A stretch of DNA of 33,215 bases, from the IMG/VR virus record IMGVR_UViG_3300008120_000681, positions 1 to 33,215 of that record; one strand, written 5' to 3'. Within the stretch, counting starts at the first letter, position 1. The number at the start of each line of letters is the position of its first letter. This DNA comes from a virus. Taxonomy: Duplodnaviria > Caudoviricetes. The notes beneath the pieces were generated by a model that saw only the letters and a list, made by a program, of their open reading frames with translations, was not told where the DNA came from and ran no database searches. The position numbers and the translations under genes are program-made. Below are positions 1-33,215 of this stretch, in pieces.

Positions 1-397
1 AATGTATACTATATCTTGACCGTTGACATATGATTGTATACTATATCTTGGCCATATACCACTGAATGTCAACAGTGGACCACAATACCCCGCAGAATAC
101 CACAGAACGGAATGGAAATCAAGGGGAGAACAAACAGAGAACCACCGTAACCCATTGAATTTATTGGGTTGTGATAATAACTGTGGATAAAAATATTTCT
201 CTGTTGATTTCTGTGGACCTTTGTGGGAGGCTGATGACACCAACACCACTACACACAAACATTTTTATTTTGGGATTTAAAATAAGGTAAGCAATACTGA
301 CCTAAATTCCACTAAAATACCACAATATACTCACAATATACGCACAAAGCATATACAGCATACGCACATAGTCTATACACTGTATATTCTTTATATA

Positions 398-622
398 TCA
401 TATACTCACATAAGAAAGTTGGTCTTTAAGTTGGTCCCACTGTTGGTCAATGAGTTGGTCAAGCTGTTGGTCAGACAGTTGGTCACTATGTTGGTCAAAG
501 GCTTGGTCAGGCAGTAGGTCGCCTATTAGGTTCTTAACCAATATTACTTCGTCATCATATATTAATTCTACATTATAGTATAATGCTTTTTCAATATAAT
601 CTTTAAATTGTTCTCTTGTCAT
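398..622 (-). CDS. Hypothetical protein with C-terminal DQxx tetrapeptide repeats
   Basis: 74-aa ORF whose start overlaps the HNH gene stop; C-terminus DQAFDQHSDQLSDQQLDQLIDQQWDQLKDQL. Confidence 0.6.
   Translation of the reverse strand: MTREQFKDYIEKALYYNVELIYDDEVILVKNLIGDLLPDQAFDQHSDQLSDQQLDQLIDQQWDQLKDQLSYVSI
419..520 (-). repeat. 12-bp period tandem repeat (GACCAA + 6 variable nt on minus strand), about 9 units
   Basis: TTGGTC recurs every 12 nt on the + strand from 419; the last unit is TAGGTC at 515-520. Confidence 0.9.
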
Positions 623-1281
623 TGTTTATGTCCTGTTATATCAGACCATGTTATTCCAAATTTAATATTTTTTATCTTTTCAGCTTTAATATTATATTTT
701 TTTGATAATTCATTTACAGGTGAATCATCATTATAAATTTTTAATACAATTTCTTTAGATAAATGTTTTTGTCCTTTTCTAATTTTTGGATAATTAGGAG
801 TATTTTTAAAATAAGGGGATAATGGATAATCTTCTGTTATTTTTCTATAAAAATCCTTTTTCCTAATTCCAGTTATAAGTGATTCACTCACTTTATATTT
901 TTTTGATAAAAAAGAAGGGGAATCTTCTGAAAAATATATACTGTTTATTTCTTCTTTACTTAATTTGTCATAACTAATATTTTTACTATGGATTTCATCA
1001 TTATGATTACGGTTCTTTAGATATTCACGATTATAATTGCGAATATCTAAATGATCTGGATTAACACAAAGATAATTATGGCATTTGTGGTATACTACCA
1101 TATTTTCTGGAATAGGACCACAAAAAAGTTCATATGATACTCTGGTTGCTGCTTTGGTTTTATAAGAAGCTATTCTAATTTGCCCACCTTTTTCACTACA
1201 AGACCCAATCCAAATCCAGCAACCTGACATTGGTTCCGTGATATATTTTTCTTCAAATCTCTTTAATAATGATTTAACCAT
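619..1281 (-). CDS. HNH homing endonuclease with two C-terminal HTH-like repeats
   Basis: GCWIWIG...RVSYELFCGPIP...VYHKCHNYLCVNPDHL is a typical phage HNH motif; duplicated LSKE...LSKKY segments; markedly AT-rich. Confidence 0.85.
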   Translation of the reverse strand: MVKSLLKRFEEKYITEPMSGCWIWIGSCSEKGGQIRIASYKTKAATRVSYELFCGPIPENMVVYHKCHNYLCVNPDHLDIRNYNREYLKNRNHNDEIHSKNISYDKLSKEEINSIYFSEDSPSFLSKKYKVSESLITGIRKKDFYRKITEDYPLSPYFKNTPNYPKIRKGQKHLSKEIVLKIYNDDSPVNELSKKYNIKAEKIKNIKFGITWSDITGHKQ

Positions 1282-1455
1282 AACAGAACTCCATACTTTC
1301 TGATTTTATATAATAATTAATATTATCCAATTTTTAATTCCTTTATAGTTGAGTTGTAAATCCTCTCTGCTATATCATAAAGAGTATATGTATGACTGTG
1401 ATAATACTCCTTATTGGTGTATGTATTCAGAGTGAAATATTCCCTGAGTATATCC

Positions 1456-1719
1456 TCAACTTGTTTGATTTTGAGTTCTTTCTTTATCATATCGTTCGTC
1501 TTTAACGCCTTCATCATATCCTTCTTCATAGCCTTCTTTGTAGCCATCATTATATCCTTCATTATATACTTTTTCCTCTACACAGTCTTCTACTTCTTTT
1601 CTATAGGACCATAATTCCCTGTCAATATCAAACATTAAATCAGTAAGCTGAATTTGTGTGAACTGCATATTGTTCTTGACCAACCACTGTGATATGATAT
1701 TCTCAATATCCATTGTCAT
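1456..1719 (-). CDS. Hypothetical protein with GYxx repeats
   Basis: YNEGYNDGYKEGYEEGYDEG; coupled to the upstream ORF. Confidence 0.65.
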   Translation of the reverse strand: MTMDIENIISQWLVKNNMQFTQIQLTDLMFDIDRELWSYRKEVEDCVEEKVYNEGYNDGYKEGYEEGYDEGVKDERYDKERTQNQTS

Positions 1720-1925
1720 TCCTCTACAAGCATGAGATCATATCCATAGTCATTGGCTTCATTCTCATAGAAATTGGCAATTCTAATTGCATGACTTTCA
1801 CTGTCAGCAAGAAAAATAACATGAATTTTTCGTGACAATTTACCCACCAAAGCGTATTTGTTATCACCATCCATCCACTCACAAGTTAAGGTATGAATAG
1901 GCTTCAGTTTGATGTGATTGTTCAT
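1716..1925 (-). CDS. Small hypothetical protein, YALVGK paralog 1
   Basis: Shares KYALVGK-S--IH and GYDLM-VEE with 2334-2543 and 3597-3803. Confidence 0.75.
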   Translation of the reverse strand: MNNHIKLKPIHTLTCEWMDGDNKYALVGKLSRKIHVIFLADSESHAIRIANFYENEANDYGYDLMLVEE

Positions 1926-1926
1926 T

Positions 1927-2337
1927 TCAGTTCCCCTTGAATGACAGTTTACTCAGAACACTATAATCCAGTTTGTGTTTGAACGCAATATTTTCAAGTT
2001 GAATTTTCATAAGTTTTTCATCGCCCCAACTTAAATCTAAGTCATGAGCATCTTGAAGATCACGCAAAAGAGTGATATTGTCTTCAAAAGTCTTCTGTAG
2101 ATCAGACGGGAGTAGACCAGAACTGATAAGTGAAGAAATACCAGTATCTCCAAACTCAGAATCATCAAAATCATCCATCTTTGGATCATATGCATCGTCA
2201 GGGATCAATGCACCAACAGCACATTTCAATCCACTCTCACTACGATATAAACACATGCCCTTCACACTCGATTGGCGTCCCTGCTGAAACAGGTGAGTAA
2301 CTACTGTATCAAAGATTTCTTGCGGCGTCATTGTCAT
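1927..2337 (-). CDS. Conserved phage hypothetical protein
   Basis: QEIFDTVVTHLFQQG...CLYR...KCAVGALIPD pattern; tight operon packing. Confidence 0.75.
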   Translation of the reverse strand: MTMTPQEIFDTVVTHLFQQGRQSSVKGMCLYRSESGLKCAVGALIPDDAYDPKMDDFDDSEFGDTGISSLISSGLLPSDLQKTFEDNITLLRDLQDAHDLDLSWGDEKLMKIQLENIAFKHKLDYSVLSKLSFKGN

Positions 2338-2543
2338 TCCTCTACGGCCATTAGATCATATCCAGAGTCGTCAAATGTGTCATTAAAACAATGTTTAATT
2401 TCCCTTGCCTTTGATAGACAAACACTGGTAAAAACAGCATGGACTTCACCAGAAGCTTTGCCTACCAGTGCATACTTTTTTGCACAATTCCAGACATATG
2501 TCTGTCTGTCATCCACCGGGGTTAGTTTAATACGATCATTCAT
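2334..2543 (-). CDS. Small hypothetical protein, YALVGK paralog 2
   Basis: ATG at 2543 preceded by GAGGAG; paralog motif. Confidence 0.75.
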   Translation of the reverse strand: MNDRIKLTPVDDRQTYVWNCAKKYALVGKASGEVHAVFTSVCLSKAREIKHCFNDTFDDSGYDLMAVEE

Positions 2544-2575
2544 TTCAGTTCTCCTCATTTGATGGACATAAGATA

Positions 2576-3028
2576 TCAGACCACTTCTGCAATGTCAAGA
2601 TGTAAAGTCAAATCCCTCTCAAAATATCCTAGCCAAGGACGAAAATAATTAACTGAAATGCCCGTGTCTGTCTCATAATTCACCGACCATTCATCGAAAT
2701 CTGTTGCCGGAGAAATCAAAATTTCATATGCCTTCTTTGCTACGTCTCTGCTTCTGAACACATGAATGATGTCATAGGAATTGTTCTCTCCATATCCAAA
2801 TGAATTACCTGATGACCATTCTGCCCATAGAACATATACAATATCATCTTTCTGTATGTCATAGTCAATATCAACAATATCACTGTCATATGTCTTCGAA
2901 AGAGACACAGAACCAAGATCATTAGTCCAAGTCTCACTCCATTCACCATATTTTTCATCAGAATAATGTGAATGAATAAGGCGACGATCCATTGTCACAT
3001 ATAAATTATTTCCCTTCTCAATACTCAT
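2576..3028 (-). CDS. Hypothetical protein
   Basis: 150-aa acidic ORF in the minus-strand cluster. Confidence 0.7.
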   Translation of the reverse strand: MSIEKGNNLYVTMDRRLIHSHYSDEKYGEWSETWTNDLGSVSLSKTYDSDIVDIDYDIQKDDIVYVLWAEWSSGNSFGYGENNSYDIIHVFRSRDVAKKAYEILISPATDFDEWSVNYETDTGISVNYFRPWLGYFERDLTLHLDIAEVV

Positions 3029-3199
3029 TTCATCATTCCCTATGTTTTAACACAAAAACCTCTTCGGGAAAAGTCTTTTCTTTTCCTATTTCCTCTAGAC
3101 ACACTATACCCTCTTATAGCCACGATCTAGTAGCAGACCGACTATATTATCACGAGTAAATTTCGTGCAGTCAATATGATAGCTAAGCATTTACTCCTC

Positions 3200-3427
3200 C
3201 TATGATCGCCTCTTGTTTATTTTCTTTAATAGATCTTCAACAGTATGAAATGCAAGCTTTACATTCATATCCTGGATTACATCTGTCATAGAACATATCA
3301 CAGTTGCCTTGCAATCAATATCATGCTTCGCACTGTCTCTATATCTATCATAGTATTTGATATAGAGATTTGTCAAGTCCTCATGTAAATCTTCTAGCAT
3401 ATCATCAGGAAGGATAAGATCAGACAT
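3200..3427 (-). CDS. Hypothetical protein
   Basis: GGAG RBS before ATG; 75 aa. Confidence 0.6.
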   Translation of the reverse strand: MSDLILPDDMLEDLHEDLTNLYIKYYDRYRDSAKHDIDCKATVICSMTDVIQDMNVKLAFHTVEDLLKKINKRRS

Positions 3428-3596
3428 TTATTTCTCCATACAAACATATTTGACTGACGGAACAGGATATTTCACTACGTCCATTTTAACCAATTCCTCT
3501 CCTGCCGCCTTACATTTCTCTAGAGAATTAAATTCAGCAGTAACTGCTGACTTAAAGTAGATTACGGCGATTAGAACATAGACATAGGTCATTTTG

Positions 3597-3803
3597 TTAT
3601 TCCTTTACTTTCATAATATGATAACCGGAGTCTTTCATAATTTTGTGGTAGCTATCTCTAATTTCCTTAGCTTTTTCATAACTATTGGCGTTGAATATCA
3701 TATGAATTTCACCAGAGATTTTACCTACTAGAGCGTATCTAACGCCCGCAGACCATTCATATTGAAATTCATTATCAATCGGAACGAGTGTAGTTTTAGA
3801 CAT
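3597..3803 (-). CDS. Small hypothetical protein, YALVGK paralog 3
   Basis: RYALVGKISGEIH...GYHIMKVKE. Confidence 0.75.
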   Translation of the reverse strand: MSKTTLVPIDNEFQYEWSAGVRYALVGKISGEIHMIFNANSYEKAKEIRDSYHKIMKDSGYHIMKVKE

Positions 3804-3804
3804 T

Positions 3805-4005
3805 TTATTCCTCCCTGACAGATTTCACATGAGCAGCGAACAGTTCCAGCATATCAAAACGGCGATTGGCAGGAACATAGGCAGTCAATAGACGTGTATA
3901 GAAGCTTTCCATATATCCCGTGATATAGGCATATTCATGCTTCTCACGCAATGCAACAGTGAGCTGCTGCACCGCAATCTTGATGTCGTCGCCATTCATC
4001 TGCAT
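3805..4005 (-). CDS. Hypothetical protein
   Basis: GGAGAG RBS; abuts the next gene. Confidence 0.65.
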   Translation of the reverse strand: MQMNGDDIKIAVQQLTVALREKHEYAYITGYMESFYTRLLTAYVPANRRFDMLELFAAHVKSVREE

Positions 4006-4165
4006 TTTGTCTCTCCATTTGTCGTGAGGATTTCATATGAACTGTCACCGTAGTTCTTACTATACCACATCAAATAGCGTTGTAAAGCCACCCTCGATAT
4101 ATTATCATGAAAAATATGTGCGTTCGGAAATATAATTTCCAGATTGTAGGTCTTGACTTTCATGA

Positions 4166-4375
4166 TTAACCCTTTACACGATCATTATAGGTGAGGAACT
4201 TTTTCGTTGCATTGGGATAGTGGAAAGCAGTAATATGGTGCTTTGTAGAACTATGATAACGGGAAAGCGTTCCATCAGGACCAAGGCGAACCCACTGTCC
4301 CTTCTGAAGCTTAATCTGACCCGTGCGAACCATATCACCATACTGCCAAATGTCGAAAGCCTTCATGAATTTCAT
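4166..4375 (-). CDS. Hypothetical protein, first gene of the leftward unit
   Basis: ATG at 4375 (MKFMKAF) with GGAG RBS, downstream of the leftward promoter. Confidence 0.65.
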   Translation of the reverse strand: MKFMKAFDIWQYGDMVRTGQIKLQKGQWVRLGPDGTLSRYHSSTKHHITAFHYPNATKKFLTYNDRVKG

Positions 4376-4401
4376 CGTCGTTCTCCGTAGTTGATATGAA
4401 C

Positions 4402-4472
4402 AATATACAGGAATATTTCGGATCGTCAAGCGAAAAAAGACCCTTGACGAAACTTTTTTTATCCATTACTGT
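4402..4472. promoter_or_regulatory. Back-to-back divergent sigma70-type promoters at the strand switch
   Basis: CGTCAAG (4424-4430) and CTTGACG (4443-4449) are inverted. Leftward TTGACG-N16-TATATT; rightward TTGACG-N17-TACTGT. Confidence 0.65.
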
Positions 4473-4589
4473 CCAAGGATCGAACACGGAGACAAACCAT
4501 GGATGTATATATCAGAGCTATGATAGTTTCAGCATTTATGCTTACTGTCACAGCGTTCATAATAATTCACCACATTACACAGAATTAAC

Positions 4590-4617
4590 TTGACAGAATT
4601 TCTGTTGAGTGTATAAT
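4590..4617 (+). promoter_or_regulatory. Consensus sigma70 promoter
   Basis: TTGACA-N16-TATAAT. Confidence 0.75.
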
Positions 4618-4967
4618 ACTGTTGTGGGGATGAAATACAATAGGAGATCACTATGTATCAGGATTGGGAAAAAGAACTAAACTATCTTTTCTGTGTAGCA
4701 GCGTCTACTGTATCACTATTCATGTATTGTTTACTATATCTATATGGAGGTTAATATGGCCGGTGAAGTAAATCTGAGAAAGCTCAAAGAAGTTGCACAA
4801 AGATTGGGCATTGAGAGTAAAGGAAAGAAAAAACGAAATACATACCTTTCTCCCTACACTCTTCTATTGACACATGAATTTGTGTGTGATATGCCTAAGA
4901 TCGTGGAGAAAGATGATGTGTCTTATATGACAGGAACATCATTCTACAATGATAAGGAAATAGATCA

Positions 4968-5195
4968 ATGAAAGTATATGTTGCTATCTATGAACATCGT
5001 TATGGACAGGATGTCCGTGTCTTTGATAACATTGACAAAGTAGAGGCATGGAAATCAGAAATCGCTAATGAATACTTCGAACATGAATTTAAAGGACTAG
5101 TAGAAAAACCTGACAACCTTCAAGAAGTCACTGAAATTTATTGGGATGGTGTAGAAGACGAATGGTTCACTGTGGAAATCTGTGAAGTGGAATAA
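4968..5195 (+). CDS. Hypothetical protein
   Basis: AAGGA RBS; 75 aa, acidic. Confidence 0.7.
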   Translation: MKVYVAIYEHRYGQDVRVFDNIDKVEAWKSEIANEYFEHEFKGLVEKPDNLQEVTEIYWDGVEDEWFTVEICEVE

Positions 5196-5206
5196 GGAGA
5201 AAGATC

Positions 5207-5512
5207 ATGTCTGGTATTGAACTGCTGTTTTCTGACCATCATGGCGTATATATTCCCAAGCTGTTTGTAGAAGATTGTGGCGAAATCTGGGGTCTATCAG
5301 AGGATGATAAGCTTGAATTGAGTGAAGGGCCTGATAATGAATATTATTGAGATACCTGGTCTAATGTTCTTGACTATGCTACACTGAAAGATGACAATGG
5401 GCATGTCTGGCGCTTATGGCAGGACGGTGATCTATGGGCATACTGTGAAGAACTGATGACAGATGCAGAATATTCCAACTTTTTTGGTGAGGAACGTGAA
5501 ATAGAGGATTGA
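5207..5512 (+). pseudogene. 101-codon phage gene interrupted by an in-frame TGA at codon 48
   Basis: AAGGAG RBS and ATG at 5207. The frame reads GPDNEYY*DTWSNVLDYA... and continues to TGA at 5510-5512, filling the intergenic gap; internal TGA at 5348-5350. Confidence 0.7.
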
Positions 5513-5559
5513 CACTACAATCTATCTATGAGATAACAAACTCAACAAGGAGAAAGATC

Positions 5560-5847
5560 ATGTCCAGAGCAAAGACAAATGTGACAATTCTTGACAAGGA
5601 TTTTCTTGTTGAGTTTGACTATACAGTAACCTATGGTGGATGTGCTGCCAGAACATATGGACCAGCAGAAGATTGCTATCCAGCAGAAGATATTGAATAT
5701 AAGATTGATGGAATTGATTTGTATATAGACGAAGGTGGAGAACTAGAGCAGGTTCCAATTCCTGACTGGTTGTATGAAATCCTACATGAAATGCTTATGG
5801 AAAGCCAAGAAGCATACGATATTATTAGAGAAAATGAGGAACGGTGA
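5560..5847 (+). CDS. Hypothetical protein
   Basis: ATG at 5560 with AAGGAG RBS; GPAEDCYPAE motif. Confidence 0.7.
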   Translation: MSRAKTNVTILDKDFLVEFDYTVTYGGCAARTYGPAEDCYPAEDIEYKIDGIDLYIDEGGELEQVPIPDWLYEILHEMLMESQEAYDIIRENEER

Positions 5848-5960
5848 TGAAAAATCTTGTTGCAAAAGAACTAAGATCTGCTAAGTTTAGACAGAGAATA
5901 GTTCGGTCCAAAAAGGGTAAAGGCTCTTATAATCGCAAGGAGAAACATCATGATCTTTGA
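5847..5960 (+). CDS. ArfA-like alternative ribosome rescue factor (37 aa, not in the ORF track)
   Basis: MKNLVAKELRSAKFRQRIVRSKKGKGSYNRKEKHHDL matches the ArfA core FRQR----KKGKGSY-RK-KH; start overlaps the upstream stop. Confidence 0.7.
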   Translation: MKNLVAKELRSAKFRQRIVRSKKGKGSYNRKEKHHDL

Positions 5961-6240
5961 CGAATATGACTTTGAACATACGGCAGAAGTCGTTCTAAAG
6001 ATGAACAAGTCTATGGTTGATCTTTATGACAAGGAAGGTCTTATCAACTTTATGAAGTCTATGGCTTATCAGTATCTTCACGATAAGAATAGCACTTGTT
6101 CTACTGGTGGATTTGTTCTGTCGTCATTCACTGGTTCTGATGGAGAGCGTCATATAAGAGCATCTGTGTCTGCTTCTCTTGTAGAAGAATTTCTCAACAA
6201 AATGAAAAAGAAGCTTGACTCAGCAACTGATCCAGTGTAA
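5950..6240 (+). CDS. Hypothetical protein
   Basis: AAGGAG RBS; 96 aa. Confidence 0.7.
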   Translation: MIFDEYDFEHTAEVVLKMNKSMVDLYDKEGLINFMKSMAYQYLHDKNSTCSTGGFVLSSFTGSDGERHIRASVSASLVEEFLNKMKKKLDSATDPV

Positions 6241-6264
6241 AACAAATCATCAACGGAGGATGAT

Positions 6265-6534
6265 ATGACAACTTCGCAAGGATATACGGGCAAGACAGTT
6301 ACCGCAAACCAGATCATTCACAAAGCCCCATTTGTGCGAGGGTTCAAGGAGGTCCAAGATGGTATTCCTATGGATTATGACGCTTATTGCAACTCTATTG
6401 TTGACAGAGAGGGCTATGAGCGTGGGCGAATGTTCGGTTACATTTATAAAGGTCCACTGAAACATGGCAAAAAAGTGACCAAACAAGCACAGAACGCACT
6501 ATACGGTGCTTTTTATACAGGATCACTAATATGA
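6265..6534 (+). CDS. Hypothetical protein
   Basis: GGAGG RBS; YERGR motif. Confidence 0.7.
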   Translation: MTTSQGYTGKTVTANQIIHKAPFVRGFKEVQDGIPMDYDAYCNSIVDREGYERGRMFGYIYKGPLKHGKKVTKQAQNALYGAFYTGSLI

Positions 6535-7151
6535 CTGTAGCTGAACTGATCGTTGAATTATATGAGGAGATTTGATATGGTGTTCTATTATATCTGCCCC
6601 ATTAATGGCAAATACAAGTATCAATGGGCTTATCTATCTAAGCCACAAAATTTTGACATATCCTGGTGGATCATTCCAGGAATGCTGGAGGACTAAGATG
6701 ACACAGGAAGAAAAAATTAAGGCTTTATATGAGGCGCTTCACTGGTTCATTGAGAATGACGATACCAATCGTGGAGATGGTTGGGAAGAAGTAAATGCCT
6801 ACTGGATCGCTGGTTTCAATCGTGGGTGTGATGCTTTAGCTCTGGTGGATTTAGAAGAAGCTGAGCGGCTCCGAAACGCCTCTTTTAACTCTACTATAAT
6901 CTAATAGTAAATGGAAATGATTATGACAGAATTTCTTTCCAAAGACCCACAAAAGGCTCTTGACGAAGTAAAACAGAGGCTTTATGAAAGGATGCGTAGT
7001 AGAGAAAACTATGCAGCACAAGACCCTCTAAAGGATGTTTACTTTAAAGGGTTACAAAAAGGTGCTTTATCAGAGGTAGAATTTCTTCAAAATCTACTTG
7101 ACATGATAGAACGGTCGTAGTAGATTAGATTATCAACTGATGGAGAGTGTT

Positions 7152-7574
7152 ATGGGTCTTGATATGATGCTTTACGGTGAAAAGTCCCCTGCTTGGGGTA
7201 AAGAACCCGTCATGGATGAAGGTTATCATGTTAAATATAAAAGGATTGAACTTGCCTATTGGCGCAAACATCCTAATCTACATAGTTTTATTGTAAACGA
7301 ATTTGCAGATGGAAATGACGAATGTCAGGACATTTATCTTGACAGTGACGATATTGATACCATCATTGAAACTATTGAGAATGATGGTCTTCCAGAGAAT
7401 GTGACAGGATTTTTCTTTGGAAGGTCATATCATCTCGGTGAAGCAGATGAATATGGATCATATGAAGAACAAAAAGAAATTGATCTAAAGTTTTTCCGTG
7501 AAGCCAAGAATTGGCTTGACAAGGCTAAGGAAATGGGTGATCTTCGTTCTATCATCTATCAGGGATCGTGGTAA
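7152..7574 (+). CDS. Conserved phage hypothetical protein (MGLDM...YWRK family)
   Basis: MGLDMMLY...YWRKHPNLH...YQGSW; GGAG RBS. Confidence 0.75.
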   Translation: MGLDMMLYGEKSPAWGKEPVMDEGYHVKYKRIELAYWRKHPNLHSFIVNEFADGNDECQDIYLDSDDIDTIIETIENDGLPENVTGFFFGRSYHLGEADEYGSYEEQKEIDLKFFREAKNWLDKAKEMGDLRSIIYQGSW

Positions 7575-7876
7575 GGACAAATGTCATGGAAATGACAAAA
7601 GAAATTATGATTGACCTTCTGGCCACGAATGATGAAGCTGTTGCCCGTGCTTTGGTTGTTCTCAAAAATAATAATTCTTTGAATGGCAAGGGGTTTCGTC
7701 CTTGTCACGTTCGTATGGGAACTTCTATGGCTAATTATTACAATCAACGGGGTTATCTGTCTCCAAAACAGATTTCATATTGGCGCATTCTTGACAAGAA
7801 CGGTAATATGAAAATTGCTATCTACTGGAAACAGTTAATTGAAGCCGGAATGGAAAAGGAAGAGAAAGATACCTGA
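7568..7876 (+). CDS. Hypothetical protein (start uncertain)
   Basis: AVARAL...NGKGF...LSPKQ...YWKQL; coupled to the upstream gene. Confidence 0.65.
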   Translation: MVRTNVMEMTKEIMIDLLATNDEAVARALVVLKNNNSLNGKGFRPCHVRMGTSMANYYNQRGYLSPKQISYWRILDKNGNMKIAIYWKQLIEAGMEKEEKDT

Positions 7877-7942
7877 TCCTAAAAAGTTTTGACATAAGAA
7901 AAATATGTGGTAGGCTCTAAAAATAAACAAACGGAGAATAAA

Positions 7943-8446
7943 ATGGGAACTCGTGCTGTATTTGACTTTCGTGACAACATGAATGAGAAAGGTTTCTGTG
8001 TCTATAAACATTGGGATGGATATCCAGAGGGTGCTGCTGATGTTCTGACCAAGACACTAGCCAATGCGTGGGACCTGCCACGTTATGAGAATGATGAATT
8101 TGCGGCTGCATTTATTGCCGCAAACAAGGTAAATGCTGGCGACATTCGTATGACTAATGCACCAGAAGATCATGGTGACATTGAATATATCTATGAGATT
8201 TTTCAGGCAAATAATGGGCAGATGATTGTTCGTGCCTATAGTGTAGATTATTGGTCTGAACATGAAAAAAAGAAAGATGAAATCTTCTATGGTCGTCTCA
8301 AGGATTTCGTTGCCAAGTATGGAAATCGTGTTACGAAAAAAATGTGGGATGAATTGGATCGTTCGCCCCACAAACTGCTTGACAGGACTACTGATCCAGA
8401 GTATGTTGAATATGTAAGGTTGAAGAACAAGTTCGAAACTGTCTAA
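7943..8446 (+). CDS. Conserved phage hypothetical protein (MGTR...HWDGYP family)
   Basis: MGTRA...YKHWDGYPEG...HGDIEYIY; GGAG RBS. Confidence 0.75.
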   Translation: MGTRAVFDFRDNMNEKGFCVYKHWDGYPEGAADVLTKTLANAWDLPRYENDEFAAAFIAANKVNAGDIRMTNAPEDHGDIEYIYEIFQANNGQMIVRAYSVDYWSEHEKKKDEIFYGRLKDFVAKYGNRVTKKMWDELDRSPHKLLDRTTDPEYVEYVRLKNKFETV

Positions 8447-8477
8447 CTCTAACTGAAACTCAACAGGAACAACGACT

Positions 8478-8885
8478 ATGACTCTTTATCGCTCTGACCT
8501 CAAGAACCTCAACGAAGACAAGCTGACCGAAATCTACAACAAGTATGTGGATATGTATAATGCCAAGCTTGATGGCAAGAAGATCAATGTTGACTTTTTT
8601 GATCTCAAGCAGACTATGGCTATTATTAAGGCAGAGCGTCAGAGACAAATGCAGCGTCGTTATAATTTCACTCATTATTATAACAAGAAGTCTGCACAGA
8701 TTTTGCGAATGGTTGTTCCTGGTATGTGGGTTTCCTTCAAGGAAGAAGGTGAACGTCGTTTTGGTGTGGTGCAGAAGGTTTGCGCCAAGACAGTGATTAT
8801 CAACGAAGATAATATCCAGTGGCAGATTGATGCTGGTGCAATCAAGCCGCTTCGTCGTATTAAAAAGAATAAGATGCCGGGTTGA
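8478..8885 (+). CDS. Hypothetical basic protein, possible SH3/KOW-like C-terminus
   Basis: AGGA RBS; PGMWVSF...GVVQKVCAKTVII. Confidence 0.65.
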   Translation: MTLYRSDLKNLNEDKLTEIYNKYVDMYNAKLDGKKINVDFFDLKQTMAIIKAERQRQMQRRYNFTHYYNKKSAQILRMVVPGMWVSFKEEGERRFGVVQKVCAKTVIINEDNIQWQIDAGAIKPLRRIKKNKMPG

Positions 8886-9335
8886 TGTTGGGGCGGTGGT
8901 TTGGTATGTTTCCTTTCTGACATACCAGACCACAAATAGGAGAAAGACAATGGAAGTAGCCATCGCCTATGCAGAAGACATTGGTTTCTACCTGATCGAC
9001 CAGTTCTTCAATATCGTCAGCCCAATGATCTTTCCTGATTATGACTCTGTGCTTGACTACTGTGACAAGTATGAGTATATTGTTGTTAATGGAGACGACA
9101 ATGTATGACAAGCGCCAGAAGGTCATGGTTCACCGTGACGATCTAAAGAATGTGCAGGACATCATTGGATGGCAGAAAGTCCGTGATAACTCTATTCGTG
9201 GTGAATGGGTTATCATGTGGTTGACAAACGGACAAATCAATAATCTGGCTCGAAAAGGTGTCTGGGTAGAGCAATAAACGCTTGACAACCATTACAGTAA
9301 TGGTATGATCTATTATCAGATAAAGGAGAAGACAA

Positions 9336-9872
9336 ATGCCTAATTGGTGCCATAACAATCTCACGGTTTCTCATTCTGACCCTCTTATGGTTCAGAAGTT
9401 CGTCAAGGCTTGTGAAAGCAATGGTCTTTTTGGTGCTTTCCTTCCTACCCCTGTAGAACTTACTGAAATGTCTTCTCCGGTTTCTGATCCGAATATCTCA
9501 GCAGAAAACATCAAAAAGTATGGTTCTTCTGATTGGTATGACTGGAATGTCAACAATTGGGGAACAAAGTGGGATGTAGACAATCCAGGTCATGAAGTGT
9601 TTGGTGAAACTGTTACCACATCTTTTGATACTGCATGGTGGCCGCCGATTGAATTCTATGAGCATCTTAAGGAACTTGGATATACTGTAAGGGCAACATA
9701 TTTTGAGTATGACTTTGCTGGTGTTTGGACAGACGAAGATGGTGATGAATCAGTGGAATATGATTTCTCTGATGAAAATTGGCATGAAGGTTTGTCAGAA
9801 GATTTGGTAAGTATGCTCATGCCAGAGTATGAGAACTGGCTGATGTGGCAAGAGGAAGAGAACAAAGAATAA
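9336..9872 (+). CDS. YubB/DUF1281-like ferredoxin-fold protein
   Basis: MPNWCHN...DWYDWNVNNWGTKWD...FDTAWWPP signature. Confidence 0.75.
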   Translation: MPNWCHNNLTVSHSDPLMVQKFVKACESNGLFGAFLPTPVELTEMSSPVSDPNISAENIKKYGSSDWYDWNVNNWGTKWDVDNPGHEVFGETVTTSFDTAWWPPIEFYEHLKELGYTVRATYFEYDFAGVWTDEDGDESVEYDFSDENWHEGLSEDLVSMLMPEYENWLMWQEEENKE

Positions 9873-9876
9873 ATTT

Positions 9877-9903
9877 AAAGTGGCAGGAAACTGCCACTTT
9901 TTT
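9877..9903 (+). terminator. Rho-independent terminator
   Basis: AAAGTGGCAG-GAAA-CTGCCACTTT followed by a T run. Confidence 0.85.
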
Positions 9904-9975
9904 CTTTTAGTGTATTGACACTAATAATATATTAGAGTATTATCCAGTCATAGTCTTCAAACAGAGGAAAACACT

Positions 9976-10953
9976 ATGGGCGCTATTCGTGTCGCTAAAC
10001 ATCCTTGGCGGTTGACTCGTCGTCGTCGTGAGGCTCTTGGTATTCCCTATGATGTTATTGTCAACTATGCTGGTCTGCCTTTGGCCGATCCTCTGGTTGA
10101 TCCTACTGCCAAGTATGATCCCAATGCCTTCAATCCTGTCGAACAGCCTCGTGAAGCACCTGTGAACCATGTGAATTTCACGATCAAGGAAACGGACGAA
10201 GACATTGCTGCTCGTATCAATGAGCGTTTTGAAATCACTGAAACGCTTGTAGAGTCGTCTATTGCTGGTGACGCCACGGCTGTTATCATCTCTGGCGGTC
10301 CTGGTCTTGGCAAGTCCCATACCGTTACCAAGGTTCTCAAGGAGTGGGACAAGGAAGCAGAGCGCCATGTCTTCGTCAAGGGTTATGCCCGTGCCACGGG
10401 TCTTGTGAAGATGCTCTATGCCTACCGTCAGGCTAACACGGTTCTGGTGTTTGACGATTGCGACAACCTGTTCAAGGACGAACTGTCCATGAATATTCTT
10501 AAGGCGGTCTGTGACACGTCAGAAAGCCGGGTTGTGTCTTGGTTGTCAGAAGGTAAGCTGGTGGACGAAGAAACTGGTGAGAATATTCCTCGCCAGTTCG
10601 AATTCTGTGGTTCCACGATCTTTCTGACGAACCTTGATCTGGCGGCTATGGCCAAGTCCAGCCACAAGATGGCTGCTCATTGGGAAGCCCTGATGTCTCG
10701 TGGCTATTATGTGGACCTGTCCATCAAGAGCAAGCGGGACTATCTGGTCCGTATTCGTCAGGTCATCCAGCAGGGTATGCTGGACGGTATGAAGGACCAC
10801 GAGCAGCAGGACGTTATGGATTTCATTGAAGACAACTATATGAAGCTTCAAGAAATTTCTATTCGGACTGCGATCAAGATCGCCAAGGTTCGACGCAACA
10901 ATCCCAATAATTGGGAACGCATTTGCAAGTTGACTTGTTGTGTCAATCGGTGA
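9976..10953 (+). CDS. Phage AAA-family P-loop ATPase
   Basis: Walker A GGPGLGKS, Walker B LVFDDCD, ALMSR arginine-finger-like motif. Confidence 0.85.
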   Translation: MGAIRVAKHPWRLTRRRREALGIPYDVIVNYAGLPLADPLVDPTAKYDPNAFNPVEQPREAPVNHVNFTIKETDEDIAARINERFEITETLVESSIAGDATAVIISGGPGLGKSHTVTKVLKEWDKEAERHVFVKGYARATGLVKMLYAYRQANTVLVFDDCDNLFKDELSMNILKAVCDTSESRVVSWLSEGKLVDEETGENIPRQFEFCGSTIFLTNLDLAAMAKSSHKMAAHWEALMSRGYYVDLSIKSKRDYLVRIRQVIQQGMLDGMKDHEQQDVMDFIEDNYMKLQEISIRTAIKIAKVRRNNPNNWERICKLTCCVNR

Positions 10954-11001
10954 TATAGTAGGTGGCTGGTTAAGTCCAGCCACCTTCATTTGGAGATTTT
11001 A

Positions 11002-11880
11002 ATGGCGAATTATTATAACGAAATAGAACCATATGCCGCTCAATGGTTGAGAAATCTTATAGACAAAGGTCATATACCTGATGGGTATGTAGACACACGA
11101 TCTATTGTTGACGTTCAACCAGAAGACCTAAAAGAGTTTACACAGTGCCACTTTTTTGCTGGCATTGGTGGTTGGTCATATGCTCTAAAATTAGCAGGAT
11201 GGAATGATGACAGACAAGTATTCACGGGATCATGTCCCTGCCAGCCCTTCAGCCAAGCAGGAAAAGGCAAAGGGGTCAGTGACGAACGGCATCTTTGGCC
11301 CCACTTTTTTCGACTCATCGTATCTTGTCGCCCACAAGTCGTCATGGGTGAACAGGTTGCAGGAGAGGCTGGCTATGGTTGGTTCGATGGAGTTAAAGCT
11401 GACCTGGAAAGCGAAAACTACACCTGCGAAGGGGTTGATATTCCGGCTGGCAGCATCAACGCTCCGCACATCAGACAAAGACTCTACTGGTATGCGAAAG
11501 TCAACATGGCCGACACCAAGGACGACGGATGTAAACGACGGGCGGATTTTGAACGAGAAGGGGCAGAGAACGAACAAGGCTGGAACGCAGACTTACGGAG
11601 CCAATCTGTCGGATTTGGTGAAGACAACATGGCCAACCCCGACGACCAGGGATTGGAAGGACGGGAGCTATTGTCCGAATGTTCCAGAGAATTCTCTACT
11701 TGGACGGACGGTATGGAATGGCGACAATCAACAGACGGAAAAATCAGGCGCACTAAATCCGGCATTCGCTTGTTGGTTGATGGGGTTCCCTCAAGAGTGG
11801 GACGATTGCGCTCCTATGGTAATGCCATCGTCCCGCAACTCGCAGCCCAAGTAGTCAAGTCTTTCATGGAAACAGAATAG
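11002..11880 (+). CDS. DNA (cytosine-5)-methyltransferase, alpha polypeptide
   Basis: FFAGIGG (motif I), GSCPCQPFS (IV), EQV (VI), PHIRQRLY (VIII), YGNAIVP (X); GGAG RBS before ATG at 11002. Confidence 0.9.
   Translation: MANYYNEIEPYAAQWLRNLIDKGHIPDGYVDTRSIVDVQPEDLKEFTQCHFFAGIGGWSYALKLAGWNDDRQVFTGSCPCQPFSQAGKGKGVSDERHLWPHFFRLIVSCRPQVVMGEQVAGEAGYGWFDGVKADLESENYTCEGVDIPAGSINAPHIRQRLYWYAKVNMADTKDDGCKRRADFEREGAENEQGWNADLRSQSVGFGEDNMANPDDQGLEGRELLSECSREFSTWTDGMEWRQSTDGKIRRTKSGIRLLVDGVPSRVGRLRSYGNAIVPQLAAQVVKSFMETE
11204..11854 (+). CDS. Putative methyltransferase beta polypeptide nested in an alternative frame (start uncertain)
   Basis: 216 open codons with two WPTP repeats and LNPAFACWLMGFP (motif IX-like segment absent from the alpha frame); same architecture as M.EcoHK31I. 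Confidence 0.7.
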   Translation: MMTDKYSRDHVPASPSAKQEKAKGSVTNGIFGPTFFDSSYLVAHKSSWVNRLQERLAMVGSMELKLTWKAKTTPAKGLIFRLAASTLRTSDKDSTGMRKSTWPTPRTTDVNDGRILNEKGQRTNKAGTQTYGANLSDLVKTTWPTPTTRDWKDGSYCPNVPENSLLGRTVWNGDNQQTEKSGALNPAFACWLMGFPQEWDDCAPMVMPSSRNSQPK

Positions 11881-12922
11881 CATGAATATAAGGATAACAA
11901 TACCTAGAGGATATCCTTTATATGCTTTCGTGCCAGAATGGGTCATCATTCTGGTATTGACGTTGGTCAGTGCCTATGTTATGCTGTTGGTCAAATATGG
12001 AACTGTGAGGGTTAACTGATGAAGATCGAATGTGAATATGAAGTCACCAGAAAAGAAAAAGTAGTATTTGAAGCAGATGATCGTGTCTATGATGAAGATA
12101 CCAAGGTATGGAAAATTGCTAATATTATTTTGGAGAAAAGATTAGAAAATTTACGACATGATATGTATAGTGATAATGTCAGTGTAGTTGAATATAATAT
12201 TGGCAAGATCAATGAAGCATTTATAATGGCTGATGAAATCTTGGAGTTGTGAAATGAAGGTCATTCATCAAGGAATTGTTAAAGTAAGAGATATCCTTGT
12301 CTTCAAACAGTCGGCTGGTATTACTCTGATGGAGATTGATACTGTTGCCAAACATGCTGTAATGTGGTATTCTATAGGTCAGTTTCAAGGTATGAAAGGT
12401 ATCTTTCTTCACTATGATATTGATGAAGATACTCTCAATTATACTAATAGTGATGGAGACGGTGTAACTGAAGTCTTTCTGGAAGGGGATTGGGATGTTT
12501 GGTCTTGTAATCATTCTAGATACACAACCCGTCTTGCTCTTTATAGGACGTAGTAATTATGAATAATTTTTTCTGTAGTAGATAAAAAACTATTGATTTC
12601 AGACTATATATTTGATATACTGATTGATGGAGGTCATCATGAGATATCGTAGACAAATATATAAGGTAATATACACGGTAAAGACTAATAGAGGATTTAT
12701 TGTGGATATGTCACGTAGGTTCTCTACATTCACAGAAGCGTATGCGTTTATACAAGAGTTAAAATACTCTGGTAAATTGGTAGGCAAACCTGAACTAGGA
12801 GGATGACATGAAGAACATCGTTGGTCGTTTTAACTCTACCACTGGTAAGTGGGAGTATGGTTATTATTATAACTCACGGTTTTATATCGTAACAGAAGTA
12901 AAGAACTAAAAAGGAAAAAAAG

Positions 12923-13345
12923 ATGCTACCAATAACAACAATAATAATTGCATCTGTAATAGCAAACAGTAGTATAATATACACATCTTGTAATGATGAC
13001 GGTGGTGATTTGCCTGACTGTATTCGTAGGGCAAATGATATGCCACCAGGTCATCGTATTCCCCCTGGGGCTTATAGCTCTGGGGGGACTTTTATCCTAA
13101 AAGATGCTGGTTGTGTATCAAAGTTCACCGTTTTTCGTTTTCATTCAGCATTTTATGGTGAAGATGTATACCATGTAAGACAATTAGCTAACAATCAACC
13201 ACAGATTGATATGTTAGAACAATATCCACGTCTTACCAAATATCTTGAAGAATCCGGTGCCTTTACTAAGGCATATCCTATGACTGAATTAAATGGTGAA
13301 CAGATACATGAACTGACTGGACTTCCAATATGCGAAGATCTCTAA
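12923..13345 (+). CDS. Exported hypothetical protein, possibly ClpP/crotonase-like fold
   Basis: Hydrophobic N-terminus; GAYSSGGTFIL...C...FRFHSA is only a weak resemblance. Confidence 0.4.
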   Translation: MLPITTIIIASVIANSSIIYTSCNDDGGDLPDCIRRANDMPPGHRIPPGAYSSGGTFILKDAGCVSKFTVFRFHSAFYGEDVYHVRQLANNQPQIDMLEQYPRLTKYLEESGAFTKAYPMTELNGEQIHELTGLPICEDL

Positions 13346-13384
13346 ATAGGAATGCCTACAAGGCAATTCTGAAAGGAGATTATA

Positions 13385-13606
13385 ATGATAAAGAATTTCT
13401 CAGTCAACTGGAAAACTACTGTAATGGGACTTATTCCATTGTTTGCATACGGGTTAAAGTATGCAGGAGTTTGGCCAGAGTCTATGCCACTTCCTCCATT
13501 TGATGAAGTATGGCCATTTCTGTTCTCACTTGCTGGTATTGGTGCTGCTGCCAAGGATGGTAATGTTACTAATGCATCGCATCCAAGTGATCCAACAGTT
13601 CTATAA
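13385..13606 (+). CDS. Putative holin / small two-helix membrane protein
   Basis: NWKTTVMG...two hydrophobic segments...AKD; late-type CTAAATA at 13342-13348; adjacent to the spanins. Confidence 0.5.
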   Translation: MIKNFSVNWKTTVMGLIPLFAYGLKYAGVWPESMPLPPFDEVWPFLFSLAGIGAAAKDGNVTNASHPSDPTVL

Positions 13607-13611
13607 GAATT

Positions 13612-13637
13612 AGGGGAGCTTAGTGCTCCCCTTTTTT
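13612..13637 (+). terminator. Terminator between convergent genes
   Basis: AGGGGAGC-TTAGT-GCTCCCCT followed by a T run. Confidence 0.8.
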
Positions 13638-13919
13638 ATTAATTGCATCAGCGTCTTTTAGAAACTTTCTAATTGATTCTATGGAACTTTTACATGTTAT
13701 ATTATTCTTATATAAAGTAACAATAGTTTTGGCAACTTGGGCGTCTGTTAATGTTTTCCAATCAGGAAATTCTTTCAAAACAGGACAGTGATACATTGCA
13801 TCCGCTGGATGCACCACCATATATTTGTATGTTGTCAATACTTGAGTTTGATCGTTACAACTAATTAGAAGGAGGCTGGTCAGTGTTATGGTCGCCCACT
13901 TGGTCAATGAGTTGGTCAT
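13620..13919 (-). CDS. Putative o-spanin (Rz1-like lipoprotein)
   Basis: Signal peptide with lipobox LLISC and two further Cys; overlaps the end of the upstream TM/coiled-coil gene. Confidence 0.7.
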   Translation of the reverse strand: MTNSLTKWATITLTSLLLISCNDQTQVLTTYKYMVVHPADAMYHCPVLKEFPDWKTLTDAQVAKTIVTLYKNNITCKSSIESIRKFLKDADAINKKGEH

Positions 13920-14287
13920 TGTGTTGGTCCCTTTAATGATTTAAATACATCTTTCAATAAATCAGATGCTTTAGATGCTGGTTTCTTTTCAATATCAATT
14001 TCTATTTGTTTTAGTTTAGTTTCAAGTTTTTCTCTTTCGTTTACAAGTTCTTGAACATATTGATCTCTTTTTTCGCCAATTTCTTGTAAACGCTGTAATT
14101 GTAAATCTTTTTCCTTGACAAGAAACTCTAATTGTCGTATATTGTTTTCTTGAAGTGCTCTTTGTCTTTCGTTGTCCAGAGACTTGGTATAAATCTTAAA
14201 TATGGCAATACCAAGACCAAAGGATAATATCAGAATGACTATATAATTAATGCTACCTGATGTGATAAGTGATAATAAAATTTCCAT
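13916..14287 (-). CDS. Putative i-spanin (Rz-like)
   Basis: N-terminal TM helix followed by a long coiled coil; GGAGG RBS; late promoter upstream. Confidence 0.7.
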   Translation of the reverse strand: MEILLSLITSGSINYIVILILSFGLGIAIFKIYTKSLDNERQRALQENNIRQLEFLVKEKDLQLQRLQEIGEKRDQYVQELVNEREKLETKLKQIEIDIEKKPASKASDLLKDVFKSLKGPTQ

Positions 14288-14311
14288 GACAACCTCCGTA
14301 ATTAGACGGAG

Positions 14312-14319
14312 TATTTATA
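14312..14319 (-). promoter_or_regulatory. T4-type late promoter TATAAATA
   Basis: TATTTATA on the + strand, about 25 nt upstream of the i-spanin start. Confidence 0.7.
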
Positions 14320-15005
14320 AGGAGAATGATAATGTTCAAGATTACAGAAGAAACCCGTAATGCCGCTATTGAAGCAATGAAGGAAATCTTTCTAAAGGCT
14401 GACGATGGCGCAAAACTTGGCGATTATGAAATTGGTCAGGCATTTGACGTTGCTGTTGACATTGTAAAGAAGCAGTTTGGTATGTAATGTATAAAAGAGA
14501 CAAATGGGAGAAGATTAAAAATCTTATCAATGCTGACATTGCCCATGCTGTCCATTATTCGAGTGACAAACTATATGAACATAGTGTGTCACTTCGTTAT
14601 TTAAAATATATGGAAGCAATAGAAATAGAAGAGGATTGGTATAAAGAATATTTAAGGTATATGGAGCAGGGACTATCGTGAAACTTATGAGAGTCTTAGA
14701 CAAAAAAATGATTATGAATGATGGGTATCAACCAGAACTTATTCTAACAATAGCGTTTCCTATGGAAATTGCTAAAGATGAGTCAGAAGTTATTTCTGGC
14801 GAAGAGTTTGTAAGACAACTTAACGAAGCAATAGAAGAATATGATGAGGAAGTAGAATAATGCATAGGTATAAACATCTTGAGTGGCCACGCCATCCATA
14901 TAAGGTGATGTCTAAACATGTTTGGAAATGGGCATGGACTAGATCATTGCCTATGAGATGGAGAGTTATTCGTGCAAATAATTTCCAGAGAAATTGGAGA
15001 ACAAA

Positions 15006-16697
15006 ATGAAATACACAGCACCAGTAGAGTCAACAACATTTCTTCTTCGTGATGTTCTAAAGTTTGATAATGAACTAACAGAACCTATTCTAAATGAAGC
15101 AGCAAAACTATGTGAAGAAGTTATTGCTCCTGTTAATCAGGAAGGTGATGAAGACGGTTGTCAGTATTGGCACAATACTGTAGGAGATTCTAGTTATCCT
15201 GAAATATATATTCCTGTTTGTTTCCATGACCCATGGGAAAAGTTTAGAGACGGAGGATGGATTGGTTTATCAATTCCTGAACGGTTTGGTGGACAGGGTT
15301 TACCGTTTACACTTGCGGTTGCTGCCAACGAATATGTATCCTCGTCTTGCATGGCTTTCTCTTTGTATCCTGGCATTACTCGTGCAGCTATACAGACCCT
15401 ATTAGTATCTGGTTCAGAATATCAGAAAGCAGAGTTCATTCCTAAATTAGTGACTGGTGAATGGACAGGAACAATGTGTTTGACAGAACCACATTGCGGA
15501 ACTGATCTTGGATTGTTGAAGACCAAAGCAATTCAAGATGACGCTGCTGGTGGTTATAGAATCACTGGTCAAAAGATTTTTATTACTGGTGGTGAACATG
15601 ATTTGACTGATAACATTCTACATCTTGTTCTTGCAAGAGTTGAAGGTGATCCAGAAGGTGTAAAAGGTATTAGTTTGTTTGCTGTGCCTAAGTTTTGGAT
15701 GAACGACGACAAGAAGATTCGTAATAATGTCTCTTGTGGTTCTATTGAAGATAAAATGGGTATTCATGGTTCACCAACTTGCCAGATGTTTTTTGATAAC
15801 GCAATTGGCATTCTTGTTGGTGAAAGATGCCGTGGTCTAAATGCCATGTTTGTTATGATGAATGAACTAAGACTTGGATGTGCGGTACAAGGTCTATCAC
15901 AATCGGAGTTGGCTTATCAGAATGCTTTGGAATATGCTAAAGAACGCAAGCAAGGAACTTCTATGGTTCATCGTGATAGTGGCACTGTTCCTATTATATT
16001 GCATCCTGACGTTCGCCGTATGCTCCTTGATGTTAAATGCATCAACGAAGCTAGTAGGTTACTTATTCTAGAAGCTGCAATGCTTGTTGACGATCAATCG
16101 GATGAAGCGCAGGATCGTCTTGGTCTAATGACTCCTGTTCTTAAAGGTGTTATTACTGATTATGGTGTTGAGAATGCTATCAAGATGCAGCAAGTATGGG
16201 GTGGCCATGGTTACGTTCGTGACAATGGCATGGAGCAGATTGTCCGTGATGCTCGTATTGCCATGGTATATGAAGGTGCTAATGGTATTCAGGCACTAGA
16301 CTTGGTTGGTCGTAAGTTGCCAAAGAATATGGGTCGTGCTATTACACGGTTCTTCAAGGACAGTGCAACATTCTTGACCAGTTCTTATGATAAAGGCATC
16401 AATCATATTGTCCAGCCAGTAACAGTAGGATTGAATGAACTAAAGCAAGCAACTGAATGGTTAGCAGAAAATGGTTTGAAGAATCCTAATGATGCGGGTG
16501 GTGCTTCGTATGATTATATGAAGATGTTTGGACTGGTGTTGCTTGGTATGGCACATATAAAGATTTGTCTTGCTACTGACGATAAGGATAGACACAACAC
16601 CGCAGAATACTTTATGAACCGTATTCTACCAGAAACAAGTATGCTATTGAAGCGTATGCGCTTTGGAAGTGAGACGATGATGAAGGCGAACCTGTGA
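15006..16697 (+). CDS. Acyl-CoA dehydrogenase (FadE/DmdC-like long type)
   Basis: MKYTAP start, GGQGLP, TMCLTEPHCGTDL, GQKIFITGG, KMGIHGSPTC, GGHGY, YEGANGIQALDL. Confidence 0.95.
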   Translation: MKYTAPVESTTFLLRDVLKFDNELTEPILNEAAKLCEEVIAPVNQEGDEDGCQYWHNTVGDSSYPEIYIPVCFHDPWEKFRDGGWIGLSIPERFGGQGLPFTLAVAANEYVSSSCMAFSLYPGITRAAIQTLLVSGSEYQKAEFIPKLVTGEWTGTMCLTEPHCGTDLGLLKTKAIQDDAAGGYRITGQKIFITGGEHDLTDNILHLVLARVEGDPEGVKGISLFAVPKFWMNDDKKIRNNVSCGSIEDKMGIHGSPTCQMFFDNAIGILVGERCRGLNAMFVMMNELRLGCAVQGLSQSELAYQNALEYAKERKQGTSMVHRDSGTVPIILHPDVRRMLLDVKCINEASRLLILEAAMLVDDQSDEAQDRLGLMTPVLKGVITDYGVENAIKMQQVWGGHGYVRDNGMEQIVRDARIAMVYEGANGIQALDLVGRKLPKNMGRAITRFFKDSATFLTSSYDKGINHIVQPVTVGLNELKQATEWLAENGLKNPNDAGGASYDYMKMFGLVLLGMAHIKICLATDDKDRHNTAEYFMNRILPETSMLLKRMRFGSETMMKANL

Positions 16698-17301
16698 CAC
16701 ATATACCATTGTTCAAAGTTGAAAAGATAAACAATCGTGCTTGGGGCGTTTATCAACGAGACTTTGGTTCTGCTGGTGGATGGGTGTTTGTAGTTGCTTA
16801 CCATACCGAAGAAGAAGCACAAAACTTTGTTATGAAACAATGATGAAGGCAGACCTATGATGACTATGGATGAAAAGATAAAATGCACGTTGGAGGTCGT
16901 TTTGGAATCTTTGAGGAGACCAACATATTGTCATCTTGAAATAGGTTTCAGACACACACCTCTATCTCAAAAAGAGATTATTGAAAGATACGAAGAAACT
17001 TGTATCCTTGCAGCAAGATATATAGAAGAACTGCTAAAAGAAATCAATAAAGTTGAAGGCTGAGATATAATATGAGTAAATCTTGTGATTTTACTATGGT
17101 GAGGCAAGTAATTGACAAGGACGGAACACGTTGGGGATTCCAATTCTATAAGAAATCTGCCTTACCTGACCTAACAGGTTATGTTTGTTTAGGTGTTCGC
17201 AAAGATGGTATGGAAGAATGGGTGCCTGAACAACAATACAAAGGTTGGAAAAGAATCTTTGATAAAAACCATGGAGATTCAGATGATATCGGAGTTATAA
17301 T

Positions 17302-17490
17302 ATGAATAATTATGATATGAGCATACATCGTAATCCTGATGCTGTAGCATGGGCAAAGTTTTTTATTGAAACAACAAAAGATATGGATCGTGATACGTTT
17401 CGTAACGAAGCATATATGACTACATGGTTTGCTAATGCTATGATGGCCATGCACGATCATATTCAATATGAAATGGATAAAGACCTATGA
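17302..17490 (+). CDS. Hypothetical protein
   Basis: DAVAWAKFF...TWFANAMMAMHD; GGAG RBS. Confidence 0.65.
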   Translation: MNNYDMSIHRNPDAVAWAKFFIETTKDMDRDTFRNEAYMTTWFANAMMAMHDHIQYEMDKDL

Positions 17491-18340
17491 CAGAATACTA
17501 TTATCCTAATGAAGTCAAAATCGTTGTAGAGAATGGTAAGCGAGTTGCTTATCTTAAAGATAACTGGCGAGAGATTAGAGAAAAGAATGAACGCAAAACA
17601 TCACCAGCGGTGTTGCGTGATACCAAAGTTCCCTGGTCTTTCTGGAAGCCATTGAACTACTATTGGGGAGCATGATATGATTTTACAGAATGAAAAACTA
17701 AACGCTATAATTAACGATGTGCCAAAAGAAAACGTGGAAAACAAAATGAACTGTCTGTTCCTTTTTGGCCTTCTAGAAAAGGTTCTATCTGAAAAAGATG
17801 AAGCAATGAGAAATCAGCGCCTCAATGATATGAAAAACATTTTAGAGTGGAAAGAGACATGATCTTTGACTATAAAGAAGATATTTGTAAATATGTGGTT
17901 CACTCCAAGAGGAGTGGAAACGAGTTCGCCATTTCATTTGCCTCCATGGATGAAGTGGCGAACTATGTTGAAACAGAACAAAATGTAACTGGTGTGTGGA
18001 AAGTTGTAGCACAAAAGATACCACCAGAAGTTTATACTAGAAGGGTTAAACATGAGCCATGATCGCTGGTTAAATACTTTCTGTAACTTTGACTTTGGTG
18101 ATCGGTCTGAAAGATTGTTTGATGGACACGATTTTAAACTATTTGCCAAGACAGTTCGTAGTATAAACAGTAAAATTACAGCAAAATCAATCAGACAGTT
18201 ATATTCTGGTTCTGTGTATCCTAATCTAGAATTGTATCTAGAAATTGAAAAGAGATTGAGAAATGTATGATGAAAATTTTTAGCTTGACATTCCGAATCA
18301 AATATAGTATTATATACATACTGGAAGCAGAAAGAAAGGC

Positions 18341-19426
18341 ATGAATATGAAACATTTCAATAAGATGGCAGCCCAAGGTGACTTCGTAATCATTCGGATT
18401 AATAAACTCCCAGAGAATATTGTTCCATTCGATTCCGAAGACGGAAAATATGTTATTGCACATTCAGAAACAGGACACAATCATGTTATGGATGCTGCTA
18501 ATGTCCTAGCATACAAGCCAGAAGGACTAAGCGACAAAGATATCTTTGAGCTTTTCCTTTCAGTTAATCATGAACTGACACCTGAACAGAAAGCGTTGTT
18601 TCCGGTTTATGTTGAAAAGTGGAAAAAAATTGGTTTGACCACTGGTCCTGTTGATTTCGAAAATGCTAAAAAATCCGTATGTTTAGCATACGAAAAAGTA
18701 GGTTTACCACATCCAACTAAATTCTTTGTGGCTAAAAGTCCGATTGATGCTATCCGTCTGATCAAGGAAATTGATCCGTCAATGGATGCTAGAGCAATTT
18801 TTAACAACATGATCTATGGTAATTCTGATAGTTATTGGCTATCGTATTATCAGTTCATTCGGAATGAACTAAAAGTGGAATGCATACACAAGTTGGATGG
18901 TCTTGTTGAGTTGGCCAATCATTGCGGATGGTTGTCTGTGTATGATGACTGTGTTGTATTCCAGGATCGTCCTGAATTTATAAAGTTTGATGATCAGGAT
19001 AGACTACATTCAGAGAATGGACCTTCTATCCGTTATTGTGATGGATTTTCGGTCTATTCTTGGCATGGTGTCAGAATTCCGAAGGAATGGATTGAAAATA
19101 AGAATAGCGCACTAACACCTCAGATTGCTCTCAAATGGGAGAATATGGAGCAGCGACGTGCAGCCTGTGAAATTCTCGGTTGGGATAGGATTATCCGAGA
19201 ATTGAATGCTACCGTTGTTGATTCGGATTACGACCCTCACATTGGAACATTGGTCGATGTTGAAATTCCTGATGTTGGTAAGGAAAGGTTTCTGAAAGTT
19301 CTTTGTGGAACCGGCCGTGAATTTGCTATTCCAGTTCCTCTTGATATCAATACAGCACTAGAAGCGAATGCTTGGACGTTCGATATTGATCCTAATTTGT
19401 TGCGAGAACTTGAAGTGAGAACATGA
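18341..19426 (+). CDS. DUF6745-like protein with a fused N-terminal QGD/HxETGHxH module
   Basis: N-terminus QGDFVI...AHSETGHNH; then LTPEQ...W...AY...GLP.P...SP; YWLSYY; LHSENGPSIRYCDGFSVYSWHGVRIP; NMEQRR; CGTGR...ALEANAWTF. Own promoter TTGACA-N17-TATTAT at 18285-18313. Confidence 0.7.
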   Translation: MNMKHFNKMAAQGDFVIIRINKLPENIVPFDSEDGKYVIAHSETGHNHVMDAANVLAYKPEGLSDKDIFELFLSVNHELTPEQKALFPVYVEKWKKIGLTTGPVDFENAKKSVCLAYEKVGLPHPTKFFVAKSPIDAIRLIKEIDPSMDARAIFNNMIYGNSDSYWLSYYQFIRNELKVECIHKLDGLVELANHCGWLSVYDDCVVFQDRPEFIKFDDQDRLHSENGPSIRYCDGFSVYSWHGVRIPKEWIENKNSALTPQIALKWENMEQRRAACEILGWDRIIRELNATVVDSDYDPHIGTLVDVEIPDVGKERFLKVLCGTGREFAIPVPLDINTALEANAWTFDIDPNLLRELEVRT

Positions 19427-19437
19427 GAACACAAAAT

Positions 19438-19463
19438 AAAAGGCTCTTGCAAGAGCCTTTTTT
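19438..19463 (+). terminator. Perfect 24-bp palindrome / likely bidirectional terminator
   Basis: AAAAGGCTCTTGCAAGAGCCTTTT is its own reverse complement. Confidence 0.8.
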
Positions 19464-19492
19464 AATTAGATATTAGACTAGAAGGTTTGGAT

Positions 19493-19696
19493 ATGAATAG
19501 TGTTAAAGAACAAGTCTACTATCAAGTCTGGGATCAAGTCTACTATCAAGTCTGGAATCAAGTCCACTATCAAGTCAGTAATCAAGTCTTGGATCAAGTC
19601 AGGGGTCAAGTCTGGGGTCAAGTCAGTAATAAAGTCCGGGATCAAGTCTTGTATCAAGTCTTGGATCAACTAAAAGAAGACATAGAAAATGAATAG
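19493..19696 (+). CDS. QVxx-repeat mini-protein 1 (67 aa, 13 repeats)
   Basis: MNSVKE-(QVxx)13-QLKEDIENE. Confidence 0.75.
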   Translation: MNSVKEQVYYQVWDQVYYQVWNQVHYQVSNQVLDQVRGQVWGQVSNKVRDQVLYQVLDQLKEDIENE

Positions 19697-19880
19697 TGTT
19701 AAAGAACAAGTCCAAGATCAAGTCAGTAATCAAGTATTGTATCAAGTCAGGAATCAAGTCAGGGGTCAAGTCTTGCATCAAGTCTTGTATCAAGTCAGGA
19801 ATCAAGTCCACTATCAAGTCAGGAATCAAGTCAGGGGTCAAATCTGGGATCAACTAAATGAAGACCTAGAAAATGAATAG
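19689..19880 (+). CDS. QVxx-repeat mini-protein 2 (63 aa, 12 repeats)
   Basis: 8-nt ATGAATAG overlap with unit 1. Confidence 0.75.
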   Translation: MNSVKEQVQDQVSNQVLYQVRNQVRGQVLHQVLYQVRNQVHYQVRNQVRGQIWDQLNEDLENE

Positions 19881-20064
19881 TGTTAAGTATCAAGTCTGGA
19901 AACAAGTCTGTGATCAAATCATGTATCAAGTCCACTATCGAGTCTACTATCAAGTCAGTAATCAAGTCTTGCATCGAGTCAGGAATCAAGTCTGGGATCA
20001 AGTCAGTAATAAAGTCCGGGATCAAGTCTGTGATCAACTAAAAGAAGACCTAGAAAATGAATAG
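19873..20064 (+). CDS. QVxx-repeat mini-protein 3 (63 aa, 12 repeats)
   Basis: Same caps and overlap. Confidence 0.75.
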   Translation: MNSVKYQVWKQVCDQIMYQVHYRVYYQVSNQVLHRVRNQVWDQVSNKVRDQVCDQLKEDLENE

Positions 20065-20260
20065 TGTTAAAGAACAAGTCTGTGATCAAGTCTTGGGTCA
20101 AGTCTACTATCAAGTCTGGAATCAAGTCCACTATCAAGTCAGTAATAAAGTCCGGGTTCAAGTCTGGGATCAAGTCTGGAATCAAGTCTTTGATCAAGTC
20201 TGGGATCAAGTCTTGTATCAAGTCTTGGATCAACTAAAAGAAGACATAGAAAATGAATAG
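20057..20260 (+). CDS. QVxx-repeat mini-protein 4 (67 aa, 13 repeats)
   Basis: Same caps and overlap. Confidence 0.75.
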   Translation: MNSVKEQVCDQVLGQVYYQVWNQVHYQVSNKVRVQVWDQVWNQVFDQVWDQVLYQVLDQLKEDIENE

Positions 20261-20456
20261 TGTTAAGTATCAAGTCTGGGATCAAGTCTGGGATCAAGTC
20301 TGGGATCAAGTCTGGAATCAAGTCTTTGATCAAGTCTACTATCAAGTCAGGGATCAAGTCAGTAATAAAGTCCGGGTTCAAGTCTGGGATCAAGTCTGGA
20401 ATCAAGTCTTTGATCAAGTCTGGGATCAACTAAAAGAAGACCTAGAAAATGAATAG
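20253..20456 (+). CDS. QVxx-repeat mini-protein 5 (67 aa, 13 repeats)
   Basis: Same caps and overlap. Confidence 0.75.
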   Translation: MNSVKYQVWDQVWDQVWDQVWNQVFDQVYYQVRDQVSNKVRVQVWDQVWNQVFDQVWDQLKEDLENE

Positions 20457-20712
20457 TGTTAAGGATCAAGTCAGGAATCAAGTCAGTGATCAAGTCTGGA
20501 ATCAAGTCAGGGTTCAAGTCCAGGATCAAGTCTTGTATCAAGTCCACTATCAAGTCAGTATTAAAGTCAGGAATCAAGTCTGGGATCAAGTCAGGAATCA
20601 AGTCTGGGATCAAGTCAGGGATCAAGTCAGTAATAAAGTCCGGGTTCAAGTCTGGGATCAAGTTAGGGATCAAGTCAGGGATCAAGTCTGGGATCAACTA
20701 AATGAATCATAG
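20449..20712 (+). CDS. QVxx-repeat mini-protein 6 (87 aa, 19 repeats)
   Basis: MNSVKD-(QVxx)19-QLNES; overlaps the start of 20702-20947. Confidence 0.75.
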   Translation: MNSVKDQVRNQVSDQVWNQVRVQVQDQVLYQVHYQVSIKVRNQVWDQVRNQVWDQVRDQVSNKVRVQVWDQVRDQVRDQVWDQLNES

Positions 20713-20947
20713 CGAATTAATACAACAGTTACACGAGTTAGCAGATTGGGTAGAGAAACATAATAATGTTCATTGTCCATCTGTTCCTCGTAAAGCAGCA
20801 TATACTATTGAGGCAATTGAAGAAGAGAACCATATATTAAGGTTATCTCTAAATAAAAAGTATTTGTCTCTGAGAGATATATATGATAGATATGTTGGTA
20901 ATGTGAAAGTGTTCATCTATTTGACAAGGAAAAAATGGAAGATTTAG
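20702..20947 (+). CDS. Hypothetical protein
   Basis: Coupled to the last array unit. Confidence 0.6.
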   Translation: MNHSELIQQLHELADWVEKHNNVHCPSVPRKAAYTIEAIEEENHILRLSLNKKYLSLRDIYDRYVGNVKVFIYLTRKKWKI

Positions 20948-21291
20948 ATCAAATATTACTAGAACAATTACATGCAGCAAAAAATGGACATAAATTGATT
21001 AAGAGACTAAAAAAATTAATAAGAAAAGATAAAGGTCTGGATGCTTTAGAGCGCCAGAATAAAATTAGAATAGAATTTTTCGAAAATATGATAGAAAATA
21101 AAGAACTTCTAAGACAAAAATCAAAAAAGAAAAAGAAAAAAGACAGTGATCTATTGTCTCGTAATCCATTTTATGAAGCATATAGGTATACAGTTCTTGC
21201 CTCTGTATATGGATATACAGTTATGTCATCAGCAATGAAAGATTACTGGTCTTTTTTTAGAAAGACAAAGGATGAAAAAGATAACTCTTAA
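20935..21291 (+). CDS. Hypothetical basic protein
   Basis: AAGGA RBS; Lys-rich. Confidence 0.6.
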   Translation: MEDLDQILLEQLHAAKNGHKLIKRLKKLIRKDKGLDALERQNKIRIEFFENMIENKELLRQKSKKKKKKDSDLLSRNPFYEAYRYTVLASVYGYTVMSSAMKDYWSFFRKTKDEKDNS

Positions 21292-21493
21292 TAATTGTGT
21301 AGAAGTTCCAGAACAAATTGTAATTGCCGCATGGGAGGCGGTTGATTGTAATGAAGAAAGTGGATTTGGTAAAGTGATACGAGCATCACTGGAATTTAAA
21401 TCTGCTAATATGACTCCTGTTTTTATATTAAACCGAAGCAATATGGAAATGTATTGCGTTGCTCGTGAGACTTTTGGTAAGAAACTTCATTAA
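21272..21493 (+). CDS. Hypothetical protein
   Basis: Overlapping operon arrangement; 73 aa. Confidence 0.6.
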   Translation: MKKITLNNCVEVPEQIVIAAWEAVDCNEESGFGKVIRASLEFKSANMTPVFILNRSNMEMYCVARETFGKKLH

Positions 21494-21505
21494 TGGAGGT
21501 GTCTA

Positions 21506-21736
21506 ATGTCTAGAAGTTATAAGAAACATCCTGGTGGTGGTTTTACAACTAGAATGAGTGATAAACCAGGAAGAAAGATAGATCATCGTCGTTACCGTCA
21601 TTATTATAAAGAAATGATTCGTCATGAAGATTATGATAATATAGAACCCCCTAATTATAAAGAAAATCCGTGGAACTGGCCAAAAGACGGTAAATGTTAT
21701 TGGCCAGATGCATCTGATAAAGATATGCGAAAATAG
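21506..21736 (+). CDS. Small basic phage protein (MSRSYKK family)
   Basis: GGAGG RBS; MSRSYKKHP...W...KDGK...MRK. Confidence 0.7.
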   Translation: MSRSYKKHPGGGFTTRMSDKPGRKIDHRRYRHYYKEMIRHEDYDNIEPPNYKENPWNWPKDGKCYWPDASDKDMRK

Positions 21737-21739
21737 TAT

Positions 21740-21770
21740 TTGACATTCCTATAGGGTTATGGTATAAATA
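21740..21770 (+). promoter_or_regulatory. Composite sigma70 / T4-late promoter of pmoC
   Basis: TTGACA-N17-TATAAATA. Confidence 0.7.
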
Positions 21771-21842
21771 ACATTAAGAGTGGCGGTTTCCGTCACCAAG
21801 GCGAAACTGACCACTTGATTTTTTCTCAATGGAGAATGTTAT

Positions 21843-22604
21843 ATGAGTACAGTAACTACTACAGTAACTGCTGAAAAGGCAGAGGTTGTTGATCTACGTG
21901 GTATGTGGATCGGTCTTGGTCTACTTAACGTCTTCTATCTAATCGTTCGCATTTATGAACAGGTCTATGGCTGGAGGGCCGGTCTTGATTCATTTGCACC
22001 AGAGTTTCAGACATATTGGATGTCTATTCTCTGGACAGAGATTCCACTAGAACTAGTGTCAGGACTAGGACTTGCTGGTTATCTTTGGAAGACAAGGGAC
22101 CGAAATATTGACGCCGTTGCTCCTCGTGAGGAAATGCGTCGTTTAGTTACTTTAGTTCAGTGGCTAGTTGTGTATGCCGTTGCCATTTATTGGGGCGCAT
22201 CCTTCTTCACTGAACAGGATGGAACTTGGCACATGACAGTAATTCGTGATACTGACTTTACTCCAAGTCATATTATTGAATTCTACATGAGCTATCCAAT
22301 CTACTCAATCATCGCAGTTGGCGCATTTTTTTATGCTCGCACTCGTATTCCATACTTTTCACATGGATACAGTCTAGCATTTCTGATTGTTGCTATTGGA
22401 CCATTTATGATTATTCCAAACGTTGGTCTTAACGAATGGGGTCATACATTCTGGTTCATGGAAGAACTATTCGTAGCACCACTACATTGGGGCTTCGTGT
22501 TCTTTGGCTGGATGGCACTTGGTGTATTTGGTGTTGTTCTCCAAATCCTTGGTCGTGTTCATGCTCTTGTTGGGCGTGAAGGCGTAGCACTACTAACAGA
22601 ATAA
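21843..22604 (+). CDS. pmoC: Particulate methane monooxygenase subunit C
   Basis: GLDSFAPEFQTYW, FFTEQDGTWHMTVIRDTDFTPSHIIEFY, PNVGLNEWGHTFWFMEELFVAPLHWGFV; multiple TM helices. Confidence 0.97.
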   Translation: MSTVTTTVTAEKAEVVDLRGMWIGLGLLNVFYLIVRIYEQVYGWRAGLDSFAPEFQTYWMSILWTEIPLELVSGLGLAGYLWKTRDRNIDAVAPREEMRRLVTLVQWLVVYAVAIYWGASFFTEQDGTWHMTVIRDTDFTPSHIIEFYMSYPIYSIIAVGAFFYARTRIPYFSHGYSLAFLIVAIGPFMIIPNVGLNEWGHTFWFMEELFVAPLHWGFVFFGWMALGVFGVVLQILGRVHALVGREGVALLTE

Positions 22605-22610
22605 AAAAGT

Positions 22611-22640
22611 GAGGGGGAGGTATTGACTTCCCCCTCTTTA
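22611..22640 (+). terminator. Hairpin after pmoC (probable terminator) overlapping the hsp20 -35 box
   Basis: GAGGGGGAGG-TATTGA-CTTCCCCCTC followed by TTT. Confidence 0.6.
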
Positions 22641-22649
22641 CCCCCATAT
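22623..22649 (+). promoter_or_regulatory. RpoH (sigma32)-type heat-shock promoter
   Basis: TTGACT-N13-CCCCATAT upstream of hsp20. Confidence 0.65.
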
Positions 22650-22655
22650 TATGTT

Positions 22656-22712
22656 TACGTTGCCGAAAGGAACGTATTATTATAGTCTCGCTTAATAGGA
22701 GAAATGTAAATG
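22656..22712 (+). promoter_or_regulatory. ROSE-like RNA thermometer
   Basis: Hairpin TACGTT(G)CC-GAAA-GGAACGTA, then TCTCGCT-TAAT-AGGAGA pairing the SD with a bulged G (UYGCU motif). Confidence 0.65.
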
Positions 22713-23243
22713 ACAAACGATCCATTCCGTGCTTTTCATGCAGACCCACTACTATCAAAGTATCTTGTAGGGTTTGATAATATGTTTCAGCGAATTGCGG
22801 AAGCTAATGAATATCTACCAAAAATTCCTGCATATCCGCCATACAATGTGAAAAAAATTGATGATGAACATTATATTATTGAAATGGCTGTTGCAGGGTT
22901 TGGAAAGCACAATCTAGATATTGAAATGAAAGACAGTGTTCTAACTATTACTGGTAGTTCAGAATCAGAAGAAGGTGACTATCTTCATAAGGGTATTGCT
23001 AATCGTGCTTTCACTCGTAAATTTAATGTTGCTGATACAGTAGAAGTAAAAAATGCAGAACTTACTAATGGTATGTTGAAAATCTTCCTTGAACGTTTTG
23101 TTCCAGAGGAAAAGAAACCGAAGAAGATTGACATCTATGACCCGTTCGGAGTACAAGAAGCTACGAAACAGTTAATTGATGAAACTGGCAAGACATGGGG
23201 TAATATTGCACAAAAAGTAGCTGATGCAATTACACCGAAATAA
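22710..23243 (+). CDS. hsp20: Small heat shock protein Hsp20 (IbpA-like)
   Basis: YPPYNV, IEMAVAGF, YLHKGIANRAFTRKF, NAELTNGMLKIFLE, PEEKKPKKI. Confidence 0.95.
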   Translation: MTNDPFRAFHADPLLSKYLVGFDNMFQRIAEANEYLPKIPAYPPYNVKKIDDEHYIIEMAVAGFGKHNLDIEMKDSVLTITGSSESEEGDYLHKGIANRAFTRKFNVADTVEVKNAELTNGMLKIFLERFVPEEKKPKKIDIYDPFGVQEATKQLIDETGKTWGNIAQKVADAITPK

Positions 23244-23266
23244 TCTTAAAATAGTCTTCTAAATAG

Positions 23267-23296
23267 AGAGAGGGATTTATCTTCCCTCTCTTTTTT
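23267..23296 (+). terminator. Rho-independent terminator after hsp20
   Basis: AGAGAGGGA-TTTATCT-TCCCTCTCT followed by a T run. Confidence 0.8.
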
Positions 23297-23313
23297 ATTA
23301 TAGGAGATAAATT

Positions 23314-23979
23314 ATGGCTACATTTAAAGAGGCATTCGCTGCTGCCAGAAAAGCAGGAAAAGAAACATTCATTTATGACGGTAAACTTTATACAACACAA
23401 GTAGCTGTAAAAGAAGCTGATGAAACTAAGTTTCTTGATGTTACTAATACAGTAAAAGAAAGTGCTGTCCCAACAGTTTCAAGACTAAAGAAAAACAACT
23501 GGCCCGCACAATCACAACTCAGAGCAAAGTTTGGTGTTCCTGATTATGGTGGAACATTCAAGAAGCATATGACACAGGTTAATCTTCCATATACTATGTG
23601 GATGGACGATCTTAAGATTACTAAATGCTGGATGAATAAGTCTTGTTCTGAATCTCTTGTTCGTGTTCTAACTTATGTTTGGGACGAGAACGGTAGAGAT
23701 TATGACAAGATTAAGGCACAGCAGTTACACATCTTTTCTGGTTCATGGAACATCCGCAACATGCGTGGTGGTAAGTCTCTTTCAACACACGCTTTCGGTG
23801 TTGCTATTGATATTTGTGCTCCTTATAATGCTCTTGGAAAGAAGCCCGGATATAACAAGTATTCATTCACTAAAGACTCTTTAATTGTTAAAGCATTCAA
23901 GGAAGAAGGTGCCGTTTGGGGTGGTGATTGGGAACGCCGACCAGATGGAATGCATTTTCAATTTGCTACAGTGGGATAA
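23314..23979 (+). CDS. Peptidase M15-family endolysin / cell-wall peptidase
   Basis: RNMRGG...STHAFGVAID and WGGDW...DGMHFQ Zn-binding motifs; upstream CTAAATA at 23259-23265. Confidence 0.85.
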   Translation: MATFKEAFAAARKAGKETFIYDGKLYTTQVAVKEADETKFLDVTNTVKESAVPTVSRLKKNNWPAQSQLRAKFGVPDYGGTFKKHMTQVNLPYTMWMDDLKITKCWMNKSCSESLVRVLTYVWDENGRDYDKIKAQQLHIFSGSWNIRNMRGGKSLSTHAFGVAIDICAPYNALGKKPGYNKYSFTKDSLIVKAFKEEGAVWGGDWERRPDGMHFQFATVG

Positions 23980-24463
23980 CTTTCTCACATTTTTTAACAT
24001 GCCTTGAGTAATTGGCCGGGTCTACTATTTTTCCGCAATGGATACATGGTTTAGACTTGGCCATCATTCTTTGTTGTAATTGTTTCTGAAATTCTGGGTT
24101 TCTGAAAGGGTTATTGGGTGAATCGTTCAAAAGTTTTATTCTTTCTGAGACTTTTGATCTATCAATATTAGAATAATCAATATGTTTAGAAGTATCACCA
24201 CCATCACCAGATTCGACCATAAGATTGGCCCAGTTATCTGAATCAACAACATTCCACATTTCAGAGTATACTCTGCCTTTTTCTGCAATTTCTTCTTTTG
24301 ATTCGGATTGAAAAATAATTTTGGTAGTTACATCATATTTATGTTTCTTGATATGATTTTTCCATCTAGTGCCTGATCCTTTGTATTTGTAAGGATCTTT
24401 CTTGGTATAACCTAGATATTTGAGATTTGTGATGTTGTGAGTTTTGACATATAAATAATACAT
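23966..24463 (-). CDS. GIY-YIG (Seg-like) homing endonuclease with C-terminal Zn-finger-like motif
   Basis: YYLYVKTH...KYLGYT...YKGSG.RW...WANL; CIHC...H...C; antisense to its neighbours. Confidence 0.85.
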   Translation of the reverse strand: MYYLYVKTHNITNLKYLGYTKKDPYKYKGSGTRWKNHIKKHKYDVTTKIIFQSESKEEIAEKGRVYSEMWNVVDSDNWANLMVESGDGGDTSKHIDYSNIDRSKVSERIKLLNDSPNNPFRNPEFQKQLQQRMMAKSKPCIHCGKIVDPANYSRHVKKCEKVIPL

Positions 24464-24627
24464 GCTGATGCTCCTTATAAGCGTTAGAGTAGGTAAGGAT
24501 TCCCGTCCTGTGACCTACACTTATTTAGTATTTTTGAATTTTGGTGTGTCGTAACTATAAAAAAAATTGACTTATACAAGAAAACAATATATAATGTATA
24601 TGCGGTAAATAATAGAAGGATAGTATT

Positions 24628-26418
24628 ATGGATTGGAGAAAAATTGCTCCTTGGGTGTTGTTTGTTCTTGCTGGTATTTTTATGTTTCAGATGTGGAACG
24701 AAACCTCACACAAAACTTACTCAAGAGAAATTGGATTCAGCGAACTCGTTGCTCAGATTGACGAGGGAAGAGTCCATGATCTGACTATTGCAGGAAATCA
24801 GGTTACTGGTCATTTCACTGATAATAGATCATTTAACACATATGTTCCATCAATCGGTAGTTTTATGGAACAGATCAAAGGTAAGAAGTTGCAAGTATCT
24901 GCAACTCCACCAGAAGAAACTGGATTTATCACTAACCTTGCAATCAATCTACTTCCCGTTATTCTGTTCTTTGGTATCTGGATTTGGTTGTCACGAAGAA
25001 CTAATGGCGGCATTGGCCGTGGTCCTATGACTATGGGTAAATCAAAAGCAAAGATGCTTTCAGAAGAAGAAATTAATGTTAAGTTTGATGACGTTGCTGG
25101 TGTTGATGAGGCCAAAGAAGATCTAGAAGAAGTTGTAGAATTTCTGGCAGCACCACATAAGTTTCAAGCAGTTGGTGGTAAAATTCCCAAGGGAGTTTTG
25201 CTTGTTGGTCCTCCAGGAACTGGTAAGACATTGCTTGCTAAAGCAGTTGCTGGTGAAGCAGGTGTTCCTTTCTTCCATCTATCAGGTTCAGACTTCGTTG
25301 AAATGTTCGTAGGTGTTGGTGCATCTCGTGTGCGTGACATGTTCGAACAGGCAAAGAAGAATGCTCCTTGCATTATCTTCATTGACGAAATTGATGCTGT
25401 TGGACGTAATCGTAATGCTGGTATCAGTGGCGGTAATGATGAACGTGAACAGACTCTAAACGCTCTACTTGTAGAAATGGACGGTTTCAATGACAACGAA
25501 GGTATCATCATTATCGCTGCGACAAATCGTGTGGATGTGCTTGATCCTGCCTTGCTTCGTCCTGGCCGTTTTGATCGACAGGTTACTGTTAGTAATCCAG
25601 ACATTGTTGGACGAGAGAAAATTCTAAAGGTTCATAGCAGAGCAGTTCCACTAGGAGCAGACGTTGATCTTAGAACTGTTGCTAAGGGAACCCCTGGTTT
25701 CTCTGGTGCTGATCTAGCAAATCTTGTCAATGAAGCAGCATTGCTTGCCGCTCGTCGTTCTAAGAGAATTGTTACTAAGAAAGAATTTGAAGATGCACGT
25801 GATAAAATTCTTATGGGTGCAGAACGTAGATCTCTTCTAATGTCAGAAGAAGAAAAGAAAATGACTGCTTATCATGAAGGTGGACATGCTCTTGTTTCTC
25901 TGAACATGGAAGGTTCTGTTCCTATTCACAAGGCAACAATCATTCCTCGTGGTCGTGCATTGGGTATGGTTCAGTCTCTTCCAGAGCGTGATCAGATTTC
26001 TCAGTCTTATAAGGAAATGCTTGCTTATCTTGCCATGGCAATGGGTGGACGTGCTGCTGAAGAATTGGTATTTGGTCCAGATAATGTTACATCTGGTGCT
26101 GCTGCTGATATTCAACAGGCATCAAAGATTGCCCGTGCTATGGTTACACAGTATGGATTTTCACCACTAGGTAATGTAGCATATACTGATCCGAATGCTG
26201 ATGTATTCCATGGTCCAAAGGTTGCAGAAGAAACTCAGCGACTTATTGATCTTGAAATAAAGAAGATAGTTGATACTGCATATGCTACTGCCAAGGGTAT
26301 TCTGACAAGAAAGAGAGATCAACTTGATACTCTTGCTAAAGGGTTGCTTGAATATGAAACACTTTCAGGTCAGGAAATTGTTGATCTACTAGACGGAAAG
26401 ATACCAGTCAGGGAATAA
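24628..26418 (+). CDS. ftsH: ATP-dependent zinc metalloprotease FtsH
   Basis: Two TM helices, [38 protein letters not shown]; promoter TTGACT-N17-TATAAT at 24567-24595. Confidence 0.97.
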
Positions 26419-26589
26419 TAAAGGTCGGCTCCCTCCTCTGTTTACATGAGTGCGCTGGATAACCAGGAGTCTGTATATGAGTGCTAGCTTTAGTATACAG
26501 ATGGAGCCTTAAAGGCTACTGAATGACATATTGATATTACTGTCACTGTATGCTATAATGTGTGTCAATATAGTCTGTTCGGAGGATTT

Positions 26590-29091
26590 ATGAAATTTTA
26601 TACGAATTTCTTTTCAAGGGGTAAAAATATCTATGTTCGTGGTTTTGATTTAGGTCTAAGATTTGAAGAAGTTATTGAGTATGAACCATATGTCTTTCTA
26701 GAGAAGAAGGGCGGTTCATACAAGACTATTGACAATAAGTCAGTAGAAAAGCTACAGTTTCAGAACATGAGAGAAGCCAGAGAATTTATTGACAATAATA
26801 AAGAGATTGTCAACAGAAAGATCTATGGTCTAACAAATTTCTCTTATGTTTACATTTATGAAAACTATGGCGGTGAAATTGATTATGATCCTAAACTAAT
26901 TAACATTGGTTCACTGGATATTGAGTGTGCTGCTGATGAAGGATTTCCTGATATATCCAGGGCTGATAAGCCTATTACTGCGATTACTCTTCGCTGTCGT
27001 AACCGTAACTACGTTTTTGGTTGTGGGGAATTTACCAGCACCGACCCTAAAACCTTCTACATTCAATGTAAAGACGAATCAGAACTCCTCAAGCAGTTTC
27101 TCAACTGCTGGAAAGTTCTAGACCTTGATATTGTTACTGGATGGAACATTGAATTCTTCGACATTCCCTACATTGTAAATCGTATTAAAAGTGTTCTTGG
27201 TGAAGACAAGATCAAGAAACTATCACCATGGGGATATATCAGAGAAAAGACAGTAGAGTTTCGTGGTAAGGAGAATCAGAGCTATTCTATTGAGGGTATT
27301 TCAGTTCTTGACTATTATCAACTATATCGCAAGTTTTCGTTTGGTAATCAGGAGTCATACAAACTAGACTTCATTGCCAACATTGAACTTGGTGAGAATA
27401 AGATTGATTATTCTGAATATGGAAACCTTCTGGAACTTTATAAAAAGAACTTTCAGAAGTTCATAGAGTATAACATTCACGATACTGTTCTTGTTGATAG
27501 GCTTGACGATAAGTTAAAGTTTATTGAACAGATCATGGCGCTTGCTTATGACGCCAAGATTAACTTTAATGATACTATGACAACAGTTCGTCCTTGGGAT
27601 GTTATTATCCATAATTATCTTATGGATCAAGGTATTGTTGTGCCTCCCATGGAAAATCACACCATGGATAAAGAACTAATGGGTGGGCATGTTAAAGATC
27701 CAATTCCCGCACTTTATAATTGGGTTGTATCATTTGACTTGAACAGTCTATATCCACATCTTATCATGCAATACAACATAAGCCCAGAGATGTTTGTTGG
27801 TAGGGCAGTAAAACCGCCTTCTGTTGATCAACTTCTTGATAAGGTTGAGTTCAGAGACCAAAATATCTATTCATATGCAGCGAATGGTTGTAGTTTTCGT
27901 AGGGAAAATCAGGGATTTCTTCCTGCTCTAATGGAAAAGATGTATAATGACAGAACGAAGTATAAGAAACTCATGCTTGAAGCCAAACAAAGGTATGAAC
28001 ATAGTAAATCATTGGAAGATGAAAAACTAATTGCTCGTTATCACAACATGCAAATGGCGAAAAAAATTCAGCTAAATTCAGCTTATGGAGCGTTGGGCAA
28101 TCAATATTTTCGTTGGTTCAACTTTGATCTTGCAGAAGCAATTACATCTTCTGGTCAGTTGTCTATTCGTTGGATTGAACGTAAGATCAATCTATATATG
28201 AATAAAGTTCTAAAGACGGATAATGTTGATTATGTTATTGCATCTGATACAGATTCTATCTATATGAATATGAATTCTCTGGTTACATCTGCATTTGGTG
28301 ATAGTCGGAACGACGAATTGAAGATTGTTGAAGTTATTGATAAATTCTGTGAGCAGAAAGTTCAACCTTATATTGATAAGTGTTATCAAGAACTTGCAGA
28401 ATATATGAACGCATATCAACAGAAGATGCAAATGAAGCGTGAAACAATCGCCAATAAAGGTATTTGGCGAAAGAAGAAGATGTATATTCTAAATGCGTGG
28501 AACGTTGAAGGTGTCCAATATGAAAAGCCAAAGATCAAGATTCAAGGAATTGAAGCTGTTCGTTCTGATAAGCCACATGTCGTCAGACAGGGATTGAAGA
28601 CATGCTTCGAAATCATTATGAATAAGACCGAAAAAGATCTTCAAAACTTTGTTCGTGAGTTTCATGATGAATTTGTCACTCTACCATTTAATGAAATTGC
28701 ATTTCCTCGTGGTGTTAATGGTATGACAGGATATAAGACAACATCAAAGTCTATTCTTTTTGGAACAATGAACGATGGTTATAAATCAGGAACACCTATT
28801 CATGTCAAGGGTGCTTTGACATTTAATAAAATGCTAAAACAGTTAGATATCAAAACCATCCCACCAATTTCAGATGGTGATAAGATCAAGTTTGCATATC
28901 TAAAAATGCCTAATCCCACAAAGGAAACTGTTATTGCTGTTCCTGACGAACTACCAGAAGAATTGAAATATATAGATAAGTATGTAGACCGTGAACTACA
29001 ATTTCAGAAAACATTTCTTGAACCATTACATTCTATAACGAATATTATTGGTTGGAAGACAGAGAAAAAACTATCATTAGGAGACTTTTAA
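26590..29091 (+). CDS. 43: T4 gp43-like family B DNA polymerase
   Basis: DIE, GWNIEFFDIPY, SFDLNSLYP, KIQLNSAYG, ASDTDS, KKMY; GGAGG RBS before ATG at 26590. Confidence 0.97.
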   Translation: MKFYTNFFSRGKNIYVRGFDLGLRFEEVIEYEPYVFLEKKGGSYKTIDNKSVEKLQFQNMREAREFIDNNKEIVNRKIYGLTNFSYVYIYENYGGEIDYDPKLINIGSLDIECAADEGFPDISRADKPITAITLRCRNRNYVFGCGEFTSTDPKTFYIQCKDESELLKQFLNCWKVLDLDIVTGWNIEFFDIPYIVNRIKSVLGEDKIKKLSPWGYIREKTVEFRGKENQSYSIEGISVLDYYQLYRKFSFGNQESYKLDFIANIELGENKIDYSEYGNLLELYKKNFQKFIEYNIHDTVLVDRLDDKLKFIEQIMALAYDAKINFNDTMTTVRPWDVIIHNYLMDQGIVVPPMENHTMDKELMGGHVKDPIPALYNWVVSFDLNSLYPHLIMQYNISPEMFVGRAVKPPSVDQLLDKVEFRDQNIYSYAANGCSFRRENQGFLPALMEKMYNDRTKYKKLMLEAKQRYEHSKSLEDEKLIARYHNMQMAKKIQLNSAYGALGNQYFRWFNFDLAEAITSSGQLSIRWIERKINLYMNKVLKTDNVDYVIASDTDSIYMNMNSLVTSAFGDSRNDELKIVEVIDKFCEQKVQPYIDKCYQELAEYMNAYQQKMQMKRETIANKGIWRKKKMYILNAWNVEGVQYEKPKIKIQGIEAVRSDKPHVVRQGLKTCFEIIMNKTEKDLQNFVREFHDEFVTLPFNEIAFPRGVNGMTGYKTTSKSILFGTMNDGYKSGTPIHVKGALTFNKMLKQLDIKTIPPISDGDKIKFAYLKMPNPTKETVIAVPDELPEELKYIDKYVDRELQFQKTFLEPLHSITNIIGWKTEKKLSLGDF

Positions 29092-29360
29092 TGAGCACAG
29101 AAGACGACTTTGGTTTCACTGCTGACGATTTCGTATTTGATATGGTCAGTAGCGACGAACTTCAAGCTGGTGAATTAGAACTTCAGGATCAGCTTGGAGC
29201 AACACAGGTTAAGTTACAGGGACTACGTAAAATGGTTATGCCACTGTTGCTTAATCTAAAGAAGAACCCTGACAAGGATATTATTAAGTGGTCAGGAACA
29301 GAAAGAGTAAAACAGATTGACGCATTTATTAAAAAGATGGATGCATATATTAATAGTTAA
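29091..29360 (+). CDS. Hypothetical protein, tandem paralog A
   Basis: DDFGF...MPLL.NL...PDKD.I.W...R; TAATG coupling to the polymerase gene. Confidence 0.75.
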   Translation: MSTEDDFGFTADDFVFDMVSSDELQAGELELQDQLGATQVKLQGLRKMVMPLLLNLKKNPDKDIIKWSGTERVKQIDAFIKKMDAYINS

Positions 29361-29405
29361 AATAATAAATTTCCGATAAAAAATAATAATAAAGGAGGAA
29401 ATATT

Positions 29406-29705
29406 ATGACAGACAACGAATTTGAATTCTCATTAATATCAGAAAAAGATATTAAACAAAACGAAGAAGTTCTTAAAAAGAAGATTGAAGATACTTTAAG
29501 GCATGTAGACGAATTATCTTTGTTAATAACTTCATCAAAGGATACGGAAACTTTATTAAACAATAAGATTTCTAAATTAGTTGAAGTAATAATGCCATTG
29601 ATAGATGGACTTTGTGACGATCCAGATAAAGAATATATCTATTGGAAGAATAGAGTTCCTCAATTAAAAGAACTCAAAGAAAAGATTAATAGTATAGTAG
29701 AATGA
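29406..29705 (+). CDS. Hypothetical protein, tandem paralog B
   Basis: NEFEF...MPLIDGL..DPDKEYIYW.NR; AGGAGG RBS. Confidence 0.75.
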   Translation: MTDNEFEFSLISEKDIKQNEEVLKKKIEDTLRHVDELSLLITSSKDTETLLNNKISKLVEVIMPLIDGLCDDPDKEYIYWKNRVPQLKELKEKINSIVE

Positions 29706-30496
29706 TAAACTATCTAGCATTAATTACAGCCCTGATACTCTCAGGAGTATCGGGGTTTTACTCAGTTTATGGCTTGACCGCATTATTTGCAGGAGCTTTT
29801 TATCCTATTATTTTTATGGGAGGATCATTAGAAATTGGTAAACTAGTAACGGCTTCGTGGTTATATAACAACTGGAACATCTGTCCAAGAGTACTAAAAT
29901 ATTATCTTACTATAATAGTATTAATTTTGATGTTTATATCTTCTATGGGAACATTTGGGTTTCTTTCAAAAGCACATATTGATCAGACTGTCAATATGAA
30001 TTCTGGTAATTCAGAACAATTACAAATTATTAATCAGAAGATAGATTTTGAAAAACAAAATGTTGCTGATATAGATAAACAACTAACTCAGATTGATAAT
30101 GCTATTAATAAGATTACAGAAAAAGGTAAAGGTGAGAATTCGTTAAGAGCCAGTGATAATCAAAAAAAGAATAGAGATCAATTATATAAGAAGAAGGAAG
30201 AAGAGATCAAAAAGATCTCAGATTTAACATTACAAAAAGTTAAGATTGAAACTGCTGTTCGTAAACTTGAAGCGGAAGTTGGTCCAGTAAAATACATAGC
30301 TGATATGATATATGGTCAGGCAGATAATGGTCAATTAGAGAAAGCAGTTCGTTTTGTTATTATAATAATAGTATTGGTATTCGATCCTCTTGCTGTTTCT
30401 TTGTTGATCGCTGCGAATATAGGAATAAGATCAAGAAAATTAGACTTGACAAATGTGAAAAAAGGTAGTATTCTTGTCATGGATAAGAAATTTTAG
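29702..30496 (+). CDS. Membrane protein with central coiled coil
   Basis: Three N-terminal TM segments, GTFGFLSKAH, coiled coil, EAEVGPVKYIA, VFDPLAV. Confidence 0.8.
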   Translation: MINYLALITALILSGVSGFYSVYGLTALFAGAFYPIIFMGGSLEIGKLVTASWLYNNWNICPRVLKYYLTIIVLILMFISSMGTFGFLSKAHIDQTVNMNSGNSEQLQIINQKIDFEKQNVADIDKQLTQIDNAINKITEKGKGENSLRASDNQKKNRDQLYKKKEEEIKKISDLTLQKVKIETAVRKLEAEVGPVKYIADMIYGQADNGQLEKAVRFVIIIIVLVFDPLAVSLLIAANIGIRSRKLDLTNVKKGSILVMDKKF

Positions 30497-30508
30497 AAGG
30501 AAGAATGT

Positions 30509-31564
30509 ATGTCACTAAAAGATAGATTGATTAAGAATTCGACAATTGATTTGACTTCAACTCTAACAGACTCTAAGGTTTATACAAAGAAGGATATGAT
30601 TCAGACGCCAGTGCCAATGATTAACGTGGCATTGTCTGGTTCTGTTGATGGTGGTATTACTCCTGGACTTACGATGCTAGCAGGTCCATCAAAGCACTTC
30701 AAAACTGGATTTGCTTTGCTGCTAGCGTCGTCTTTTCTAAAGAAGTATCCTGACGGCGTTGTTCTATTCTATGATTCAGAATTTGGAACGCCACAGTCAT
30801 ATTTTAATAAGTTCAAGATTCCTCTTGACTCTGTTATTCATACACCAATTACTGATGTTGAAGAACTGAAGTTTGATCTTATGAAGCAATTAAAAGAGAT
30901 TGCCAGAGAAGATCAGGTTCTTATTATTATTGACTCTATTGGTAATCTTGCTTCGAAGAAAGAAGTCGAAGATGCTATGAACGAAAAGTCAGTTGCTGAC
31001 ATGTCACGTGCCAAGCAACTTAAATCACTATTCCGAATGATCACCCCTCACCTTACATTGAAAGACATTCCCCTTGTGGCAGTCAATCATACTTACAAAG
31101 AAATTGGTATGTTTCCTAAAGATATCGTTGGTGGTGGTACTGGCGCATATTATGGCGCAGACAATATTTGGATTTTAGGTAGACAACAGGAGAAAGAAGG
31201 CAATGAGATTTCAGGTTATCACTTTGTTATCAACGTGGAAAAATCTCGTTACGTCCGTGAAAAATCTAAAATCCCAATTACTGTTAGTTATGAGGGCGGT
31301 ATTAATCGTTGGAGCGGTCTTTTTGACGTGGCCATTGAGGGAGGTTATATCGCAAAGCCAAAAGTGGGATGGTATGCCAAAGTGGATCGCACGACTGGTG
31401 AAGTGGATGGACGAAACTTTAGAGCGGGGGATGTCGTGGATAATTCAGACTTTTGGATGACTATGTTCAAAGAGACTGATTTTGCTGCATATATCAAGCG
31501 TAAGTATTCACTTGACACTGAAGGATCACTGGTTTATAATGATGAGGAAACGGAGGCTGAATGA
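30509..31564 (+). CDS. uvsX: UvsX RecA-like recombinase
   Basis: AGPSKHFKT, YDSEFG, DSIGNLASKKE, DMSRAK..KSLFR, KSRYVREKSK. Confidence 0.95.
   Translation: MSLKDRLIKNSTIDLTSTLTDSKVYTKKDMIQTPVPMINVALSGSVDGGITPGLTMLAGPSKHFKTGFALLLASSFLKKYPDGVVLFYDSEFGTPQSYFNKFKIPLDSVIHTPITDVEELKFDLMKQLKEIAREDQVLIIIDSIGNLASKKEVEDAMNEKSVADMSRAKQLKSLFRMITPHLTLKDIPLVAVNHTYKEIGMFPKDIVGGGTGAYYGADNIWILGRQQEKEGNEISGYHFVINVEKSRYVREKSKIPITVSYEGGINRWSGLFDVAIEGGYIAKPKVGWYAKVDRTTGEVDGRNFRAGDVVDNSDFWMTMFKETDFAAYIKRKYSLDTEGSLVYNDEETEAE
31512..31540 (+). promoter_or_regulatory. Perfect sigma70 promoter inside the 3' end of uvsX
   Basis: TTGACA-N17-TATAAT, 20 nt before the helicase ATG. Confidence 0.75.
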
Positions 31565-32961
31565 ACATAGAAAGAACAATCCTAACTAATCTATTACATA
31601 ATAATGAGTATGGCCGAAAGGTCATACCATTTCTTAAGAGTGAGTATTTTCAAGATTATTCAGAGAGGGTTGTTTTTGATCTAATTGACGACTATGTAAA
31701 GAAGTATAATGATTTCCCTGCGATTGAGGCATTAGCAATTGATCTATCTAATAAAGATGGAATAAACGAACAGACGTTTGTAGCCAGCAAGGAAATCATT
31801 TCTTCTTTACAGACATCAGATGCAAAACTAGATTGGTTACTTGATCAGACTGAAAAGTTTTGTCAGGATAAAGCAATTTATCTTGGTCTTATGAAGTCTA
31901 TTAAAATACTGGATGAAAAAAATGGTTCAATCTCTAAAGGTGCTATTCCACAGATTCTCAGCGATGCTCTTGGAGTATCCTTTGATTCACATATTGGTCA
32001 TGATTTTCTTATTGATGCCGACGAACGCTATGAGTTCTACCATCGAAAAGAAAAGAGAGTGCCGTTTGATCTCGACTACTTTAATACAATCACGAACGGT
32101 GGTTTACCCAACAAGACCCTCAACATCGCCTTGGCCGGAACCGGAGTCGGCAAAAGTCTATTCATGTGTCACTGTGCAGCCGCCAATATCTCAAGAGGCT
32201 ATAATGTCCTATACATCACACTTGAAATGGCAGAAGAACGCATTGCCGAAAGAATAGATGCAAACTTACTAGACATAGATTTGGATGCATTGCAACTTAT
32301 ATCAAAACAAAACTATAAAGAAAAGATTGACAAACTAAAGTCAAAGATAACTGGTAAACTCATTATCAAGGAATATCCTACAGCATGTGCCGGTTCAGCG
32401 AACTTTCGTCATCTGTTGAATGAGTTGAGAATCAAAAAGAACTTCAAACCAGATATCATCTACATTGATTATCTAAATATTTGTCTGTCATCAAGGTTAA
32501 AGAATAGCTCTAATGCAAATTCTTATACCTTGGTTAAGGCTATTGCAGAAGAATTGAGGGGTCTAGCTGTTGAATATGATGTTCCTATTGTTTCCGCCAC
32601 ACAAACAACTCGTAAAGGATTTTCAAGTAGCGATGTTGGATTGGAAGACACATCAGAATCTTTTGGTCTGCCAGCAACTGCTGATTTTATGTTTGCTCTT
32701 ATCAGTTCAGAGGTTCTACAAGAACTAAACCAGATAATGGTAAAGCAACTTAAAAACAGATATTCTGATCCTTTTATGAATCGTCGTTTTGTTGTTGGTA
32801 TTGATAAGGCTAATATGCGTCTATATGATGTTGAACAGTCTGCTCAAGAAGACATTATGGACGGACCAGTAATGGATAAGGGCAAGTTCATGGAGGAAGA
32901 AAATGAACGATCAAAACCAAAACGAAAGTTCGACAGAAAAAAGTTCGATGGATTTAAGTGA
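31561..32961 (+). CDS. 41: T4 gp41-like replicative DNA helicase
   Basis: AGTGVGKS, LEMAEERIAERIDAN, IDYLNIC, AEELRGLA, SESFGLPATAD, QLKNRY. Confidence 0.96.
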   Translation: MNIERTILTNLLHNNEYGRKVIPFLKSEYFQDYSERVVFDLIDDYVKKYNDFPAIEALAIDLSNKDGINEQTFVASKEIISSLQTSDAKLDWLLDQTEKFCQDKAIYLGLMKSIKILDEKNGSISKGAIPQILSDALGVSFDSHIGHDFLIDADERYEFYHRKEKRVPFDLDYFNTITNGGLPNKTLNIALAGTGVGKSLFMCHCAAANISRGYNVLYITLEMAEERIAERIDANLLDIDLDALQLISKQNYKEKIDKLKSKITGKLIIKEYPTACAGSANFRHLLNELRIKKNFKPDIIYIDYLNICLSSRLKNSSNANSYTLVKAIAEELRGLAVEYDVPIVSATQTTRKGFSSSDVGLEDTSESFGLPATADFMFALISSEVLQELNQIMVKQLKNRYSDPFMNRRFVVGIDKANMRLYDVEQSAQEDIMDGPVMDKGKFMEEENERSKPKRKFDRKKFDGFK

Positions 32962-33106
32962 CAAACAATTCAGACTTATGATGGCGGATGAAATATGGAT
33001 GATTGTTAAGGGATTTCCTGTTCCTGACTGTTATTCAGAAGAAGATCGTCTAGGTATATTTGAAAGATATTACCACAGAGCGTCAGCACAAAAACAGGGA
33101 GAGTAG
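32948..33106 (+). CDS. Small hypothetical protein
   Basis: MDLSDKQFRLMMADEIW...; start uncertain. Confidence 0.5.
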   Translation: MDLSDKQFRLMMADEIWMIVKGFPVPDCYSEEDRLGIFERYYHRASAQKQGE

Positions 33107-33107
33107 A

Positions 33108-33215
33108 ATGATCGTATGTTCCTGTAATTATATTGACACTGTTGACATAAAGGCAGTTCTAAACTATGGAACAGAACCTAATGTGGACCAGGTTCTCAAT
33201 ATGCTTGCATGGACG
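33108..33215 (+). CDS. Bfd-like [2Fe-2S] ferredoxin, truncated by the window end
   Basis: GGAGAG RBS; MIVCSCNYIDTVDIKAVL resembles the Bfd N-terminal CxC motif. Confidence 0.55.
   Translation, partial: MIVCSCNYIDTVDIKAVLNYGTEPNVDQVLNMLAWT

Follow-up and report, generated by a model that had tools for sequence, protein, structure and literature searches.

What does a phage DUF6745 protein that lacks the internal repeat of its relatives have to do with the six small repeat-bearing genes that directly follow it? The window in which the question arises (the whole stretch of DNA analyzed, 33,215 bases) is a contig of a T4-like phage, the scan of its proteins finding genes for a family B polymerase, UvsX, a DnaB-like helicase, Hsp20 and PmoC. 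The contig covers 33 kb of what is a larger genome. The setting matches the pmoC-phages of methanotrophs (passages of PMC7674155) in having pmoC beside Hsp20, together with T4-type polymerase, UvsX and helicase genes; the passages of that paper's main text on "repeat" or "hypothetical" leave the DUF6745/mini-gene locus undescribed. In its true order the locus consists of a His-rich partner gene of 118 aa, a DUF6745 gene of 288 aa that lacks the tract (the scaffold), a hairpin and six coupled QVxx mini-genes, located as follows.

18285..18313, + strand: candidate sigma-70-like promoter 5' of the partner gene, 11/12 consensus matches
18341..18574, + strand: partner gene, first 78 codons of the 118-aa form, recognized from intact copies elsewhere
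18575..19426, + strand: tract-less DUF6745 scaffold gene, residues 6–288 of the 288-aa protein P0001 (PF20530; ~288-aa homologues; model pLDDT 90.9)
19438..19464, + strand: palindromic hairpin with a T-run (palindrome 19438–19461), a candidate terminator between scaffold and array, from sequence
19493..19696, + strand: QVxx mini-gene 1, ORF of 67 aa
19689..19880, + strand: QVxx mini-gene 2, ORF of 63 aa
19873..20064, + strand: QVxx mini-gene 3, ORF of 63 aa
20057..20260, + strand: QVxx mini-gene 4, ORF of 67 aa, co-folded with the scaffold
20253..20456, + strand: QVxx mini-gene 5, ORF of 67 aa
20449..20712, + strand: QVxx mini-gene 6, ORF of 87 aa, overlapping the next ORF start at 20702

The promoter is a candidate only, since 18000–21000 holds 6 sigma-70-like sites against 9.9 in shuffles and so shows no excess. 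The sequence scan found no promoter-like site between the hairpin and mini-gene 1. The palindrome that the first-pass annotation read as a terminator between scaffold and array is there, as a hairpin of putative regulatory role at 19438–19461 with a T-run on the + strand, and the hairpin 3' of the scaffold gene recurs in several relatives. At loci L007, L028 and L056, mini-gene 1 starts at or next to the scaffold stop codon.

The scaffold was initially taken to be a 361-aa protein encoded at 18341–19426. That ORF is an in-frame fusion of two genes across a 162-base gap at 18574/18575, and it was rejected as a genuine gene, all other copies checked carrying 162 extra bases. The absent bases are the partner's last 40 codons, its stop, a 24-nt spacer and the first 5 DUF6745 codons. 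Contig L001, 99.96–100% identical to the window, has them at 18574/18575 and encodes genes of 118 and 288 aa. The 162 letters also stand at the gap point in contigs of runs X1, X2 and X5, with no bridge in X6; contigs of X1–X4 span the intact form ungapped, and the joined form is absent there. L425 and L426 likewise have the intact form. Altogether, the fused sequence is confined to one contig, the window's own, and the 288-aa form is found on six. Among the best 120 of 938 homologues, lengths run from 282 to 305 aa with none at 361, and the closest, P0001, is 99% identical across 80% of the 361-aa query. Because the intact form appears in L001, the X-run contigs, L425 and L426 and the fused form on one contig, the fusion is most likely an assembly error, as judged from contigs rather than raw reads; a rare real deletion is possible. 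The annotation was right about the DUF6745 part and overlooked a near-universal 118-aa partner gene fused into the ORF. Natural fusions of the two are suggested by a 50-member Atlas cluster of 366-aa DUF6745 proteins, whose alignment takes in the partner over its whole length (TM 0.72); among 78 candidates, none was a longer, fused form of the partner, which is weak evidence.

The DUF6745 assignment itself is confirmed, the ORF scoring 104.3 bits against PF20530 (cut-off 27) over profile positions 3–198 of 206. The same family is also phrog_31813. About 25 non-repetitive residues had been reported after the SP motif, and we count 24 between SP and YGNSD. The spacing from S to Y is 26 in 99 of the 109 homologues with both motifs matched, among the 120 best of 938. 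The absence of a tract is genuine, being the same in P0001 and relatives. That other homologues carry a long tetrapeptide tract at this very position, as the first reading had it, also proved correct: QV, QL, SV and AV tracts lie between the SP and YG-x-HD motifs in several of 79 viral loci and in GenBank phages L083 and L084. Loci in genomes add inserts of AT, NL and AA type as well as non-repetitive ones. The median length is 28 units for complete internal tracts (range 8–85, n = 55) and 14 for free mini-genes (n = 181). In the long forms (prophiGD102-1 gp38, our L083; UOF77368 of MW202476, our L084; and L072), the N- and C-terminal parts are the same as here, the same His-rich partner gene is a neighbor, and the 12-bp repeat is of the same type; gp37 of prophiGD102-1, a Mycobacterium prophage, shares the partner motifs. 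Ma-LMM01 gp175 matches the partner profile at E 1e-19, and the literature searched on Ma-LMM01 gp174 gave no description of a tract/mini-gene system. The difference is that the long-form tract is internal, whereas here the protein has none and six genes of their own, of 63–87 aa, encode it. The six mini-genes would then be a detached, multiplied form of the four-residue repeat found inside other DUF6745 proteins.

The array is as described at first: six ORFs of 63–87 aa directly after the scaffold, with consecutive overlaps of 8 nt. They hold the only QV tracts in the window, and the QVxx ORF detector that finds all six finds none in each of 30 base shuffles. In the array we count 82 units, each 12 bases long and belonging to one of 30 types. 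Entropy per base is 0–0.38 bits at bases 1–6 of the unit, 0.66–1.61 at bases 7–11 and 0.10 at base 12, which is T in 81 of the 82 units, so that variation is concentrated in bases 7–11 and falls on two residues. A scan of 31 tract-less loci that took no account of ORFs met stops at 1 of 1703 third codons, against ~164 expected from base frequencies, and at none of 1703 fourth codons, against ~12 expected. The other frames contain a stop in 101 (+1) and 154 (+2) of 181 tracts. Because in-frame stops are avoided, the repeats look, by their sequence, like coding units rather than silent donors.

This bears on one option in the first-pass annotation, a donor reservoir for sequence variation, taken here as a silent DNA store from which gene conversion or a retroelement diversifies the DUF6745 gene. 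Fixed silent positions, with CAAGTC dominant in 26 of the 31 tract-less loci, could mark a motif acting at the DNA level as this idea would have it. Other loci, though, encode the same Gln-Val as CAGGTC, CAAGTG or CAAGTA; the choice is uniform inside an array and differs between some loci. Known donor-cassette systems have an expressed recipient gene with homologous repeat DNA, and the window has none beyond the six mini-genes, the scaffold gene itself containing no repeat to receive donors. Their donors are also free of coding constraint, unlike repeats that hold one stop where ~164 are expected, and 161 of the 181 mini-genes have a Met no more than 12 residues before the tract. A diversity-generating retroelement causes adenine-specific differences between a template and a variable repeat; here positions 2 and 3 of the unit are adenines that hardly vary, and the variable positions take all bases. 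No reverse transcriptase was found among the 23 proteins scanned in this 33-kb piece of a larger genome. The donor reservoir is not supported, the scaffold gene lacking a receiving repeat and the repeats apparently being under selection as protein, and we regard it as very improbable.

The relationship between the two forms is one of mutual exclusion at the loci compared, the mini-genes accompanying those DUF6745 genes that lack the tract. We pooled 130 viral loci (the best 80 of 230 and the best 80 of 150 matches, some contigs being in both) and grouped them by their C-terminal parts. Of the 80 clusters obtained at 90% identity, 43 are tract-less and 34 tract-bearing, two are partial and one has a gap of 47 residues. 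Free mini-genes are nearby in 35 of the 43 tract-less clusters and in none of the 34 tract-bearing ones, with 1,238 kb of flank examined for the former and 472 kb for the latter. This is the co-occurrence for which the annotation had proposed a search. At 70% identity the counts are 23/26 and 0/22. The second of the two queries included the repeat and could favor loci with mini-genes; with the first query set alone, they were found at 46 of 63 tract-less loci. As a control, 80 Hsp20 loci (930 kb) gave 2 positives, both this phage, and 0/78 in other phages. The counts are not independent because most tract-less genes belong to one clade (40 of 44 rows, SH-aLRT 92 in a quick tree), and a Fisher p of 1.5e-14 overstates the independent events for the same reason. 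The tree has 5 changes of state, at least 3 of them forced. One of the tract-less genes, L255, has a QL mini-gene and is placed among QL tract-bearing genes by moderately supported branches, which hints at a second detachment of the tract.

Another scan, begun from the repeat, gave 130 loci of its own, of which we used the 80 listed with wide flanks, amounting to 68 contigs, and left out 50 short ones. All 21 tract-bearing contigs lacked mini-genes, and 20 of the 21 tract-less ones had them. Another 18 of the 68 had mini-genes with no DUF6745 in view, 16 of these having a match no more than 1.2 kb from a contig end, and the last 8 had neither of the two. Among 80 genome loci there were no mini-genes, as scored by the same detector, which covers six dipeptide types; long inserts occur at 38 of them, and many of these inserts belong to the AT, NL or AA types, outside those six.

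Might the peptides instead act alone, as decoys or inhibitors of host proteins that recognize the DUF6745 repeat, their proximity to the scaffold reflecting shared history? Some arrays are dispersed or distant (on one contig, array L112 and the DUF6745 locus L066 are at least ~18 kb apart), 8 of the 43 tract-less clusters show no mini-gene in the DNA fetched, and a hairpin stands between scaffold and array here. Free decoys would serve tract-bearing phages too, though, and none of the 34 tract-bearing clusters has them. This, together with the co-folding described below, makes independent decoys improbable in our judgment.

The scaffold and mini-gene 4 were co-folded, covering one of the six peptides for which the first reading had suggested it. 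The pair scored 0.82 against 0.23 for the best control, and 0.00 when the scaffold was replaced, a failure that argues against a peptide acting without it. Of 157 solved complexes 116 reach the mark for such a pass, as do 2 of 215 mismatched pairs; the mark is a rough guide here, where our own alignments were used. Close cousins of true partners and halves of split proteins also tend to pass it. Runs agreed in at least 94% of contacts, with a pLDDT of at least 82 for the co-folded partner. The model predicts that the mini-gene 4 peptide binds the scaffold with its invariant Q-V inward: contacts are predicted for 14/15 first, 15/15 second, 11/15 third and 4/15 fourth positions of the repeat, all on scaffold residues 1–172, with residues 173–288 staying free. 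Residues of the predicted interface are no more conserved than the rest of 1–175 (0.68 against 0.69, p 0.58), and the co-fold may echo intramolecular packing learned from tract-bearing relatives.

Taking the exclusion and the model together, we lean, at somewhat better than even confidence, toward the reading that the peptides stand in for the internal tract in trans and provide the scaffold with outer surfaces that can be exchanged. Each small protein would wrap around the front part of the repeat-less scaffold, its Gln-Val face packing on residues 1–172 and its fourth residue mostly outward. This retains the original proposal of a repeat module externalised into variable partners, carried by the tract/mini-gene exclusion and the modeled docking of the gene 4 peptide, and leaves out its donor-reservoir option.

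Whether variation among the peptides matters is a separate point. They could be equivalent structural subunits bound to the scaffold, their number and variation coming from neutral slippage, tandem duplication or dosage, with no specificity. Silent sites are indeed homogenized within each array (here the valine codon is GTC in 78 of 80 units, as compared with 20 of 173 cases across five large window genes), which is expected of frequent recombination; identical stretches of 43–77 bases are common to mini-genes 4, 5 and 6; and few residues dominate the third and fourth positions of the unit (W, R and S; D and N). Neutral subunits fit less well with 82 units in 30 types whose changes are focused on bases 7–11, base 12 staying T in all but one, with a fourth residue that mostly turns away from the scaffold in the model, or with relatives that keep 10–23 mini-genes. 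From the sequences we infer protein-level selection plus frequent recombination within the array, and consider equivalent subunits rather unlikely. Even if the peptides set no specificity, the locus would clearly exemplify an internal repeat that has left its protein to bind it again in trans.

The partner gene is a near-constant companion: it lies within 4 kb of DUF6745 at 84 of the 89 tract-less loci and at 36 of the 37 that bear a tract. It adjoins DUF6745 as an intact 118-aa gene in L001, L425 and L426. No third conserved neighbor was found among the loci examined. Nine residues are conserved across 98 relatives (H39, E41, H44, H46, H81, D86, H88, E105 and D116 in the numbering of a 116-aa form), and since five are His and several acidic, the partner is probably metal-binding. 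Its model is all-beta (pLDDT 88.9) with a best Z of 3.2 and no Foldseek match to solved folds. The local Pfam holds no family for it, and the Atlas labels it PF31129, without a name. The scaffold model (pLDDT 90.9) had no Foldseek match in the PDB (best E 0.47), its best hit to solved folds being VIA at Z 4.2 (rmsd 2.6, 48 aligned). No hit at E <0.05 came from profile searches against PDB sequences. A likeness of scaffold residues 208–280 to the WGR domain was set aside as weak and within background (Z 3.7, rmsd 4.4, 67 aligned). In a library of viral structures, the scaffold's three matches at E <0.001 are DUF6745 or uncharacterised proteins. No published function or mention of DUF6745 was found in the literature covered, to which most subscription papers do not belong. 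Partner-like proteins form 6,830 clusters at 50% identity; DUF6745 and its partner are thus widespread in phages and prophages, yet without a match among solved folds.

The nearest analogue known to us is gp54 of mycobacteriophage Tweety. According to the parts of PMC2884959 that treat it, its unit is also 12 bp and is fixed at bases 1–6 and 12, so that gp54 and the mini-genes alike have two fixed codons followed by two variable residues. They differ in that gp54 is one polypeptide of AAxx units, against six separate QVxx ORFs here, and in unit base 9, fixed in gp54 and variable in the mini-genes. Tracts of the AA type are not confined to gp54: the DUF6745 relative L378 has one. Gp54 belongs to no Pfam family and matches neither the N- nor the C-part DUF6745 profile at E <10, so by sequence profile it counts as an analogue rather than a homologue. 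According to a passage of PMC9262239, the number of gp54 repeats tunes escape from the defence formed by Phrann gp29/gp30. By analogy, the scaffold and its His-rich partner, a probable metal binder, would presumably do the work, the bound peptide deciding the host protein to be engaged or evaded, and a role in phage–host conflict is our best guess. We can extend this, tentatively and with less than even confidence, to a modular recognition system, in which scaffold and metal-binding partner would be retargeted by a library of ~60-residue peptides, clipped on by their Gln-Val stripe and displaying a recombination-shuffled, two-residue outward code, so that one phage might engage or evade several host defence variants at once. 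If the peptides do set specificity, they form a compact binding code that is shuffled naturally, and phages have in it a new means of diversifying conflict proteins that needs no retroelement. The split form puts the variable tract into small separate genes, making its role testable by pull-down and peptide swaps, which would be hard with a 30-unit internal repeat.

Tandem variable paralogues reshuffled by recombination are described in parts of PMC10392669 for the Flavobacterium LRR locus and the Photorhabdus L-S pairs, in the latter of which the variable parts determine pairwise binding. Those arrays are bacterial and encode much larger proteins, as opposed to phage mini-genes; the same parts of that paper contain no detached internal module binding back to one scaffold and do not mention DUF6745. 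The arrangement of a scaffold with free repeats is apparently unpublished, within a literature coverage that takes in few subscription papers and no supplements.

Finally, arrays differ between closely related assemblies, in line with slippage and unequal crossing-over between the 12-bp units, which we presume reshuffle both units and genes. In five contigs of another phage (L009, L010, L012, L014 and L015), gene and unit numbers differ, although this could be assembly collapse. The comparison between strains that the annotation had called for finds five mini-genes in L086 and L425, as opposed to six in the window and L001. Mini-genes 4 and 5 share 77 identical bases (20133–20209), and in the five-gene form the front of gene 4 is joined to the end of gene 5 inside that stretch to give one hybrid gene; collapse over the 77 identical bases could produce the same result. 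L086 and L425 are identical over 1,900 bases. At 8 of 4,190 upstream bases L425 does not match L004, which makes L425 a variant in its own right.

The DUF6745 proteins of the relatives differ in the kind of repeat that they carry. In the genome records L378, L366, L375, L380 and L383, tracts of AA and AT type lie within the DUF6745 proteins. The AA-type tract resembles that of Tweety gp54, a mycobacteriophage analogue, and the four-residue tract appears to be common to unrelated scaffolds. Contigs L455-L460 and L466 encode long tandem proteins, two or three per contig, in which many copies of an N-terminal repeat of ~25 residues, presumably DUF4116-like, are joined to DUF6745; the partner gene is absent beside these. 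A non-repetitive insert is found in the DUF6745 protein of the Microcystis phage Ma-LMM01, which also has the partner; the two genes sit amid DNA replication genes. This cultured phage might serve as a model for experiments on the family.

L424:3150-4681, partner and DUF6745 genes of Ma-LMM01 (gp175-gp174)

The layout in the related locus L005 suggests that the module can be divided among separate transcription units, as judged from gene orientation.

L005:4734-5752, minus strand, partner gene and several mini-genes, on the strand opposite to the scaffold gene

Elsewhere in the window, two other ORFs contain four-residue repeats.

398-622, minus strand, ORF of 74 aa with a degenerate DQx tetrapeptide tract (period 12/24 bp) at its end
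1456-1719, minus strand, ORF of 87 aa that carries a short four-residue repeat of EGY type and has a weak Yae1_N match under the cut-off

The first scores under the threshold of the repeat detector in the scan of the window; possibly it represents a seventh, distant member of the repeat genes, of the QL type. The second has, as far as we have seen, no kinship to the QV family.

Host-like genes surround the module, and pmoC adjoins Hsp20, an arrangement known from PMC7674155.

14994-16697 and 21843-26418, acyl-CoA dehydrogenase, pmoC, Hsp20, M15 peptidase and ftsH

The window and L086, a near-identical assembly, show zero differences across 20353-25500 and ~97 in the 3' part of ftsH (window 25500-26414). 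This divergence looks like a recombination patch.

Follow-up and report, generated by a model that had tools for sequence, protein, structure and literature searches.

A phage array of six overlapping tetrad-repeat mini-genes as a probable split and amplified variant of the DUF6745 family

Many proteins of the uncharacterised DUF6745 family (PF20530, phrog_31813) carry an in-frame tract of four-residue units (tetrads) between their SP and YG motifs, as exemplified by gene 38 of Mycobacterium phage prophiGD102-1 (MW584211.1, annotated as hypothetical). The locus analysed here lies in a 33,215-nt virus record fragment (IMG/VR record IMGVR_UViG_3300008120_000681; hereafter the window, meaning the whole stretch of DNA analysed). 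With gene 38 it has in common the core domain and the type of tetrad, in which Trp, Arg, Asp and Gly occupy the variable positions. Unlike in the fused proteins, however, the tract is absent from the DUF6745 protein of this locus, which has a short linker instead, and is encoded as six separate, capped and overlapping genes, termed mini-genes (products, minis).

Diversity-generating retroelements likewise vary surface residues, often aromatic ones, on an otherwise constant scaffold, and the present locus resembles them in this respect. However, it has no template/variable repeat pair, and its variety appears to come from unit shuffling across separate genes. A retroelement of this type was rejected because adenine-specific change is absent; the third base of the first codon of each unit is A in 82 of 82 units, though a change there would be silent. 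No YxDD motif was found in window frames above 200 aa, the window being a 33-kb fragment of the genome.

A comparable evolutionary pattern is known from the Podospora genes het-d and het-e, whose WD40 repeats are described, in the relevant passages of Paoletti et al. (2007, PMC1805685), as undergoing homogenisation inside a genome and exchange from gene to gene, diversification being limited to a few residues per repeat. The mini-genes similarly show locus-specific QV codons and caps, and pN above pS at codons 3–4 (pairwise counts). In contrast, the het-d/het-e products are fungal NLR receptors bearing WD40 in cis on a signalling protein, with no homology to the minis, and a Pfam search found their NTPase and effector domains in neither the minis nor DUF6745. 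The likeness would thus be one of evolutionary pattern only. For the PeSL cassettes of T4-type phages, passages of Arbiol et al. (2010, PMC2839356) present short repeated elements as the means by which genes are shuffled in the variable regions of a T4-like genome. One stem-loop also precedes the mini-gene array, but what is repeated here, caps and 12-bp units, is coding sequence, and the genes are joined by 8-nt overlaps with no intergenic promoter or stem-loop. Given five overlapping junctions and a single hairpin, membership among PeSL cassettes was rejected. As to the genomic setting, the passages of Chen et al. (2020, PMC7674155) on pmoC-phages describe a pmoC that stands by itself next to HSP20, an acyl-CoA dehydrogenase lying close by; these passages of the main text do not mention a mini-gene array.

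The window has the same arrangement, its pmoC, HSP20 and acyl-CoA dehydrogenase being identified by Pfam. The pmoC gene (21843–22604, plus strand; PF04896, E 7.5e-109) encodes a protein 82–86% identical to Methylocystis plasmid copies, plasmids being the collection searched. Given pmoC, the phage likely infects a methanotroph, that is, methane-eating bacteria. Around the array, the acyl-CoA dehydrogenase (14994–16697), pmoC, HSP20 (22710–23243) and an ORF that we take to be FtsH-like (24628–26418) form a cluster, and further window ORFs presumably resemble T4-type replication genes.

The mini-gene array and its units

The array consists of six overlapping ORFs on the plus strand with 82 tetrad units in total: mini-gene 1 (19493–19696, 67 aa, 13 QVxx units, AGAAGG upstream), mini-gene 2 (19689–19880, 63 aa, 12 units), mini-gene 3 (19873–20064, 63 aa, 12 units), mini-gene 4 (20057–20260, 67 aa, 13 units; used for our docking model), mini-gene 5 (20253–20456, 67 aa, 13 units) and mini-gene 6 (20449–20712, 87 aa, 19 units), whose stop overlaps the next ORF (20702) by 11 nt. 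Recounting in the sequence bore out the ORF and unit numbers of the first-pass annotation, and also its near-invariant CAAGTC. This hexamer begins 70 of the 82 units, the others starting with AAAGTC (6), CAAATC (2), CGAGTC (2), CAAGTA (1) or CAAGTT (1); of 78 CAAGTC copies in the window, 70 fall inside the 1.2-kb array. The 8-nt stop/start overlap claimed for all five junctions is present at each of them as ATGAATAG, which stands at all six mini-gene starts. All five start spacings (196, 184, 184, 196 and 196) agree with the 196/184 pattern noted before, yielding a frame shift at each gene. The caps, initially described as constant, are so at the six starts but not at every end, mini-gene 6 terminating in QLNES* with no ENE cap. 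Likewise, the variable dipeptides do form a limited vocabulary, but one of 21 members instead of the 13 given earlier; the variable codons for the most part differ by a single base from TGG or GAT. Elsewhere in the window, a 74-aa ORF on the minus strand (398–622) has a degenerate xxDQ tetrad tract and is possibly a distant mini relative with different codons. An 87-aa ORF (1456–1719, minus strand) carries an EGYx tract with a period of 4 and represents a second type of tetrad.

A purine-rich stretch precedes the ATG of each mini-gene. Together with the 8-nt overlaps, it points to coupled translation, in which a ribosome ending one mini-gene would restart on the next via the self-overlapping cap. 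A sigma-70-like promoter candidate (18285–18313, plus strand, 11 of 12 consensus matches) lies before the small-gene/DUF6745 pair described below, and the best promoter-like site between DUF6745 and the array reaches 8 of 12, under the scan threshold. The same gap contains a hairpin with a T run (19438–19463, plus strand) that is terminator-like on both strands; the scan gave the minus strand, and the plus-strand T run was read from the sequence, with the fold computed. Given this hairpin and no convincing promoter before gene 1, expression of the array may need read-through here.

Codons 3–4 of the units contain no stop, in keeping with the open QV frame noted at first, versus 5.0 stops expected in column shuffles (P 0.0009), and seven 3-unit tracts are common to different mini-genes versus 0.25 in shuffles; these P values overstate independence, since the units are copies of one another, with 30 distinct ones among the 82. 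In the window, pN and pS are 0.447 and 0.211 at codons 3–4, and 0.050 and 0.037 at codons 1–2. Among the 22 lineages listed, pN exceeds pS at codons 3–4 in 21, with synonymous sites nearly fixed, and is below pS at codons 1–2 in 20; all these values are pairwise counts over recombining copies and not a formal selection test. Relative to the large ORFs of the window, positions 3–4 are enriched 12-fold in Trp, 3-fold in Asp and 2.9-fold in Arg. Stop depletion and pN/pS thus lend support, at the level of sequence statistics, to coding in the QV frame, constraint on Gln and Val, and diversification of positions 3–4, as had been proposed. Furthermore, median mini length is 64 aa (243 minis, 58 clusters), and 124 of 132 close neighbours overlap. 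Across these clusters, caps are common within one locus and differ between loci, QV codon choice is locus-specific, and the non-QV frames have stops in 55–231 of the 243 minis. The largest arrays comprise 18 and 40 repeat ORFs.

As noted from the outset, mini-genes 4 and 5 share a long identical tract, which measures 77 bp (20133–20209, plus strand, identical to 20353–20429). In assemblies L086 and L167 this tract is the point at which a gene 4/5 hybrid is joined, leaving no separate mini-gene 5; the resulting five-gene array is 220 bp shorter, and its flanks are 99.7–100% identical to those of the six-gene form. The hybrid fits the 'ongoing' unequal crossover claimed by the first-pass annotation, but may equally be an assembly collapse, which could give the same product. 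The difference of five versus six genes between assemblies would also be expected if the whole array were an assembly artefact, or a non-coding satellite with an incidental open frame. We find this scarcely credible, given that the array of assembly L001 is letter-for-letter the same as that of the window, that the same layout occurs in 58 clusters with other caps and codons, that the QV frame is the one fused in DUF6745 elsewhere, and that stops are depleted.

A different alternative accepts the minis as proteins that complete DUF6745 in trans, yet treats them as an interchangeable structural subunit, the variety of which is a by-product of slippage and crossover with no selected repertoire. 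Arrays one gene different between nearly identical flanks, the reuse of units between genes and variable codons mostly one base away from TGG and GAT would all fit such neutral turnover, as would position 3, which mostly faces the scaffold in the model below. However, the excess of pN over pS at codons 3–4 amid nearly fixed synonymous sites, the Trp, Asp and Arg enrichment and the size of the largest arrays are at odds with it, and we consider it unlikely.

The DUF6745 gene and its small partner

Upstream of the array, a 361-aa ORF (18341–19426) matches DUF6745 (PF20530, E 7e-30, 104 bits, cut-off 27), and its listed homologues of about 290 aa cover 76–80% of it. This partial coverage arises because the window has lost 162 bp between two genes that are separate in the same region of assembly L001, where they encode a 118-aa His-rich protein and a 288-aa DUF6745. 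As a result, residues 1–78 of the 118-residue small protein (18341–18574, plus strand; PF31129, phrog_27831, His-rich and all-beta) are fused in frame, at the deletion junction (18574/18575, plus strand), to residues 6–288 of the intact repeat-less DUF6745 (18575–19426, plus strand), which contains the PF20530 match and is the predicted scaffold of the minis. The in-frame deletion has imperfect microhomology at its ends, and costs the small protein 7 of 12 invariant residues and DUF6745 five residues. The 162-bp segment is present in all three other near-identical contigs covering the site, as well as in runs X1, X2 and X3, where no joint was seen; these runs, used for a read check on the array flank, are possibly of one campaign, and one of them is possibly the source of the window. 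The deletion is therefore private to the window, as either a rare allele or an assembly error. The presence of the segment in L001, the other contigs and X1–X3 also led us to reject the 361-aa ORF as a natural fusion in the window. A 366-aa cluster with both small-protein and DUF6745 parts was found elsewhere.

With regard to the features of long-form DUF6745, the window protein has no in-frame tract between SP and YG, and its adjacent PF31129 gene is intact in L001 and truncated and fused in the window. DUF6745, the structural model of which has a pLDDT of 90, carries a short helix-loop-helix at the tract site of its fused relatives. None of the six minis matches PF20530; their counterpart is the insert, which precedes the matched domain. 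Fold search against the PDB (Foldseek, E 0.001) gave no match for DUF6745 or the small protein, the best VIA-align Z of the latter being 3.0. A viral structure library yielded, at E 0.002 or better, solely DUF6745 or uncharacterised proteins, and sequence search of solved structures yielded nothing under E 0.03. PADLOC, the library of which excludes anti-defence proteins, matched neither DUF6745 nor the small protein nor mini 4. Weak and partial Pfam, PHROG and PADLOC matches on the minis were rejected, the partial Cas2 matches of PADLOC on mini 6 being low-complexity noise.

In 7 of 15 long matches (P0123, P0124, P0126–P0129 and P0131), an HNH or endonuclease VII domain stands before the small protein, and in L322 an HNH gene (5615–6007) separates DUF6745 from the small gene. 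These cases suggest repeated homing-endonuclease invasion at the junction of the two genes. An intein reading of the HNH domain was dropped, given its N-terminal, non-inserted position. Furthermore, a contig in runs X2 and X6 lacks 185 bp, roughly the length of a small ORF, at L001 4333–4519 (window about 17670–17860), which is strain variation near the module.

Fused and repeat-less DUF6745 across genomes

Searches with repeat-less DUF6745 as queries gave 195 matches, which fell into 92 groups (90% identity, after a coverage filter). One group was reassigned from fused to repeat-less because its repeat sat in an upstream mini-gene frame, and three repeat-less groups found solely via the repeat pattern were excluded because they have minis by construction. 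Free QV minis flank 57 of 71 repeat-less DUF6745 clusters versus none of 18 fused ones. When 23 entire records carrying a fused gene were searched, 8 being at least 90% complete, the QV profile matched nowhere except at the fused gene. Among 12 repeat-less records for which no mini had been scored in the flank, the profile search revealed free minis in 5; a further one has a two-unit tract within DUF6745, and the remaining 6 are fragments. In 40 of 58 clusters a mini lies at most 120 nt from DUF6745 or the small gene. The small PF31129 gene is the usual third component: it neighbours 63 of 71 repeat-less and 12 of 18 fused clusters, and is present at 49 of 55 prokaryote loci. The first proposal of a peptide repertoire missed this link: from these comparisons, the minis appear to be an internal tract detached from the adjacent DUF6745 and not an independent repertoire.

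Of the 55 DUF6745 loci in prokaryote genomes, 41 are fused, and their tetrads include QL, AT, SV or NL besides QV. A scan of 119 of the 156 adjacent ORFs showed repressors, recombinases, NinB, Lar and integrases next to prokaryote and prophage copies, a setting suggestive of an early accessory module. One distant subfamily (L166, L179, L193 and L226), under the score filter and hence uncounted, is repeat-less with free QV ORFs (40 in L226) and a different C-terminal part, and may be a separate fission. Other DUF6745 proteins (P0146–P0148 and P0138) bear N-terminal DUF4116 repeats, or a long non-repetitive insert at the tract site; judging from such sequences, this site tolerates varied modules.

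On a quick, unrooted tree the fused/split label changes 6 times versus 16.6 in shuffles, so that most split forms would represent one radiation. The well-supported independent fused/split pairs number two, with which a sign test cannot reach 0.05, and the association of minis with repeat-less DUF6745 is not phylogenetically independent. Given the unrooted tree, fission as the direction of change is deduced from the wider spread of fused forms.

In the reverse search, the 80 loci with full flanks (56 short loci excluded) came from 66 contigs, comprising 23 with a fused gene, 17 with free repeats and DUF6745 nearby, 25 with free repeats and no flanking DUF6745, and 1 with neither. Two of these 25 contigs, most of which are less than 20% complete, had DUF6745 elsewhere; indeed, arrays can sit more than 6 kb from it. 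One 92%-complete record (G023) encodes a 220-aa free QV protein (L233, 7976–8638), with no DUF6745 or small gene detected in it. This record, the distant arrays and the hairpin between DUF6745 and the array here are what one would expect of minis acting alone as free decoys, inhibitors or toxins, with the proximity to DUF6745 as a mere trace of origin. However, free minis are absent from the 23 records with fused DUF6745, minis mostly lie close to DUF6745 or the small gene, and a mini folds poorly in the model when DUF6745 is replaced (see below). Free action is thus, in our estimate, quite improbable.

Predicted complex and putative mode of action

Structure prediction, which the first-pass annotation had proposed as a check, was run on mini 4 and the intact DUF6745, not the fusion of the window. 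In the resulting model mini 4 docks on DUF6745 with a score of 0.84, versus 0.01 for the best of three controls; the score mark is reached by 116 of 157 solved pairs and 2 of 215 mismatched pairs. The docking runs have at least 87% of contacts in common, and the pLDDT of 81–86 with this partner compares with 52 for mini 4 beside an unrelated chain. Mini 4 is modelled along residues 2–172 of DUF6745, including the linker at the tract site of the fused forms. Position 1 and Val contact DUF6745 in 13 of 13 units each, position 3 in 10 of 13 and position 4 in 3 of 13. Given that the halves of a split gene tend to pass, the model may mirror contacts learned from abundant fused sequences. The variable face suggested earlier is retained at position 4, predicted to lie mostly off the partner, but largely not at position 3; since the latter, the most variable position, mostly contacts DUF6745, only part of the variable surface would be free.

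On a straight alpha-helix, the Q/V stripe drifts by 36.7–40 degrees per unit. The hydrophobic moment of the minis is 0.06–0.18 at 100 degrees and 0.36–0.46 at 90 degrees. Given this drift, which stems from the 4-residue period, the helix should curve round its partner. The constant Q/V face of the earlier proposal therefore does not hold for a straight helix, but Gln and Val do contact the partner in the model. A beta-strand or amyloid reading, raised by the high moment at 180 degrees, is less likely in view of Ala-rich tetrads in fused relatives. The angle per unit, together with the radius of 6.7–7.6 angstroms that a 34-angstrom pitch needs, is close to B-DNA values. By this geometry alone, the tetrad helix could read or mimic nucleic acid with one unit per base pair, positions 3–4 forming a TALE-like diresidue. 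However, such an angle match arises from any 4-residue period, the median net charge of the minis is 0 (108 negative, 25 zero and 99 positive; n=232), the window copies range from 0 to −7, and the constant face is taken up by DUF6745 in the model. We thus give this alternative very little credence.

The comparisons and the docking model enable us to propose a putative scheme for the origin and use of the array. Initially, the tetrad tract would have split from DUF6745 by fission. Its copies may then have multiplied by unequal crossover at the self-overlapping caps, with 12-bp units being shuffled between the copies. Each mini is predicted, from the docking of copy 4, to wrap on the repeat-less DUF6745 via its constant Gln and Val, and the variable residues left exposed would likely serve as interchangeable binding surfaces. 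As part of a putative early accessory module, these surfaces may bind host proteins that vary between strains, most plausibly defence components. Surfaces for host proteins are favoured here because Trp, Asp and Arg are enriched at positions 3–4, and both Trp and Arg are frequent at the hot spots of binding interfaces. Detachment of the insert and its docking onto DUF6745 are, by this model, probable. For the reading as a whole, with coupled minis that dock as detached DUF6745 tetrad inserts and present interchangeable surfaces in a host-binding role, our preference is a modest one. An anti-defence role of the module is a tentative suggestion. Equally speculative is the idea of a widespread binder library among phages, in which a DUF6745 scaffold and its His-rich partner load any of up to dozens of trans-encoded helical inserts; were it true, the phage would possess a renewable repertoire against host defence proteins, reshuffled in steps of 12 bases and independent of reverse transcriptase.

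In summary, the array is a real, undescribed split and amplified variant of the uncharacterised DUF6745 family. The open-access literature, to which our search was confined, contained nothing relevant on the DUF6745 names, repeat peptides or this architecture, and assemblies can readily overlook or collapse arrays of this kind. If our reading is right, it offers a direct handle on DUF6745, since all three components (scaffold, inserts and partner) are of small size and expressible. It would also add a variable-surface strategy distinct from retroelement mutagenesis and from in-cis repeat receptors, in which, across many uncultured aquatic phages, a rapidly changing repeat has left its parent protein for arrays of exchangeable mini-genes.
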